DNA of 64,000 nucleotides from Chloroflexia bacterium (GTDB lineage Bacteria; Chloroflexota; Chloroflexia; QHBQ01; JADMIH01). The notes beneath the pieces are model-generated. The model saw nothing but the letters and a program-made list of their open reading frames with translations, made no database searches and had not been told where the DNA came from. Location of the stretch: NCBI GenBank assembly GCA_038203825.1, contig JBBRDO010000006.1, positions 3,760 through 67,759 on the forward strand, read 5' to 3'. Positions 1 through 64,000 of the stretch are shown here, in pieces. The translations under genes were made by a program, and so were the position numbers. Each line of letters begins with the position of its first letter. Within the stretch, counting starts at the first letter, position 1.

Positions 1-600
1 CTGGCCGAGTTCGTTGTCCCACTTGTCCGCCACGCGCTGCATAGCGCCATCAAATGCCAACCCGGCCTCCACGCTGATCGTCATCAAATCAATGGCATCC
101 GGTAGGGTCTTCAGAATGACCTTCTGCCGTTTCTTTACCCGCCCCCGCAGCCAGTAAACCGGCAGGAGATAGCCAACCAGGGCCATGATCATGGGAAAGA
201 GCAGTAGAGCAAGTGGTTCACCCTGCATCAGTAACACCAACCCGAACGTTACACCCCCAAGTACAACCATGGCCATCATGCGCGCACCCATAAACTCCGA
301 CGTACCCATGTTGTATGGATTGCCTGCAAGAACTATCTGCTGGCGCACTTTCTCCATACCCTGGGACGGAGTAAGCTTGCCCAGGGCGCGAGTTATGCCC
401 GCGATCATCGGCTTCAATACCCGCTCACTGAAGGGCTGTTCGAGCTCCATTTCTTCAATCGACACGGGCCGATCAGCGAAGTTCGCGAGACGCGCCTCTA
501 TAGATACAGCGTTTCGCTTGGGCAGTGCCATCCAGAGGAATAGACCAAATACCGCGGCCGCAATCAGTATAGGTATTGCGTATAGAATTATCTGTCCCAC
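1..600 (-). CDS. tadC: Type II secretion system F-family membrane protein, TadC-like (3' end runs off the window)
   Basis: My own reverse-strand translation from GTG (600-598) reads VGQIILYAIPILIAAAVFGLFLW...TLPDAIDLMTISVEAGLAFDGAMQRVADKWDNELGQ, which is GspF/TadC-like. There is a GGAGGC RBS (gcctcc on + at 605-610) and no stop before position 1. The + ORF 185..619 is its antisense shadow. Confidence 0.8.
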   Translation of the reverse strand, partial: MGQIILYAIPILIAAAVFGLFLWMALPKRNAVSIEARLANFADRPVSIEEMELEQPFSERVLKPMIAGITRALGKLTPSQGMEKVRQQIVLAGNPYNMGTSEFMGARMMAMVVLGGVTFGLVLLMQGEPLALLLFPMIMALVGYLLPVYWLRGRVKKRQKVILKTLPDAIDLMTISVEAGLAFDGAMQRVADKWDNELGQ

Positions 601-649
601 ATTTGCCTCCGTTCTTTAATGAGCAGGGTTCCGGCCCCTGAGTCCCGCC

Positions 650-1648
650 TTATACTTCGATGTTTACAATCTTCCGTATGATCATGAAGCCCGAGAATAC
701 CAGGATCCCACCGCATATTGGCATGATAATCCAGGGAAAGACCCACAGTGAACTCATGTATTCGGGATTGATTAGCGTAACCGCTATACCTATCAAGATG
801 GGCAATGATGTAATGATGTATCCCGACACGCGGCCCTGTGCCGTCAATGTCTGCATCTCGCCCTTTATGCGAACTCGCTCGCGTATGGTATGAGATATCG
901 AGTCCAGAATTTGCGCCAGGTTACCGCCCACCTCATATTGAATATTGATAGCCGTAATCATGAGATCCAGGTCATCTGACGGCATGCGCCGGTAAAGATT
1001 GGCAAGTGCATCCTGAATAGTAAGGCCCAAACCCACTTCGCGCACAATACGCTTGAACTCAGCCCCGATCGGGTCCTGCGCCTCACGCGCAACCAGGTCG
1101 ATCGACTGCAACATGGAATATCCCGAGCGAAGTGAGTTCGCAAGCAAAGACAGCGTGTCACTGAGTTGATCGCCGAATGCCTTCAGCCTCTTGGCAATTC
1201 GAAACTTCACAAACAGGTCCGGACCAAGGAAACCAATCGCAATTCCGGACAGACCGAATACGACGCTTTCCACCGGGCCTCCGCGGCCAATGAACAGCCC
1301 CACCGCTGCCCCTGCAATCGTCATAGACACCTTGGCAAGCATAAACTCGAACAAGGTCAGCTTGAGGTCGGCCTGCGCCAGCTTGCGTTGCACATTCTTG
1401 CCAAAGGTACCCTGCGCTACAGCCTTGTCAACTCTTGCGGCGATCTGCGTCTCGCCAAGGCCGAGACTAAACTGCTTCTTCTCGCCCTTCTTGTCATCAC
1501 TCTTTTCTTCGGCCACCTTGCCGGCACCGCCGACAAACGAGGTCAGGCGGCCCTGAATATTGGAGCCTCCCAGGCTCAATTTCGCTATTATCGCGAAAAG
1601 CCCCAGCACTCCAAGCGCGACTAACGCAGGCACTAAGAATTGTTCCAA
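650..1648 (-). CDS. tadB: Type II secretion system F-family membrane protein, TadB-like
   Basis: 332-aa ORF with an N-terminal TM segment and a C-terminal T2SSF-like region (LSDTLSLLANSLRSGYSMLQSI...GAEFKRIVREVGLG). It sits between cpaF and tadC. Confidence 0.85.
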   Translation of the reverse strand: MEQFLVPALVALGVLGLFAIIAKLSLGGSNIQGRLTSFVGGAGKVAEEKSDDKKGEKKQFSLGLGETQIAARVDKAVAQGTFGKNVQRKLAQADLKLTLFEFMLAKVSMTIAGAAVGLFIGRGGPVESVVFGLSGIAIGFLGPDLFVKFRIAKRLKAFGDQLSDTLSLLANSLRSGYSMLQSIDLVAREAQDPIGAEFKRIVREVGLGLTIQDALANLYRRMPSDDLDLMITAINIQYEVGGNLAQILDSISHTIRERVRIKGEMQTLTAQGRVSGYIITSLPILIGIAVTLINPEYMSSLWVFPWIIMPICGGILVFSGFMIIRKIVNIEV

Positions 1649-1712
1649 CTGTTTCCCCCTTCGGACCCTGGCCCTAGATTACCAATCCGGTGATCGCAAT
1701 CTAAACCCGCGA

Positions 1713-3179
1713 TTAGAAGAATCTTTCGTTATATCCGAACAGGTTCGGAGGTAGATAAATATTCGCCGCCTCAAACTTCTCAATGAACTTGGGCCGAATA
1801 CCCGTCGGCTTCATGCGCCCAACAATCTTGCCACCTTCGATACCCGTCTGCTCGAACACGAACACATCCTGCATTACGATTACGTCGCCTTCCATGCCCT
1901 GCACTTCGGCGATATTTGAAATCTTACGTGTTCCATCCTTGAACCGCGTCTGCTGGACGATGAGGTCCACCGCTGCCGCAATCTGCTCGCGAATAGCCTT
2001 CACAGGCAAGTCCATACCTGCCATTAGCACCATCGTCTCCAAACGTGACAGGGCATCGCGTGGAGTGTTCGCGTGCAACGTCGTTAGAGAACCGTCGTGA
2101 CCGGTGTTCATGGCCTGGAGCATGTCCAGCGCCTCGCCTCCTCGACACTCACCAACCACGATGCGGTCGGGACGCATTCGCAGGCAGTTGATAACAAGGT
2201 CGCGAATAGTGACCTCGCCACGACCTTCAATGTTCGGCGGCCGAGACTCCAGCGTGATCACATGTTCCTGGCGCATTTGAAGCTCTGCAGCGTTCTCAAC
2301 AGTGATGATGCGCTCATCATTCGGTATGAAGCTTGACAGCACGTTGAGGGTGGTCGTCTTCCCCGAGCCCGTGCCCCCAGATACGACTGTATTCAACCTG
2401 GCTTCGATACAGGCCTTGAGGAAGGTCGCCATCTCAGGGGTAAATGTTCCGAACCTAATCAGGTCGTCCGAAGTGAACGGATCTTTGGAGAACTTACGAA
2501 TGGTGATCGTCGGGCCGTTGATGGCCAGCGGCGGGATGATTGCGTTCACACGCGAGCCGTCCGGCAGGCGGGCGTCCACGTAAGGCGAGCTCTCATCTAT
2601 GCGCCTGCCCAGCGGAGCCACGATGCGGTCGATGACGCGCATCACATGCTCGTCGTTCTGGAATGTCACGTTCGTCTTCTCCAGGCGACCGTGGCGCTCT
2701 ATGTAGACCATCTTGGGACCGTTCACCATGATCTCATTGATGGAGTTGTCCTTCAACAACGGCTCGATGGGCCCGAAGCCTAAGATTTCCGCCGCGACAG
2801 CCTCGAATAGCCGGGCGCGGTCCACCCGCGTCAGTACGATATTCTCTGCGTCGAGTATGTCGTTGAAGATCTCTTCAACCTGGCGCCTCACCTCGTCGGT
2901 GCGCGTCAGGTCAAGCTTCGGATCAAGCTCCGCGATCAGCTTATGCTGGACCCTGTTCTTCAGGTCAAGGAAGTTGTCGCTGCCCGTTGGCATTGACTGC
3001 CGGCCATTATCCCCAGCGCCAAGGCGCCCCGTTCCCCTTGGCAGCACACTTGAAGGCGACGCGGTTCCGGGGGTTGGTCCCGTGCCGCCCGGCCTCTGCA
3101 GTTGCCCCGTGCTCGCCGGTTGCGGCGTGCCGCCATTAGGTAGTGAGTCTGTTGTACCGATTCGTTTTAGTAGAGACAT
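1713..3179 (-). CDS. cpaF: Tad/Flp pilus assembly ATPase CpaF/TadA (T2SS/T4SS E family)
   Basis: Walker A motif [15 protein letters not shown]. It also carries [36 protein letters not shown], the hallmark of CpaF/VirB11-like ATPases. GAGGAA RBS before the ATG at 3179. Confidence 0.93.
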
Positions 3180-3284
3180 TTTGTTTCCTCATCTACGTGA
3201 TAGGTGATAAGTGACCTGATACATGACGAGGCTTATACCCCGGTTATCACGTAGCGCGTATCACCTATCACGACGGGTCACTGC

Positions 3285-4601
3285 CTACCGGAAGGCCGAC
3301 TTCAGCTTGGACAGTAGTTTGCCTTGCATTGCCCCGTCCTGGGCTGCGGCTGTCGCCTGTGCCAGCTGTGCTTCCTCGGTTGTGGTTGAGGTCAGGAGGC
3401 GAGCCAGCCGGTATACGTCACGCGAGAATGGGTGCTCGCGGGCTGATATTACCAGGGGAACGCCCTGGTTGATCGCCATAAGCATCGCCACCCCGTCATT
3501 GCTGAGGCCAACCAGCACCTTCTGTCGCAAGGTCTCCTCAACGGCTTCCACCTTGATGCCGCCTGCGCTACCCGATCTGTTCAGCACCAGCTTCACTTTC
3601 TCGGTCGGGTAGTTCAGCTTCTCGACTACTTCCAGATACAGCTTCACATCCTTGATGGCGGTCATTTCGAGCGTCATCACAAGCAATATGTCGTCGGCCA
3701 GGTCCATTGCCGTCAACACCGTGTCGGCGAAGGAAGGCCATGTATCCACTATTACATAGTCATAGTGGGCGGAAAGCTCTAATAGTATTCGGCGAATATG
3801 CTCCGCCGTTATGAGCTCGGCCATCTCAGGCTGCGGGGGTCCAAGCAGGACCTTAACACCTGATGAGTGCGTGACCATTATGTCGTTGAGGAGGTCGGCG
3901 TCCAGTTCGTCTATGTGCTCCACGGCGTCTACCATGGTCTTGTTGGAGAGAAGATTTAGCATTACGCCCAGGTCGCCAAAGTAGAGCGAGCTATCGACCA
4001 GCGCAACTTTCTTCTGCGTCGACAGTCGCAGCGCCACGGCCAGGTTGGCCGAGAGCACCGTTCTCCCCACGCCCCCCTTTGGGCTCACGACCGCCATAAT
4101 GCGTCCCTGAGTCGATTCGTCGTCGCCGTTCTTGCCGTTGGACGCGCCCATACCCTGTGCAGGAGTCATCATCATCGCCTGCGCCATGCTGCGCTTGCTC
4201 GACTCAAGCCTATATACGTGCCGTATAGAGCGGACCAGGTCATCGCCTGAGAAGGGCTTGACAAGGAATTCGCGTGCCCCGGCAAGCATTGCGCGCCGCA
4301 GATAGTCCTGCTCGCCTTGCACCGACATCATGATGATGCCTATGCCGGTCATTTCAGTACTCATCAGCTCTGCAGCCTTGATACCGTCCATCTCAGGCAT
4401 ATTGATATCCATGAGTACGACATCCGGGTGCAGCTTGCGGGCTGTGTCAAGTGCCTCTGGCCCGCTGGCCGCCGTTCCTACGACTTCGATGTCGCGCTCA
4501 AACATCAGTAATTTGCTGAGGTTTTCGCGTGTGTCCGAGATGTCATCTACTATTAACACCCCTATCTTAGGCATTGAGCTGTTTGCTCCGGGGCTATCCA
4601 T
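3285..4601 (-). CDS. cpaE: CpaE/TadZ-like pilus localisation protein: N-terminal response-receiver domain fused to a ParA/MinD-type ATPase
   Basis: Receiver-like N-terminus (VLIVDDISDTRE...DVVLMDINMPEMDG...KPF). Deviant Walker A SPKGGVGRTVLSANLA. AGGAG RBS 6 nt before the ATG at 4601. Confidence 0.85.
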   Translation of the reverse strand: MDSPGANSSMPKIGVLIVDDISDTRENLSKLLMFERDIEVVGTAASGPEALDTARKLHPDVVLMDINMPEMDGIKAAELMSTEMTGIGIIMMSVQGEQDYLRRAMLAGAREFLVKPFSGDDLVRSIRHVYRLESSKRSMAQAMMMTPAQGMGASNGKNGDDESTQGRIMAVVSPKGGVGRTVLSANLAVALRLSTQKKVALVDSSLYFGDLGVMLNLLSNKTMVDAVEHIDELDADLLNDIMVTHSSGVKVLLGPPQPEMAELITAEHIRRILLELSAHYDYVIVDTWPSFADTVLTAMDLADDILLVMTLEMTAIKDVKLYLEVVEKLNYPTEKVKLVLNRSGSAGGIKVEAVEETLRQKVLVGLSNDGVAMLMAINQGVPLVISAREHPFSRDVYRLARLLTSTTTEEAQLAQATAAAQDGAMQGKLLSKLKSAFR

Positions 4602-4697
4602 TCTGCTCTCCTACGTGGTTAGTGATACGTGCTATGTGTCCGGGGACCGGAAGTGACAAGTCGGCACCGTCACCCGACCTGCTGATCGCTGCGTGGC

Positions 4698-5630
4698 TTA
4701 CGGCTGAGCGACGGGCGCCTGCAGTCCATATTCCTTTATCAGTGTTTGAATCGAGACACCCGTCGTCTTTTCTACGTCTTTATCGCCCCGGACATCGTTG
4801 CCTTTGTCGTCCTTCACCACCTGGCCCGCGTCATCCTTTTGTATGGCCGAAGAGCGAAGTGTGAGGTCCACTGAGCCATTCTGCCGGGCGTATGCGATGA
4901 CTTCAGCCTGCTGGTCAGTTACTCCAAGTACGAGCACCGTCTGATAGGGCGCCGCATCCAAATACATTGCTGCTGTGCTGGGCGGGGGCAGGGTTGCTGT
5001 CGTAGCGTTCGCGTTTGTGGCCTGGCCATTAGCGCCTGCCGGTACTTCCTGCGCCAACTTCATTACCCGGAGCACATGTATGTTCTGGAGCAAGGTCTTC
5101 GTAGAAGTGTAGTAATCTTCCACGGTGGTAGTTTTCCCCTCAGAGTCAACCTTTGGCCGGTCATACTTCAGCACTGCCGTCCAGATCAAGTCCACTCGAT
5201 CATTCTCCATAACGGCGTCACCGAATGTGCTCTTGGCAGGTACTGCCAGCACGAAACCGCGTTCTCCTTTGGCCAGAATGTCCGCAAAGCCGCTCTCCGT
5301 GAGCTGGTCCGTGCGCACCAGTTGGCCTTTGGTGAGGGGCAGCAGCGTCATCTTCCCGTATAAAGTGGAAGGTGAAGTGGTGGTATTGGTCGGTACTGTG
5401 CTTTGTTCTACACTGACCGTAGCTACATTGCCGGCGTCTAGCAGCGTATAAGCGGGCAAGTCTCGGTTGACGACCGCTACATCCACCATCACCGGGGCAG
5501 TAGTGGGTACTGTTGCTGCGTTACCGGTTGTCGTCAGTTTGCCCGACATTACCACGTATACGACGACGAACGCCATCGCCGCAAGCAATCCGCCGAGCAA
5601 GAGCAGAAATTTTCCACCGCGTGTTTTCAT
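4698..5630 (-). CDS. cpaB: Flp pilus assembly protein CpaB/RcpC (SAF domain)
   Basis: N-terminal TM anchor MKTRGGKFLLLLGGLLAAMAFVVVYVV followed by a CpaB-like region. First gene of the Tad block. GGAGG RBS before the ATG at 5630. Confidence 0.8.
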   Translation of the reverse strand: MKTRGGKFLLLLGGLLAAMAFVVVYVVMSGKLTTTGNAATVPTTAPVMVDVAVVNRDLPAYTLLDAGNVATVSVEQSTVPTNTTTSPSTLYGKMTLLPLTKGQLVRTDQLTESGFADILAKGERGFVLAVPAKSTFGDAVMENDRVDLIWTAVLKYDRPKVDSEGKTTTVEDYYTSTKTLLQNIHVLRVMKLAQEVPAGANGQATNANATTATLPPPSTAAMYLDAAPYQTVLVLGVTDQQAEVIAYARQNGSVDLTLRSSAIQKDDAGQVVKDDKGNDVRGDKDVEKTTGVSIQTLIKEYGLQAPVAQP

Positions 5631-5749
5631 GGCTTAGTGCCTCCATTTATGTTGAGAATTCGAAATACCAGGATTCGATCTCCGAGCGTCCGATAAGATA
5701 TGACAAAGTACGATTGCTTCTAAAGGCCCACGTGCGTGCCGCCCACGCC

Positions 5750-5781
5750 CTGCCTTATAGGTCATCCCAACTATAAGGCAG
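5750..5781. repeat. Perfect 11-bp inverted repeat (ctgccttatag / ctataaggcag) with a 10-nt loop, in the 380-bp non-coding gap upstream of cpaB
   Basis: Read directly: 5750-5760 and 5771-5781 are exact reverse complements. A second 7-bp hairpin (cccctat/atagggg) lies at 5793-5811. Confidence 0.7.
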
Positions 5782-6010
5782 CGCGTGCTCAACCCCTATA
5801 GCCAATAGGGGGGTGAAGGCACTAGCCCGTTTGTCCCACTGGGTGTTACACAAGCACAAATTAGCCGCTAGCACGCACCAACAGATGCACCTGAGCAGCT
5901 ATCCTGACCACGTCCGGTGGCCGGCTCAAGGAAATCCTAAGTAATAGACCTACCGCCGCCGCACAACGGTCTGCAATCGCCCCAACTCGGAACGTTCCAC
6001 GTTGCAAGTC

Positions 6011-7852
6011 TCACGAATCAATTGCTGGAAGATCAAAGGAAAATACAGTCCCCTCCCCTACCCTGCTACTGACCCAGATGCGACCGTTGTGCGCCTGCAC
6101 AATGTGTTTAGCAATAGCGAGGCCCAGGCCTGTGCCTGCTTCTCCGTGGCGCGTGCCGGTGCGCGCCTTGTCAACTTTGTAGAAGCGCTCAAAGATACGG
6201 GGAAGATCCTCCTCAGGAATGCCCACTCCTGTATCGGACACTCTAACAAGCACGTCACCGTCGTGTCGGGCTGCACTCAGAATAATCTTCCCGCCGGGGT
6301 TGGTGAACTTAATGGCATTGTGGAGCAGGTTGACGAGCACCTGCTCTATCCGCACGGCGTCCGCGTGAGCGCTCGGCAGCCCCTCCTCCGCCTCGACAGA
6401 AAGTGAAAGACCCGCCCGCTCAGCCTGCGCTCGCAACCGGCCGGCAGCACGCTCCAGCAACTCGTGCACATCTACAGCTGCAAGGTTCAGCTGCACCTGG
6501 CCCGACTCGATTCGCGATAGCTGCAAAAGCTCGCGTACAAGCTGGGTGAGGCCATCCAGCTCGACGTCGATCCGCGTCAGAAAAGCGAGCGCATCGACGT
6601 TGGCCGGGTTAAGAGTAGTACTGAGGGTTTCGGCCAGCAACTTGATAGAGGTAATAGGAGTGCGCAGTTCATGGCTGATGTTGGCCACAAAGTCGCGCCG
6701 CGCACGCTCCAGCTTCCGTAGCTCGGTAACGTCTTGCAGGACGACGAGCCCCGCGGGCGGCTTGCCATCGGGCGCAGGCACCCGCGTCACCACAACGGAC
6801 ACCGCGTTCTTCCCAATCTCCAGTTCGAGCTTATCGTTCGCAACTGGATGGGGCGCCTTACCCTGTAGAGCCGCTTGTAGCGCCGAATGTATCTCGTATT
6901 CGTGCGTAACCTCGATGAGAGAACGCCCCAGGACGGCCTCCGGCGAACCGGTCGAGATCCCAAAGAGGAGCAGCGCGGGTGGGTTCATGCTCTCGACGCG
7001 ACCCTCGCTGTCGGTTAGTATGATGCCGTCGTGCATGTGTTCCAGCACCGCCGCCATGCTGTTGCGCTGCTCGGTGCGCTCACGGATGAGATCGCTCAGG
7101 AGATCCGACGTACTATCAAGCTGCTGACTCAGCTTGCCTATTTCGTCGCTCGACCGGATGTTGGAACGGGCATTGAGATCACCCTCGCCAAATCGCCGGG
7201 CCACTGCCCCCAGGTGAGAGAGAGGCCCGGCAACAGAGCGAGCCACCCACACGCCAAGCGCAGCGGCCGGGAGCGTTACAAGAACGATCGTAAGCGCTAT
7301 CCCCTGCCAAAGCGCATCCCGTGCCTGGTCCACAGCCGTCAGCGGATAGGCCACCCGCGCCACTCCGACCGGGTGTGACGATGCCGCAGGGTCAAACATG
7401 ACCGCCGCCACATACAGCAGGTTGCGGCCAACCGATACGCTGAGGCGGCTGGCTGTGCCTGTGTGTTGTGGGCTTGAGAGAGCCTGGAGAACCTCGGGAC
7501 GCCTGGCGTGGTTCTCCATTATGAGCGGGTCGTCCTCTGAGTCGCCCACCACGACGCCGTCAAGTTGGATCAATGTGACGCGGGTATCGAACAGTGAAGA
7601 CAGGTCGTGCGCCAGTTGGTTGGTAGAAGTGAGGGGAGCGGCGGCCACAAAGAGAGGAGCGGCGGCAAAAGCAACGGCGCGAGCCTGGTCGGTAAGCCGT
7701 GCGCGCAACGCATCCTCTTCACGCCGTTCAAATTCGCCTCCCAGGAAGAAGGCCAGCAGGCCGCCCATGACCAGCACCAGCGCTGCATAGCTGAGGGCTA
7801 TTCGTGTCCAGGTATGAGATAGCATATCTTTCCGGCTAACATTGAACGACAC
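6011..7852 (-). CDS. Sensor histidine kinase (TM, HAMP, PAS, HisKA, HATPase_c)
   Basis: H-box FVANISHELRTPITSI. N/G boxes LLHNAIKFTNPGG, DTGVGIP, GTGLGLAIAKHIV. The start may be the ATG at 7852 or the downstream MLSHTW. Confidence 0.9.
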   Translation of the reverse strand: MSFNVSRKDMLSHTWTRIALSYAALVLVMGGLLAFFLGGEFERREEDALRARLTDQARAVAFAAAPLFVAAAPLTSTNQLAHDLSSLFDTRVTLIQLDGVVVGDSEDDPLIMENHARRPEVLQALSSPQHTGTASRLSVSVGRNLLYVAAVMFDPAASSHPVGVARVAYPLTAVDQARDALWQGIALTIVLVTLPAAALGVWVARSVAGPLSHLGAVARRFGEGDLNARSNIRSSDEIGKLSQQLDSTSDLLSDLIRERTEQRNSMAAVLEHMHDGIILTDSEGRVESMNPPALLLFGISTGSPEAVLGRSLIEVTHEYEIHSALQAALQGKAPHPVANDKLELEIGKNAVSVVVTRVPAPDGKPPAGLVVLQDVTELRKLERARRDFVANISHELRTPITSIKLLAETLSTTLNPANVDALAFLTRIDVELDGLTQLVRELLQLSRIESGQVQLNLAAVDVHELLERAAGRLRAQAERAGLSLSVEAEEGLPSAHADAVRIEQVLVNLLHNAIKFTNPGGKIILSAARHDGDVLVRVSDTGVGIPEEDLPRIFERFYKVDKARTGTRHGEAGTGLGLAIAKHIVQAHNGRIWVSSRVGEGTVFSFDLPAIDS

Positions 7853-7884
7853 TGAGTACTGCTATGCGCATAGCCCTCTTAGCG

Positions 7885-7905
7885 GTCACTTATCACTTAT
7901 CACTT
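7885..7905. repeat. Heptamer tandem repeat (g/a)tcactt x3 (reverse complement AAGTGAT) between the RR stop and the HK start
   Basis: Read directly: gtcactt atcactt atcactt. Confidence 0.75.
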
Positions 7906-7921
7906 CCCGTCGCGTCCCCAC

Positions 7922-8746
7922 TCACCCAAACCTGTACCCAACACCATACACTGTCTGTATATACTGAGGCTGGCGGGCGTCGGGTTCCAGTTTGGAGCGA
8001 AGCCAGCGAACGTGTACGTCGACCGTGCGGGTGCCACCGATGAAATCGTAGCCCCATACCCGATCGAGCAACGTCTCCCGCGAGAATACCTGTTGCCGGT
8101 GCGCTGCGAGGAAGGCCAGCAGATCAAACTCCTTGGGCTTGAGAGGGATTACCTCCCCGCCTCGATGAACGCTGCGCCGAGAGCGATCAATTAGCAGGTC
8201 CCCAGCCACCAGGACGGGAGCCGGCTCATCGTCCGGCGGTCCGGCGTTCCTGCCGTTAGTCGCGGTCAAAGGTGCTGGATCAGGTGCTGCAGCGGCAGCC
8301 GGAGTCGCAACTGGCTGTGCGGGAGCGGAGTGAACCTGTATCATCTCTGCCCGCCGCAACATCGCACGCACCCGCGCAAGCAGTTCTCGCAGGCTGAAAG
8401 GCTTGGTCAGGTAATCATCTGCGCCCAGTTCGAGGCCGACCACCTTGTCGATCTCCTCTTCGCGCGCAGACAACATCAGCACGGGCACCGTTAGCTGGCG
8501 ACGTACCGCCCGTACCACATCGAACCCGCTCATGCCGGGGAGCATTACGTCCAGAATGATCAGGTCGGGCTGCTCATCAAACGCCACCTTCAGCGCCTCG
8601 GACCCATCCGCGGCCACTAGCACCCGGTAGCCTTCGCGCACCAGGTTGTACTCCAGCATGTCGCGCAAGGTCTTTTCGTCATCTACTACTAAGATCGTAG
8701 GAATTACGATCACCTTTTCGGGCCCCGTGCCTGCAACTGACTGCAT
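7922..8746 (-). CDS. OmpR/PhoB-family response regulator with an unusually long Pro/Ala linker
   Basis: Receiver domain (ILVVDDEKTL...LIILDVMLPGMSG...KPF). Winged-helix C-terminus (LKPKEFDLLAFLAAH...RTVDVHVRWLRSKLE). About 45 aa of PA-rich linker lies between them. Confidence 0.9.
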   Translation of the reverse strand: MQSVAGTGPEKVIVIPTILVVDDEKTLRDMLEYNLVREGYRVLVAADGSEALKVAFDEQPDLIILDVMLPGMSGFDVVRAVRRQLTVPVLMLSAREEEIDKVVGLELGADDYLTKPFSLRELLARVRAMLRRAEMIQVHSAPAQPVATPAAAAAPDPAPLTATNGRNAGPPDDEPAPVLVAGDLLIDRSRRSVHRGGEVIPLKPKEFDLLAFLAAHRQQVFSRETLLDRVWGYDFIGGTRTVDVHVRWLRSKLEPDARQPQYIQTVYGVGYRFG

Positions 8747-9490
8747 TCAGCTCCTGCCAATACGCATCTCAATGGGGAACACCACATGCTTGCGTTCCTG
8801 CGGTTCGCCCCAGGCTTCAGCCAGGGGTCCGGCTATTAGCTCGGTGGGGTCGCTGCCATGTGCCTCCAGATAACGGCGGACAGGTGACCACGTCTGGAGA
8901 TACCCCTTCATGTCGCTCAAGTCCCAATCGAGACCTATCGTGAAGGTCGGAGCCTCGAACTCATCGAAGGGGAAATCGATGGTCCTGTACTTTTCCTCCA
9001 CCAATCTGCGCTCGGGCGGCCAGTATGGCCCGACTATGTTGTAATAGAAGTCGTCGACTATGCTGTCGACCTCCGGCGTAATCTTGCATAGAGTATAAGC
9101 CCATACGGCCACCACGCCCCCCGGCTTGAGCACCCGCCGCGCTTCCTCGAAGAAGCGCACCGTATCAAACCAATGTAGCGCCTGCGCCACCGTAACGAGA
9201 TCTACCGAGGCCGAATCCAGGCCACTATCCTCAGCAGACGCCTGCTTATAGCTTACTTTGGCGTGCTGGAAGGCATTCCGAAGCTGGCCGGCGCTGGGGT
9301 CGGTAGCAATCACACGGTCGAAGCAGGGGGCAAGGCCCACCGCCGCCTGCCCATTTCCCGTGCCGCAGTCCCAGGCGACTTCATGCCCCTTCGCCACTGA
9401 CGACAAGTAATCGAACAACTCGGGCGGATATTGCGGCCTGCTCCGCGCATACTCGGCAGAGTGCCCGGAAAAGTAGTCTTTGAACACCAT
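8747..9490 (-). CDS. Class I SAM-dependent methyltransferase
   Basis: Motif I VAWDCGTGNGQAA plus a Methyltransf_11-like core. I place the start at MVFKDYFSG (ATG at 9490) because the longer ORF (to 9628) overlaps the MMPL gene. Its stop abuts the RR start codon (8746/8747). Confidence 0.8.
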   Translation of the reverse strand: MVFKDYFSGHSAEYARSRPQYPPELFDYLSSVAKGHEVAWDCGTGNGQAAVGLAPCFDRVIATDPSAGQLRNAFQHAKVSYKQASAEDSGLDSASVDLVTVAQALHWFDTVRFFEEARRVLKPGGVVAVWAYTLCKITPEVDSIVDDFYYNIVGPYWPPERRLVEEKYRTIDFPFDEFEAPTFTIGLDWDLSDMKGYLQTWSPVRRYLEAHGSDPTELIAGPLAEAWGEPQERKHVVFPIEMRIGRS

Positions 9491-9497
9491 GCCCCTA

Positions 9498-11870
9498 TTA
9501 TACACTTTGCTTTGCGCCCGCTTCGACCTTTTCACGGTTCGTAGCGGCGGCCTCAGGCATGGTCGCGGCAACCTCCTGCGGCTCTTCGCTTTCCGTCTCG
9601 CCCAGCCCCAACTTCTTATAGAGGGCAACCAGTGGACGTGGCGCCCACCAGTTGTATTTCCCTAACAGTCGCATCGTTGCAGGCACCAGCAGCAATCGCA
9701 CTATGGTCGCGTCGACGAATATCGCCAGCGCAAGGCCGGTCCCTACAAGCTTGATGAGCAGCACCTGCCCGAGCGAGAAGGTCCCGATCACGACCACGAG
9801 CAAGACGGCAGCGCTTGTTATGATGCCGCCTGTGCGCTGGACACCCGTTGCCACTGCTTTTACGGTGTCCCCCGTCCGATCGTAGCTCTCCTTGATGCGA
9901 CTCAACAAAAATACCTCATAGTCCATTGAGAGGCCAAAAGCGATCGCGAAGATAAGCACCGGCATCGTGCCGTCAATGCTACCGGTGGGCGTGAAGCCCA
10001 GGATGTTGGACAGGTTGCCGTCTTGAAAGATCCAGACGATCGCCCCGAAGCTCGCGGATAGCGAAAGCACGTTCAGCACAACCGCTTTCAACGGCACAAT
10101 CAGGCTGCCGAGCATCAGAAACAACAGCACAAACATAACGATCACAATCAGGCCAAGGGCAAAAGGTATCCCCATCTCCAGGCTGGATAGAAAGTCGACT
10201 AACTGTGCCGACTGACCCCCCACCTGTGCATTCATCCCCTGTGGCGGTGCCAGTCCCCTTAAGCTTTTCACCAGCGCCTGCGCTTGAGCCCCCAGCGGTG
10301 CCCCGTCATAAAGCACATTAACCAGGCTGTACTCGCCATTCGAATAGTGCCCGGCAGCCTGCGCAGCCAGCCCCGCCATCGGGCTCGTGGCGTTGCCAAT
10401 CGACGAGTAGAATGCCTCGTAGCCCGCTTTGCCTGCTGCATCTAGCTGCGGATCCAGGGTTACAAGACTTTCTACCTTGGTGACCCCAGGCACAGTCTCT
10501 ATCCGGCGCGTGTAGTCGAATAACGCGTCCAAAGACGCCTTGTCGAGTGCAGGGCTTGTGCTGTGCACGACTAACTGAATTGGCTGGGTCTCGTTACTGG
10601 AGAAGTTGTTCATTAACGCGTCGCCCACCTGCCGCCCCTCGGAACCTAAGGGCAGCACACGGTGATCCGGCACCGAAATGTTAATGCTAAAGAAAGGCAA
10701 GCCCACGATCAGTAGCGGCACCACTCCGACTATGAGGATGAGAATCGGGTGCTGCATTACGAAATTGCTGACGTTGTACCAGAAGCCGGCATCGCCCAGG
10801 GTAGCCGGGTCGGTAGCAGCCCTCTTCGCGCCGCGCCTAAATATAGAACGCACCGACAGTGAGTTCACGCGGTGACCCATCACAGCCAGGATGGCCGGAA
10901 GGACAGTCACGGCCCCGATCATCGCTATCATGACCGCTGCCGCCCCGCCCCAGCCAAGGCTCTTCAGGAACATCTGGGGGAAGACCACCAGGCTCAAGAG
11001 ACTGATCATCACGGTCAGACCGCTGAATATGACCGTGCGGCCTGCCGTCTGCATGGTGCGAATAAGAGCTGCATGCACGTCTCCGTCTCGGCGCACCAGC
11101 TCTTCGCGGAAGCGACTCACGATAAAGAGACTGTAGTCAATCGCAAGCCCCAGTCCAAGCATCGTGACGATATTGATCGCGTACACTGACACGTCAGCGA
11201 AGTTCGTGGTGATCCGCAGTACAAGGAACGCGCCCAGAATGGCGAACCCTCCGATAAAGAGCGGCAGCGCAGCAGCCAGCAGGCTACCGAAGATGATTAC
11301 CAGCAACATGAAAACAATCGGGAACGACAATGTCTCCGCCTGAGCGAGGTCGTGCTGCACCAGGGCGTTGATCTCTTCACTTATGGGAGGATAACCGCCC
11401 AGTTGCACCTGCAGAGTGTCGCTAGTGAGCAGAGGACGCAGCCGAGCCATATTCTGTAGCTGCACGTCATCGTCGCCCTCCAGACCAACCGCTGCGTACG
11501 TGCTTGTGTGGTCTTTTGAGACGAAGACGGTCGCGCCTGTGCTGTAAAATGTGCTGATCTTGCCCACGTTTGGCTGCCCATTGAGCTTGCTGAGAGTGCT
11601 CTCGACCGCAGTCTTGTAACTTGCGCTCTCGACCGTTGAGCCATCCTTAGAGGTGAATAGCACGACCAGTATCCGGTCGTCAGCACCAAGCTGGCTCTTG
11701 AGGAGATCCTCTACACGGGTCGACTCGGCAGATGGGTTGTTATAGCCGCCTGCCTTCAACTGCCCGAAGACTCCTATGCCGAAAATGCCGCTCAGCGCCA
11801 TAAAGACCAGGCCTGCCGCCAGCACAATCCAACGGCCGCTGTATATGACCGAGCCCAACCTTTCAAACAT
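9498..11870 (-). CDS. MMPL-family (RND superfamily) membrane transporter
   Basis: 790 aa with two 6-TM bundles and two large extracytoplasmic loops. MMPL-like segments: LAIDYSLFIVSRFREE and GLSMDYEVFLLSRIKE. Confidence 0.9.
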   Translation of the reverse strand: MFERLGSVIYSGRWIVLAAGLVFMALSGIFGIGVFGQLKAGGYNNPSAESTRVEDLLKSQLGADDRILVVLFTSKDGSTVESASYKTAVESTLSKLNGQPNVGKISTFYSTGATVFVSKDHTSTYAAVGLEGDDDVQLQNMARLRPLLTSDTLQVQLGGYPPISEEINALVQHDLAQAETLSFPIVFMLLVIIFGSLLAAALPLFIGGFAILGAFLVLRITTNFADVSVYAINIVTMLGLGLAIDYSLFIVSRFREELVRRDGDVHAALIRTMQTAGRTVIFSGLTVMISLLSLVVFPQMFLKSLGWGGAAAVMIAMIGAVTVLPAILAVMGHRVNSLSVRSIFRRGAKRAATDPATLGDAGFWYNVSNFVMQHPILILIVGVVPLLIVGLPFFSINISVPDHRVLPLGSEGRQVGDALMNNFSSNETQPIQLVVHSTSPALDKASLDALFDYTRRIETVPGVTKVESLVTLDPQLDAAGKAGYEAFYSSIGNATSPMAGLAAQAAGHYSNGEYSLVNVLYDGAPLGAQAQALVKSLRGLAPPQGMNAQVGGQSAQLVDFLSSLEMGIPFALGLIVIVMFVLLFLMLGSLIVPLKAVVLNVLSLSASFGAIVWIFQDGNLSNILGFTPTGSIDGTMPVLIFAIAFGLSMDYEVFLLSRIKESYDRTGDTVKAVATGVQRTGGIITSAAVLLVVVIGTFSLGQVLLIKLVGTGLALAIFVDATIVRLLLVPATMRLLGKYNWWAPRPLVALYKKLGLGETESEEPQEVAATMPEAAATNREKVEAGAKQSV

Positions 11871-11922
11871 CCCATACTCCTTCGCGCACGGCGAAATTTG
11901 ATCGCCGCTTGTTACTCGTCAC

Positions 11923-12567
11923 TTATCCAATGTCAGCCAGCCCAGGCTTCACGAGCCAGCGATTGATTGCGTCCACGAGTGTGTCAATATAAAGCTCCTT
12001 GTGCTTCCCCTGTTCAGCACCAAAGCAGTGCAAGAGCGTACCATTCACCATGGCATAAAGAGCCACGGCTGCAGCCGTCGTGTCGACCGGGCGCAGCGAT
12101 CCGTGCGCAACGCCTTCGTCAAGGAAAGCCTTTAGCGCTGCATAGATAGGCGGGGGCGGCGCTGATGACCACTTGCCGATCATTTCTGCCTGCATGCCCA
12201 TGAGCTGCACCATGTTGTGGTGCCGCGCACAGATATCGAAGACACCCTCCATCATCGGGCGCACTCTCAAGTGGAAAGGAAGCTCCGCGAGCTCACTTCG
12301 CCACAGCGAGCGCAAGACTTCGGCCTCCCAGTCGCTCTTAACGGCAGACAGGAGGTCGTTCTTATTCTGGAAATAGAGGTAAACCGTGCCGACGGCCACC
12401 CCAGCGCGCTGCGCAACTTTGGCCATCGTTGTTGCCTCGTACCCATCCATAGTAAACATTACGCGCGCTGCCTTAACTATAGCTTGACGCTTCTTGGCAT
12501 CCGCGCCCGGCGCGGCCTCGTGATCCGCTACTTTGTGAGCATTTCTCAGGGTTTCGTTGGTACTCAT
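11923..12567 (-). CDS. TetR/AcrR-family transcriptional regulator
   Basis: N-terminal HTH: IVKAARVMFTMDGYEATTMAKVAQRAGVAVGTVYLYFQNKNDLL. Lies directly upstream of the MMPL gene. Confidence 0.92.
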   Translation of the reverse strand: MSTNETLRNAHKVADHEAAPGADAKKRQAIVKAARVMFTMDGYEATTMAKVAQRAGVAVGTVYLYFQNKNDLLSAVKSDWEAEVLRSLWRSELAELPFHLRVRPMMEGVFDICARHHNMVQLMGMQAEMIGKWSSAPPPPIYAALKAFLDEGVAHGSLRPVDTTAAAVALYAMVNGTLLHCFGAEQGKHKELYIDTLVDAINRWLVKPGLADIG

Positions 12568-12583
12568 ATTGGTCCTCGCGGGG

Positions 12584-12608
12584 CATATGAATGAACTTCA
12601 TTCATATG
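12584..12608. promoter_or_regulatory. Perfect 25-bp palindrome CATATGAATGAA-C-TTCATTCATATG, candidate TetR operator
   Basis: Every position pairs when checked by hand (12+1+12). It lies 17 bp upstream of the tetR ATG and overlaps the -10 element. Confidence 0.7.
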
Positions 12609-12634
12609 ATATCACTGCCTCTTTCTCGTGTCAA
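12606..12634 (-). promoter_or_regulatory. Sigma-70-type promoter of tetR-mmpL: TTGACA - 17 bp - TATCAT
   Basis: The minus strand reads TTGACA (12634-12629), a 17-nt spacer, then TATCAT (12611-12606). Confidence 0.65.
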
Positions 12635-12684
12635 GGTATCTGGAGGTCCTGTCTCGTAACGGGGGCGCTCCGACAATATCGTCG

Positions 12685-13458
12685 TTACTTCTCGCGGTAA
12701 TGGTAGGAATAGAGATGTGAGAAAGCCAGTGTGCTGTACAGAGTCATAGCGGGCGCATTCGTGGCAACTACCTGCAGATAGAGGTTGCGCGCGCCTTGAT
12801 CCTGGCTCCAGCCCGCGAGGGCGCTCATGACCTGTTTCGCAACGCCTTGCCGCCTGTACTTCTCGGCTGTGGCGACGCAGAAAATACCCGCCCAACCGCG
12901 CTCGGCAACTGACATGCCAACTCCCACGTCCTCCCGCCCATCATGCAGCAGCACGAAGCACGCCGGTGGGCCTATCGTGCCAAGTATTCGCTCATACGCT
13001 GGCCGCCTGTCGTCGGGGAATCTCTCAATACGCAGGAAAGCGTCGAGCCAGCGCGCCGTAATGCCGCTGTGTGCGTGGAGGCTAAATCGGGACGCTCCAC
13101 GTGCCCTCTCGCAGACGGTCGCTGTGGTGGCGGCCATAACCGAGCTTTCTGCATCAACGCGGTAGCCCTGCTCTTGCAAGAAGCTATCGAGCTCGGGAGG
13201 AGAGGCAGGGCTGATCTGAAAGCGTACGGGCAAGTGGCGCCGCCGGTAGAACAACTCTACGTCCTGGAGCCAGCCCGGGTAGCCAGGCCCGCGCCCGGTG
13301 GACAATACGCTATTGGCACGCCTGGTGACTCCGTCGGCCGCGCGCAACCGCCAGCCGTCAAGCCCCTGCTGCACAATGGCAGGCCAGGCATTGGCAGCCA
13401 GTTCGTCCAACAACCGGATTGTGTCGCTCATGTCCAAACCGGCCGTACTCCTGCCCAC
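12685..13458 (-). CDS. GNAT-family N-acetyltransferase
   Basis: Acetyl-CoA binding motif VATAEKYRRQGVAKQVMSAL in the C-terminal half. The start codon is uncertain (GTG 13458, or ATG 13431 = MSDTIRL). Confidence 0.8.
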   Translation of the reverse strand: MGRSTAGLDMSDTIRLLDELAANAWPAIVQQGLDGWRLRAADGVTRRANSVLSTGRGPGYPGWLQDVELFYRRRHLPVRFQISPASPPELDSFLQEQGYRVDAESSVMAATTATVCERARGASRFSLHAHSGITARWLDAFLRIERFPDDRRPAYERILGTIGPPACFVLLHDGREDVGVGMSVAERGWAGIFCVATAEKYRRQGVAKQVMSALAGWSQDQGARNLYLQVVATNAPAMTLYSTLAFSHLYSYHYREK

Positions 13459-13463
13459 CCCAC

Positions 13464-15335
13464 CTATTTGGGCGCGATCTGAGTGAAATAATCGCGCACC
13501 AGGTCTTTATAACCCTGTGGGATGTAGTCGCTGCTGAGCGCCTCCCCCGCCTGATCCTTGTACTGCCCGTACACGTCCTCATAAGGGGTCAGAGCCTGGC
13601 CTGTGATGTTGTTGTCTGCGTTTGTAGGGGCCGTGCTCTGCTCTCCATTCGGATTGTCCTGTCCCTGCACCGAGACGGGAGTTAACCTCGTCTGCACGCT
13701 ACTCGGAGGCACATACACCGGCTCCTCGTGTCCCTTGCCCCAACCACCGGCAGGCGGTCCGGCGTTCTGCCCTTGACCTTGCCCTTGTCCGTCACCCTGT
13801 CCCTGCCCCTGCCCTTGACTCTGGCCTTGCCCTTGCCCTTGTCCGTCACCCTGTCCCTGCCCTTGACTCTGGCCCGCACCGGGCGTACCTTGACCTTGTC
13901 CCTGACCTGCAACGGGGGTGCCCTGTTCGGGCGTGCCCTGGGCGAGCACGGGCGTACCCGTACCTGCTCCGGCGGGTGTGCCACTTATGGGACTACCAAG
14001 AGCCACCACAGTGCCGCTTGTCGCAACGGGACTGCCACTTCCCGCAACTGACGTGCCGCTCGCACCGGGAGTACCGTTCGCGCCCGCCGTAATCGCAGCT
14101 ACGACGGTGCCATTGGCCCTCGGCGTGGCCCGGTCAGCCCCCGCGATATTCTGCTTGCTCTGCTGAATCTGCGAAAGTGCCTGCTCGATCTGCCTCTGCG
14201 TTGCAAGGTTGTTAGCCGTGTCCTTCACCTTGTCCGCCAGATTTTGTAGCGCGTCTTTCGCCACCTGCGGATCGCCGCTATCGAGCGCATTTGCCGCATC
14301 GTTCAGCCTGCTCGCTAACTCCGGGTCCGAGGCAGCTACCTTGTCTCGTGCGTCGCGCAGCTCCTGAGCAAGGCCTTTACGCTCTTCGGGCGTCATCTTA
14401 TCGACCGACTCGGCGGCTTTGGCAATATCCTCTGCGGCCGTTTGTGGGTCGTTGTTGGCCAGTGCTTCGGATGCGGCCTTTAACGCGCGGTTCTCCGACG
14501 TCCCCAGTTGCTTCGCAAGCTGATCCAGCGCCTCGTGTTGGGCCGCCGCTTGCGGGTCGAGCGCCTGCTGCAATTCTGCCTGCGTTTGAGACAGGCGCGC
14601 AAGGGCTTCTTCGCTCGTCAGGTCGCCTTCTTTGAGATCCTGCGATAGCGCATCCAACTCTTGCAGCAGTTTCTGCAAGGCAGGGTCGTCCGCGTTGGGA
14701 GATTTCTCTATCGCCTGCTTTAGTACTTCTATGTTCTTCTGCTCAGCGGCCACCTGCGGGTCGGCCTTCTTTGCCGCTACCTGTGGTACCATACCCGGAA
14801 CGAACAAGACCGCCAGCAGCAGCAGCGCAAGCGCACCGGACGGCAGGAATGGCCTCCTATCCAGCACAATAGGTAGATCGCGAGCAGGCACCACACCCTC
14901 GAGCGAGTGCAATGCATCGTCCAGTTGAGCATCGCGTAATGCCACGAGCGACGCGGTGGGACTGAGAGGAGGCTTCGATGCGTCCTCAACCGCAGTCGAC
15001 AGGCGCTCGTCCAGGCCAAGCCGCAAATCGGCCTGCAGTGCTGTAGCAAGGGCATCTCGTGGCCGCAAGAATGAATAGCCAACCACGCAGACCCCAGAAG
15101 ATAGCAGAATCAGCGCGCCCGCAAGTCCCAGCCCCGGCAGGTCGGGCCAACCCGCCAACCTCATACTCACCCCAAGCCCGATCGTCAGAACCAGCCCGAA
15201 GCCAAACGCCCACGGGATCAGCCTTGTGGCCTCCTGCAAGCGAAAACGACGCTCCAATGCTGCCAGCAAGCTTCGCAGCCGTTGCAGGCGGGGGTCGATT
15301 ACGTTGCTATTGGGCCGGCGGGTTGGTGAGGTCAT
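13464..15335 (-). CDS. Membrane-anchored protein of unknown function: 2-3 N-terminal TM segments, long Ala/Gln/Leu-rich helical region, GQ/GD low-complexity tract, conserved-looking C-terminal tail
   Basis: 623-aa ORF. Its ATG overlaps the stop of the ABC-2 permease (ATGA at 15335-15332). The sequence ends ...YIPQGYKDLVRDYFTQIAPK. Confidence 0.8.
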   Translation of the reverse strand: MTSPTRRPNSNVIDPRLQRLRSLLAALERRFRLQEATRLIPWAFGFGLVLTIGLGVSMRLAGWPDLPGLGLAGALILLSSGVCVVGYSFLRPRDALATALQADLRLGLDERLSTAVEDASKPPLSPTASLVALRDAQLDDALHSLEGVVPARDLPIVLDRRPFLPSGALALLLLAVLFVPGMVPQVAAKKADPQVAAEQKNIEVLKQAIEKSPNADDPALQKLLQELDALSQDLKEGDLTSEEALARLSQTQAELQQALDPQAAAQHEALDQLAKQLGTSENRALKAASEALANNDPQTAAEDIAKAAESVDKMTPEERKGLAQELRDARDKVAASDPELASRLNDAANALDSGDPQVAKDALQNLADKVKDTANNLATQRQIEQALSQIQQSKQNIAGADRATPRANGTVVAAITAGANGTPGASGTSVAGSGSPVATSGTVVALGSPISGTPAGAGTGTPVLAQGTPEQGTPVAGQGQGQGTPGAGQSQGQGQGDGQGQGQGQSQGQGQGQGDGQGQGQGQNAGPPAGGWGKGHEEPVYVPPSSVQTRLTPVSVQGQDNPNGEQSTAPTNADNNITGQALTPYEDVYGQYKDQAGEALSSDYIPQGYKDLVRDYFTQIAPK

Positions 15336-16312
15336 TCCACACTAGATACGTTCCGGTCGGGCGGAAGGTTGCCGGCGGGCGACTCGGGGACCGCCTGATC
15401 ATACGCATAGGCCACGTTATTGTGCCTGTAATGTATTGGCTTGACGCGACGGATGCTGATTACAACGAGCAGAGCGCTCACCAACAGGGCCTCAATGCAG
15501 AAGATGAGCCACGGCGAGATCACAAACAGGGAATGCCCCTGCCAGATTTCGCTGCTCGTGTATATGAAGAGCGGCTGCCCCTGCAAGAAGAAAGCCTCGC
15601 TCAGGGACATCGCTATAAAGGGGTGAAAAGACAGCACGACGCCACTGATATACCAGAAGCTGGCGTGATCTTGAATGCTCGTGCCGCTCGCCGAGGAACC
15701 GCCGTTGAAGATCGTGACGAAAAGGAAATACAGGAACGGCATGACAAGCAACTGCAAAAGGATCGTGCCGTACGTGAGCACATTGCTGGCAACGCTGCTC
15801 TTCACTACCGTTGACCAGAAGATGCCTATGGAGGCAAACAGAACGGCTGCCATCAGCAGCACCACCTGCGACAATATCACCTCTTCAGGCGACACCCCGC
15901 CGAACATAAACGCGAGGCTTTGCAGCGGTGCGACCGCCAGTATCAGCAAGGCGACCCAGGCAAGCGCGGCGCCCAGCTTGCCGAAGATAACCGACCGCGC
16001 AGGGAGAAGGGTGGTCATTAGCAGGTCATATGTCTTCTGCTCGCGCTCGGAGGTAATCGAGCCCGCTGTGAAAGCCGGGGTAAGGAGCGCCACCATAACG
16101 GTCTGGAAGCCCACCAGCACACCAAAGATCGTCTTCCCGATTTGAGACGACTGCCCTCCATAGTAGTTGTTGGACGAATAGCTGCCGACTGCAAGGAACG
16201 TAAGCCAAGTCACGAGGCTGAGGATCAGCAGATAGATCACGAGGATGGCGACAGAGCGCCAACCGCGCATTCTGCCCCGCAGCTCTTTGACTATTACCGG
16301 ATTAGCTTGCAT
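15332..16312 (-). CDS. ABC-2-type transporter permease
   Basis: 326 aa with about 6-7 TM segments. The N-terminus MQANPVIVKELRGRMRGWRS is typical of ABC-2/GldF-like permeases. Lies downstream of the ABC ATPase. Confidence 0.8.
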   Translation of the reverse strand: MQANPVIVKELRGRMRGWRSVAILVIYLLILSLVTWLTFLAVGSYSSNNYYGGQSSQIGKTIFGVLVGFQTVMVALLTPAFTAGSITSEREQKTYDLLMTTLLPARSVIFGKLGAALAWVALLILAVAPLQSLAFMFGGVSPEEVILSQVVLLMAAVLFASIGIFWSTVVKSSVASNVLTYGTILLQLLVMPFLYFLFVTIFNGGSSASGTSIQDHASFWYISGVVLSFHPFIAMSLSEAFFLQGQPLFIYTSSEIWQGHSLFVISPWLIFCIEALLVSALLVVISIRRVKPIHYRHNNVAYAYDQAVPESPAGNLPPDRNVSSVE

Positions 16313-16326
16313 GGGTTCTCCTGAAG

Positions 16327-16383
16327 CGACGACGGACCACGGACGATAGACTACTAAGCAGCGTCGTCCGTGGCCCGTCGTCT
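16327..16383. repeat. Imperfect 20-bp inverted repeat (GACGACG/GACGGAC heptad family) between the ABC ATPase and permease genes
   Basis: cgacgacggaccacggacga (16327-16346) pairs with tcgtccgtggcccgtcgtct (16364-16383): 18 of 20 positions, 17-nt loop. Confidence 0.7.
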
Positions 16384-16390
16384 GTCGTCC

Positions 16391-17542
16391 TCATTGTACC
16401 AACCCCTTAGTCGTCCGCAAGAATATCTCTTCGAGATCATCGAGCGCCTCTTCATAACCATACACCGGTATCCCGGCAGCCACCAGCCGGGCCAGTATCG
16501 CGCCCAGCAGAAGATTGTCGCCGTCTACTCGTATGTAGATTGTTGCGGGTGCATCGTTGGCCGGCATCACAGAACCCGAAGCGAACGCGCCGGGCGGTGG
16601 AGGTATAGATAAGCCCCCACGGTCGTCCGTGACCGGAGGCGTGGGTACCGGCCCGCGCAACGGACTGGGCGCGATTGGCGCGCTCGGAGCTCCCGCCGCG
16701 GCAACCTTTGCCTCCGCCCCGGCCTCAGGTGCCACCACTTGCCCGTGCTTGAAGTTGGCGGGCAGAATCTGTGACGACAGCACAGTGGGGAAACCTCGCA
16801 CTATGTTGAGTGCATCGCCGGAGCGCGACAGGACGCGCACGTAAAGCTCGCGCGCAGGCTGCATGGCTTTGAGAATATCGGCCACGCTGCCGCTCACCAA
16901 CAGCTTGCCGCGCTCGATAATTGCAATGTGTGTGCACATCTCTGCCAACTCTGTGAGTATATGCGAGGAGACGAGGATCGTCTTGCCGAGGGAGCGAAGT
17001 TCCTTTAGCAGCTCCCGCAGCTCGATTCGGGCATGCGGGTCGAGTCCCGACGCCGGTTCGTCCAGGATGAGCAAATCGGGGTTGTGAACCAGAGTACGCG
17101 CCAGGCACAATCTCTGCTTCATGCCCCGAGACAACTCTTCCACGAAGCTGTCGTGTTTGGCCGACAGATCGACCAGCGATAACAGGTCGCCGATCATACC
17201 CTTGCGCTTGTCCATAGGCACATGATAGGCCGAAGCGAAGAAGTCGAGGTATTCCCACACCTTCATGTTGTCGTACACGCCGAAGAAGTCGGGCATATAA
17301 CCGATCCGCTTGCGCACCTCCATGGGCGCCTCGCTGACCGGGTAGTCCGCGACCCACGCCTGACCTTCCGTCTGCTCCAGCAGGGTGGCGAGGATGCGCA
17401 TTGTCGTGGTCTTGCCTGCGCCGTTCGGCCCGATAAAGCCGTGGATGGCACCACGCTCGATCGTCAGGTTCAGGTTCGAGAGCGCGGTAAATGTTCCATA
17501 GCGCTTGGTCAGGTTTTCAGTTACGACGACGGGGTTGGGCAT
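16391..17542 (-). CDS. ABC transporter ATP-binding protein (ABC-2/DrrA-like) with a Pro-rich insertion in the C-terminal domain
   Basis: Walker A GPNGAGKTT, signature LSRGMKQRLCLA, Walker B LLILDEP. I place the start at MPNPVVVTENLTKRYG (ATG 17542), because the longer ORF overlaps the upstream gene. Confidence 0.9.
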   Translation of the reverse strand: MPNPVVVTENLTKRYGTFTALSNLNLTIERGAIHGFIGPNGAGKTTTMRILATLLEQTEGQAWVADYPVSEAPMEVRKRIGYMPDFFGVYDNMKVWEYLDFFASAYHVPMDKRKGMIGDLLSLVDLSAKHDSFVEELSRGMKQRLCLARTLVHNPDLLILDEPASGLDPHARIELRELLKELRSLGKTILVSSHILTELAEMCTHIAIIERGKLLVSGSVADILKAMQPARELYVRVLSRSGDALNIVRGFPTVLSSQILPANFKHGQVVAPEAGAEAKVAAAGAPSAPIAPSPLRGPVPTPPVTDDRGGLSIPPPPGAFASGSVMPANDAPATIYIRVDGDNLLLGAILARLVAAGIPVYGYEEALDDLEEIFLRTTKGLVQ

Positions 17543-17577
17543 TATGCAGGTCCTTGCGTGTGAGCGCATCGTGTGTC

Positions 17578-20217
17578 TTACCTGGTCGAGTTGAGTGCCA
17601 GCCTGAACGAGCCATTGATGCCGGTGACAGAGCCATCGGGGCTGCTCAGGCGAACAGTAACGTCCCCCGCAGCACCAACATAGAGGGCCGGGTTGGGAAT
17701 CGCTTGCTGTAGCTTGGCGCTCACTGAGCCTATCGTGGCGATACGATCCCACGCCCCTGTCCGGACGTTGTATGCCTGCACGTCAAGCGGTGAGCCTGGT
17801 CCAGGTGGCGGAGGGTCGCTGGTGGAATAGTTGAGGTATAAGCTCTGCGGTTGTATACCTGACGGCAATCTGTATCGAAACTCAATATAGGGCGCAAGGC
17901 TAAGGCCCGAAACTACACCATTCGAAGTAGCGGTCGGCACGGGCTGTGGTATGCCCGGCTGCACCTGGCCGCTTACCGTCGTGAATACCAGGGGCGAACC
18001 GCTACCCATCGGCAGTACGGATGGGCTATTACCTGGGACATAGACACCGTAAGGCACCTTGTCGGCGTCGAGGCTGACCTGATCGCTCACACTTGCGACC
18101 ACATGCACGGTGCTCGCCCACACGTTCACGTCTTGATCCTGCGACAGGTTACTCTTGCCATCAACGCTGAACCGCGCCGCCGGGGTAGGACCCCAGGCCA
18201 GCAGGATCACGTTCAGGTCAGTGGGCGCTTCACCAATCATAAGAGGATAGAGCGCCACTGACAAGGCGTTCACCTTGCGGTCGTATTCGCGCTGGGCCGT
18301 GCCATTCACCTGTCCTGCCTGACCATACATGTACCCATTCTGCGGATTTGCGACGCCGGCAGGCATGGGCAGAAGCTGCTCGGGCGAGCTATTGTTGAAT
18401 ACCCCGTTCTGAACGGGCAAGCGCACATCGGCCTCCTCGCCCGGTGCTATATATCCTATGTACTGCACAGCATCCCCGCGTACAAGCGCCACATCTTGCA
18501 GCGGTCCCGTCGTGCGGTTCTTCACCTTGCCAACGATCGTATTGTTGCCAAGATGCAGGTCGGCCTGCAACGGGGCGTCGAGAACGGCTGTGTGTTCGGC
18601 GACGAAGGCGCGTAGACCCCAGGTATCAATGTTCACGTTGTCGATAGTGGTCGTGCCCGCGCCGCTGCTCACAGGCGCACCGGACGATGTGCGCGCCTGA
18701 TAATACCCGTATGGGTTCATTTCCGTTACGGCGCTGTTCGCGTCGAGCGTGAACCTGTATGTGCTGCGCAGCGGGGAGAAGACGCCGACGTGCTGCTCCA
18801 GCGTAGCCACGGATATGCCTTCTGTGGTGTTTATTGCGTTCACCCGTATGGTAACCAGGTCGCCACCCTTCGATCCCAGCGCAAGTAGATAAGCAATCAC
18901 CGAAAAGAGCAGGACCAATCCGGGAATAGTAAACCACGCCAGCTCGGTGCGGCGCATTCGCCGGAGAATGATGAAGTTCAGCGGGCCGACTATCAGTATG
19001 TAAACCAGCAGGAAGCCCCCAACGAGCCACACGTTCGGCAATTCGAGGCCGGGCAGTTCGAACATGCCGCCATAGGTCTGGAACACGGCAGCCCCGTAGC
19101 CGCCGAAGGGCACGCTGGTATTGCTGACACGGAGGTCAGCGCCATAGGACACACGCAGCGCATGTTCGGAGAAAATGCGTTTCTCCAGAGCCGGGAGACC
19201 GTCCCAGCCCTTGAGCGGGGGCAGAGCGGGCGATGCGCCCATGTAGACGACGCGACCTTGCCCGACATCGCGCACCGCCACCAGAGGCACACCGTCCTGC
19301 ATGGCAAGCACACGGGTGGAGGATGAGAACAGCGCGTCCGACTTGACTGTGGCGTTGCCTATGGTGATCGATCCTGTCGTGGTTAAAGGAGAAGCGGCCA
19401 GGTCGGCCAGGCTCGCAAGAGAAGGGACAGTGCGCGAACTCGACACATTAATAGGCACGAGGCTGTCCAGCCCGGCCAGTGTGTCTGCCCCACCGGCACG
19501 GTATGTGACGAGCAGCAGGCCGCCCCGCGCCACCCAACCCTCGATGCTCTCCCTTTGCTCGGTCGACAGCGTGCTCGAATCCGCGTCGTCAATGACGATT
19601 GCGCCCAGGCTGTCGAGTGCCTGCGAAAGCGCGGGCAGATCGGCCAATGAAATATGCGCGATTGTGGTGGAAGGAACCGGCAGTTGCCCGGTGTAGCCGT
19701 AACCGCGCACCGCGAGTGGAAGGACAACGTGGCCCAGTTGCTCCCCCTTAAGCGAATTCATAAGGGACGCGTCGGACGAAGCGACGGCCACGATCATGCC
19801 TGCAGGCGGCTCGTACGGGTCTGCCGTTGCATCGGCGTATTCCAGCAATGTGCCGCCTTCGTACAGCTCGACGCGGAACTTGTGCGTGAATTCGCTAGAG
19901 TATGTGTAGAGTGTGACCTCTTTGCGCGACTGCGCGGGTAGATCGACCTCTTGTTGATATGTACCGAGCGTACCCTGCCCTGTAGAGCCCGTTGCTACAC
20001 GGACCGTCACGCGACGAGACGCCCCACCGGGCGGGTTGGCCAGCGTCACGCGCACAGGAAGCCACTCGCCCATAAGGTACGCGCCCGCGTCGCCGTAGCC
20101 TGCCTGGGCCGACACGATCAGCTTGGCCTGCGTAGTTCCCTGCGCCAACGCGGGAATACTCCCTGCTATCAGGAGCAAGGCGACTATGAAGGCCATGATC
20201 GTCATGAGTCTGGGCAT
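17578..20217 (-). CDS. Large secreted/membrane protein of unknown function (signal peptide, about 450-aa extracytoplasmic domain, 2 central TM helices, about 380-aa C-terminal domain)
   Basis: The ORF is open to 20517. I favour the start MPRLMTIMAFIVALLLIAGSIPALAQG (ATG 20217), which is signal-peptide-like; the alternative is ATG 20286. Central TM pair: VWLVGGFLLVYILIVGPLNFIIL...WFTIPGLVLLFSVIAYLLALG. Confidence 0.75.
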   Translation of the reverse strand: MPRLMTIMAFIVALLLIAGSIPALAQGTTQAKLIVSAQAGYGDAGAYLMGEWLPVRVTLANPPGGASRRVTVRVATGSTGQGTLGTYQQEVDLPAQSRKEVTLYTYSSEFTHKFRVELYEGGTLLEYADATADPYEPPAGMIVAVASSDASLMNSLKGEQLGHVVLPLAVRGYGYTGQLPVPSTTIAHISLADLPALSQALDSLGAIVIDDADSSTLSTEQRESIEGWVARGGLLLVTYRAGGADTLAGLDSLVPINVSSSRTVPSLASLADLAASPLTTTGSITIGNATVKSDALFSSSTRVLAMQDGVPLVAVRDVGQGRVVYMGASPALPPLKGWDGLPALEKRIFSEHALRVSYGADLRVSNTSVPFGGYGAAVFQTYGGMFELPGLELPNVWLVGGFLLVYILIVGPLNFIILRRMRRTELAWFTIPGLVLLFSVIAYLLALGSKGGDLVTIRVNAINTTEGISVATLEQHVGVFSPLRSTYRFTLDANSAVTEMNPYGYYQARTSSGAPVSSGAGTTTIDNVNIDTWGLRAFVAEHTAVLDAPLQADLHLGNNTIVGKVKNRTTGPLQDVALVRGDAVQYIGYIAPGEEADVRLPVQNGVFNNSSPEQLLPMPAGVANPQNGYMYGQAGQVNGTAQREYDRKVNALSVALYPLMIGEAPTDLNVILLAWGPTPAARFSVDGKSNLSQDQDVNVWASTVHVVASVSDQVSLDADKVPYGVYVPGNSPSVLPMGSGSPLVFTTVSGQVQPGIPQPVPTATSNGVVSGLSLAPYIEFRYRLPSGIQPQSLYLNYSTSDPPPPGPGSPLDVQAYNVRTGAWDRIATIGSVSAKLQQAIPNPALYVGAAGDVTVRLSSPDGSVTGINGSFRLALNSTR

Positions 20218-20320
20218 ATGGCGTGATGTGTCCTCTCTAGTGGCAGCAAGTGGCAGCGGCAGTATCAATATAGCGGCATAGTACATAACGAAGCAAGCAC
20301 ACAAATAGTTGCATCTGCCC

Positions 20321-21640
20321 CTAGCCGCTAGCCCCTCGCCCCTCGTTCGCTTCGTGGTAAGCGCGGATCCACGCTTCGATCTCACGGTCGGGCACAGGAG
20401 CGGCGCGGCGGTTAATGTCCACGCGCTCCATGATGGTCTGCTGCACGCGGCGGGGGTGCGGGATACCCGCGAATACAAGCTCGCTCGCCTCACCCGGCGT
20501 TTTGATAACCACATCACCGAAGTCGAGCAGGTTAGCCAGCGGGCCGGGGATCAAGTACATGACGTCGCTTACACGATTGACAAGGGTTTCCGTGGACTGT
20601 TCACGCAAACCGAGCGGCAGGCTTTCGATGTGGTACAGGCGCTCATGATCGAGCTTGTACACGTCGTTCCGCCAGTCTTCCCACGACCAGGCAATCCACA
20701 AGCCGCACACGGGCACAAGCAGGAGGGCAGCCCAGCCGAGCACGCCCGCGACCGAATCGCCCACACCGGGCCCGGCAATGACATCAAGCACAATCCAGAC
20801 GAGCAATGCTCCGGCCATTAGAATGATGGGAACGCGGCTCGAACGCACCAGGTGGGCCCAGTGCTTGTGCCAGATGAATATTTGCTGCTGTGCGCGTGTC
20901 GGGGCCAGGCTATTCGCATGCGCTTTCGGCGGGATTCCAGAAGGAGATGGCGCCCGCCCAAGAATGATGGCGCGAACCGCCTCTTTGCGCACGTCGTCAG
21001 CGGGCGGTTGCTTGGCCTGATAGGCAGCTTGCTGGCTAAACACCGTCTCGCGGAATTGCGACGGGTGGGGCAGGCTCTTGAAAGTCAGCGCGCCGGTGCC
21101 TGCCGTGTCGATTTCGATATCGCCGAAATCGAGGGCTGTACCAAGTGCGTTGGGGTGGTTGGCTGTGACGTTCTGCACTTTGCTCAGGGGAGCGTCACGC
21201 CGCGTCTCTCGCAGAAAGAGGGTCTTGCTCATCACGATCACGCGCTGGTTAGTAAGGGCTATCCAGTCCTGGCGCCAATCCAGCAAAGCGTAAGCCATCC
21301 AGGCGAGGGCCACCAGCCCGGCGCTCAGCCACGCCACCCATAGCAGAGGCACAAGCCAGGAGGGCGGCGCGCTCGCCACCACGAGGGGATCGACTTCCAG
21401 GCCGGCGACGAAGGGCGCGAAGAAATAGAGGCTTATCAACCAGAGGAGAAGCAGGAGAAGCGGAGCCACCAGATCGCGAGCCAGCACCGCAGGATGGCGC
21501 CGCAATAGAAGCAACACGCGCTCGCCCTGACGGCGGTCATGGATCATGCGGGCATAGCGCGAGCCTGTTGTGGCCTCGGCGTGAGGAACAGCCTTCAGTT
21601 TCCGGTCAGGAGCGCTGTGGGGCGCGGGGTTTGCAGACAT
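20321..21640 (-). CDS. Membrane protein with bacterial PH (bPH_2/YdbT-like) domains
   Basis: 439 aa with a repeated architecture of a TM hairpin followed by a PH-like module (RVLLLLRRHPAVL..., WIALTNQRVIV, DIEIDTAG; IFIWHKHWAHL..., YKLDHERLY, GDVVIKTPG). Confidence 0.65.
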   Translation of the reverse strand: MSANPAPHSAPDRKLKAVPHAEATTGSRYARMIHDRRQGERVLLLLRRHPAVLARDLVAPLLLLLLWLISLYFFAPFVAGLEVDPLVVASAPPSWLVPLLWVAWLSAGLVALAWMAYALLDWRQDWIALTNQRVIVMSKTLFLRETRRDAPLSKVQNVTANHPNALGTALDFGDIEIDTAGTGALTFKSLPHPSQFRETVFSQQAAYQAKQPPADDVRKEAVRAIILGRAPSPSGIPPKAHANSLAPTRAQQQIFIWHKHWAHLVRSSRVPIILMAGALLVWIVLDVIAGPGVGDSVAGVLGWAALLLVPVCGLWIAWSWEDWRNDVYKLDHERLYHIESLPLGLREQSTETLVNRVSDVMYLIPGPLANLLDFGDVVIKTPGEASELVFAGIPHPRRVQQTIMERVDINRRAAPVPDREIEAWIRAYHEANEGRGASG

Positions 21641-21724
21641 ATCATTGGCGGGAAGCGACGCGTGTCACCGCCCGGACCATCTTAGCATCCCCAGGCGGCC
21701 ACCGGCAGCGAACTGCACATTACA

Positions 21725-22207
21725 ATGTATAATACTTTTATGGATGTAGATGGGGTAAAGATAGTCTGCCCGGCGTGCGGCTCACGCCTGGTAATCATGC
21801 CGCGAGTGCAGTACATCGCGTGCAGGCACTGTGGCAGCGAATACACAGTGAACAGGAACGGCAACAGCATTGGCCTGGAGCCTTTTTCACCCGAGCAGTT
21901 CGAGATCAGCCGGCAGATAGCCGACGTCGAGAAAGTGCAGGCTGAGGGGTGCAGCAATGTCTTCTTCTGGATATTGCTGGTCGCGGGTGTGCTCTTCTGT
22001 GGATTGGGCTTCCTCACCCGCGCCTTGTTCCAGTCCAGCTGGATCTTCGTGGCCGGGTGGGCCATCTCACTCATAGTGCTGGTTGCCGCGGCCGGGGTAA
22101 TGCTGCGTATGCTCAATACCCAGCGCGAAGTGCGACTTGAGCTTGAGGCCAAGCAGAGAACACTTTACGAACAAATGGCGACGGACACGTTAGAAGAGGC
22201 CGAATAG
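21725..22207 (+). CDS. Zinc-ribbon membrane protein, unknown function
   Basis: CPACGSRLV...CRHCGSEY zinc ribbon, then 2-3 TM helices and an acidic C-terminus. The start could be ATG 21725 or ATG 21740 (MDVDG), since TATAAT at 21728-21733 lies inside the first codons. Confidence 0.7.
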   Translation: MYNTFMDVDGVKIVCPACGSRLVIMPRVQYIACRHCGSEYTVNRNGNSIGLEPFSPEQFEISRQIADVEKVQAEGCSNVFFWILLVAGVLFCGLGFLTRALFQSSWIFVAGWAISLIVLVAAAGVMLRMLNTQREVRLELEAKQRTLYEQMATDTLEEAE

Positions 22208-22212
22208 TCCCA

Positions 22213-23394
22213 CTACTCCATTGCGGCGGCGAGGTCGCGGATCAGGTCTTGCGAATCCTCGATGCCCACGCTCAACCTGATCAGGTTGTCGGGCACTGCC
22301 AGCGGCGAGTTGGCAACGCTGGCGTGAGTCATCACTCCCGGGTGCTCGATCAACGACTCAACACCTCCCAGGCTCTCGGCAAGCGTAAACAGGTGGGTGC
22401 GCTCGACGATTTGCTGGGCTTGCTCCATACCGCCCCTCACATCGAACGAAATCATGCCGCCAAAGCAGCGCATCTGCCTGCCTGCCAGGTCGTGCTGTGG
22501 GTGTGACGCGAGGCCGGGGTAGCGCACTCGCTCCACGGCAGGGTGCTGCTCCAAAAAGCGCGCTATCTTCAACGCGTTCGACTCGTGAGCCCGCATACGC
22601 ACACCCAGAGTCTTGATCCCTCGCAGGACGAGGAAGCAATCCATTGGGCCGGGAACAGCCCCGATGGCATTCTGCAGATACTTCAGCCGTTCATAATCGG
22701 CATCATCGGACAGCACAACCAGCCCGCCCACAGCGTCGCTGTGACCGCCGAGGTACTTTGTGGAACTGTGAACAACGATATCGGCCCCCATCGTGAGAGG
22801 CTGCTGGCCGTAGGGCGAAGCAAAGGTGTTGTCCACTATCACTCGCAACTTGTGGGAGTGTGCGATGCTTGCCACCGCCGTTATATCGATCAACTTCATA
22901 AGCGGGTTGGACGGGGTCTCAACCCAGATAGCGCGGGTTTCGGGCTTGATATGTTCCTCGACAGTCGCCGGGTCGGTCATGTCGATATAGCTGAATTGAA
23001 GACCATAGAGTGCGAGCACGCGCTCGAATAGGCGATATGTCCCCCCGTACACATCGTTCGAGACGATGATATGATCGCCCGGCGCAAATAGGTACATGAT
23101 CGTCGTTTCTGCTGCCATGCCGGAGGCGAAAGCCAATCCGTATTTCGCGTCCTCGAGCGAGGCGATGCACGTTTCGAGTGCGGTGCGGGTGGGGTTGCCC
23201 GTACGTGAATACTCGTACCCCTTGTGGTGGCCGAGGGCGTCCTGGGCGTAGGTTGAAGTCTGGTAAATCGGCACGATAACCGCGCCTGTAGTGGGATCGG
23301 GATCCTGGCCCGCGTGTATAGCGCGAGTCTCGAAGCCGTACTGTGGGTTGGAGGTGTCCGTACTGGTGTTATCCTGTGGGCTGCCGTTGGTCAT
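22213..23394 (-). CDS. PLP-dependent cystathionine gamma-synthase/gamma-lyase (Cys/Met metabolism family)
   Basis: Family-typical FETRAIHAGQ, YSRTGNPT and the PLP-lysine context VHSSTKYLGGHSD. Confidence 0.9.
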   Translation of the reverse strand: MTNGSPQDNTSTDTSNPQYGFETRAIHAGQDPDPTTGAVIVPIYQTSTYAQDALGHHKGYEYSRTGNPTRTALETCIASLEDAKYGLAFASGMAAETTIMYLFAPGDHIIVSNDVYGGTYRLFERVLALYGLQFSYIDMTDPATVEEHIKPETRAIWVETPSNPLMKLIDITAVASIAHSHKLRVIVDNTFASPYGQQPLTMGADIVVHSSTKYLGGHSDAVGGLVVLSDDADYERLKYLQNAIGAVPGPMDCFLVLRGIKTLGVRMRAHESNALKIARFLEQHPAVERVRYPGLASHPQHDLAGRQMRCFGGMISFDVRGGMEQAQQIVERTHLFTLAESLGGVESLIEHPGVMTHASVANSPLAVPDNLIRLSVGIEDSQDLIRDLAAAME

Positions 23395-23427
23395 CGTCGC
23401 CTCTCCTTGCTGTATTGGAACAGTGTC

Positions 23428-23456
23428 ATTGTAGAGAGGTCGAGCGGGGATGTCAA
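23428..23456 (-). promoter_or_regulatory. Consensus sigma-70-type promoter TTGACA - 17 bp - TACAAT for the cystathionine synthase/lyase gene
   Basis: Minus strand: TTGACA (23456-23451), a 17-nt spacer, TACAAT (23433-23428). AAGGAGAGG RBS and the ATG at 23394 follow. Confidence 0.7.
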
Positions 23457-23467
23457 CTCATGTGGCC

Positions 23468-24559
23468 CTAAGTGTTGGCGCTCTTAGGAACCAGCTCGCG
23501 AAGTATTGAGGTCACACGCATATATGAGGTGTCGTCGAGAGGGGTCCGCGTGACGATTACCCCGGAGTTCAAATCCTTAATCTTGGAAGCCATATCGTAC
23601 TGAAGCCAGATCACAGTTGGAGGATCGGCAAAGTTCGTTACAGGCTGTGGCTGAGTTAAGACAACTACAGGTTCCACCCATTGTTTCGCTATTCCATGCC
23701 GCTTCAGATGGTCGTTCACGGAGGCTGCATTTCCCTTGGCCTGCATGGAGGGATCCGGTCGCAGCGGTCGCCACTGCTTTCCTGTTTGATGCTGCCATTG
23801 GCCATTCCACACTCGCAGAGTGCTCTTATGGGACTTCACTTCTAATGCCCAGACACCACTCGGTCCGACGAGGATGATATCGGTATCTCCACCCTTTTGC
23901 GTATCACTGCCGGATAATACAAGACTACAGAAAACGCTCCATCGATTGTCCAGGTTAGCGCGCAAGACTTCAAGTACGGCTGCTTCACCCTCGCGACCTG
24001 ATCTATAGTTCTTGAATTCCGATAGCTTGTTCTGGACACGATTCTTGAACCACCAGCCTAACGCGACAAATGGGAGTAACAATAGAGCAAGGGCCGTGAA
24101 TACAGTTACCCAGGAATTGCCCTTCGCCAGCGTATTGACAGTGCCGCTTATTAGCCAGTTCAATACGGTAACAGCGATCAGAATACCGACAAACCCATAA
24201 AAGACGGCGTCAAGGAGATTGCCGTACTGTTTCTCCTCTAGGTGCTTACTCTTTCCGAACACGTGGGGACCATAGCGTCGGGTTGCCTCCACAACCTCTC
24301 GGGTGCCCAAGTGATAAATCAACAGCGTGCGGGCTGCTTCTCGAGGCTTTTGCTCGTAAGCATTGACCAGTTCCCAGCCGAGATCTGCAGCCGTTATCTC
24401 TCCCCGACGGAGTAGTTCCCCCATTGCGCCCTTACGGTTTCCCATGTAGGGGACTGTCTCAGCATCCGCTAGAGACATGGTGGGTGTTAGTACGACTCGT
24501 TCAAGAGCGTTCTCAAGTGCGCGGTCACCCGGAGCGGACGACCCAGATTCTATCGCCAT
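23468..24559 (-). CDS. NERD (nuclease-related domain) protein with central TM helices
   Basis: NERD-like core GREGEAAVLEVLRANLDNRWSVFCSLVL...GDTDIILVGPSGVWALEVKSHK. Two TM helices lie upstream of it. The gene looks more AT-rich than its neighbours by eye. Confidence 0.75.
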   Translation of the reverse strand: MAIESGSSAPGDRALENALERVVLTPTMSLADAETVPYMGNRKGAMGELLRRGEITAADLGWELVNAYEQKPREAARTLLIYHLGTREVVEATRRYGPHVFGKSKHLEEKQYGNLLDAVFYGFVGILIAVTVLNWLISGTVNTLAKGNSWVTVFTALALLLLPFVALGWWFKNRVQNKLSEFKNYRSGREGEAAVLEVLRANLDNRWSVFCSLVLSGSDTQKGGDTDIILVGPSGVWALEVKSHKSTLRVWNGQWQHQTGKQWRPLRPDPSMQAKGNAASVNDHLKRHGIAKQWVEPVVVLTQPQPVTNFADPPTVIWLQYDMASKIKDLNSGVIVTRTPLDDTSYMRVTSILRELVPKSANT

Positions 24560-24591
24560 TCAGTTGCCTTTCTGAGACCATGATTCGTTGC

Positions 24592-25125
24592 TTAGCGGAT
24601 AAAGCCACCTACGTACCACAGGTGATAGACCAGCGAACCGCGATACTTGATCGTCTCCTCGCCAAGGAACTCGGCCAGGTGGCCCAGCGGGTGATTGGAA
24701 TACTCAAATCCGTAATATTCGTAGCTGAGAGGCCCACGGAACGGCAGGTCTTCGGTCACCTGAGCGAGGGCAGCACGCATGACGGCGTAGATCCATTGGG
24801 GCTGTAGGTCCCACATGTAGTGATTGATAAGCCCGCCCGAGTAGCCCATGCCCCAGATCGGGCGGCCGTCGTAGTGCACGGTCTCTTGGCCGGAAAAGCG
24901 CTCGAACCCGAAGAAGATGTTTCTGTAGGCAAAGAGGCCGCGGTCATACTGCAGCTGCGCCGCGCCCGGTAGCGCACCCTGCATCTGGACAGGGTCGGCG
25001 ACAGGACGCGCATTGCGCTTGGCCTCCACCAGAAACTGGGTGAACGCCATATTGTCGAACGGCGTGGTTTCACGCTCTCCACCTACTGCTTCGTTCATTG
25101 CGGCCACTTTATTCTCCTTGGGCAA
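24592..25125 (-). CDS. Small soluble protein, DUF5680-like (recollection only)
   Basis: 177-aa ORF. The ...YRNIFFGFERFSGQETVHYDGRPIWGMGYSGG... pattern resembles DUF5680 as I remember it. The name is unverified. Confidence 0.6.
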   Translation of the reverse strand: MPKENKVAAMNEAVGGERETTPFDNMAFTQFLVEAKRNARPVADPVQMQGALPGAAQLQYDRGLFAYRNIFFGFERFSGQETVHYDGRPIWGMGYSGGLINHYMWDLQPQWIYAVMRAALAQVTEDLPFRGPLSYEYYGFEYSNHPLGHLAEFLGEETIKYRGSLVYHLWYVGGFIR

Positions 25126-25173
25126 ATAAGCGCACGACCTGATCTCTCGAACTGTGTTCTGAACTCAAACGCA

Positions 25174-26481
25174 TCAGGCTTTACCCACAGCACTCTTCCA
25201 CTTGAACCGCGCCACGTACACCAGCGCGAGCATTGTCAGCGATTGCACTATGACAGGATATTCCATGCTACTCAATCCCACCTGCAGGGCCACTATTAAG
25301 AACGGCAGTGCAGCCATCCATGCGTAAACGGCCATGCGCCAGAGCTTCCAATTCCGCCAGCCCTGCTCATCGGGCAAACCCGCGGCGGCCAACATAAGCA
25401 GCGCAGGAAACAGCAGGAGCACATGTTCATACCCGAGCATATAGGGGCTGATAACCAGGCCAACGCATAACGTTAGCGCGAGGCTCATGGGAGCCGGAGC
25501 AGCCCGGTCCGTCAGGTCGCGCCACCAGTGGGGAACAAGCGTAGCCAGGCCTACCAGCGTTAGTGCCAGGGCTATCCAGGCCCACGGGAAGCTGCCCGTA
25601 AGCGCCTGGTAGCTAACGCCCCACACCGAAGCCGAAACGCTGGCCTGGCTTCCTGCCTGCCCGCTGGTCACGATGCCAATCCAGTCGCCGAGCGACGAGG
25701 GGTAAGCCAACAACGGTACAAACAAGAGGAGAGCAAGCGTCCCGAGCGCAGAGACAGGTATCGCCCATCTCCTGCGGCTAACGGCCCACAACCCAAGTAA
25801 TATCACGGGGAGCCCAACGGCCTGCGGCTTGGTGGCCAGCACAGCCAGCGCCATGCCAACCAGCACGTCGCCCGCCATCAGGACGCGCTTGCCTGTTTCA
25901 GATTGCGTGCGGGATGAGCTACTAATAAGGTAGCCCCAGATGGCAGCCAGCAAAGCAAACTCAATTATTGAGAACTGCCCCAGGAAGAGAGTCAGCAGAC
26001 TCTCCCGGTAAATAAGCGCGAGGAACGCAGTCAATATGATAGCGGCGATTGCCGGGGCTCTCACCACGCGGAATGCGGGGCCGGAGGACTTCAGAATTCG
26101 AACCACGCCCCAAACCAGCAAGAGCAGGTTAAATGCCCGCCACAGGGCCAGGGCCACTGCTAGTGGAAGGAGCGCAAGCGGCGTAAACAGGAGCGCCACC
26201 CACATAGGGTAAATAAAATGGAAGTTGTCGCCACTGTTGAAGCCCTGGAACTGTGAGGCGTACGAGCCGAGCGCGGCGCTGACCTGAGCAGGCGCGGGAC
26301 TATACGGGTCGACACCGTTCAGGACGAGCCGGGACGGAAGCCAGACATTCTGAGTGAAGTCGTTGTTCACGCTGCCGCCGGCTCCATACATTAGCATGAA
26401 GCCCAATGCAAGCACAAAACCAACCGCCCAGCCCACCGGTCCCCAGACTGAACGGTGCACGAGCACCTCCGAAGTTGTCAT
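25174..26481 (-). CDS. Polytopic membrane glycosyltransferase, GT87/DUF2029-like
   Basis: About 10 TM helices, with a DUF2029-like N-terminal loop (NNDFTQNVWLPSRLVLNGVDPYSP). I place the start at MTTSEVLVHRS (ATG 26481). The 147-codon upstream extension of the ORF looks non-coding. Confidence 0.65.
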   Translation of the reverse strand: MTTSEVLVHRSVWGPVGWAVGFVLALGFMLMYGAGGSVNNDFTQNVWLPSRLVLNGVDPYSPAPAQVSAALGSYASQFQGFNSGDNFHFIYPMWVALLFTPLALLPLAVALALWRAFNLLLLVWGVVRILKSSGPAFRVVRAPAIAAIILTAFLALIYRESLLTLFLGQFSIIEFALLAAIWGYLISSSSRTQSETGKRVLMAGDVLVGMALAVLATKPQAVGLPVILLGLWAVSRRRWAIPVSALGTLALLLFVPLLAYPSSLGDWIGIVTSGQAGSQASVSASVWGVSYQALTGSFPWAWIALALTLVGLATLVPHWWRDLTDRAAPAPMSLALTLCVGLVISPYMLGYEHVLLLFPALLMLAAAGLPDEQGWRNWKLWRMAVYAWMAALPFLIVALQVGLSSMEYPVIVQSLTMLALVYVARFKWKSAVGKA

Positions 26482-26693
26482 GGAACCAGGGACAGCGCTC
26501 TGCACGTCATCATGTGGGCCGTGAGAAATGTCTTTATTCAAGGTGGCGATATGGGAGACAGGCAAGTATAAACACCTCTGGCGTACCAGGCTTTCCTGCG
26601 AGTATAGCAAAGCGCCGCCCACTGTGTAAATGCCCCATTTGGCATAGTGCGGGTGGGCCAATGGTAAGGGTTGAGAGGGGAGGGTTGGCGATG

Positions 26694-26741
26694 GACGACG
26701 GACGACGGACGACCGTTGGCTATGGAGGGTCGTCCGTCGTC
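26694..26741. repeat. GACGACG/GACGGAC heptad tract forming a 14-bp perfect hairpin
   Basis: gacgacggacgacc (26701-26714) and ggtcgtccgtcgtc (26728-26741) are exact reverse complements, separated by a 13-nt loop. Confidence 0.75.
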
Positions 26742-26749
26742 TATTCGTT

Positions 26750-26774
26750 CTCGCGCAAACGTGTAGGGTTTCGG
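26750..26774. repeat. 25-nt motif ctcgcgcaaacgtgtagggtttcgg, copy A (copy B at 27987-28011)
   Basis: The identical 25-mer occurs twice in direct orientation. Each copy lies about 260 nt upstream of a minus-strand gene start (26481 and 27731). Confidence 0.8.
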
Positions 26775-26906
26775 CCAGGGATAGATGGACACATCGGGCT
26801 CTGCTACGTTTGCATACTCTGCATTGCTCAGGGCAAAGCTGTGAGGGTTGGGAACGGTGACACCAAAGGCATAGGAGATACCGAGGCAGACGGGGATGGG
26901 TTGCTG

Positions 26907-27731
26907 TTACGGGCTCACCCACTGGTCTGTGGCAAGATCAAAGACAAACACAAAGTTGGGCACGGGGGTTACAGGTGTTGCCTCCCCGTCCAGTGGCGTA
27001 GGTAGATTGGACTGGACGAGATATACCCGAGTTCCGTCAACTGTAGCTATGTCCACAGTCCCCTGCTTGGACGGGGTCAGATATGTGCCAATCAAGTGAT
27101 AGCTGTCGTCGGGGCCGAGTTCGCTGACTTCAATCGCTCCCTGGTTAGGATCGCCGATACCTAGCCGCCCGGCCATGATATAGATTAGGTGCCCATTCAG
27201 AGACAGTTGCCAGCAACTCGGATACTGTGCTACGTGTGAGTTCTCTCCTGCTCCGCAGCCCCAACCGATCCAGCCCAGGATTTCCGTGGCTGTAGGGGCA
27301 GGTGTGTATGTGGCTGTAGGGGATCCCGGTGTGCTGGAAGGCGTCATAGCCAGGGCTGTTCCCAATGCCGCATGGTTCTGTGCTACGCGTGTCTCAGCCG
27401 CGGACTTGAGGTTGGGATCACCAAGCCCGCGAGTAGGCGCATATTGGGGGGTTCTTACTTCCACTACCCAAGTAGGCGCTTGCGTTCCCGGTATTGTGGT
27501 ACGGAGCATAGTAGCCACTGGCGGGGGTGTAGGTGTATTCGTAGGTTGGGACGTTGGCTGGGTGGTCGCTGTAGCATTCGCAGTTGCAACCGGGCTCGGA
27601 ATCTGGGGTACAGAGGCATCAGGTGCTGTTCCGCAAGCTACCAGCGTGAGGCCAAGCATAGTCGCAAACGACATTATGAGGATATGGACAAGAACTTGAA
27701 GTCTTGTGGGTTGTGTCCGATAGCGGTTCAC
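26907..27731 (-). CDS. Putative lipoprotein with a Thr/Pro-rich linker, unknown function
   Basis: Signal peptide plus lipobox: ILIMSFATMLGLTLVAC-G. TP-rich linker TTQPTSQPTNTPTPPP. Confidence 0.7.
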   Translation of the reverse strand: MNRYRTQPTRLQVLVHILIMSFATMLGLTLVACGTAPDASVPQIPSPVATANATATTQPTSQPTNTPTPPPVATMLRTTIPGTQAPTWVVEVRTPQYAPTRGLGDPNLKSAAETRVAQNHAALGTALAMTPSSTPGSPTATYTPAPTATEILGWIGWGCGAGENSHVAQYPSCWQLSLNGHLIYIMAGRLGIGDPNQGAIEVSELGPDDSYHLIGTYLTPSKQGTVDIATVDGTRVYLVQSNLPTPLDGEATPVTPVPNFVFVFDLATDQWVSP

Positions 27732-27986
27732 TTAGCTACCCCCAAAAGGTGGAAGAGAATGCCAGGAGAGCGGACGGTTAGCCATAATAGAGCCTCTTGT
27801 TTCGGTTCGTCGTGTGGCAATGCAAACCGAATTGATGCGATGGAAGGGGTGTGCGGCGTCATCCTACATCCCGGAACAAGCAAAGTCAATTGCAAATTGA
27901 CACCAAAACGCCGGACAAAGGTACCAAGAAGACGCGACCAGATTCTGCACCAAACTCGCAAGACATCGCTCAGGGCTTATTGATGC

Positions 27987-28011
27987 TCGCGCAAACGTGT
28001 AGGGTTTCGGA
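27987..28011. repeat. 25-nt motif ctcgcgcaaacgtgtagggtttcgg, copy B
   Basis: Exact match to 26750-26774. Confidence 0.8.
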
Positions 28012-28159
28012 CAATTGAGGGTGCAGCGGCAGAGAGAACCGGTCAGCCTGCCATCACTTCGCGCAAGACGGCAGCTTCCGGCTGAAGAACCTTGCTCTAA
28101 AGTCATGAGCACCTGCGCGGGGGATGAGAATGAAGGGACCTTGCCCGTCGTTTGGCGGC

Positions 28160-28189
28160 TTGCTACCGGGGCACGGTTAGGAGTACAAT
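28160..28189 (+). promoter_or_regulatory. Candidate pdxST promoter TTGCTA - 18 bp - TACAAT
   Basis: Read directly. Lies about 115 nt upstream of the pdxS ATG. Confidence 0.35.
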
Positions 28190-28305
28190 TAATATGCTGG
28201 TAAGGTGCCGGCATGTTAGCGCAGAAGACAATAATCGGAGCGACAATGGTGTCAAATGGCAGGTGGTTCTACGCTGCCGGCTTCGGTACTATGGAGGGCC
28301 GTCAA

Positions 28306-29187
28306 ATGGAAAAATCAACATCTACTACAAAAAAAGGACTCGCCCAGATGCTGAAGGGTGGGGTTATCATGGACGTGGTTACTCCCGAGCACGCGCGGAT
28401 CGCTGAAGACGCCGGCGCGTCGGCTGTCATGGCGCTCGAGCGCGTGCCTGCCGACATTCGTGTGCAGGGGGGAGTGGCCCGCATGAGCGACCCCGAAATG
28501 ATCTTGAGCATCATGGAGGCGGTGACTATTCCCGTGATGGCCAAGTGCCGCATCGGACATTTCGTTGAGGCCCGCATCCTCGAAGCCATCGGCGTAGATT
28601 ATATTGACGAAAGCGAAGTGCTGACCCCGGCCGATGAGCGCTTCCATATTAACAAGCAGGACTTCAAAGTGCCATTCGTGTGCGGTTGCCGCGACCTCGG
28701 CGAGGCCCTACGAAGAATAGGCGAAGGCGCCGACATGATTCGCACCAAGGGCGAGGCGGGCACAGGCAATGTGGTTGAGGCGGTCCGCCACATGAGGACT
28801 GTGTGGGACGGCATTCGCAAGCTCCAGAACATGCCCCGCGAAGAGCTCATGGCCGAAGCAAAAGAACTGGGCGCGCCCTACGACCTCGTGGTGTGGGTGG
28901 CAGAGAACGGCAAGCTCCCCGTCGTGAACTTCGCCGCGGGCGGCGTGGCCACTCCTGCCGATGCAGCATTGATGATGGCGCTGGGCGCAGACGGGGTATT
29001 TGTGGGCTCGGGCATATTCAAGTCGGGCGATCCTACCAAGCGTGCCCGTGCTATCGTGCAAGCCGTTACCCATTTCAACGACTACGATATTCTTGCCGAC
29101 GTGAGCAAGAACCTTGGTGAGGCCATGGTCGGAATCAATATCGCAGACCTTCCCAAGGAAGAGCTGCTCTCCGTGCGCGGCTGGTAG
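28306..29187 (+). CDS. pdxS: Pyridoxal 5'-phosphate synthase, lyase subunit PdxS
   Basis: [28 protein letters not shown]...[12 protein letters not shown]...[11 protein letters not shown] is near-canonical PdxS. The start is ATG 28306, preceded by GGAGGG (28293-28298). The ORF track's start at 28213 is probably too long. Confidence 0.95.
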
Positions 29188-29198
29188 TTCTGATTACT

Positions 29199-29855
29199 AT
29201 GCGAATTGGAGTACTTGCCTTACAGGGCGCTTTTCGGGAACACATCGAGGCCCTGCACAAATTAGGTGTGGAGACGGTAGAGGTTCGCCTTCCCGAACAG
29301 TTGGAAGGGCTGGATGGCCTGATCATACCGGGCGGCGAAAGCACGGCGATAGGCAAGCTCGCTGTAAAGTACGGACTGCAGGACGCGATTCGGCGTTACG
29401 TTATGGCGGGTCATGCCGTATATGGTACATGTGCAGGAATGATCATGCTGTCAAAGGATGTTGGGCGCGACCAGCCGCTGCTCTCCCTGATGGACATCAA
29501 GGTGGAGCGCAACGCCTTTGGCAGGCAACTCGACAGCTTTGAAACAGATCTGGAGATACCCGCGCTGGGGGACGAACCGTTTCCCGGAGTTTTTATCCGA
29601 GCACCCCGCATAGAAAGTGTGGGCGACGACGTGGAAGTGCTGGCCAAGCTGGAAAACGGCACACCGGTTGCGGCCCGCGAGGGCAACATGATCGTCACGG
29701 CGTTCCACCCCGAGCTAACGGACGATCTGCGCTGGCACAGGTACTTTCTCTCGTTGATAGAAGGGTCCAAAGATCAGAAATTGCAGGCGGCCGGTACCGC
29801 AAACCATACAGGCAGCAGCCAACTCGATCCTCCTACCGTCGTTTCTGATCCGTAA
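29199..29855 (+). CDS. pdxT: Pyridoxal 5'-phosphate synthase, glutaminase subunit PdxT (with about 25-aa C-terminal tail)
   Basis: [15 protein letters not shown]...[10 protein letters not shown]...GTCAGMI...AFHPE, giving the catalytic Cys/His/Glu context. Confidence 0.93.
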
Positions 29856-29870
29856 CCGCTGGGAGTAATC

Positions 29871-30890
29871 ATGGCCTACAAGCTACGCCATGCCAACCTG
29901 TTCGACCTGCTTAGCATTAGCGCTTCGCGGGGCAAGCAGCGCGTATTGCGGCTCAACCCTCCCTATACCCTTGTTCAGCCTGAGGCCCTGCTGGCGGGCC
30001 TGCTGAAGTCGCAAATTCCTCTCGGCTTGCAATGGAACTTCGTTTACGTTTACCGTGAAGGGGGGCGCATCCTGGGCTGGGTGCAGGCTCGCTCACACTG
30101 GCAGAGGCGCGACGAGTGGACTATCACTATGCTAGCAGGCCCGGAAAAGGCTCCGACCTATGTTTGGGAGCGCCTTCTGGAAGAAGTGATCCGGCAGGCA
30201 GGCGAGCAAGGTGTTATCAGGTTATTCGCAAAATTGCCCGAAGACGAGCCGCAACTGCACGCCTTCCGCATGCTGGGGTTCACCCATTACACGGACGAAG
30301 AAATCTGGGGCAACCTCTATTTCGGCCGGTCCTCTGTTCAGAAAGAAGATGACCCTCTTAGAAAAGTGCTACGACCGCAGGAGGGACGTGATGCGTGGAA
30401 CCTCATGCAGCTTTACTCCGCTGTTACGCCGCCCGTAGTACAAAGAGCCGAGATGTTAACCAGCCGCCAGTGGCAAGTGAGCCGTATGCCCTGGCCCATG
30501 GCTCTGGCACAAAGTCTGCTTGAGAAGAGCTACGTTTGGCAGGACGAGAGTGGTAGAGGCGACGGGCTGGGCGGGTTCGTCAACCTAATGAGCGGAGCGA
30601 GCGGCCATTGGATAACGCTCATGAACCGCCAGGACATGGGGAACCGGCAAATCGTCCCGGCCGCACTGGATTATATATTGTGGAAAGCCGTACGCATGGG
30701 GCATAAACCGGTATATTGTGGCATCAGAGAATATCAGTCAGAGGTAGGAACCTTGCTGGAGGAGCGGGGCTTCCACCTACTCAGTAAGCAAGCCCTCCTG
30801 GTCAAATACCTTGCAGAGCGAATAAAGGAAAAGCAGCCTGCCCTGGCTCCTTTCCGGGTGCAGACAGGGGAACTGGTGGGAACAAAGTGA
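29871..30890 (+). CDS. Hypothetical protein, possibly with a GNAT-like fold in the N-terminal half
   Basis: 339-aa ORF immediately after pdxT. The segment QAGEQGVIRLFAKLPEDEPQLHAFRMLGFTHY resembles a GNAT beta4-alpha3 region. The function is unverified. Confidence 0.6.
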   Translation: MAYKLRHANLFDLLSISASRGKQRVLRLNPPYTLVQPEALLAGLLKSQIPLGLQWNFVYVYREGGRILGWVQARSHWQRRDEWTITMLAGPEKAPTYVWERLLEEVIRQAGEQGVIRLFAKLPEDEPQLHAFRMLGFTHYTDEEIWGNLYFGRSSVQKEDDPLRKVLRPQEGRDAWNLMQLYSAVTPPVVQRAEMLTSRQWQVSRMPWPMALAQSLLEKSYVWQDESGRGDGLGGFVNLMSGASGHWITLMNRQDMGNRQIVPAALDYILWKAVRMGHKPVYCGIREYQSEVGTLLEERGFHLLSKQALLVKYLAERIKEKQPALAPFRVQTGELVGTK

Positions 30891-30995
30891 GTAGAAGATA
30901 TAAGAAAAGCGGCGCAAGAAAGAAAGATGGGACGTAAGATGTAGAATCGGGTGGCAAGCGTCCTGCTTGCGACCGATCTCAAGGGGCGACTGTTT

Positions 30996-31004
30996 TGGTA
31001 CAAT
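30996..31004 (+). promoter_or_regulatory. Extended -10-like element TGgTACAAT
   Basis: Read directly. Lies about 90 nt upstream of the R3H ATPase ATG. Confidence 0.3.
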
Positions 31005-31095
31005 TACCGTAGGACCCTGGACGCAGTTTCTTGCTCCTCAATTGCAGCGCCTTGTTTCTTATTTTCTTAGACCGAAGGGGTGATCCTTTAACATT

Positions 31096-33129
31096 ATGTA
31101 TTCTCCTCAACCAAATCAGTCCGAAACGGACTACAAAGGTTCTAACGCGAACCTGAGCGACAACGACTTTGACAGCAACGGAAGCGCAAGCACACCTGAA
31201 ACATCGTACACGGCAACCGAAAACGCTTTCGCTGCCAACCCAAACGAAATAGTTCGTAACGGAGGCGAACACGTCGTTACCGACGACCTGGATGCACTAC
31301 TTTCTGCCTTGCCCAAAGAGATTGTTGAACCCATAAGGGAGCGCAACAACCGGGTCAACCTGATCGAAATCGTTATGGACCTGGGGCGCAAGCCCGAAGC
31401 ACGCTACCGTGGTAGCGAAGCCACACTCACCGAAACCGAAATAACGCGGGCAGAGCTGGACTATGTTGTAGAACACATCGGCGAATTCGGCGGCGACAAC
31501 CGCGCCGGCATCGAGCGCACGCTGCACCGTATTTCGTGTATTCGCAATCGCCGCGGCGACGTGGTGGGGCTTACCTGCCGTATTGGCCGCGCCGTGTATG
31601 GCACCATTTCCATTATAAAGGACCTCGTGGAAACGGGGCGCAGCATCCTGCTCGTGGGGCCTCCCGGTGTGGGCAAGACCACGATCTTGCGCGAGTGCGC
31701 ACGCGTGCTGGCCGACGAGCTCGGCAAGCGAGTAGTGGTGGTGGACACGTCTAACGAGATCGCGGGCGATGGCGACATCCCCCACCACTCGATTGGCCGC
31801 GCACGCAGAATGCAGGTGCCCGTGCCGGAACGGCAGCACGCGGTGATGATCGAGGCTGTGGAAAACCACATGCCCGAAGTGATCATCATTGACGAGATCG
31901 GCACCGAGCTAGAGGCGCAGGCGGCACGCACGATCGCCGAGCGCGGAGTCCAACTGGTCGGCACAGCCCACGGCACGAGCCTCGAAAATCTGATGCTCAA
32001 CCCAACCCTGAGCGACCTTGTCGGCGGCATCCAATCGGTGACGCTGAGCGACGAGGAAGCGCGCAGGCGAGGTACTCAGAAGTCGGTGCTGGAGCGAAAA
32101 GCCCCTCCAACGTTCGATATCATCGTGGAACTGCTGGATCGCGAGCGCGTGGCGGTTCACCGCGACGTGGCGGAAACGGTCGACTCCCTGTTGAGGGGGG
32201 ACATCATCCCACCCGAGATCAGGACGCGCCGAGCAGATGGCACGATACACACGGAAATCGCATATATCGCGCCACCGCCCAGCAGGCCCGGAAGCAGCAA
32301 CATGAACATGGGTGGGCGCAGCGGCGGACGCGGCGGGCAGGGTGGTAGGAGCTATGGATACGACCAGAACGTCGTGCCGATAGCGCCTCGCCGCCAGCAG
32401 ACGCCTGAGTCACCGGCGATGAGGCGCGACAGGCCATTCGGCAATGGGAATGGGAATGGGAGTGGTAACAGGGGGCGCGACGCAGGGAACAGCGGGCAAA
32501 GCCGCCCTTTTGAACAGGCCGAGACGGGTCAGGCACAGCTACAAATGCAGGCACCAACACAGCGGTACGAGCAGCGCGACCCCTGGATAGCACAACAGGA
32601 AGAGCGCGAGCGAACCCAGACTACCCGAATCGGCCCTAACCCAATGAGCGTTGCGCAGAGCGTGGCGCCGGGCAAGCCTCTCCGCATTTATCCCTTCGGC
32701 GTGGGTCGGAACCGGCTGGAGGCGGCCATCAAGAACCTACGAATACCGGCTACGATAGTACGCGAGATCGCCGACTCAGACCTGGTGATGACCCTCAAGA
32801 ACTACTATCGCAAGAGCCCGCAGTCGCTGCGTGGCGCGGAATCGGCAGGGGTGCCTGTGTTCGTCCTGCGAAGCAACACCCAGATGCAGATTGAGTCGGC
32901 GCTGGCGGGGGTGTTCAACGTTGAGCCGGTGGGTGATCCCACAACGACCGCGCTGGTCGAGACCGAGGACGCGATAACACACGTTATGGAGACCGCGAAG
33001 GCAGTAGACCTCGCGCCCCAGACGGCGGAGATACGCAAATTGCAGCACCAGCTGGCCGAACGCTACAATCTCGCATCAGTAAGCCGGGGCAAAGAGCCGT
33101 TCCGCAGGGTTCGAATCTTTCGGCAGTGA
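31096..33129 (+). CDS. Ycf45/SpoIIIAA-like AAA ATPase with a C-terminal R3H nucleic-acid-binding domain and an internal Gly/Arg/Asn-rich disordered region
   Basis: Walker [10 protein letters not shown] and Walker B VIIIDEIG. The GTAHG...[25 protein letters not shown] block is typical of Ycf45-type proteins. The C-terminal ...[25 protein letters not shown] is R3H-like. Confidence 0.85.
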
Positions 33130-33160
33130 CCGGTGACCAGTGACCAGTGACCAGTGACCA
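33126..33160. repeat. Heptamer tandem array GTGACC(G/A) x5, starting on the TGA stop of the R3H ATPase gene
   Basis: gtgaccg gtgacca gtgacca gtgacca gtgacca. The stop codon 33127-33129 is the TGA of the first heptad. Confidence 0.9.
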
Positions 33161-33226
33161 GTAAGACGACGGATTGCGGACGACCGACGATGTAACACGT
33201 TTCACTTCCGGTCACCAGTCCCCGGC

Positions 33227-33255
33227 TTGACACAATGGCAGGCTTAGGCTAGTAT
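33227..33255 (+). promoter_or_regulatory. Candidate promoter TTGACA - 17 bp - TAGTAT upstream of the DarA-like gene
   Basis: TTGACA at 33227-33232, a 17-nt spacer, TAGTAT at 33250-33255. Confidence 0.5.
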
Positions 33256-33337
33256 TACGTTCGCTGGCCGCTATTCGGTCACTGAAGAGAAACAGTCTAC
33301 GTACTTGGTTCTTCCCGTTCTGAACAAACGCATCCCT

Positions 33338-33667
33338 ATGAAAGCAGTTCTCGCAGTTGTACAGGGACAAGACACGGTGAAGCTGGGCAACGCCCTGCGC
33401 CAGAAGGGCATCCCGTTCACCACGATAGATAGTACAGGTGGCTTTCTGAGGGAACGCAATTCCACCTTTATTCTCGCTATGCCCAACGAGAACCTCGAGA
33501 GCGTGCTATCTGTGATAGCTGAGAATTGCCAGACGCGCAACGAGTATGTGTCGTCTTACCCGTCCGCGTTTGACCCGGCGGAGTTCTATATGCCCCGCCC
33601 AATCGAGGTGCAGGTGGGCGGCGCGTCGGTGTGGGTGCTGGACGTGTTGCACTTCGAGCCTCTATAG
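33338..33667 (+). CDS. darA: PII-like cyclic-di-AMP receptor, YaaQ/DarA (DUF970) family
   Basis: MKAVLAVVQGQDTVKLGNALRQKGIPFTTIDSTGGFLRERNSTFILAMP...VLSVIAENC matches the YaaQ pattern. I prefer ATG 33338 over the TTG at 33305. Confidence 0.8.
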   Translation: MKAVLAVVQGQDTVKLGNALRQKGIPFTTIDSTGGFLRERNSTFILAMPNENLESVLSVIAENCQTRNEYVSSYPSAFDPAEFYMPRPIEVQVGGASVWVLDVLHFEPL

Positions 33668-33704
33668 GGGGACGGAGTCGTAAGTCGTAAGTCGCTGATC
33701 GTAA

Positions 33705-33809
33705 GTCATGCGCGGCATCCTATGACTTACGAGTCGAAAGTCATGCGCGGCATCCTATGACTTACGAGTCGTATGTCATGCGCAGCATCCTATGACTTAC
33801 GACTCGGGA
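33705..33809. repeat. 3 x 35-bp tandem repeat, each unit a hairpin AAGTCAT-gcgcggcatcct-ATGACTT
   Basis: Units start at 33705, 33740 and 33775 (gtcatgcgc(g/a)gcatcctatgacttacga(g/c)tcg). An inverted fourth copy lies at 34462-34490. Confidence 0.9.
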
Positions 33810-33849
33810 CTTACGATCTACGACTCGTATGATATAATGGAGGGTGTAT

Positions 33850-33881
33850 GCGGCCACGGCTAGCGGTTTGGCCGCTTTTTT
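33850..33881 (+). terminator. Rho-independent terminator-like hairpin gcggcca-N12-tggccgc followed by TTTTTT
   Basis: 7-bp GC stem (33850-33856 / 33869-33875) plus T6 (33876-33881). This is the only canonical stem plus U-tract I found in the window. Confidence 0.6.
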
Positions 33882-33955
33882 GCGAAATCGGAACGACGGT
33901 TAGAAACCGGGAGGCGTCATCTCTGTAAACGGGGTGGGGCAAAAGATAGGGAATT

Positions 33956-34390
33956 ATGTCGGCGGAGCTTCTAAATCAGGTAGCGTTTATTCTTCAAATA
34001 CTTCTCGCGTGTACGGGCGCGTATTTACTTGCACTCTATTTTTCGAGCATCGTGTGGGCATATCGTGACATCACTGTGCGCACCCGCGATATCTTCTCAA
34101 TTGCTCTGGGTCTGGCGCTGGTGATACTGGTGCCTTTTGCAGGCCTGGTCTTGTACATGGTGCTGAGGCCGAAAGAGACGTTGTCGGAGTCCTACGAGCG
34201 CGCGCTTGAGGAAGAATATCTGCTACAAGATATTGAGGACACGGAGCTGTGCCCGTCATGCAAGCACCGTGTGAGCCCCGAATTTCTCTATTGCCCCCAC
34301 TGCCGCACCAAGCTGCGCGACGAGTGCGAGAACTGCGGCCGCCCGATTAGCGTACGCTGGGCCGCCTGCCCGTATTGCGGCAAACAGTAG
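33956..34390 (+). CDS. Membrane protein with a C-terminal double zinc ribbon, unknown function
   Basis: Two TM helices followed by CPSCKHRV...CPHCRTKL...CENCGRPI...CPYCG. Confidence 0.75.
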   Translation: MSAELLNQVAFILQILLACTGAYLLALYFSSIVWAYRDITVRTRDIFSIALGLALVILVPFAGLVLYMVLRPKETLSESYERALEEEYLLQDIEDTELCPSCKHRVSPEFLYCPHCRTKLRDECENCGRPISVRWAACPYCGKQ

Positions 34391-34400
34391 ACGAGTCGTA

Positions 34401-34454
34401 GATCGTAAGTCGCTGATCGTAAGTCGCTGATCGTAAGTCGCTGATCGTAAGTCC
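34401..34454. repeat. 14-bp tandem repeat gatcgtaagtcgct x about 4 (two heptads per unit)
   Basis: Read directly. It begins 11 nt after the stop of the zinc-ribbon gene. Confidence 0.9.
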
Positions 34455-34504
34455 CGAGTCGTAAGTCATAAGATGCCGCGCATGACTTACGACTCGGGAC
34501 TTAC
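34447..34504. terminator. Perfect 23-bp inverted repeat with a 12-nt loop between convergent genes (no U-tract)
   Basis: gtaagtcccgagtcgtaagtcat (34447-34469) and atgacttacgactcgggacttac (34482-34504) are exact reverse complements. The loop aagatgccgcgc is the reverse complement of the loop in the upstream 35-bp units, with one change. Confidence 0.6.
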
Positions 34505-34524
34505 GATCTATGACTCGCCCGGCC

Positions 34525-35448
34525 TTACCAGCGGGGCCACGATTCGGTGGCTTCGGCTCTTAGTTTCGTGTAGCTTTCGTAGCGAGAGGGGTAGATTTCG
34601 CCCATGTCGAGGGCGGCGCGTACGGCGCAACCGGGCTCGGTGAGGTGAGCGCAGTTGTTGAACTGGCATTTGCCCAGGTATGGCTCGAACTCGGGAAAGC
34701 AGTAGGGCAATTCGTCGGGCGGCACCAGCCACAAGCCAACCTCGCGCAGGCCGGCAGTATCTGCAACGCGAGCACCATCGGGGAGCCTGATCAGGAATCC
34801 GCCAACTGTTGTATGCCTGCCTTTTCCATAGGCGTCGCTGAGCCTGCCCACCTTGAGGTCGAGGTTCAGCTCGGGATAGAGGCTGTTCAGGAGGCTCGAT
34901 TTGCCCACACCAGAGGGACCGACAAGGACAGACTCTTTACCGGCCAGGCCTGCTCGTAGCTCGTCGAGGCCCTCGCCCGTTTCGGCGCTCGTGAAGTGGA
35001 GAGGGTAGCCAGCGTCGACGTAGGGCTGCAGCAGGGCGGTGATCGCGTCGCGGGAGGCGAGGTCCATTTTGTTAATGACGATGCGAGCAAGGAGCTCGTT
35101 GGCCTCTACTACTACCAGGAAGCGGTCGAGAGTGGGCAGGGTGAGGGCGGGCAAGGTGGCTGAAAAGACCACTATCACCTGGTCTATATTTGCAATAAGG
35201 ACCTGTTTACGGTGCGATGGGCCGGCAGCACGGCGGGCCAGGACGCTCTTGCGCGGCAGGATTCCTTTGATGGCCCAACCCTCGCCCACCTGTTCGATCT
35301 GGACGAAGTCGCCCACAGCGGGCGGGTCGTCGCGGAAGAGCCTGCCACGGATGGTGCACTCGACCATGCGGTCGCCGACCTGCACAGTTGCCACGTCGGC
35401 GTAGAGGCGCACGAGTTGTGCCTGTTCGTTCTCCAGATCCTGCTCCAA
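34525..35448 (-). CDS. rsgA: Ribosome small-subunit-dependent GTPase A (RsgA/YjeQ)
   Basis: OB-fold N-terminus. G motifs NKMDL and GPSGVGKSSLLN. Zinc knuckle CQFNNCAHLTEPGCAV. I place the start at TTG 35448, preceded by AGGAGG. The ORF track's extra 19 codons are encoded by repeat DNA. Confidence 0.9.
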   Translation of the reverse strand: MEQDLENEQAQLVRLYADVATVQVGDRMVECTIRGRLFRDDPPAVGDFVQIEQVGEGWAIKGILPRKSVLARRAAGPSHRKQVLIANIDQVIVVFSATLPALTLPTLDRFLVVVEANELLARIVINKMDLASRDAITALLQPYVDAGYPLHFTSAETGEGLDELRAGLAGKESVLVGPSGVGKSSLLNSLYPELNLDLKVGRLSDAYGKGRHTTVGGFLIRLPDGARVADTAGLREVGLWLVPPDELPYCFPEFEPYLGKCQFNNCAHLTEPGCAVRAALDMGEIYPSRYESYTKLRAEATESWPRW

Positions 35449-35570
35449 AATGCCTCCTGTGGGACGATGGACGACCGATGACCGAATACGGATCACGAAG
35501 ATCACGAAGGTTAAGAGATCACTAAGATTTAGGAAGGTTTAAGAGTTAAGAGCGCAGACCGGCGATATAT

Positions 35571-35614
35571 CACTCATCACTCATCACTCATCACTCATCA
35601 CTTATCACTCATCA
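35571..35614. repeat. Heptamer tandem array CACT(C/T)AT x6 (reverse complement ATGAGTG)
   Basis: cactcat x4, cacttat, cactcat, read directly. It lies in the divergent intergenic region between rsgA and the small ORFs. Confidence 0.9.
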
Positions 35615-35931
35615 GGAAGTATACAGGCAACAAGCGATATACGACGATGCGAAATTAGATATTCGCGTCGGTGATTTGGGTTATAATGAGCCTACTTTTG
35701 TACGTGAGGGCGACCTTGTGCCTGCCCCAAATAGTTTTGAGGACGAACAATCACGCCCAGGTTATGCCGATAGGGACTTTCACGATCATCCTGGGTTTTG
35801 TTTTGGCTTTGTTGATGCCGGGGTGGGGTTGAATATACTCATGAGGCAGCGGTTATTGTTGAGCGAGTTGGAGGATTCGAAGAACCAGACTTTCGCGGGG
35901 TCGATTTGGCCGAGAGCCAGAGGGGCGATGA

Positions 35932-36219
35932 GTGAACGATAACCTGAGCCGGATTAGAGGAGTAGGTCGGGTGTTGCAAGATGGGCGCGAGATAGCGCGT
36001 GTTCATTACGCGCTAACAACCAGTAGAGAGATCTTCAGCACCTCGTCACATACAAGAGGCTATGTGAGACCTGTAAAGGGGCAGATCGAGGTTGGCGAAG
36101 AATATGTGCTACGTCTGGAGAATGGCAAGGAACTGGAATTCTACGCTCGACATACGAATGGCATCGACTATCCATGGTCCACCTATACCGTGACGGTCAA
36201 CGACGAGCCCGAGGTGTAG
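35932..36219 (+). CDS. Small hypothetical protein (95 aa)
   Basis: GTG start preceded by GAGGGG 7 nt upstream. The composition is balanced and not repeat-derived. The overlapping upstream ORF 35676..35942 is less convincing. Confidence 0.45.
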   Translation: MNDNLSRIRGVGRVLQDGREIARVHYALTTSREIFSTSSHTRGYVRPVKGQIEVGEEYVLRLENGKELEFYARHTNGIDYPWSTYTVTVNDEPEV

Positions 36220-36468
36220 AAGAAGGAGGTGGGGTTTGGAACTTCACCCGCATTGCGCCTGCGATGTCCCATCTTTTCGCCCTTGCGTGTGCACGTCACC
36301 ATAAAAGCAGTGCGGGCAGGGCAAACGCATTGAGAGTGGCCGGGGGCGGAGAAGTGCCTTGAGCAAATAGTGGCGGTTCAGAGCACACTTGAGACACTTG
36401 CGCTTTACGCCCGCTATGAGCTTGTTCTGTGGAACATGGGGGAGGGTCTAGGCCCTGGCCTCCCGCGG

Positions 36469-36477
36469 TGATATAAT
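36469..36477 (+). promoter_or_regulatory. Extended -10 element TGaTATAAT upstream of the STAND/cyclase gene
   Basis: Read directly. Lies 69 nt upstream of the ATG at 36546; GGGGAGGGAG RBS at 36534-36543. Confidence 0.45.
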
Positions 36478-36545
36478 CAACAAATAAATATCGTATAAAG
36501 ACTCTAGCTCGAGCCTACCATCTATGGAGTATAGGGGAGGGAGCT

Positions 36546-39443
36546 ATGCTGACCTTGCCTACAGGAACAGTCACGTTCCTTTACACTGACATCGAAGGTA
36601 GCACCAAACGCTGGGAGAAATCGCCGGCGCCGATGCGAGCCGCGGTTGAGCGTCATGATGCCATCTTGCGGCAGGTTATCAAGGAGAGCGGTGGGTCTGT
36701 CTTCAGAACAATGGGAGACGCCTTTTGCGCCTCTTTCGCCACAGCGCCCGAGGCCCTGGCGGCCGCGCTTGCGGCACAGCGCCTGCTCTATGCGGAGCCG
36801 TGGGACGAGCGGGTGGCGCCTATAGCGGTGCGGATGGCCTTGCACACGGGGACCGGGGAAGTGCGCGACGGCGATTATGTGGGCACGCCGCTCAACCGGG
36901 TGGCGCGGCTGCTGAGCACGGGCTACGGCGGGCAGGTGCTCGTATCTCAGCCCACCTACGACCTGGTGCGGGACGTCTTGCCGCCCGACATGCGCATGAT
37001 TGACCTGGGCGAACACCGACTGAAAGATCTTCAGCGTCCCGAGCACATCTACCAAGCGGTGGCGGCGGGCCTGCCTGCCGATTTTCCGGCGCTCAAGGCA
37101 CTCGATATCATGCCGAACAACCTGCCGGTGCAGCGCAGTCCTCTGATTGGGAGGGAGGCGGAAGTGGCAGCGGCGCAGGCCCTGTTGCTGCAGGACGACG
37201 TAAGCCTGCTCACGCTGACGGGGCCGGGCGGAGTTGGAAAGACGCGGCTGGCGTTGCAGATAGCGGCTGATGTGATCGAGCATTTCGAGGAGGGGGTTTT
37301 TTTTGTAGCGCTGCCGGCGGTCAACGAAGCCGACCTGGTGCTTTCTGCGATTGCGGAGGTTCTGGGCATCAGGGAAGCGGGTGGGCAGCCACTCCTCGAT
37401 AATCTCAAGTATTTCCTCAGAGAGAAGCAACTGCTGTTGGTGTTGGACAACTTCGAGCAAGTGCTTGACGCGGGCACGGTGCTGTCGGAGCTGTTGGAGG
37501 CGGCGCCCCGTGTGAAGGTTATGGTGACGAGCCGGGCGGCGCTCAACCTCTATTTCGAGCGACAGTTTGCCGTGCCGCCGCTGGGCCTGCCGGACGACAA
37601 GAAGGCAATCTCGGTCGAGCAGCTCAGTCAATACGAGGCGGTCCGCCTGTTCATAGACAGGGCGCGGTCGGTCAAGCGCGACTTCGCCGTCACTAACGAG
37701 AACGCGCCCGCAGTGGCCGAGATTTGCCACAGGCTGGACGGGCTGCCCCTTGCTATCGAGCTTGCAGCGGCGCGGGTGGCCATCCTGCCGCCACAGGCTA
37801 TGCTGGCCCGATTGCAGAGCAGGCTCAAGCTGCTGACGGGGGGAGCACGCGACCGGCCGGCCCGCCAGCAGACTTTGCGCGGCACGATAGACTGGAGCTA
37901 CCAGCTACTTGACGAGGGAGAGCAGATGTTGTTCCGCAGGCTGGCCGTCTTCCCCGGCAGCTTTTCACTGGACGCCGCAGAGGCCATTTGCAACGCGCCC
38001 GAGGACGTCGAAATGGCTGTGCTGGACGGGGTGATGTCGCTGATATCGAAGAGCCTGCTGCGCCAGATGGAGGAGTTGGCCGGCACATCTCGCTTCACTA
38101 TGCTCGAAACTATACGCGAGTTCGCCGACGAGAAGCTTGCCGAGAGTGGGGAGGTTGAGGCGCTGCGCACCCGGCATGCACAATACTTCGCCGACCTGTC
38201 CGAAAAGGCCGATGTGGACTCGTTCAATGTCCTGCGGCACGAGTGGGTGGCATTGCTCACAGCAGATCACGCTAACGCGCGGGCGGCTCTCGAATGGGCC
38301 CATAAGAGGGGCGACCTGGTGACGGTGATCCGGCTGGCGAGCTCTATGATGTGGTTCTGGAATATTGGTGGTTTCATGAGCGAAGGCCGTGAGTGGGCCG
38401 AAACCTCCCTCGACCGGATAGACGCGCAGGATAGTACGCACCCGGCGATTGACGAGCAATTGCACGCGAGGGCGCTGTTCGTGGCAGGGTACCTGGCTTT
38501 CATCCAGGGGGATTACAGGGACGCCGGGCTGCGGCTGGAAGATGCGATCAGGCGCCAGCGCGGGCTGGAGGACAAGCGGCTGTTGGCTTATATGCTTCAC
38601 CCCGCCGGGATGACGGCCCACTTCCAGAATAAGTTTGCCCTGGCCCGCGCCCACCTTCAGGAGAGCATTGGGTTGCTGCGCTCGTTTGGCTCGTTGTCGC
38701 AGCTGGGTTTGGCGCTGTTTTCTCTTGGAGATACTGCTCTTGCAGAGCGGAAGGACGACGAGGCCAGAGAGCATTACGAGGAGAGCCTGGAGGTTGTCGG
38801 TAAGCTGAACGACGAGTGGGCGATGGCCCTGCCTCTTACCAGCCTGGGCCGCCTGGCCTGGCTGCATGGCGATTATGAGGAGGCGTATGACCTGGTTTCG
38901 CAAGGTTTGGCCGTGCGGCGCAAGGTGGGGGACCGGTGGGAGGGCGCTATTTCGCTGGCCAGCCTGAGCGAGGTGGCCCGATGCCAGGGCAGTTTTGCCG
39001 AGGCTGCCTCGCTTGCAGAGGAGGCGCTGGGCACATTCAGGGAACTGGGCGACAGGTCGGGCGTCGCCTGGTCGCTCTATAACATGGCCTATGTGGCCTA
39101 TTACGAGGCACGCTTCAAGCAGGCGTCCCAGCTTTTCAGGGAAGCCCTCGAGTTGCGCCGGGAGCAGGACAACATCGAGGGCATTACGGTTTGCCTGGCC
39201 GGTATGGCCCAGCTGGCCGCGATGCAGGAGGAGTTTGCGCCGGCGGCTCGCCTGTTCGGTGCTGCCGAGGCGCTGTTCGAGCCTGCGGGCGCCCGCCTGT
39301 CGCCGTTTGACCGGGCCGATTTCGACCGCACCAGGGATGCCACGCGCCTGCACCTGGGCGAGGCTGACTTTCAGGGTGCCCTGTCGGAAGGCGCGAGGAT
39401 GAGCGCCGTCGATGCGGCAGCGTTTGCGCTGGGCAAGCAGTAG
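36546..39443 (+). CDS. Class III adenylate/guanylate cyclase domain, NB-ARC/AAA (STAND) NTPase and TPR array
   Basis: Cyclase metal and transition-state residues are present ([29 protein letters not shown]). Walker [13 protein letters not shown] and Walker [12 protein letters not shown]. About 450 aa of TPR-like repeats (W..AL..LG.LA...GDY.EA). Confidence 0.9.
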
Positions 39444-39551
39444 GAGCGGTTGCCCGGCCCGCGCCCTGCGCGGCTCGGTCGCGATCGGCACTGGCTCAGT
39501 CGTGCACGGAGACTAGTATACGCCGGGTATACGGGGTGCGGGTTAAAAGTA

Positions 39552-39580
39552 TTGACACTCGTCGTCCGCTCTGCTATACT
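39552..39580 (+). promoter_or_regulatory. Near-consensus promoter TTGACA - 17 bp - TGcTATACT
   Basis: TTGACA at 39552-39557, a 17-nt spacer containing TGc, TATACT at 39575-39580. AGGGGAGGA RBS lies before the ATG at 39670. Confidence 0.7.
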
Positions 39581-39669
39581 CTTTCCTGGCCTCCAGCACT
39601 TTGACCTCCTGCGCCATAGCGAGGCCCCGATGTTTGCGCGCCCGGGATAGTTAGGGGAGGAAGTAACAA

Positions 39670-39885
39670 ATGAAGATTGAGGTACGGCGCGGGCCACGCA
39701 TAGTGGCCCTGCTTATTCTCGTGTCGTCCATGATCGCAGCAGCTACGTACGTCAATCCGTTACCGACGCAGTCGAGTGCCGGTACTAGCTCACCTTACCA
39801 CATGGGAACCAAGCGCGCAGCCGAACAGGTGCCCAAAACCGTTCCCCAGTCACCGGCCGCATCAACGCCAAACTCGGCCAACTAG
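39670..39885 (+). CDS. Signal-peptide-bearing 71-aa fragment, in frame with the downstream giant surface protein and separated from it by a single TAG
   Basis: MKIEVRRGPRIVALLILVSSMIAAATYV... has an n-region plus h-region. It is in the same reading frame as 39922..44973, and only one stop (TAG 39883-39885) lies between them. Confidence 0.55.
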   Translation: MKIEVRRGPRIVALLILVSSMIAAATYVNPLPTQSSAGTSSPYHMGTKRAAEQVPKTVPQSPAASTPNSAN

Positions 39886-39921
39886 GCATTCACGACTTCC
39901 ACTAGCGGCACCTTCACTGAC

Positions 39922-42900
39922 ATGAGCAGCGGCACAACCCAGCTCGTCGCAGCCGACAGGGATGACGCAGGGTCGACCGTGCAGACCCTCCCCTTCGACT
40001 TCTATCTGATGGGGCAGCGGTTCAACCAGTTCTCTGCCACTTCGAACGGGATGCTGGGGCTGGGCAGCACTGCAATTGGGAGCGCGGTTTACAACCTTTA
40101 TTCAGGCTCCACATCGGCCCCAACCATCTCAGCTTTCGGCGGCGACCTGAGCACCGGGGCATCGGGGTCGGTCCGGTACAAGGTCACAGGTGCCGATCCG
40201 GGCCGGGTGCTGACCGTAGAATACAACAACATGTCCCTGCTCAAAGTGTCATCACCAGGCTCAAACGATGGCACGTACCAGGTTCGGCTTTACGAGACAA
40301 CAGGCAAGATCGAGTTCGTTTACGGACCCATGACACGCAACGCGGGCACAGGTGCGCTTAACGGCCAGCAAGCAGGCATCGGCTGGGCAACGGCTAACTC
40401 AACCAACAGCCTCGTCAGTATCACAACGACCACCAATCTGGCGAGCACGACGGCACCCTTCGGCCAGGCTCTCTATGCGGTGGGGGCGGTCGCCAACCTG
40501 GACAGCCCAACAGAGGGCGCTCGCCGCACCTACTCGATGCTTCCGCCCGTGCCCACCGCCCCCACCAACCTGGGCTTCTCGGCAGTCACCCCCACGAGCA
40601 TGGACCTCAACTGGAACGACTCGCCGGACGAGGTGAGGTACGCCGTCTATCGCTCCACAGACGGCATCAACTACAGCTACTTTGGCGCTGCCGCTTCAGA
40701 CGCGACAACCTTCAGCGCCACAGGGCTAACGCCAAACACGCCCTACTGGTGGATGGTATACGCGGTCTCGGAAGGCGCACCCAGCGCAACAGCCGCCGCC
40801 GGCAGCCAATCGACCTCCCCCGCAACCAACGTCCTGTCAACCGCAGCCGGGGGAGCGTGGAGCGCCCCGGCCACCTGGGTGGGTGGCGTCGTGCCCGCCT
40901 CGAACGACATCGTCACCATCGCCGACGGGTCAACAGTCACCATTGATGCCGCGTCAACCCCCAGCGCCTACAGCGTCACCGTCGGCCAGGGCACATCGGG
41001 TATACTGGTGTTCAACACGACCACCGCTCGCACCCTCGCCATAGTACAATCGCTAACCGTCGCGCCGGGCGGCAACTTCCGGACGGGCGCCACGGGTAGC
41101 GTAAGCACACACATCGTAAGCGTAGGACAGGATGTGACCAACAACGGCACAATCGACTTCAGCACGGGCAGCGGTGCGGGGGCGGGCTTCGTCTTCACGG
41201 GCGGCTCCGACGCCACCTTCACCAACAACGGCTCGCTCGACCTGCGCAACTCCGTGGGCAGCAACGGCGGCCTGCACGTCAACAAGGGCACGGGGCAGGG
41301 CGCAGTGCTCAACTTCGTGCAGAACAGCGCGAGCAACGTCACCACGCAGGGGGCGGTCTCGCTCGGCTTCCTCACCATAGCCAATGGCACGTTCAAGCTC
41401 TCGGGCAGCGCGGCCTTCAGCAACCCCGTGTTCAACCTGGCTGCTTACACAATAGGTTCCACAGCCGCATTCTGGCTGAACAACGCCAGTGCCATAGTCC
41501 TGGGCCAGAATGGATCGCCCACCAACGCGGGCCTGCTCAGAATAAGCGCGGGCATCTTCAACGTGGGCCTGGTCACAGGCAACTCCATGGGCGCATCGGC
41601 AGGGGCGCAATTCCTGATAGAGGGCGGGGTCAGCAACTACGCCAGCAGGTTCCTCACCTCCGCCGCCGTCACCTACACCCAGAGCGGCGGCACAGTCAAC
41701 GTCGCCACCATCGACAACGGCTCAAGCTCCTCAGCCTCCTTCGGCCTGACGGGCGCGTCCAGCGTCATGAACATGTCGGGCGGCACCATCGTGCTCGTGC
41801 AGCGCAGCACCGGTGGCACGCCCCTCGACTACAACGTGCTGGGCACGCTCAACTACACAGGCGGGACGTTGCAGGTGGGCAACGGGGCCACAAGCACCAA
41901 CTTCGACTTCAGATTGAGAGGCCAGATGCCTGCTCTGCTGGTAGATAACACGGTCAACGCCAAATCTGTGCTGCTGACCGCGCAGGCCGGCATCCTGGGC
42001 AGCCTCACCCTCAACACAGGCACATTGCTCAACCTGGGCGGCTTCCTCTGCTCGATTGCCGGGGCCACCATCACCAACAACGGCACCATCACCAACACCA
42101 CCGCGGGCGGGCGCTTCGACCTCACGGGCAGCGCCCCGCAAGCCTACACAGGCAGCGGCATCATGTCGGCGGGCGGCCTCAACATAGAGCTGGACAACCC
42201 CTCCGGCCTTACCATCGATCCGGCCTCCCCCGCCATCAATGTCCTGCGGCTCAACCTCTGGAGAGGCACGATCACAAATGCCTACAAGCTAACGCTGGGC
42301 ACAGCCGGCGCGAGCTCTGCCACCATACAGGTCGGCGTCTCGGGGGCCACGGGTCCAGGAGGCTCCCTCGACAGCGCGCCCACCTTCAACGCAGGCACGG
42401 GAGGCGTCATCCTCATCTATGCGCAGGAGACAGCACCACGCACCACCGGCTTTGAAGTGCCCCCTGCCCGCATCGTGCAGAGCGTTACCCTCGCCAATAC
42501 CAACGGCGTGATCCTGGCGGGCGGCAGCCTCACCATCAACGGCACCCTCACCTTCACCGCCGGCAACATCACGACCGCGGCCAACACTGTGATCATGGGC
42601 AACTCGGCAACGGTCACGCGCACGAGCGGGCACGTCGTGGGCAACCTCAGAAAGACCTTCACAGGAGTCTCAACGAAGACCTTCGAGGTCGGCACCCCCA
42701 ACGGCTACTCGCCCGTCGCGGTCAACGTCACTGCCGGCACCTACCCTGCCACCTTCACGGCAAAAGCCACACAGGGCTCGATGCCCGCTCTCTTCGACCC
42801 CTCTAGGTCGTTGGCCCGCTACTGGACCCTCGCGGCAACGGGCATCACAGCCGACCTCACCTTCAACTACCTCGACCCCACGGACATCCCGGCAACCGCA

Positions 42901-44973
42901 AACGAGGCCAACTTCGTCATCTTCAAGTACGACGGCACCCTCGTCATGCCGGGCGGCACCGTTAATACAATTGCCAATCAAGCCACCATTACCGGCGTGA
43001 GTACCTTCTCCGACTGGTCCCTGGCCGAGCCAGCCGCCGCCAACACCCCCACCCCGATCCCAACCAACACCCCTACCTCCACACCGACCGTTACAACTGC
43101 ACCAAGCGATACAGTCACCACCGCTGCGACGCAGACCCTCACGACTACGCCAACTGAAACTCCGACGAGCTCGCCGACCTACACCGAAACCCCCACCGAT
43201 CTTCCCGCGCTAACCCCTACCTTAACGCCAACCGACACGAGCACGGCTACCGACACAGCAACGCTTATTCCAACCGGGACCCCTACAAGCACAAGCACGA
43301 ACACGGCAACCGAGACGCCGACAAAAACACCAACGTCTACGCCCACCGATGTGCCCAGCACAAACACCCCCAGCGAAACTCCAACCAGCAGCTCCACGGA
43401 AACAGACACAGCGACCGCCACTGCCACTAACACCAATACCCCGACCGAGACACCAACGAATTCACCGACCGACACTAATACCCCAACAGACACTAACACA
43501 GCTACAAACACGCCAACTGCGTCGCCAACATCTACCTACACCCCAACTCTTACGTCAACGCCAACGCCTACAAACACCAACACACCCACCAACACCCCAA
43601 GCTTAACCCCAACCCCAACAGAATCCAACACATCGACAAACACGCCGACTGACACGAACACGCCCTCTAACACTGCTACCACGACTCCGACGAACACGTC
43701 GACGTACACTGGTACACCAACCTACACTTCGACCAGCATCCCCAGCAACACCCGAACGAATACAGCGACGAGCACGAGTACCCCCACAAGCACGGCGACT
43801 GACACTTCAACAAATACGCCCAGCATAACCCCCACAAATACCGACACGGCTACGGCCAGTCCAACCATCACGTCGACTTACACCAGTACGGCGAGCCAGA
43901 CTCCTACTAACACACCAACCAACACACCAACGAACACAGACACAAGCACACCATCAAGCACGCCAACCACCATCCCGAGCAACACAGCCACAGATACCCC
44001 CACAAATAGTCCGACGAGCATCGGCACCAACACCCCTACTAACACTACGACGAACACAGTCACAAGTACGGCTACCAATACAAGTACAAATACCTTGACG
44101 CCTACGAGCACTGTGCCAACGTCCACCGACACGGCTACCGCGACCCGAACCTCTACTTCAACCGACACTCCCCCAGCTACCGCTACTCAGATGTTCACCA
44201 GTAGCCCAACGAGCACGCCTGCTGACACAACCATACCCACGGACACGCCGACCGACATACCGACGAGCACGATCACCGGCACGCCTTCAGCCACCCCGAC
44301 CGCATGCGAATTGCCGTTCGTCGACGTTGCTCCCTCCGACTGGTTCTACGAGTATGTGCAGTATCTCTACTGCCACGGGGTCATCAACGGCTATGTCACG
44401 GAGCCGCCTTGCGATGGGGGCACACCTTGCTTCAAGCCGGTGAACCCCACGACCAGGGGGCAGCTGTCCAAGATCGTGGTCCTCGCGTTCGCCTTCCCGA
44501 TAGACGTTTCCGCGGGGCCAAGCTTCGAAGATGTAGCCGAGGGAAGTACCTTCTATCCCTACATCGAGACAGCCAGGAGCCTCGGCCTGGTCAACGGCTA
44601 TGATTGCGGCAGGCTGGGCGAGCCCTGCGACCCGTACAATAGGCCATACTATCACCCCGAAAGAAACGTGACAAGAGGCCAGATCACCAAGATCGTAGTT
44701 TCCTCGGCGATCATTGCCGACCCGGTCAGTTGGACGTTGCTTGAGCCGGCAGAGAGCGCCTTCCAGGATGTCCCAGCCGGCAGCACGTTCTTCCGATTCG
44801 TGGAGACGGCCTACGCGCACGGCATCATCAATGGCTATCCATGCGGGCCGGCTCCTGCGGGCGTGTGCGTGCCACCCGACAACAAGCCTTACTTCTTGCC
44901 GAATGCGGATGTGACGCGAGCACAGATCAGCAAGATCGTATATCTCGCGAGGACAAGTTCGGCGCGCAGGTAG
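39922..44973 (+). CDS. Giant cell-surface protein: N-terminal adhesin-like domain, FN3, long Gly/Thr-rich beta-helix-like region, about 420-aa Thr/Pro linker, three C-terminal SLH domains
   Basis: FN3: [35 protein letters not shown] x3: [78 protein letters not shown]. There is no signal peptide at the annotated ATG. Confidence 0.9.
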
Positions 44974-45125
44974 CGCGCAGAGGCCAACAGAGTTCCATAA
45001 TTACTGGAATGTCCGCGCTAGTTCAGAACGTCCGGGCAGGCATTATCGTATCAAGGAACGAGCAGTATCCGGGCGTGACAAGTGATTAGCGGCGATGTAT
45101 GACTTATGACTTTGCCGAGGACAAT

Positions 45126-45395
45126 ATGAACCAACGTGCCGAGGTGGACGTGCGCGTGCGCTTGCTGCTTGCCCGGGTGCTTGAACAGGGCCCGGAGCAT
45201 GTGGGCAGCCTGCCGGAAAGCACACCGCTTTTTGGGGGCGGGTTGTCGCTCGATTCGCTGACAGGGCTTGAGCTGCTCACCGGCATAGAGCAGGAGTTCG
45301 GCGTGGACATCGCCGCCGACGACCTCAACCTTGATAGTCTGCAAACCATCGGGACGTTGGTCCACTACCTGAGCGGACGCCTGCGTAATACGTGA
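45126..45395 (+). CDS. Acyl/peptidyl carrier protein
   Basis: Phosphopantetheine attachment context GGGLSLDSLTGLELLTGIEQEFG. I prefer ATG 45126 (GAGGA upstream). The alternative start, 45099, lies in repeat-like DNA. Confidence 0.8.
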   Translation: MNQRAEVDVRVRLLLARVLEQGPEHVGSLPESTPLFGGGLSLDSLTGLELLTGIEQEFGVDIAADDLNLDSLQTIGTLVHYLSGRLRNT

Positions 45396-45410
45396 TGATG
45401 CATGAGCACG

Positions 45411-45446
45411 ACTTACGATCAGCGATTTACGATCAGCGACTTACGG
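45411..45446. repeat. 14-bp repeat ttacgatcagcga x about 2.5, the reverse complement of the 34401-34454 unit
   Basis: acttacgatcagcg atttacgatcagcg acttacgg, read directly. Confidence 0.85.
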
Positions 45447-45447
45447 C

Positions 45448-45981
45448 CTACAACTCGTCCGGCCAGAGCGACAGGTCACATACGTCACGATAGCCGCAGG
45501 CGCGGCAGCGTGCGGGCACGTCGTGGTTGCGCGCGACCTGCCACTCCTCCTGGGTGGCCGTTGTGCGTATTTGCTCCATAGCCTCCAGAAGATGTGCCCG
45601 CGTCTTGCTGTTGTAGTCCACCTTGAATGTGTTGGTGCTGTATTTGAGCAAGCCGTAGGGAGGCTTTTTGCCCTGGGTTTCTTCCAGCAACAGACAATAA
45701 GCCAGTAGCTGTAGAAGGTGCGATTCGCGCGGCTCACTGTCCGTGCGCGTGGGCTTGACCTCTACGGGAACTGGGCCGCGGGATGTGCTGACCACGTAGT
45801 CCGGAGTGCCGGTCAGCCCGTAGCGCGCCGAAAAGAGGGGCTTGCCTCTCTCCTCGATACCCGTGTCCGACTGCATGATTTTCCCTTTCGGCAATCCACT
45901 CTCCTGCCGAAGGCGCGCCGAACGAGCCAGCATAACGACCGCTAGCGCGACAAGTGCTATCGCAATAAAGACCCAGAACAT
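45448..45981 (-). CDS. Cas4/DUF83-like PD-(D/E)XK nuclease with an N-terminal TM helix (solo, no CRISPR context)
   Basis: Motifs GTPDYVV ... VEVKP (D...ExK), LLQLLAY (QxxxY) and C-terminal CRACGYRDVC (CX2CX5C). TM helix MFWVFIAIALVALAVVMLA. I prefer ATG 45981 (GGGAG RBS); the alternative is GTG 46008. Confidence 0.7.
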   Translation of the reverse strand: MFWVFIAIALVALAVVMLARSARLRQESGLPKGKIMQSDTGIEERGKPLFSARYGLTGTPDYVVSTSRGPVPVEVKPTRTDSEPRESHLLQLLAYCLLLEETQGKKPPYGLLKYSTNTFKVDYNSKTRAHLLEAMEQIRTTATQEEWQVARNHDVPARCRACGYRDVCDLSLWPDEL

Positions 45982-46079
45982 GTCTACTCCCAGGAAGCGG
46001 CCGGACACGGTCGCTTATGAGTGGCAAGCGTCACGCCAGTCGTATTTCTAGCCCCTAACCCCTCGCCACCGGTCACTGG

Positions 46080-47120
46080 TCACCCGGTCGCCACATGAAG
46101 CCAGGGCGGGTAATCGGGCAGGGGTGTCGATAGGTCGCGCTCGACGGTCACAAAGCTGTCGCCCGCAACTTTGGAGAAGCCCATCTGGCGAAAGAGCAGG
46201 CGAATGGGTAGGTTCTGCTGGTTTACCCTGTACACCGCCTTTATACCCTTCATGCCCGCGTTGACTGCCTCGGCGAGTATCCAGCGCAGCAGGGCCGCCG
46301 GGATACCCCTCCCCTCCACGCGACACGACAACATAACCAGCTCCACGAGCCACACATCCGCTGGCCAGGGGGGTTGGGTATCCACCAATGCAGCACCGAT
46401 CAGGCCGTAGTCGCCGAATCGGTCGGTCAGGCGCGCTGCCGGCATTAGCCAGCGGGGATCGCGCCAACGCTCGCGCAACTGCTCAAAGGTATAGCTGCGT
46501 CCCGTCGAGTTCAGTTGGTGCGTGCGCTCGGTGAGTTCGTGGATGCGCGGCAGGTCGGCCTCGGTCGCGGGCGCTATGGCTAGACGCATCTCGCACCAGG
46601 CCATGAAGCTCGCCCGGTCGCCTTTGAAAGTCGTCTGGGCACGTCGTCGCTCATCCTCTTGCCTGTACATACGGGCCCGCCGGGCGCTCTCCTGAGTGGA
46701 GCCAGTCGGACTGAAGGCCGGTGTGTCTATAGCTGCGGCAATCTCTTCAGGCGATAATACAAGAACCTCGGGGAGCATATACTGCACTTCGGCGCGCTCA
46801 AAGGGGCTATCATCTACGAACGCCACCGCATCAAGTCCGATGTTCAGATTGTCCGTGATGCGCCGAATCGACATACTCTTGGGTTCCCAACTCACCTGCG
46901 GCGCCACGAATAGGCCCTGTAGCGAGGGATGGGAAAGCAGGCTGTCCAGCGACGATGGATCGTTCCGGCTCGCGACACTGCTCACAATGCCACGCTTCTC
47001 TAGCGCGGCTATTATGCCAAGCATTTCGGGCTTTGGCTCCAGAACCTGCGCATCGGCCGCTTCAGCCGCTACTCCTTGCCAGAGCGTATTATCAAGATCC
47101 CAAACGACGCATTTTATCAT
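46080..47120 (-). CDS. HAD-IIIC/FkbH-like phosphatase domain fused to a GNAT-like domain
   Basis: MIKCVVWDLDNTLWQG (the DxDxT HAD motif), SRND and FVDDSPFER. The C-terminal half has a GNAT-like fold (CRVEGRGIPAALLRWILAEA). The stop TGA is embedded in GTGACC heptads (46063-46085). Confidence 0.75.
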   Translation of the reverse strand: MIKCVVWDLDNTLWQGVAAEAADAQVLEPKPEMLGIIAALEKRGIVSSVASRNDPSSLDSLLSHPSLQGLFVAPQVSWEPKSMSIRRITDNLNIGLDAVAFVDDSPFERAEVQYMLPEVLVLSPEEIAAAIDTPAFSPTGSTQESARRARMYRQEDERRRAQTTFKGDRASFMAWCEMRLAIAPATEADLPRIHELTERTHQLNSTGRSYTFEQLRERWRDPRWLMPAARLTDRFGDYGLIGAALVDTQPPWPADVWLVELVMLSCRVEGRGIPAALLRWILAEAVNAGMKGIKAVYRVNQQNLPIRLLFRQMGFSKVAGDSFVTVERDLSTPLPDYPPWLHVATG

Positions 47121-47144
47121 AGCTGACTAACCGCAGACGAGAGG

Positions 47145-47246
47145 CGAGTCGTAGATCGTAAGTCTCAGATCGTAGATCGTAAGTCATGCGCCACAGGCAA
47201 TTCGCAACATGCGACTTACGATCAGAGACCTACGATCTACGACTCG
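47145..47246. repeat. Long imperfect palindrome built from GTCGTAG/ATCGTAA heptads
   Basis: Left arm cgagtcgtagatcgtaagtctcagatcgtagatcgtaagtcatgcg (47145-47190). Right arm catgcgacttacgatcagagacctacgatctacgactcg (47208-47246). The outer 16 bp are perfect. Confidence 0.8.
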
Positions 47247-47253
47247 TCGGTCC

Positions 47254-47613
47254 CTACAGCCCCGGACCGGAGTCGCTGCCTCGAACGATGCGGCGCACGC
47301 TGGCGAACCGCGGCTTGAGGCCATTGCGAATCACTTCAAGCACCTTGTCCGTGTCCATCGGGCCGCAGGTGAATATATCTATAGCGGCGAAGCCCTCCTC
47401 CACCCAGGTGTGGATGGATATGTGGGACTCCGCCAGCAGGAGGAAACCGGTCACGCCCGGAGGGGTAAACTGGTGAAAATGGGCGTGCAAAATGGTAGCG
47501 CCGCCCGCCTCCGCCGCCCGGCAAAGCAACTCCTCAAGCGGCTCGGCCTGCGCCAGCAGAGCGGTGTCCTCCACCCACACATCATATAGCACGTGTCGAT
47601 TTATTATGTTCAT
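47254..47613 (-). CDS. speH: S-adenosylmethionine decarboxylase proenzyme (pyruvoyl-dependent, SpeH/SpeD class 1)
   Basis: Self-processing and active-site context LLLAESHISIHTWVEEGFAAIDIFTCG. Confidence 0.9.
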   Translation of the reverse strand: MNIINRHVLYDVWVEDTALLAQAEPLEELLCRAAEAGGATILHAHFHQFTPPGVTGFLLLAESHISIHTWVEEGFAAIDIFTCGPMDTDKVLEVIRNGLKPRFASVRRIVRGSDSGPGL

Positions 47614-47655
47614 TTCTATAATGTGTCTTCCCGGTTTGCGGCTCCAGTTACGCCG

Positions 47656-48147
47656 TCACTTCGATGCGCCAGGCGTTTCGATGCGTTTCATGGTTAGATG
47701 CTCGGCCTGGAAACCGAACTTGCGGTAAACGAGGCGCATGGCGGTGTTATCGACGTGCACCTTGCCTGTGATCTCTTTTATGCCCTTTTGCTCCGCATAA
47801 TCAATGCCATGTGCGAAAAGCAGATCGGCCACCGTTGCGCTTTCTGAGTGGTCCGGTCCGTGCGTCGTGGCCAGCGAGCGGAATGTTGCGTAGTGCTCTC
47901 CCGTCAGGAAGTTGGTATTGAGAGCCACCCAGAGCCAGCCCTCGATTTCGCCCGTCGCTTGATTCTCGGCTACAAACATCCCTTCGCGGTCACGCTCCAA
48001 TGCCTTTGCCAGTTTCTTGTGATGAACAGCGGGGTCAACGATGGCGTCATCGGGGAAGCTGATGCGCGCTATCTCGATCTCGAAGTCGACGATCGCGGGC
48101 AAATCGCTCTCTTGTGGTGCGCGAAGTAAATAGTTGTCTGTGGGCAT
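47656..48147 (-). CDS. GNAT-family N-acetyltransferase
   Basis: 163 aa with a typical GNAT layout and a C-terminal ...NTAMRLVYRKFGFQ motif. Confidence 0.8.
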   Translation of the reverse strand: MPTDNYLLRAPQESDLPAIVDFEIEIARISFPDDAIVDPAVHHKKLAKALERDREGMFVAENQATGEIEGWLWVALNTNFLTGEHYATFRSLATTHGPDHSESATVADLLFAHGIDYAEQKGIKEITGKVHVDNTAMRLVYRKFGFQAEHLTMKRIETPGASK

Positions 48148-48201
48148 AATCGGCTGGCGTACTTTGGATTCCCATAGTGGTGGACAATATAAGTATAACC
48201 T

Positions 48202-49473
48202 CTAAGCACGCGGTTCGCTACTACCCCCAATGTGCCTGCGCCTTACCAGCCGGAAGGTGTGCGAGTCGCAACATGGGCAACCCGCCTCTTTCAGGGCTTC
48301 GATGGTCGCAAACCGGCCGCCCGCTTCGCCGCCGACTGTCACTTCAGTCCCACACACAGTACACGCATATGTCCGGAGCATTGGGCGCAACTGCCCCGTG
48401 TATATCGGCCCTGCGTACTCCCCCTTAACTAGTGCAGCAGATTGGGTGCTCGCGCTGAGGACGTAGAGGTCGCTTACTCCGGCAAGCACACCAGCGCCCA
48501 CATACTCGTTGAAGTTGGGCACTAGCCTCTCGATTACCAGTCCCATCTCCGCTATGGCACGCTGCACCGCCACCTGCTCATCGGGCGGACGGTGGCCGAA
48601 ATGCAAGTATATGCGCCCACCGCCAGGCTTGACGGCTTCGACCGCACGAGAGAGGAACAGTTCAAGGCCGGGCAACGTGTAGGGCGGGTCGGTCGATACT
48701 GTGTCGAACGCGCCCAGCAGTTTGGCTGGCAAGGGCATGCGCACATCGTGCTGCACCGTTTCCAGGGCAACGCCTTCCTCAGAAGCTGCCTCCGTCAGGT
48801 GAAGCAGGATACGCTCGTCGGTGTCGAGGGCCACTATGCGACGTGCCAGCTTGCCGGACGGCGACAACGCTTTGCCCGCGAGAGCCAGCGCCAGTGAAAC
48901 CGAGTCGTCGTCGCCCAGTATCAGCACGTCTTTCCCCGCAAGAGCCCCATCCTCGTACATGAGGGCTGCGCGGCGCAAGTTGGTTTCTGGCGTGCAATGG
49001 CTTTGGTCGAGCGCAACGTCAACGCGGGGGTTGCTGCTGAAATGTCGCTGGAGCGCTTCCAGAACAACACGCCAAACGCCGCCAACCGGCGCGACTCCCA
49101 ACCCGCCGCACGTGGGACAAAGCACACTGCCCGAGCCCGATTCACCGGGCGACTGCAAGCCGGACGCGCTATCCGGCAAAGTGGCCCAGCCCCATTCGTC
49201 GCTCATTGCCTGTTCGGCAGAGTTGGTCAGGCGAAGGTACGGTCCCGGATCAAGCACGCCTGCTTTCTCAAGCTCGCGGCGCACTGCTGTAACCACGGGC
49301 AAGGGCAAGCGGACGAGTCGCGCAAGCGCACGCGCCGTCAGGGGCTCTGCACTCGTCAGGTGTTGCGCTCGATAGACAGTACGCAAAACCTCCTCCACAC
49401 CCGCAGCGCCCTCACGCAACTGGGAGCGCTGGGCCACGGAGTTCAGCAGGCTGTCTTTTTCTATGGGCATCAT
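48202..49473 (-). CDS. DUF43/BpsA-like aminopropyltransferase (branched-chain polyamine synthase family) with extra Cys-rich zinc-ribbon segments
   Basis: KDVLILGDDDSVSLALALAG and FDTVSTDPPYTLPG match the DUF43/BpsA signature as I recall it. CPTCGG and CTVCG...CPCC clusters are present. It is adjacent to speH. Confidence 0.7.
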   Translation of the reverse strand: MMPIEKDSLLNSVAQRSQLREGAAGVEEVLRTVYRAQHLTSAEPLTARALARLVRLPLPVVTAVRRELEKAGVLDPGPYLRLTNSAEQAMSDEWGWATLPDSASGLQSPGESGSGSVLCPTCGGLGVAPVGGVWRVVLEALQRHFSSNPRVDVALDQSHCTPETNLRRAALMYEDGALAGKDVLILGDDDSVSLALALAGKALSPSGKLARRIVALDTDERILLHLTEAASEEGVALETVQHDVRMPLPAKLLGAFDTVSTDPPYTLPGLELFLSRAVEAVKPGGGRIYLHFGHRPPDEQVAVQRAIAEMGLVIERLVPNFNEYVGAGVLAGVSDLYVLSASTQSAALVKGEYAGPIYTGQLRPMLRTYACTVCGTEVTVGGEAGGRFATIEALKEAGCPCCDSHTFRLVRRRHIGGSSEPRA

Positions 49474-49482
49474 AACTCTCGA

Positions 49483-49510
49483 AGTCGCTGATCGTAGGTC
49501 ACAGATCGTA
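49483..49510. repeat. Two copies of the 14-bp heptad-pair repeat (agtcgctgatcgta ggtcacagatcgta)
   Basis: Read directly. It lies between the bpsA-like start and the GH13 stop, followed by a GACGGAC-type tract at about 49530-49555. Confidence 0.75.
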
Positions 49511-49594
49511 AGTCGTCACGTATCACGCCATCGTCCGTCGATGAGACGATGTGTGGTATTAATGGTCCGATGGTCTACAGATTACTGTGCGTTC

Positions 49595-51052
49595 TTACTT
49601 CCCTTGCAGGACGATGGACGACCGGGGCAGGATCGCTACTTTGAACGCGCCATTGGTTATCTGATACTCGTGGCCCTTCCACACGTCTTTGAGAACAGTG
49701 CCATCCTGGAACAGTTCCCCGACAGGTATCAGGACCTCTTCCGGCAATTGGCCTTTATTGAAGGCGACCACCACTTTGTCATCAGCCTGATGACGGGCCA
49801 GGGCATAGACGTTGTCGTCGCCGTAAAGGGTCGTGTACTGGCCCGTGCGGAGGGCAGGGTGCTCACTGCGCAGTTTTATAGCGCGCTTGAAGAAGTCGCG
49901 CAACTCGCTGTCCCAGTGCGTTTCGTCCCACAGGAAAGAAGCCCGGGACAGGGGATCTTTGCCGCCCACTATTCCGACTTCGTCGCCATAATAGACGCAG
50001 GGAGCGCCCGGATATACCATCTGGAAAAGGGTGGAGAGGCAGAGTGCGCTTTTATCACCTCCCGCCAGGGTCAGGTAGCGAGCCGTGTCGTGGCTATCAA
50101 GCAGGTTCAACTGAACGGCTGTTACCTCGGGTGGGTAAAGCTGGAGCAGCGCCTCCACCTCTCTGGCGAATACGCCCGCAGGCAACGTCTTAACGGGCCA
50201 CAGGGACGAGCCTTCCAGCAGGCTCGGATCGTCGATCTTCTCTATGAAGAACTCGATACAGAGCTTGGTGAACAGGTAGTTCATTACCGCGTCGAACTGG
50301 TCGCCCTTAAGCCATCGACGGGCGTCATCCCAGATCTCGCCCACGATGTAGGCTTCGGGGTTCGCGCCTTTCACCCGTCGTCTGAACTCCTGCCAGAACG
50401 CATCGTCGTTGATTTCGGCGGGCACGTCCAGACGCCAGCCATCAATGCCGAACTCTATCCAGTGAACCGCCACATCCAGCAGGAACTCGCGAACATCGGG
50501 GGTCGAAATGTTGAACTTCGGGAGCGCGTGCAGGTTCCACCACGCGTCGTAGTTGGGCTCCCTCTGTTCATCATAGGCGTTGAGCGGCCAGCCCTTGATC
50601 CGAAACCAATCGACATAAGGCGAAAAAGTACCGTTCTCAAGGATATCGTTGAACTGGAAGAACCCGCGGCTGGCATGGTTGAACACTCCGTCGAGGATAA
50701 CCCGAATACCCCGCTTATGGGCTTCGTCCAGGAGGGTGCGCAATGCAGCGTTGCCGCCCAGAAGCGGGTCAACGCTGTAGTAGTCGTAAGTGTGGTAGCG
50801 GTGGTTGGCTGTTGACTGGAATACGGGGTTGAAATATATCGCGTTGATGCCCAGGTCAACCAGGTAGTCCAGGTGCTCAACCACGCCGATCAGGTCGCCG
50901 CCTTTGAACCCGTAGGAGGTGGGTGGGCTGTCCCATGTTTCGAGATTGCCTGGCTTGTGCAGGGTTTCGCTCTTGGCGAACCTGTCGGGGAATATCTGAT
51001 AGAAAACTGCGTTTCGTACCCACTCAGGGGTTTGAATCTCTTGTGTCGTCAT
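49595..51052 (-). CDS. GH13 alpha-amylase-family glycoside hydrolase (neopullulanase/alpha-glucosidase-like)
   Basis: FYQIFPDRF, DGVFNH, GWRLDVPAEI, GEIW and LLDSHD are the four conserved GH13 regions. Confidence 0.92.
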   Translation of the reverse strand: MTTQEIQTPEWVRNAVFYQIFPDRFAKSETLHKPGNLETWDSPPTSYGFKGGDLIGVVEHLDYLVDLGINAIYFNPVFQSTANHRYHTYDYYSVDPLLGGNAALRTLLDEAHKRGIRVILDGVFNHASRGFFQFNDILENGTFSPYVDWFRIKGWPLNAYDEQREPNYDAWWNLHALPKFNISTPDVREFLLDVAVHWIEFGIDGWRLDVPAEINDDAFWQEFRRRVKGANPEAYIVGEIWDDARRWLKGDQFDAVMNYLFTKLCIEFFIEKIDDPSLLEGSSLWPVKTLPAGVFAREVEALLQLYPPEVTAVQLNLLDSHDTARYLTLAGGDKSALCLSTLFQMVYPGAPCVYYGDEVGIVGGKDPLSRASFLWDETHWDSELRDFFKRAIKLRSEHPALRTGQYTTLYGDDNVYALARHQADDKVVVAFNKGQLPEEVLIPVGELFQDGTVLKDVWKGHEYQITNGAFKVAILPRSSIVLQGK

Positions 51053-51115
51053 CGATTATTATTGTCGCTCCGTCCTAAATTAATCAGCTCTTTCTGCTGT
51101 CCTTCTCCTATAATT

Positions 51116-51763
51116 TTACCTTAACCGCGCCCGCATTATTTCGACAAGAGTCATTATAGCCGCCACGTTATAGTTATCTTCGTTCCAGGGGATAATTATA
51201 TCAGCATATCGTTTGCTCGGTTCGACAAATGCCAGGTGCATGGGACGCACTGTGCGCTTGTACTGCTCAACTATAGAGTTTACGACTCTGCCCCGCTCGT
51301 CGACGTCCCTCTTGAGCCGCCTGATGAAGCGAATGTCGGCATCAGTGTCCACATATACCTTTATGTCAAGTAGATCTCTCAGCGCGTGCTCGACCAGGAT
51401 CATTATACCTTCGACTATGATCACGGGCCGGGGTTCTACACGAATCGTGTCAGGCTTGCGGGCGTACGTGGCGAAATCGTAATGCGGGCGCTCGATGGCC
51501 CGGCCATTGATCAGCGAGCGAAGATGGGTGATGAGGAGCTCGGTTTCGAGCACGTTCGGGTCGTCCCAGTTTCTGGCGCTCATTTCTTCAATAGAGAGGC
51601 CTGGATATTCCCTGTAGTATTCGTCGTGGGGCAGAAAGGCCACGTTACGAAGGCCCACAGCCTGCGTCAGTTGGGCAACGACAGTGCTCTTGCCCGAACC
51701 ACTGCCACCGCCTATCCCAATCGTGAGTGGCTTGCCGGAAGAATAGAGGCTGTCCCTGTGCAT
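51116..51763 (-). CDS. udk: Uridine kinase
   Basis: P-loop IGIGGGSGSGKSTV plus the uridine-kinase-like body (DDPNV.E..L...L..L..G..I..P.YDF). Confidence 0.88.
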   Translation of the reverse strand: MHRDSLYSSGKPLTIGIGGGSGSGKSTVVAQLTQAVGLRNVAFLPHDEYYREYPGLSIEEMSARNWDDPNVLETELLITHLRSLINGRAIERPHYDFATYARKPDTIRVEPRPVIIVEGIMILVEHALRDLLDIKVYVDTDADIRFIRRLKRDVDERGRVVNSIVEQYKRTVRPMHLAFVEPSKRYADIIIPWNEDNYNVAAIMTLVEIMRARLR

Positions 51764-51767
51764 AACA

Positions 51768-52937
51768 TCAGTCCCGGATGCGGGCAGTGCGTATGGCCCG
51801 GGGCTGTGGAGCGACTACCGGGCTAGCCACGAGACTGTCGTACACCTCCAGCGTGGCGCGAGCGGCGTTCTCCCACGTGAACTGTCTGGCCCGTGCGCGC
51901 CCCTTAGCGCTCAATTCGGCCGCCAGGTCACTGTCTGTGCACACGCTGTAAAGTGCATCGGCTATTTGCGCCGACGACAGTGGATCGACGAGCAGAGCCG
52001 CGCCGTCGGCCACCTCCGCCAAAGCTGACGAGTGAGAGGTTACCACGGGCGCACCGCACGACATCGCCTCAAGGACAGGCAGCCCAAAGCCCTCGTAGAG
52101 AGAGGGAAAGGCCATGACGGACGCGCCGGAATAGAGAGCAGGTAGATCCTCGAAGGGCACGTAACCCGTAAAGAGGACGTCTTTGCTCATGTTGTGCTTT
52201 TCGACTTCGGCGTAAATAGAGGCGCTGTGCCACCCTTGCTGGCCCACCAGCACAAGTCTGTGGGGCAGGCCGTGTTTCTTGAGTATGCGAAACGCGTTGA
52301 TCAGGCGCACCAGATTCTTCCGCGGCTCAATCGTCCCCACATAGAGTATATATGGGCCATCGAGCCCATAATGGGTGCGTACTAAGTTCAGTTGTGCCGT
52401 ATCGGTAATCTCGTGGAAGGCGCTCGAGACGGCGTTCATTATCACGTGGACTTTGCTCGACGGCACACCAAGGTAGCGCACAATGTCGTCCCCGGCGCTG
52501 TGGGATACCGTGACTATGGCCTGGGCACGGCGTGCGACGAGGGGGATGAGAGTGCGGTCGAGAATGAGCTTCTTCCAGTTGTGAAATCGCGGAGTGACAA
52601 ACAGGGTCATGTCGTGCAGCGTGACGACGGACGGGCACTTGCTGGCGACAGGAGCCAGATAGTTCGGATAATGGCACACATCGGGGCGCACGCGCCGCAA
52701 AGTTCCGGGCAACACTCCCTGCATCCAGGCCATCCTTACAGGAAAGTAGCGCCCTTTATAATGAGACAGGCGCCCGGCGGTAGGTGCGTCCCATGCACCG
52801 GCCATGTCGCGGTTGGAGAACAGCACATAGTCGTGCTGCGGGGCGACGCTCATCATGCCCGCGAGCAAGTTCTCGGCGTAATATCCGACACCCGACTTGC
52901 AGCCCTGCAAGGCGGAGGCCTCGTACCCTATCAACAT
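51768..52937 (-). CDS. Glycosyltransferase family 4 (GT-B, Glycos_transf_1)
   Basis: C-terminal EGFGLPVLEAMSCGAPVVTS motif. Confidence 0.9.
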   Translation of the reverse strand: MLIGYEASALQGCKSGVGYYAENLLAGMMSVAPQHDYVLFSNRDMAGAWDAPTAGRLSHYKGRYFPVRMAWMQGVLPGTLRRVRPDVCHYPNYLAPVASKCPSVVTLHDMTLFVTPRFHNWKKLILDRTLIPLVARRAQAIVTVSHSAGDDIVRYLGVPSSKVHVIMNAVSSAFHEITDTAQLNLVRTHYGLDGPYILYVGTIEPRKNLVRLINAFRILKKHGLPHRLVLVGQQGWHSASIYAEVEKHNMSKDVLFTGYVPFEDLPALYSGASVMAFPSLYEGFGLPVLEAMSCGAPVVTSHSSALAEVADGAALLVDPLSSAQIADALYSVCTDSDLAAELSAKGRARARQFTWENAARATLEVYDSLVASPVVAPQPRAIRTARIRD

Positions 52938-52966
52938 CCTATTGCCCCCTCGCCCAGGTCTTCATA

Positions 52967-54778
52967 TTATTGCACATTCTCGGCTTTTAGAGTCACCCAT
53001 CTTCCGCTTACGGAAAGAAGAAACCAGAAGATTACATAGAGGGGCGTGGAGAAAAGGAAGTAGTCGACCACGCCATGAGTAAAGAATGCCGCCAGCGAGG
53101 CGGTAGCGCCCAGACCTAGCAGCCACATTGGGCCGCGCTGCGAAGTCAGTAGTGCGCGGCCCGCCTGCCAGAGGGCCAATGCAGCCAGCCACAGGAATGC
53201 CAATCCTCCCAGAAGGCCCAGGTTGGTAAACATCTCTATGTAGGTGTTGTTCGTATAGATGTTCCTGTTCCATTGCGCTACGCCTGCATATTCGCCGTAC
53301 AGATTGCGGAAGCCGTCGGGCCCCACGCCCGTGATTGGATGAGCCCGGAACATGGCCCAGGCCGCTCGCCAGAGATTAGAACGCTCAACACTGGAGGTAT
53401 CCGAGAGGGATTGCACGTCAACAGGAGGAGGCATAGCAGAAAGGGGCGGCTGCGTGCTTGCGGCGACCGCAGGCGCGCCGATTGTGTAGGATTCTATTGT
53501 AGAGTTTACCCCCTGTTTGCGGTCGAACCAGGTTACTGTCTCATGAACAAGATCCCACTGCAGGCGGTAAGTGCCCGCCTCCGGCGGAGCTTGCACTATT
53601 GCTAATACGGTCAGGGTTTCACCTGGGCCCACGTCATGCGGTAAAAGGGAACGAAGACCCTCAAATACCAGATATACGTTTTCTGTCTGGCTCATCCAGT
53701 GGTAACTAACGCGCACGGGCAACAGACCCGCAGCGGGCCAGACCATCTCGCCGTCATTGCGCACAGTTACAGGCACAGTGACGATTTCGCTGGCGGACAA
53801 CGTGGGCAGAGGCTCAGCCATGATGGTGGCGCGATACCAGGAGAGGTCGTTCTGCGTCAGCAAGCGCAGTCGAAACATTGGCTGGGTGACGAAAACCAGC
53901 AGGCCGCCCAATGCCATGACACACACGGTGATGGCCAACGAGCGCCAGATCACTCTGCGGCTGACCAAAGCGGCCGTGCCGGCTTGCGTGTCGAGCGTTG
54001 CGGGCCGTCTGCGCAAAAGCGAGCCAACCGCGAAGACAGCCAGCGCTACGAACAGACCCACGAGGGCCGCTCGGCTGAGCGTGAGGATAAGAGCCATGAC
54101 GTAGATAACCATGACCAGGCAAAGCCCAACGACAATAGCCCATCGCTTCCGCTCGGAAAGCTGGGATCCGAACAGGGCCGAAATGAGCTGGCGCGCCGAG
54201 AAAAGCATCACGATCGCAATCAATACGGGCAGGGCCATCTCAAAGTACATGGCCGCGCCATTGGCATATTCAAAGCTGCCGCTGAGGCGCAATATGCCTC
54301 CCACTTCGGTCGCGTGAGGCTTGAAGGCACGCAGGAGTGGCTGGATATCCACGGACGGAGCGAACTCGAGGAGGCCAAGCACCGCAGAGACCGCACCGGC
54401 ACCCACAAAAGTCAGCAGGGCACCAACGAAACGCCTGCGCGTGCTCAGGGCTTCCCAGGCAGCGGCATAGAACATTACTCCCATCAGCAGCCTGTAAGTG
54501 AACTGAAGTCCCAGAGAACCATACTCGGCAAACAGGGTGGAGATGACCGAGGAGCCCACCAGCGCGACGATGGGCAAACGCAAAGGAAGGCGCAGCAGCC
54601 TGTGGCGCGCTTCGGGATTGGTGGCGAGCGTAAGCGCAAAGGCAGCCGCCAGCAGGAACAATACGCCTTCCAGGTCGGTGTAAGTCGCCCACAGGAAGCG
54701 CCCCAGAGGAGGGTAACCGGCCTCGAACGGGCTGAAAGCGAGCGCCAGCAACAGCGCTCCATAAAGCACCTTATTCAT
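52967..54778 (-). CDS. O-antigen ligase/polymerase-like (Wzy_C) membrane protein with an inserted Ig-like extracytoplasmic domain
   Basis: About 12 TM helices with a Wzy_C-like loop (LTLSRAALVG). Insert ...VTVPVTVRNDGEMVWP...GTYRLQWDLVHE. The start ATG 54778 overlaps the flippase stop (ATGA at 54778-54775). Confidence 0.75.
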   Translation of the reverse strand: MNKVLYGALLLALAFSPFEAGYPPLGRFLWATYTDLEGVLFLLAAAFALTLATNPEARHRLLRLPLRLPIVALVGSSVISTLFAEYGSLGLQFTYRLLMGVMFYAAAWEALSTRRRFVGALLTFVGAGAVSAVLGLLEFAPSVDIQPLLRAFKPHATEVGGILRLSGSFEYANGAAMYFEMALPVLIAIVMLFSARQLISALFGSQLSERKRWAIVVGLCLVMVIYVMALILTLSRAALVGLFVALAVFAVGSLLRRRPATLDTQAGTAALVSRRVIWRSLAITVCVMALGGLLVFVTQPMFRLRLLTQNDLSWYRATIMAEPLPTLSASEIVTVPVTVRNDGEMVWPAAGLLPVRVSYHWMSQTENVYLVFEGLRSLLPHDVGPGETLTVLAIVQAPPEAGTYRLQWDLVHETVTWFDRKQGVNSTIESYTIGAPAVAASTQPPLSAMPPPVDVQSLSDTSSVERSNLWRAAWAMFRAHPITGVGPDGFRNLYGEYAGVAQWNRNIYTNNTYIEMFTNLGLLGGLAFLWLAALALWQAGRALLTSQRGPMWLLGLGATASLAAFFTHGVVDYFLFSTPLYVIFWFLLSVSGRWVTLKAENVQ

Positions 54779-56112
54779 AATGGCAATTCCAAATCCGGCT
54801 GGACGCTGTCTGCCAATGTCGCATAAGCAAGCTGTTCGCGACCCGAGGTTAATAGATGCTGAAGGACAGCGCCGCCACACAGGGCCAGCAAGACCAGTTC
54901 GGTGCCGACGGTAGCAATGGCCGCGCCGGTAACCCCCAGAGCAGGAATAAGAGCCAGGTTCATCGCGAGGTTCACGAACAGCGAGACCAGGGTGAAGATG
55001 GCATACAAGCGTGGCTTGTCAACGGCGATCAGTGTGTGAGTAAGTCCGTAGTTCAGATACATAGGCACGCAAGCGAACGCCAGCACCACGAGGACAGGAG
55101 CAGAGGCAAGATACGGCGCACCGTAGAGCAGCATAAGTAGTGGCGTTGCGAACAGCGCCAGGGCAAATGTAGCCAGCAGGCCGAGGCCTAACAGGGCGAG
55201 ATGGGTCTGCCTGATCACAACGCGCATCGAGGCCGGAGTGTGCGCAGCCTGCGACAACATAGGGAAGACAGCGGCCAACAGGACACCTGGTAGGATCAGG
55301 CTTGGCTCGAACAGTTTGTAAGCGACATTGTACACGGCAAGTGCCTCGGTACCCACTATGGGCGGGATTAAGAGATTGTCCAGACGAAAAGAAACGATGC
55401 TAAAGACTATGCCAATGCCGACTGCCGTTGGCTGGCCCATTGAAGCGCGCCAGTAAGCCCAGTCAGTTCGCCAAACAGGACGAACATAACGTAATAGAAG
55501 CCTGTAGCCTAGCAGCACTGCCACGGCCATCGACACGAAGCTTGCGACCGCGAGGCCCCATACTCCGGCGCCCCAGAGCAACAGTCCGACACCAAGCAGA
55601 AGGTTGAGCAACCTCGCCACGAAGCCCAACCGCGCTTCCCAACCCAACCTGCCGAACGCACGAAAACAATAGGACAGGTACTCCAGCGTCGTGCCAAGTA
55701 GCATCGCAATCCCGACCAGCAGGAGAGCGCCACGATTGCCTACGGGTTCCAGGAGCACAGCGCCAATTATTAGCAGCATGGCCAGCACGGAGAGGGCACC
55801 CTTGATCACCAGCCCGCCGCCAACCAACCGTCCCGCTAGTTGCGGATCTGTTATGAGCACATTGCCGGCGCTATCATGCTCAACGAGGCGCGAGAGCTCT
55901 CGCTGAACATAGAGTTGCAGGCCGAAGTCGGCGACCTGTGCCAGCATATACCCTATACTGAGGGCAAAGGTGAAATCACCGAAATCAGACTGTGCCAGGT
56001 TCCGCGCCGCGACCCACAGCAAAGCATACTGAAAAACCCTGCCTGCAAGGTCAGACCCCAGTTTCCAAAGCGCCCCGCGCCGACCTATTGTGCGAGCAAA
56101 ATTGGAAGTCAC
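54775..56112 (-). CDS. Oligosaccharide flippase (Wzx/MOP superfamily)
   Basis: 445 aa with about 12-14 TM helices. The N-terminus ...LGSDLAGRVFQYALLWVAARNL is typical of polysaccharide biosynthesis (Polysacc_synt) proteins. Confidence 0.8.
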   Translation of the reverse strand: MTSNFARTIGRRGALWKLGSDLAGRVFQYALLWVAARNLAQSDFGDFTFALSIGYMLAQVADFGLQLYVQRELSRLVEHDSAGNVLITDPQLAGRLVGGGLVIKGALSVLAMLLIIGAVLLEPVGNRGALLLVGIAMLLGTTLEYLSYCFRAFGRLGWEARLGFVARLLNLLLGVGLLLWGAGVWGLAVASFVSMAVAVLLGYRLLLRYVRPVWRTDWAYWRASMGQPTAVGIGIVFSIVSFRLDNLLIPPIVGTEALAVYNVAYKLFEPSLILPGVLLAAVFPMLSQAAHTPASMRVVIRQTHLALLGLGLLATFALALFATPLLMLLYGAPYLASAPVLVVLAFACVPMYLNYGLTHTLIAVDKPRLYAIFTLVSLFVNLAMNLALIPALGVTGAAIATVGTELVLLALCGGAVLQHLLTSGREQLAYATLADSVQPDLELPL

Positions 56113-56304
56113 AGTACGCTTCTATAGTACGAACCGGGTTACTCGGGCCTGCGGGACAAGTGATAAGTCAGGGGGCGACCGATGTGGCATGTCGGATGGC
56201 GTAGCACTTATCGGGCGCATGGACGCACTTTATTGAACCTGTTACTGTGAAGATTGTATCATAAAGTAGTGTATAGCTCACCACGCGATTAGGAATTCTC
56301 TCTT

Positions 56305-56910
56305 ATGAAGCAGAAGTTACCGCAAGTTTGGAATAGGCAAACGGCCCAGCGCAGTAATGAACTGCCGGCCGCCGAGGGGCTGGCCGACGACTGTGCCTTC
56401 GCGGCGAAGGTAATGGAGGGAGACACGGCAGCGCTCGCACGGCTATTGGATAGACACCAGGCGCGGGTCAACAGATACCTGCAACACAGGCTTGGAGCCG
56501 GCCACGAGCCTTTCATTCAAGACGTGATAAAGGCGACGTTCAGCGATGCGCTTCAGCACATTCGACCCTACGCGAGGGGAACAACGTCCGTACCCATGGA
56601 ATACTGGCTGATCAGGCTTGCCGAGCACAACCTTGTGAAGCTTCAGGGCATTGCGGGCAAAGCACAGGTGCCAAGTGGACCGGCTAAGGAGGAGGTCCAG
56701 CAAGAGGGCGACCTGCCGATTGTGCGGCGGGCACTTACCGTGCTGCCGGCGCAGGACTCTTTCGTGCTGGCGCTTGCGCTGTTTGAGGGGATGTCTGCAC
56801 CAGAAATAGCCGCCACTCTGGGTGTCGGCCAGGTAAGCGCACTGAAGAGGCTGAGGGCTGCCCTGGCGGCTGTTCGCAGGCATTTGCCGCGCGCGGGAGG
56901 GTCGGTCTAG
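56305..56910 (+). CDS. ECF-type sigma-70 family RNA polymerase sigma factor
   Basis: Region 2-like (LLDRHQARVNRYLQHRLG...) and region 4 HTH (LALFEGMSAPEIAATLGVGQVSALKRLRAAL). Confidence 0.8.
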   Translation: MKQKLPQVWNRQTAQRSNELPAAEGLADDCAFAAKVMEGDTAALARLLDRHQARVNRYLQHRLGAGHEPFIQDVIKATFSDALQHIRPYARGTTSVPMEYWLIRLAEHNLVKLQGIAGKAQVPSGPAKEEVQQEGDLPIVRRALTVLPAQDSFVLALALFEGMSAPEIAATLGVGQVSALKRLRAALAAVRRHLPRAGGSV

Positions 56911-56911
56911 A

Positions 56912-58108
56912 ATGGACGCCTTGCGCCGCCTGATACAACCCGAGTCCTCGGGAAACGCGAGGACAGTACGCCGCGTGCCCGCGCAGCCCGCCCTGCAGCC
57001 TGCGAGCCGCCTGCGTGGGCCGAACAAGAGACTGGCAGACGCGCTCGACCAGTTGCTGGCAGGGGTGCCTCTTAACTGGGGGCAGGTGGAGGATGACCCC
57101 GAGCTACTTACGCTGGCACGACTGCAGGTAGCAGGACAGGAGTGCAGGCTGCAGCACGTGACGGCGACAACGGCTGACGAGCGGGCCGCTTTGCTCGAAC
57201 GTTTATCTCCCACGCTTGACAAGATCAAGCGAGTGCCCGTGCCGAAAGCGGAAAAGGTGATGCCGAAGACGCTGGCGGGCTTTTCCGAGAAAGTGCAAGT
57301 GCTTACGCAGCCCGAGGAAGATATTCCGGTCAACACCAATATTCTGGCCTTGATTGTGAGGGTGGTGGCAATAGCTGCGGTTGGAGGCTTGGCGATATGG
57401 GGCATTTTCAGCCTCGTGGCGGCGACGGCTGCGCCCACATTCAGTTGGATCGAGCTGAAGAACGGGGAGACCGTGGTCAACAGGATAGACCGCTCGGGCG
57501 TCTGGCAGAGCTACCCTTGCAAAGTACGCCGGGAAGCAGAGCTGGTCTTCACCGAGTACTACCAGGGATTCACCAGCAAGCGCGACGCGGGTGATGCGCT
57601 GGACTTCATCATCCCCACGCTGCCGTCGCTTATAACCGACCCACCCACGTATACGCTGTCCCTTAACTTGATGTCGATAGCTCCGTGCGAGTTGGGCAGG
57701 ATTGTTGACGCCGACCCTGGGGCCATACTCAAGCTCGACTACGGGGTGCAACATACAATAGTGGCGACAAGTGCCCAGCCGAGCACACCAGGCAGTGGGG
57801 CAGGGGTCGGCATGGTGGCCGGGCCAATGGCTGTGTACATCGCCAAGGTCCAGCCTACTCCCCTGGACGTGAGCGTGGGAAATTGGCACGAGGTGAGGGT
57901 ATCGCCCGCAAATGGAAGAGGCGCGTTTCACGGTGTGTTCTGGCACGGCACACCATACTACGACAGGGCGGGAGTGCGCTGGGCGGGCGATGTTAGCGTG
58001 CTGATGGTGGAGCGCGGCGATATGCTTTACACCCTCATCGGCGCGCCCACCGACGGCATCACCGAGGAGTTTCTGCTATCTGTCGTCAGGAACAGCAACT
58101 GGCAGTGA
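56912..58108 (+). CDS. Putative anti-sigma factor / single-pass membrane protein
   Basis: Starts 1 nt after the sigma gene's stop codon. Central TM helix ILALIVRVVAIAAVGGLAIWGIFSLVAATAA with a large extracytoplasmic C-terminal domain. Confidence 0.6.
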   Translation: MDALRRLIQPESSGNARTVRRVPAQPALQPASRLRGPNKRLADALDQLLAGVPLNWGQVEDDPELLTLARLQVAGQECRLQHVTATTADERAALLERLSPTLDKIKRVPVPKAEKVMPKTLAGFSEKVQVLTQPEEDIPVNTNILALIVRVVAIAAVGGLAIWGIFSLVAATAAPTFSWIELKNGETVVNRIDRSGVWQSYPCKVRREAELVFTEYYQGFTSKRDAGDALDFIIPTLPSLITDPPTYTLSLNLMSIAPCELGRIVDADPGAILKLDYGVQHTIVATSAQPSTPGSGAGVGMVAGPMAVYIAKVQPTPLDVSVGNWHEVRVSPANGRGAFHGVFWHGTPYYDRAGVRWAGDVSVLMVERGDMLYTLIGAPTDGITEEFLLSVVRNSNWQ

Positions 58109-58139
58109 GGACTGATACTTGAGGGGTCAGGCGTCATGC

Positions 58140-58181
58140 GTGACAAGTGATAAGTGATAAGTGGCAGGTCAGCGGTGGACG
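58140..58181. repeat. GTG-phased heptad tract: gtgacaa gtgataa gtgataa gtggcag gtcagcg gtggacg
   Basis: Read directly. It begins 32 nt after the anti-sigma stop. Confidence 0.8.
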
Positions 58182-58191
58182 ATCCTAGAGG

Positions 58192-59949
58192 ATGCACGGG
58201 GCTGCACAGGCGCATGCGACTTTGACAGGGCCACGCCAACGGTTTACAATCGGGCCTGTGACGAGCAATAACGAAAGTGGCGCCCGGCAGGATGCCCGTA
58301 TCCCATTGTGGCCGGTGTGGGTCGTGGGGCTCCTGGTCCTGTTGGCTGCCATTCCTGCGCTGGTGCGGTTCGCGTCAACCTCGGCTTCGTGGCTTGACTA
58401 CCCTTATCCGAGAGCAGGGTCCGAAGGACTAATCCTGTACGAGACCCTTATCGTGAAGCACGGCGGCGATATCTACGCGCCAATTACGCCCGATAGGTTT
58501 ATTTCGGGTCCTTATCCGCCGGTCTACTACTGGCTGGCCTCGTCAGTGCTGCCGGACAGGTTGCCCGATTTCTCGTTGTCCGACAGCGTGACGTCGATAT
58601 TCGAGCCGGGGCGCATCATATCACTGGTCGCGACCCTCTTTGCAGTCCTTGCAGTTGGTGCGCTTGTCCTCGTATCCTTCCCGGGCAGGGACAAAGTCCA
58701 ATGGATGTGCGGGTTGGTGGGCGGTTCCGTGGCGGGTGCGGTCTTTCTGTCCATGCCACAGGTGACGGTCTGGGCTACGCGGTTCAGAGGCGACATGCTG
58801 ATGATTGCGCTGACCGCAGGAGGCCTGTTGTCTGTCGCGCTGGGTTCGGAGGGCGGGTCCCAGGGACGAAGCTGGCTCTGGAAATGGGGATGGCTCGTGG
58901 GGGCTGCCGTGCTGTTCTCAATTGCCTTTTACACCAAGCAGACTGCTCTCGCGGGGCCGATAGCCGCCGCGCTTTACCTGTTTGTCCGCGACTGGCGAGT
59001 TGCAGCAAAGTGGTGCGTGCTCATGTTCATGGCAGTATTGCTGCCTTTCGCCGCGCTGGAGATCGCGACGGGGAACTGGTTCTACCTGAAGATGGTCACG
59101 TACCACTCGCTGCCAATCCGTACTCTTACGCTGGAGCGGCTGCTGCAGTTCGCCTTCTGGGAGGACGAGTGGCCTGTAATACTGCTTGCTCTGGCGTACC
59201 TGTTGTTCGGCCTGATTGGCGTGGGTCGAAGCTGGATAGCGAGCCGTAGAGGGGCCGGGCAGCAGCCGGCACCGTCCACGGCAGCGCATACTTCGGTGAT
59301 CCCATTCTTCCTTCTGGCTGCTCTCGTAACACTGCCCACGGGCGCGGTTGTGGGCGCGGACCATAACCACCTGCTGATGCCTGGCCTTGCGGTTGCGGCG
59401 GGCGTGGGCGCGCTGGTGGCATATCTCCTTGGCAGGGTCATGGACTCTGTGGAAGAGAGGCCAGGAACGCAGGACAACGGGCAACGATGGGTTATGTATG
59501 CTGCAGGAATAGTGGCCATGCTGATGCTCGTCGGGTACTTCTTAGTTACGTCTGAGCCGTCGTCCTGGTACAACCCGGACCTGCAAAAGCCTTCTGCCCA
59601 GCAGCAGGAGCAGCTACGCAAGATCGAGGAAAACGTGCGCCAAAACCCCGGCACAGTATTCTTCGCCGACGATCCGGGCGTGCTTGCTCTGGCGGGCAAG
59701 GTCACACCCTACGATGACCCCTTCACTATGACCGCGCTCGCGCCGCAAGACAGGTGGGACGAAGCTTCCTTCCGCGACCAACTGCGCAGCGGCAAGTTTG
59801 CCCTGCTGATCCTCTCGTGCGACGTCACGGTCGAGAATGGCTGCCGGGGCGACACCTTTACTCCAGGAGTGCTCGACGCTATCCGCGCCGGCTATGATGT
59901 CCTGTTCCGCGATGTGCTGTTTACGTATGCCCCCAAGCACACTCCGTGA
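58192..59949 (+). CDS. GT-C fold polytopic membrane glycosyltransferase (ArnT/PMT, GT39-like)
   Basis: About 11 TM helices. First-loop acidic region, an FYTKQTALAG segment and a soluble C-terminal domain. Family assignment is by resemblance only, and the exact start is uncertain. Confidence 0.6.
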   Translation: MHGAAQAHATLTGPRQRFTIGPVTSNNESGARQDARIPLWPVWVVGLLVLLAAIPALVRFASTSASWLDYPYPRAGSEGLILYETLIVKHGGDIYAPITPDRFISGPYPPVYYWLASSVLPDRLPDFSLSDSVTSIFEPGRIISLVATLFAVLAVGALVLVSFPGRDKVQWMCGLVGGSVAGAVFLSMPQVTVWATRFRGDMLMIALTAGGLLSVALGSEGGSQGRSWLWKWGWLVGAAVLFSIAFYTKQTALAGPIAAALYLFVRDWRVAAKWCVLMFMAVLLPFAALEIATGNWFYLKMVTYHSLPIRTLTLERLLQFAFWEDEWPVILLALAYLLFGLIGVGRSWIASRRGAGQQPAPSTAAHTSVIPFFLLAALVTLPTGAVVGADHNHLLMPGLAVAAGVGALVAYLLGRVMDSVEERPGTQDNGQRWVMYAAGIVAMLMLVGYFLVTSEPSSWYNPDLQKPSAQQQEQLRKIEENVRQNPGTVFFADDPGVLALAGKVTPYDDPFTMTALAPQDRWDEASFRDQLRSGKFALLILSCDVTVENGCRGDTFTPGVLDAIRAGYDVLFRDVLFTYAPKHTP

Positions 59950-60073
59950 GCAGGCGTGATACGGGATTGAGCGCACGAGGCCCGTTTGGTATGACCCTTT
60001 AGGAGCCGTTCGTCTCTTGCGCAGGGAAGACCTGTCACGTACACTTACAGAGATAGACTGTAAGGGGGAAAGC

Positions 60074-61525
60074 ATGGCAGACAAGGTTAGATTACGTATT
60101 GCTCCGTCGCCTACGGGTGACCCACACGTTGGTACGGCTTATATGGCGCTCTTCAACAGGGCATTCGCCCATCACCGGGGCGGAAAGTTCGTGCTGCGTA
60201 TAGAAGATACCGACCAGACGCGATACAATCCAAGCTCGGTGCAGGAGATACTTGATAGCCTCAGGTGGCTGGGTCTGCTCCCGGATGAAGGGCCGGGCCT
60301 CGGCGGCGATTATGGGCCGTATGTGCAGACGGAGCGCCGCGACCTCTACCTTAAGAGCGCACACGAGCTTGTGGAGCGCGGCCATGCATACCGCTGCTTT
60401 TGTACAAGGGAACGACTCGAAGCATTAAGGCAGGAGCAGGCCGCCCGGAGAGAGCCCCCCCGTTACGACCGGCACTGCCGCGATCTTTCCGGCGAAGAAA
60501 TCGCGAGTAATCTTGCGGAAAGCAAGCCCTATACAATCCGGCTCAAGGTACCGGATGAGGGGCACACGACCTTCCGCGATCTGATACGGGGCGACATTAC
60601 CTTTGAGAATAAGGAGCTGCAGGACCCAATTCTGCTCAAGTCAGACGGCTTGCCTGTGTATCATCTGGCGGTGGTGGTAGATGACCACTACATGGAGATC
60701 AGCCACGTTGTGCGCGCCGAAGAGTGGATCAGCAGCACGCCGCTGCACGTCATGCTTTACAGGTTCTTTGGCTGGGACGTGCCCTTATTCGCCCACATGC
60801 CTCTGCTCAGGAATTCGGATCGCTCGAAGATTTCCAAGCGCAAGAACAATACTTCGCTGAAGTGGTATCGCGAGCAGGGGTACTTGCCCGAAGCGATGAT
60901 TAACTTTCTGGCGCTGATGGGGTGGTCGATGCCCGACGGCAGCGAGATCTTCGGCTACGCGGACGTCGAGCGCGAGTTCACGTTCGAGCGGGTCACGACG
61001 AGCGGGCCGGTGTTTGATCTGGTGAAGCTAACCAGCATCAACGGCAAGTACATCCGCGCGCTTTCGGACGACGAACTGTTCGAGAGGCTGTTGCCATACC
61101 TGCCTGAAGAGATGGATAAGGAGCGTGCGCGCAAGGTGGCGCCTGTACTGAAGGACAGGTTGACGCGCCTGGGCGAATTCGTGGAGCTAACGGGTTTCTT
61201 CTTTGGCCCAGTGCCCCAGTATCCTGCCGATCTTCTGGTCCCGAAGAAGGGTACGCCGAGCGACGCTGCCAGGGCGCTGGAGCAGGTGAAAGGGCTTCTT
61301 GAGAGCCTAAAGCAGCCCTGGACGCACGAGGACTGGGAAAGCGGAATGCGCGTAATTGCCGACAACCTGGGGCTGAAGGCGGGCGACCTGTTCATGATCC
61401 TGCGGGTGGCAGTAACAGGCAGCAAAGTCTCCCCGCCTCTTTACGAGAGCATGGAGATACTGGGGCGAGACGAAGTATTGTCCCGCGTCGACCATGCACT
61501 GGAACTGGCTCGAAAGGCAAGCTGA
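60074..61525 (+). CDS. gltX: Glutamate--tRNA ligase
   Basis: RIAPSPTGDPHVGTAY (HIGH), KISKRK (KMSKS) and a class I GluRS body. The start is ATG 60074 after AAGGGGGA. Confidence 0.95.
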   Translation: MADKVRLRIAPSPTGDPHVGTAYMALFNRAFAHHRGGKFVLRIEDTDQTRYNPSSVQEILDSLRWLGLLPDEGPGLGGDYGPYVQTERRDLYLKSAHELVERGHAYRCFCTRERLEALRQEQAARREPPRYDRHCRDLSGEEIASNLAESKPYTIRLKVPDEGHTTFRDLIRGDITFENKELQDPILLKSDGLPVYHLAVVVDDHYMEISHVVRAEEWISSTPLHVMLYRFFGWDVPLFAHMPLLRNSDRSKISKRKNNTSLKWYREQGYLPEAMINFLALMGWSMPDGSEIFGYADVEREFTFERVTTSGPVFDLVKLTSINGKYIRALSDDELFERLLPYLPEEMDKERARKVAPVLKDRLTRLGEFVELTGFFFGPVPQYPADLLVPKKGTPSDAARALEQVKGLLESLKQPWTHEDWESGMRVIADNLGLKAGDLFMILRVAVTGSKVSPPLYESMEILGRDEVLSRVDHALELARKAS

Positions 61526-61560
61526 GCGCGTGGTAGTTGTGAGGCAAGTCAGGGAGTGCC

Positions 61561-62337
61561 CTAGATTAGAGCGTTGTTCTTGAACGACTCCCACTCGCCG
61601 TCGCGAAGATGGGCCACGTAGAAGATGTGCTCAAGGAAGCGCGAATGCGCAACCAGCACTTCCTCGTCTGTCTTGAGCTGGGAGTATGCGCCCGCATCGA
61701 CACGGAACACGGCGCGGTTCTTGGGCTTGTCGTCGGAGAGATCGGCGTCAGTCACCAGAGGGGTGGCCTGTATGGAAATGCGCCCCGGCGCAAGGTAGCC
61801 TCCGCGACCCTTAGGTTGAAGACGAGGCAGGGGAGCACTGCGAGTCTGCACGATGCGCGAGCGATCTGCCGAGGCCGCCGCCTGTTCATCAGTTACGTGT
61901 GACGCGGCGGAGATATCCGGCCCCACGTATGAAGGCGAAACGCCTATCCATTCGCCCGCGATCCGCCCAGCTATGGAGCGCTTGTCGGCAATAGATCCGC
62001 GTGTATAGTGCATGGGGGTCATCAGGTCGCGGGCCCCCTTTAGCATAGCCCAGAGCGTATAGAGGCACAGTCCCAGGCCGAGGATGCTCGTGACGCCGCA
62101 GAAGAAACCGCCGATGGTGGCATCGCCTGTGTCGTCTGTGGGTGAGAAAGCGCGTAGTACGTTCGCGACGGAAACGAGCGTGAGAAAAGCCAGCACGAGA
62201 AACAACAAGGCTGTAGTTGCCAGGGATGTCACCAGGGGCAATCGGTAATTGACCACAGGCAATCCTGGCTGCGCCTGTCCCACAGGGAGCTTATCGCCGC
62301 GTCGCCAGAACAACCACTTGCTTCTCATAGATGCCAT
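61561..62337 (-). CDS. Hypothetical 2-TM membrane protein
   Basis: I prefer the start MASMRSK (ATG 62337), preceded by GGAGG 9 nt upstream. The ORF track's start at 62364 lies upstream of that RBS. Confidence 0.65.
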   Translation of the reverse strand: MASMRSKWLFWRRGDKLPVGQAQPGLPVVNYRLPLVTSLATTALLFLVLAFLTLVSVANVLRAFSPTDDTGDATIGGFFCGVTSILGLGLCLYTLWAMLKGARDLMTPMHYTRGSIADKRSIAGRIAGEWIGVSPSYVGPDISAASHVTDEQAAASADRSRIVQTRSAPLPRLQPKGRGGYLAPGRISIQATPLVTDADLSDDKPKNRAVFRVDAGAYSQLKTDEEVLVAHSRFLEHIFYVAHLRDGEWESFKNNALI

Positions 62338-62408
62338 TATATGATTCCTCCATGTGTGGTTCAAGAGAGGCCTGATGCCCGGTGTCCGGCAACTCGCTCA
62401 GTCCCATA

Positions 62409-62417
62409 TGCTATAAT
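62409..62417 (+). promoter_or_regulatory. Extended -10 element TGcTATAAT
   Basis: Read directly. It lies inside the ORF track's 5' extension (62382), which argues for the downstream ATG at 62448. Confidence 0.4.
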
Positions 62418-62447
62418 GTCCCGCAGTACATAGCGTTACCTGAAGCT

Positions 62448-63716
62448 ATGGAGGCGCAAGTGGGTACATGGTTCAACATTAGCATAGCTCTTGTGGTCTT
62501 TATGGGGATCGCCAGTGGGGGCATGTTCAGCCTGGTGCTGATGTCCAATCGCAAGCAGCAACTCCCTTTTACCATCGCGCTTGGTCTGGTCCTGCTGACT
62601 GCGGTGCTGGGCGCCATCGGGTCGGTTAACATACTGAACGACATAGCAGGCGGCCTCGCGAACTCGATTGTGCTGCTCATACTCTCCATAACGCTCGGTT
62701 ACGCCCTCACAACCATCTCGGTGCTGTCAGACACAAGGCGCAAGCCTAGCACCCAGGTCGGCACGGCTGCTTTGCTTATCGACCCCGATGATCGTATCGA
62801 CGTTGTTCTGCTTGCACCGGGAGAGCCTCCTGAGTACAATACGCGCCATGCCGCGAGACGGCTCGAACTGGCAGACGATGCCGTTGACGTGCCGCCTCTG
62901 TTGCTCAGGCCATTCTACATGCGCGATATCAAGAGCAAGTACCAGGCAATCGGTCCAAGCCCGTACAGAGACTCTCACATCGAACTGGCGCGAAAGGTTC
63001 AATCTCGTATCGGCAACGCGCACAGGGTGTCGGTTGCCTTCTACAGTGATGAACCTGAGCTGGCAGTTAAGCTCTCGGCTCTGGTCAAGGAGGGTGCAAG
63101 GCGGATAGTGACAGCGCACGTACGCATTACGGACCCACCCGACGCTGTTGCCTCGGGGGATCTGTACGACGGGATCAACGCTGATCTGTACGGGGTTAGC
63201 ATACGCCAAACGCAACCGATGTGGGACTCGCAGCTATTGCCCCAGATTTACGTGCGGCGCATGATCGAGGCCTTGCCCCACGCGGGCCCCGACCTGGCCG
63301 AGGTGGGACTGTTGCTCGTGGGGCGCGGGCATATTCAGTCGAGCAAGTCAGCGGCCGAGCGCTCTGCCGAAGAGGCGAACTACCTGAGGCGCGTGCGGGA
63401 CGCGATTGTGCGGCTCGGCTTTGACGAGAACAAGTCGGGGATCGGCTGGCTGAGACACGGCCCCACCGTGGCTGAGAGCCTGCGTAAGCTGGTGTCGGCG
63501 GGCTGCAAGACGGTCTACTGTATCCCCGCCTCTTTCACGGCAGATGGGCTGAACACGCTGTTTGACATCCCCGCGCAGGTGGACCCGATTGTGAAGGCCA
63601 GCAATATCAAGCTCATTTCGCTTGGCGGCTGGAACGCCGACGATCTCGCAGCCGAGGAGATCGCGGCCTACGTGCGCGCAGCCTTGCCGGTTCTCGTGGA
63701 GAGTCGAAGGTCTTAG
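62448..63716 (+). CDS. Ferrochelatase-like (class II chelatase fold) protein with an N-terminal 3-TM membrane anchor
   Basis: Two lobes. The first, VVLLAPGEPPEYN...IKSKYQAIGPSPYRDSHIELARKV...VSVAFYSDEPEL...GARRIVTAHV, resembles ferrochelatase (Y..IGG.SPL). The second is GLLLVGRGH...CKTVYCIPASFTADGLNTLFDIP. Unverified. Confidence 0.55.
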   Translation: MEAQVGTWFNISIALVVFMGIASGGMFSLVLMSNRKQQLPFTIALGLVLLTAVLGAIGSVNILNDIAGGLANSIVLLILSITLGYALTTISVLSDTRRKPSTQVGTAALLIDPDDRIDVVLLAPGEPPEYNTRHAARRLELADDAVDVPPLLLRPFYMRDIKSKYQAIGPSPYRDSHIELARKVQSRIGNAHRVSVAFYSDEPELAVKLSALVKEGARRIVTAHVRITDPPDAVASGDLYDGINADLYGVSIRQTQPMWDSQLLPQIYVRRMIEALPHAGPDLAEVGLLLVGRGHIQSSKSAAERSAEEANYLRRVRDAIVRLGFDENKSGIGWLRHGPTVAESLRKLVSAGCKTVYCIPASFTADGLNTLFDIPAQVDPIVKASNIKLISLGGWNADDLAAEEIAAYVRAALPVLVESRRS

Positions 63717-63878
63717 CTGCGCCGGCAGGACGACCGGTACCCCTCGTCCCTCATCAGAAGCGGATCCGAACTATTTCGCTGCTAAAGCGAGCCCAGCGCA
63801 ACCGCCACTCCTCCGATTCGTTCTTCTATTGCGAGCAACTCGCATAGAACAGGGCAAGATCGGAGGAGTCGCAATTCG

Positions 63879-64000
63879 ATGCCTGTCGTCAGAAGATTAT
63901 GGTTTGGTGCCAGTTTCGCGTGCCTGCTTGTGCTTGGTTTAGCCTTAGGCTGGGCAGGCGCGGGCATTTCGAGTGCTCAGGTTTCGCCAACGGGCGATCA
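63879..64000 (+). CDS. 5' end of a secreted protein gene (runs off the window)
   Basis: My translation: MPVVRRLWFGASFACLLVLGLALGWAGAGISSAQVSPTGD, a signal peptide with an AQ cleavage-like site. GGAGGAG RBS at 63862-63868. Confidence 0.55.
   Translation, partial: MPVVRRLWFGASFACLLVLGLALGWAGAGISSAQVSPTGD

Follow-up and report, generated by a model that had tools for sequence, protein, structure and literature searches.

Do the genes for polyamine aminopropylation and for carrier-bound acyl chemistry that adjoin one another in a Chloroflexia genome serve one pathway, and if so, what might it make? We scrutinized this locus in the window, the whole 64,000-nt stretch of DNA that was analyzed, together with its counterparts in other genomes. 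No published description of the five-gene combination delineated below, or of such a pathway, was found in the open-access literature.

Six genes and a local inversion

Six proteins are encoded between positions 45099 and 49473, and the positions and family calls made for all of them in a sequence-only reading of this DNA were upheld by profile matches. The minus strand carries ORFs for a BpsA-family aminopropyltransferase-like protein (48202..49473; PF01861, 2e-48), a small GNAT N-acyltransferase (47656..48147; weak matches of ~1e-5 to the generic GNAT models Acetyltransf_1/_3), the class 1 pyruvoyl S-adenosylmethionine decarboxylase proenzyme SpeH (47254..47613; TIGR03330, 2.8e-34; PF02675, 1.2e-32), an FkbH-domain protein joining a HAD-IIIC phosphatase at the N-terminus to an acyl-transfer half of GNAT fold at the C-terminus (46080..47120; TIGR01686, 3.6e-70), and a Cas4-like PD-(D/E)XK nuclease (45448..46008; TIGR00372, 2e-20; PADLOC Cas4, 5.5e-21). 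On the plus strand lies a stand-alone acyl carrier protein (ACP; 45126..45395, 89 aa; PF00550, PP-binding, 5.5e-9). Although its ORF spans 45099-45395 (98 aa), the start at 45126 is more likely than that at 45099, since a GAGGA Shine-Dalgarno sequence precedes the ATG at 45126; homology of this region to the relative L043 begins at 45117.

The ACP gene had been described as convergent with its neighbors. This is true of its orientation in the window but is not general, as the ACP gene converges here because a 0.87-kb segment holding it and the Cas4-like gene (45117..45984) is inverted. Comparison of the window with L043, L044, and L001 by blastn, and of gene orders, placed this segment in inverted orientation relative to both flanks against every relative examined, including two with ~90% identical FkbH proteins, and the inversion is unique to the window's genome. 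In all relatives examined, the ACP gene is directly 3' of fkbH on the same strand; in the window, the inversion has split it from the cassette operon. The breakpoints fall within 45015-45116 and 45985-46066, with a short heptamer tandem repeat at each (TATGACT twice at 45098-45112; CACCGGT three times at 46067-46089).

The Cas4-like nuclease, whose family and hydrophobic N-terminus agree with the initial description, was considered as a cassette member and rejected as a bystander, since, of the 23 dereplicated loci, only six, all from close Chloroflexia, have it beside the cassette. It shares the inverted segment with the ACP. In the relative L047, the BpsA gene occupies the same slot as in the window, after GH13 and before the Cas4-like gene, which is still beside it though the other four cassette genes are absent. 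SpeH, the BpsA-like protein, GNAT, FkbH, and ACP constitute a self-contained five-gene cassette, with the nuclease outside it.

A dispersed 13-14-nt repeat (TTACGATCAGCGA and variants) fills the SpeH-FkbH intergenic region (47136..47250); a repeat search permitting up to two mismatches returned 15 matches to it in the window against 1.06 expected. More copies occur at 45402-45460 and at 49485-49511, the latter just upstream of the BpsA-like start, and the positions of the copies are conserved in L043.

Linkage of the five genes across soil bacteria

All five genes were present in 29 of 29 flank-adequate genome loci holding a close BpsA relative, drawn from Chloroflexia, Dormibacterota, Streptomyces, and Salinactinospora. 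The cassette occurs in soil bacteria of at least three phyla (Chloroflexia, Dormibacterota, and Actinomycetota lineages). Crossiella, Dormibacterota, and metagenome contigs likewise carry these five genes, ordered differently and set among unrelated neighbors, and no sixth conserved gene family was detected around the cassette among the 23 dereplicated loci. A lack of co-conservation in relatives had been named beforehand as grounds for refuting a shared pathway; instead, co-conservation held across all three lineages with gene orders shuffled and flanks unrelated. Nor did FkbH and ACP prove to be a separate module located elsewhere, the pair adjoining the BpsA-like and GNAT genes in every sampled locus.

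A single in-frame ORF encodes the BpsA-like protein and GNAT together at 19 of the 20 Streptomyces loci, and the BpsA, GNAT, FkbH, and ACP genes of L041 and L046 overlap by 4 nt, a sign of translational coupling. Such fusion and overlapping of stop and start codons, together with the recurrence of five genes at 29 of 29 loci from three phyla in varied order and surroundings, make it extremely improbable that two unrelated modules, SpeH/BpsA and FkbH/ACP/GNAT, are adjacent by chance. What might suggest this in the window, an ACP gene on the opposite strand with an unrelated gene between it and fkbH, is the outcome of the inversion peculiar to this genome.

Across the wider family, loci were of three types, encoding SpeH and BpsA (10 loci), SpeH, BpsA, and GNAT (3 loci), or all five proteins, with zero cases of FkbH and ACP without GNAT. 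A rough neighbor-joining tree intermixed these types and gives no direction of gain or loss. The gene fusion, the nested two-, three-, and five-gene series, and the loss of the CoA loop described below all fit an ACP-dependent acylated polyamine.

Predicted functions of the cassette proteins

The five cassette proteins belong to their assigned families and possess intact catalytic motifs, with catalytic residues invariant in orthologue alignments. Consistent with its assignment as a pyruvoyl AdoMet decarboxylase, SpeH contains the cleavage motif AE/SHISIHTW, with self-cleavage predicted between E62 and S63, and SHxSxHTW is invariant across the SpeH orthologues of cassettes. The phosphopantetheine-site Ser of the ACP (LDSL; codon 45255-45257) is invariant in 19 orthologues. 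FkbH scored 237 bits against a TIGR01686 cut-off of 147, and its AF2 model (pLDDT 90.4) bears out the fusion recognized earlier, the N-terminal half resembling the HAD phosphatase 3slr and the C-terminal half GNAT acetyltransferase folds (Foldseek; TM 0.64-0.78). Invariant in 27 homologues are W7-D8-L9-D10-x-T12, V102-D103, D233-R-F-G236, and S265-C266-R267-x-x-G270-R-G272. FkbH is predicted to load a glyceryl unit onto the ACP, while other FkbH-type domains accept other acyl units. Off-loading of the ACP could also fall to the GNAT-fold half of FkbH.

The BpsA-like protein begins with a winged-helix-like domain, continues with a Rossmann core bearing GDDD and TDPPY, and ends in a four-Cys zinc ribbon. 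It matched Tk-BpsA (5xnc) in phmmer (4e-28); a profile search against the PDB gave 1e-49, spanning the N-terminus through FNEY, and Foldseek of its AF2 model (pLDDT 84.9) returned BpsA at 2e-23 vs. 5e-10 for the next fold. The motifs GDDD and TDPPYT are invariant, as are C118, C121, D188, D261, P263, Y323, C370, C373, C398, and C401. The DUF43/BpsA family call and the GDDD and DPPYT motifs noted initially stand, but only one of the "extra" zinc ribbons does: the first CxxC (C119/C122) is common to solved archaeal and Thermus BpsA, and the C-terminal CxxC...GCxxC ribbon, the sole addition, is also present in most bacterial relatives with SpeH alone.

This architecture might suggest that the target of the enzyme, with its winged-helix and ribbon, is not a small molecule but nucleic acid, protein, or a cell-envelope polymer, which the cassette would decorate. 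The N-terminal domain of relatives gives faint MarR-type Pfam matches, the ribbon is conserved, and in Chloroflexia the cassette adjoins polysaccharide genes (GT4, Wzy_C, and flippase). However, we regard this as very unlikely, given that biochemically proven BpsA shares the N-terminal domain and first CxxC, that the polysaccharide neighbors are kept only in close Chloroflexia, and that family profiles gave no membrane or secretion match for any of the five core proteins.

The substrate that BpsA draws on is decarboxylated S-adenosylmethionine (dcSAM), whose aminopropyl group is positioned by GDDD (PMC12979288). In the cassette enzyme, Pro aligns with the acceptor-side E259 of Tk-BpsA, and the zinc ribbon takes the place of the acidic aminopropyl-carrier cluster at the C-terminus. 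Hence, acceptor and regiochemistry may differ from those of BpsA, and the product need not have the branching suggested at first.

The predicted role of the small GNAT is to acylate an amine of the polyamine with the group carried by the ACP. The canonical [QR]xxGx[GA]/RGxG CoA pyrophosphate loop was found in 0 of 60 GNATs of five-gene cassettes, two of which (L046 and L077) retain a partly glycine-rich loop. In contrast, it was present in all three GNATs of flank-adequate loci with GNAT but no FkbH/ACP, plus six of nine on short contigs. The loop is thus altered exactly where FkbH and ACP are present. The altered GNAT could still take a CoA thioester.

Taken together, we consider the odds slightly in favor of the cassette making an N-acylated, aminopropyl-extended polyamine, in keeping with the ACP-dependent modified polyamine proposed by the sequence-only reading. 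SpeH would decarboxylate S-adenosylmethionine to dcSAM, from which the BpsA-family enzyme would transfer an aminopropyl group to a common cellular amine, e.g., putrescine, spermidine, or agmatine, giving a linear or branched product. In parallel, FkbH would capture a glycolytic three-carbon acyl unit on the conserved Cys266, by family precedent D-glyceryl from 1,3-bisphosphoglycerate, its HAD half removing the 3-phosphate, and would transfer this unit to the phosphopantetheine arm of the cassette's own ACP. The small GNAT, without its CoA loop, would then join the acyl-S-ACP donor to a polyamine primary amine, forming an amide and regenerating holo-ACP. Homology and gene context are the basis for every chemical step; which amine and which acyl unit are used, whether aminopropylation precedes acylation, and what the product does physiologically are likewise inferred. 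If the model is correct, the product might be a less cationic, hydrophilic polyamine derivative, possibly a stress protectant or secreted metabolite, and the model is open to experiment in culturable Streptomyces carriers.

Two other routes would involve the same enzymes. The cassette might make an ordinary branched or linear polyamine, with GNAT serving as a CoA-dependent polyamine N-acetyltransferase in homeostasis or export, like SpeG, SSAT, and PaiA, and FkbH/ACP serving another acceptor or a GNAT-free step, e.g., glyceryl transfer by the GNAT-fold half of FkbH. The three-gene loci, whose GNATs keep a CoA-type loop, and the GNAT fold within FkbH are consistent with this. We nevertheless think it unlikely, because FkbH/ACP never occur without GNAT, nothing else in the cassette is a candidate for off-loading the ACP, loop alteration follows FkbH/ACP (0/60 vs. 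3/3), and translational coupling spans GNAT, FkbH, and ACP.

Alternatively, both halves might share an activated intermediate: either GNAT uses the ACP-bound unit to acylate the dcSAM amine, much as LuxI-type enzymes join acyl-ACP and SAM, and an N-acyl-aminopropyl group is then moved by the BpsA-like enzyme, or the latter aminopropylates ACP-tethered glyceryl, which is then cyclized or released. The LuxI family has GNAT-like folds that bring together acyl-ACP and SAM, and substrate hand-over is suggested by the BpsA-GNAT fusion. The missing E259 and acidic tail also accord with this, as do the carboxylate oxygens that accept the aminopropyl group in Tk-BpsA (PMC12979288). However, close BpsA-like relatives (~60% identity) pair with SpeH alone in two-gene operons, so the aminopropyltransferase needs no acyl module, and GNAT gave no Autoinducer-synthase family match in profile searches. 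We know of no precedent for either chemistry and regard it as improbable.

Comparison with known systems

Several characterized systems match the cassette in part. The N4-bis(aminopropyl)spermidine synthase BpsA (EC 2.5.1.128), which acts with SpeH/SpeD in Thermococcus kodakarensis and Thermus thermophilus, shares PF01861 and the architecture of an N-terminal CxxC domain and Rossmann core. Its GDDD, D225 (TDPP), and Y290 (FNEY) are conserved in the cassette enzyme, and in both cases the gene is linked to that for a pyruvoyl AdoMet decarboxylase. Unlike BpsA, the cassette enzyme has Pro at E259, a zinc ribbon replacing the acidic cluster, and genetic coupling to GNAT, FkbH, and ACP, and its product need not be branched. 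The organisms carrying the cassette are soil-type actinomycetes or were sampled from soil.

GNAT-fold enzymes that take acyl groups from a carrier protein and form amides include FeeM (with the ACP FeeL), LuxI-type AHL synthases, and OlsB; these use fatty acyl-ACP of primary metabolism and no dedicated FkbH-loaded ACP. They offer a precedent for the role proposed for the cassette GNAT, to which they have no detectable sequence relationship. SpeG, SSAT, PaiA, and BltD are likewise small GNATs genetically tied to polyamine metabolism, and the CoA-loop-bearing three-gene relatives may be true acetyltransferases of this kind. In contrast, five-gene GNATs lack the CoA pyrophosphate loop, have a dedicated acyl-ACP supply, and, in the window, gave no significant match to SpeG-type models in sequence searches.

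In polyketide pathways, glyceryl-ACP modules (methoxymalonyl-ACP FkbG-K and the tetronate "glycerate-utilisation operon") also pair a full-length FkbH (TIGR01686; HAD DxDxT, SCR Cys, and GNAT-like half) with a dedicated stand-alone ACP. Unlike those modules, the window encodes no FabH-like condensing enzyme, dehydrogenase, O-methyltransferase, or PKS. GNAT is the only candidate consumer of acyl-ACP, pointing to an amide as the outcome in place of a new C-C bond or an extender unit.

Gene content of the locus and a local inversion

Every gene that the sequence-only reading had listed at 45099-49473 was borne out by an ORF map and profile searches, which place the encoded proteins in recognized families. 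On the minus strand are a BpsA-like protein with the BpsA C-terminal domain (48202-49473; PF01861, 2e-48), a small GNAT with weak matches to generic models only (47656-48147), SpeH (47254-47613; TIGR03330, 2.8e-34; processing motif AE/SHISIHTW), a full-length FkbH-domain protein (46080-47120; TIGR01686, 236.7 bits against a cut-off of 146.65), and a Cas4-type PD-(D/E)XK nuclease (45448-46008; TIGR00372, 2e-20). The carrier protein (ACP) lies on the plus strand as a 98-aa ORF (45099-45395; PF00550, 5.5e-9), an 89-aa form being more likely because homology to relatives starts at 45117 and a GAGGA box lies 5' of the ATG at 45126. We propose that SpeH would make decarboxylated S-adenosylmethionine (dcSAM), with which the BpsA-family enzyme would aminopropylate a common amine. 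The FkbH-domain protein would take a three-carbon unit onto Cys266, its HAD half would dephosphorylate the unit, and the ACP would then be loaded; by precedent, this unit would be D-glyceryl from 1,3-bisphosphoglycerate. The GNAT would finally join the ACP-borne acyl group to a polyamine amine as an amide. The analysis establishes family membership, intact motifs, and gene linkage, whereas the amine acceptor, the identity of the acyl unit, the sequence of reactions, and the role in the cell are predicted.

Downstream on the minus strand, profile searches identified a GH13 amylase, a uridine kinase, a GT4 glycosyltransferase, a Wzy_C protein, and a flippase, while the upstream neighbor is a 1683-aa Thr/Pro-rich SLH-domain protein (39922-44973). 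The latter is of a secreted type, combining a G8-like region at the N-terminus, a Thr/Pro/Ser/Asn low-complexity tract of ~500 residues, and SLH domains at the C-terminus. Its gene makes base composition strongly skewed at 42-44 kb (GC skew -0.35; AT skew +0.38). A 965-aa STAND-type protein is encoded at 36546-39443, combining an N-terminal adenylate/guanylate cyclase domain with NB-ARC/NACHT and TPR repeats. A promoter and terminator scan of 44800-49800 gave no signal exceeding shuffled expectation, and an Rfam scan of 44000-50500 returned zero matches at E ≤ 0.1; hence, no riboswitch or leader was found there. A defense-system reading was dropped, as PADLOC gave the BpsA-like protein only a generic methyltransferase-fold match (mad2) and the FkbH and GNAT proteins none.

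A 0.87-kb block carrying the ACP and Cas4-like genes (45117-45984) is inverted in comparison with all relatives examined; against three of them (L043, L044, and L001), both flanks are collinear, with breakpoints at 45015-45116 and 45985-46066. The FkbH proteins of L043 and L044 are ~90% identical to that of the window, yet these loci are without the inversion, which is either of very recent origin or an artefact of assembly. Heptamer tandem repeats occur at both breakpoints (TATGACT x2, 45098-45112; CACCGGT x3, 46067-46089); a search for inverted repeats as the cause recovered short, chance-level pairs only, with no long repeat flanking the segment. The ACP had been described as a convergent orphan, and its orientation is as read; elsewhere, however, in every flank-adequate five-gene locus, it lies directly 3' of FkbH on the same strand, and only in the window is it displaced by the inversion. 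Since the segment is inverted relative to its relatives, the convergent ACP is a derived arrangement in this genome or its assembly.

A dispersed intergenic repeat with a heptamer-based 13-14-nt unit (TTACGATCAGCGA and variants) was matched 15 times against 1.06 expected, with copies at 33692-33823, 34394-34515, 45402-45460, 47136-47250, 49485-49511, and 54972-54984. It occupies three intergenic gaps of the cassette, including that just upstream of the BpsA-like start, at positions conserved in L043, and is a possible REP/STRR-like element or operator. Other heptamer tandem arrays are also numerous in the window (TCACTTA, CAGTGAC, ATCACTC, and GTGATAA). The Cas4-like protein matches Cas4 models and its hydrophobic N-terminus is a putative membrane helix; no cas genes were found among the neighboring genes examined by Pfam, nor any CRISPR-type array in a tandem-repeat scan. 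Across Chloroflexia, the Cas4-like gene keeps its place beside the BpsA locus, including where the cassette is missing.

Conservation and nested forms of the cassette

To survey linkage, one genome per species was scanned with the BpsA-like protein, and the resulting 39 loci were typed by tblastn with the window proteins, loci with at least 2.5 kb upstream and at least 3 kb downstream being considered flank-adequate. SpeH, GNAT, FkbH, and ACP adjoined the BpsA-like gene in all 29 flank-adequate genome loci, which came from Chloroflexia MAGs, one Dormibacterota MAG, approximately 22 Streptomyces species, and Salinactinospora. Conservation of the gene cluster, which the earlier reading had put forward for checking, is therefore upheld for these five genes, and chance adjacency of the genes is contradicted. 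The same five genes were found in other orders and with unrelated flanks in Crossiella equi and on a 1.2-Mb metagenome contig. In the Crossiella locus (L041) and a further locus (L046), BpsA, GNAT, FkbH, and ACP overlap by a few nucleotides, indicating translational coupling. An all-against-all comparison of neighboring ORFs around 23 dereplicated five-gene loci revealed no sixth conserved family, the neighbors being lineage-specific or chance paralogues (such as an ABC ATPase and a response regulator), and the Cas4-like, GH13, Udk, and GT4 genes were common to close Chloroflexia only.

In 19 of 20 Streptomyces loci, the BpsA-like and GNAT genes share one stop-free frame, joined by a variable, Pro/Ala/Thr-rich linker of 60-90 residues, and Pfam placed both domains in a single ORF of S. 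canus (L028, 9746-11842). This fusion suggests that aminopropylation and acylation are consecutive. SpeH is transcribed divergently from the fusion in the Streptomyces loci L016-L038. In S. canus, a tyrosinase/MelC1 (melanin) operon lies directly 3' of the ACP; it was detected by Pfam there only and was taken to be unrelated.

Nested forms of the cassette emerged from context look-ups and from scanning metagenomes with the family profile. SpeH and the BpsA-like gene, often overlapping, formed a pair at 10 flank-adequate loci (including L056, L057, L100, and L107); a GNAT was added at three (L045, L048, and L055); and all five genes were present at eight loci of the metagenome set, 29 of the genome set, and three from the context look-ups (including L062, L067, and L098). 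FkbH and ACP without GNAT were not seen among the surveyed loci. On a Chloroflexia metagenome contig (L047, 7001-8994), a BpsA-like gene whose product has 46% identity lies between GH13 and Cas4-like genes, the same slot as in the window, with no GNAT, SpeH, FkbH, or ACP; the four genes thus appear to have been gained or lost as one block. In the three-gene variants at L045 (3650-5805) and L048, SpeH is divergent from the BpsA-like gene, which is followed by a GNAT with a canonical CoA loop. This arrangement, which at L045 adjoins an RND efflux system in an assembly labelled Rhodopseudomonas palustris, may represent a candidate N-acetyl-polyamine module.

BpsA-like proteins of two-gene and five-gene loci share up to ~60% identity, and a neighbor-joining tree of the BpsA core mixes cassette types, being too rough to order gains and losses. 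We infer that SpeH is the only partner the aminopropyltransferase needs, the acyl module being an optional addition. An alternative in which the chemistry takes place on a shared activated intermediate, either N-acyl-dcSAM or a tethered unit that is aminopropylated, is disfavored because close BpsA-like relatives appear to function with SpeH alone.

Sequence and structural features of the encoded proteins

The AlphaFold2 model of the BpsA-like protein (mean pLDDT 84.9) retrieved the solved BpsA structures 5xnc, 6j27, and 2qm3 in Foldseek at E ~2e-23 over ~373 columns, the next folds being generic methyltransferases at 5e-10. An 18-member family profile aligned with the Thermococcus kodakarensis N4-bis(aminopropyl)spermidine synthase (Tk-BpsA; EC 2.5.1.128; PDB 5xnc) at E 1e-49, from the N-terminal domain via the first CxxC to FNEY. 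Hence, the protein has the PF01861 Rossmann domain and shares the overall fold of BpsA, N-terminal domain included. In Tk-BpsA, GDDD (G157-D160) positions the aminopropyl group of dcSAM; D225, E259, Y290, and Y316 activate the acceptor; and acidic residues clustered at the flexible C-terminus (E339, D342-E345) serve as aminopropyl carrier in a ping-pong mechanism (PMC12979288, a 2026 review). GDDD aligns and does not vary across the 19-sequence cassette set, with G186 and D188 also invariant in a wider 18-protein alignment, and the counterparts of D225 (TDPPY) and Y290 (FNEY) are conserved, whereas E259 aligns to a Pro (HRPP) and Y316 falls outside the alignable region. Also unlike the archaeal enzyme, the C-terminus has an invariant CxxC...GCxxC zinc ribbon and a basic tail, and the acidic aminopropyl-carrier cluster is absent from it in our alignments. 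Of the extra zinc ribbons initially noted, the C-terminal one is indeed an addition, while the first Cys pair is a family trait, since the profile aligns Tk-BpsA across it. As a mark of acyl-linked enzymes the ribbon was rejected: it occurs in most bacterial relatives, including most of those linked to SpeH alone, and therefore marks a bacterial clade and not the acyl pathway. A macromolecular target for the cassette is improbable: proven BpsA also has the winged-helix and CxxC domain, and profile searches matched no membrane or secretion family to any of the five core proteins.

SpeH is a class 1 pyruvoyl AdoMet decarboxylase by its equivalog-level match to TIGR03330 (117.8 bits against a cut-off of 75.65), and the self-processing Ser of (E/A)SH(I/L)SxHTW is invariant among its orthologues. 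For the FkbH-domain protein, the TIGR01686 match covers residues 2-316 of 346. In Foldseek, one half of its AlphaFold2 model (pLDDT 90.4) matches a HAD phosphatase (3slr), and the other, which has a GNAT fold, matches RimI, phosphinothricin acetyltransferase, and SpeG (TM 0.64-0.78). The HAD motifs are intact, with W7-D8-L9-D10-x-T12, S48, and V102-D103 invariant and K81 nearly invariant across 27 sequences, among which D233-R-F-G236 and S265-C266-R267-x-x-G270-R-G272 are also invariant. We take C266 to be the acyl-S-enzyme cysteine by analogy with OzmB and FkbH biochemistry.

GNATs hold the CoA pyrophosphate by a glycine-rich beta4-alpha3 loop, Q/R-x-x-G-x-G/A. At this position the window GNAT reads THGPDHSESATVAD, its loop site being given as DHSESATVAD, and the canonical loop is absent. 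Across the family, the canonical loop was found in none of 60 GNATs from five-gene cassettes (loop sites such as PDRAAIGE, PERSEVGE, and DNRADVAE) compared with all three from GNAT-only loci, where FkbH and ACP are absent (QRGSGLS, QRGGGVV, and FRGTGYA). On contigs too short to type, six of nine GNATs had the loop and the other three resembled five-gene-type sequences; those of L046 and L077 have an intermediate loop. Such a pattern, which is correlative and not proof, would result if a carrier-protein thioester had replaced a CoA thioester as the acyl donor. A plain polyamine made alongside a CoA-dependent acetyltransferase accounts for the three-gene loci, but leaves unexplained both the loop change and the dependence of FkbH and ACP on the presence of GNAT. 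A search of PDB sequences with the GNAT gave 1vkc (6e-4) as its sole match, which is uninformative on the acceptor.

Implications and relation to known FkbH/ACP pathways

Each part of the proposed acylated-polyamine pathway comes from a known family; what is new is their combination and the predicted product. In the open-access literature, we found nothing combining FkbH with polyamines, AdoMet decarboxylase and ACP, or BpsA; nothing on BpsA or branched-chain polyamines in Streptomyces; and nothing relevant on Streptomyces aminopropyltransferase gene clusters with ACP or on glyceroyl polyamines. BpsA-type enzymes have been treated almost only as a heat adaptation of hyperthermophiles, and the 2026 review does not mention Streptomyces, Chloroflex, or "gene cluster" (PMC12979288). 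Here, the family occurs in soil-derived lineages and is linked to a dcSAM supply of its own and, in many lineages, to a dedicated module for acylation. If true, the pathway would be a new branch of bacterial polyamine metabolism, would put FkbH/ACP glyceryl chemistry to a new use beyond polyketide assembly, and would provide a natural case of a GNAT that has exchanged CoA for a carrier protein as acyl donor.

Interest in the cassette stems chiefly from its being widespread, compact, and testable in culturable Streptomyces. Culturable, genetically tractable carriers are S. acidiscabies ATCC 49003, S. canus NA07887, S. phaeoluteigriseus DSM 41896, S. aurantiogriseus JCM 4346, Crossiella equi, and Salinactinospora qingdaonensis JCM 17137. 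Given a compact five-gene cassette without another conserved partner in such strains, the prediction is directly testable.

Tentatively, and with somewhat less than even confidence, we suggest that this may be the first pathway in which a glycolysis-derived glyceryl unit from an FkbH/ACP pair is fed not to a PKS but to a GNAT switched from CoA to a carrier protein. Its products would be a new class of N-glyceroyl aminopropyl-polyamines made by soil Chloroflexota, Dormibacterota, and Actinomycetota, through a bacterial BpsA clade whose mechanism differs from the archaeal one, with a zinc ribbon in place of the acidic tail. FkbH-type loaders are known to draw a D-glyceryl unit from 1,3-bisphosphoglycerate (PMC7489565). 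In methoxymalonyl-ACP formation they are accompanied by FkbI/FkbK-type dehydrogenases, an FkbG O-methyltransferase, and a PKS, and in tetronate glycerate utilization by a FabH-like enzyme, an acyltransferase, a dehydratase, and a PKS (PMC7489565). Profile searches of the window found no PKS, ketosynthase, FabH, dehydrogenase, or O-methyltransferase genes, and the companion genes of these two pathways are not conserved around the 23 dereplicated cassettes either. Since the companion enzymes of both known uses of FkbH/ACP are absent, the cassette would represent a third, amide-forming use.
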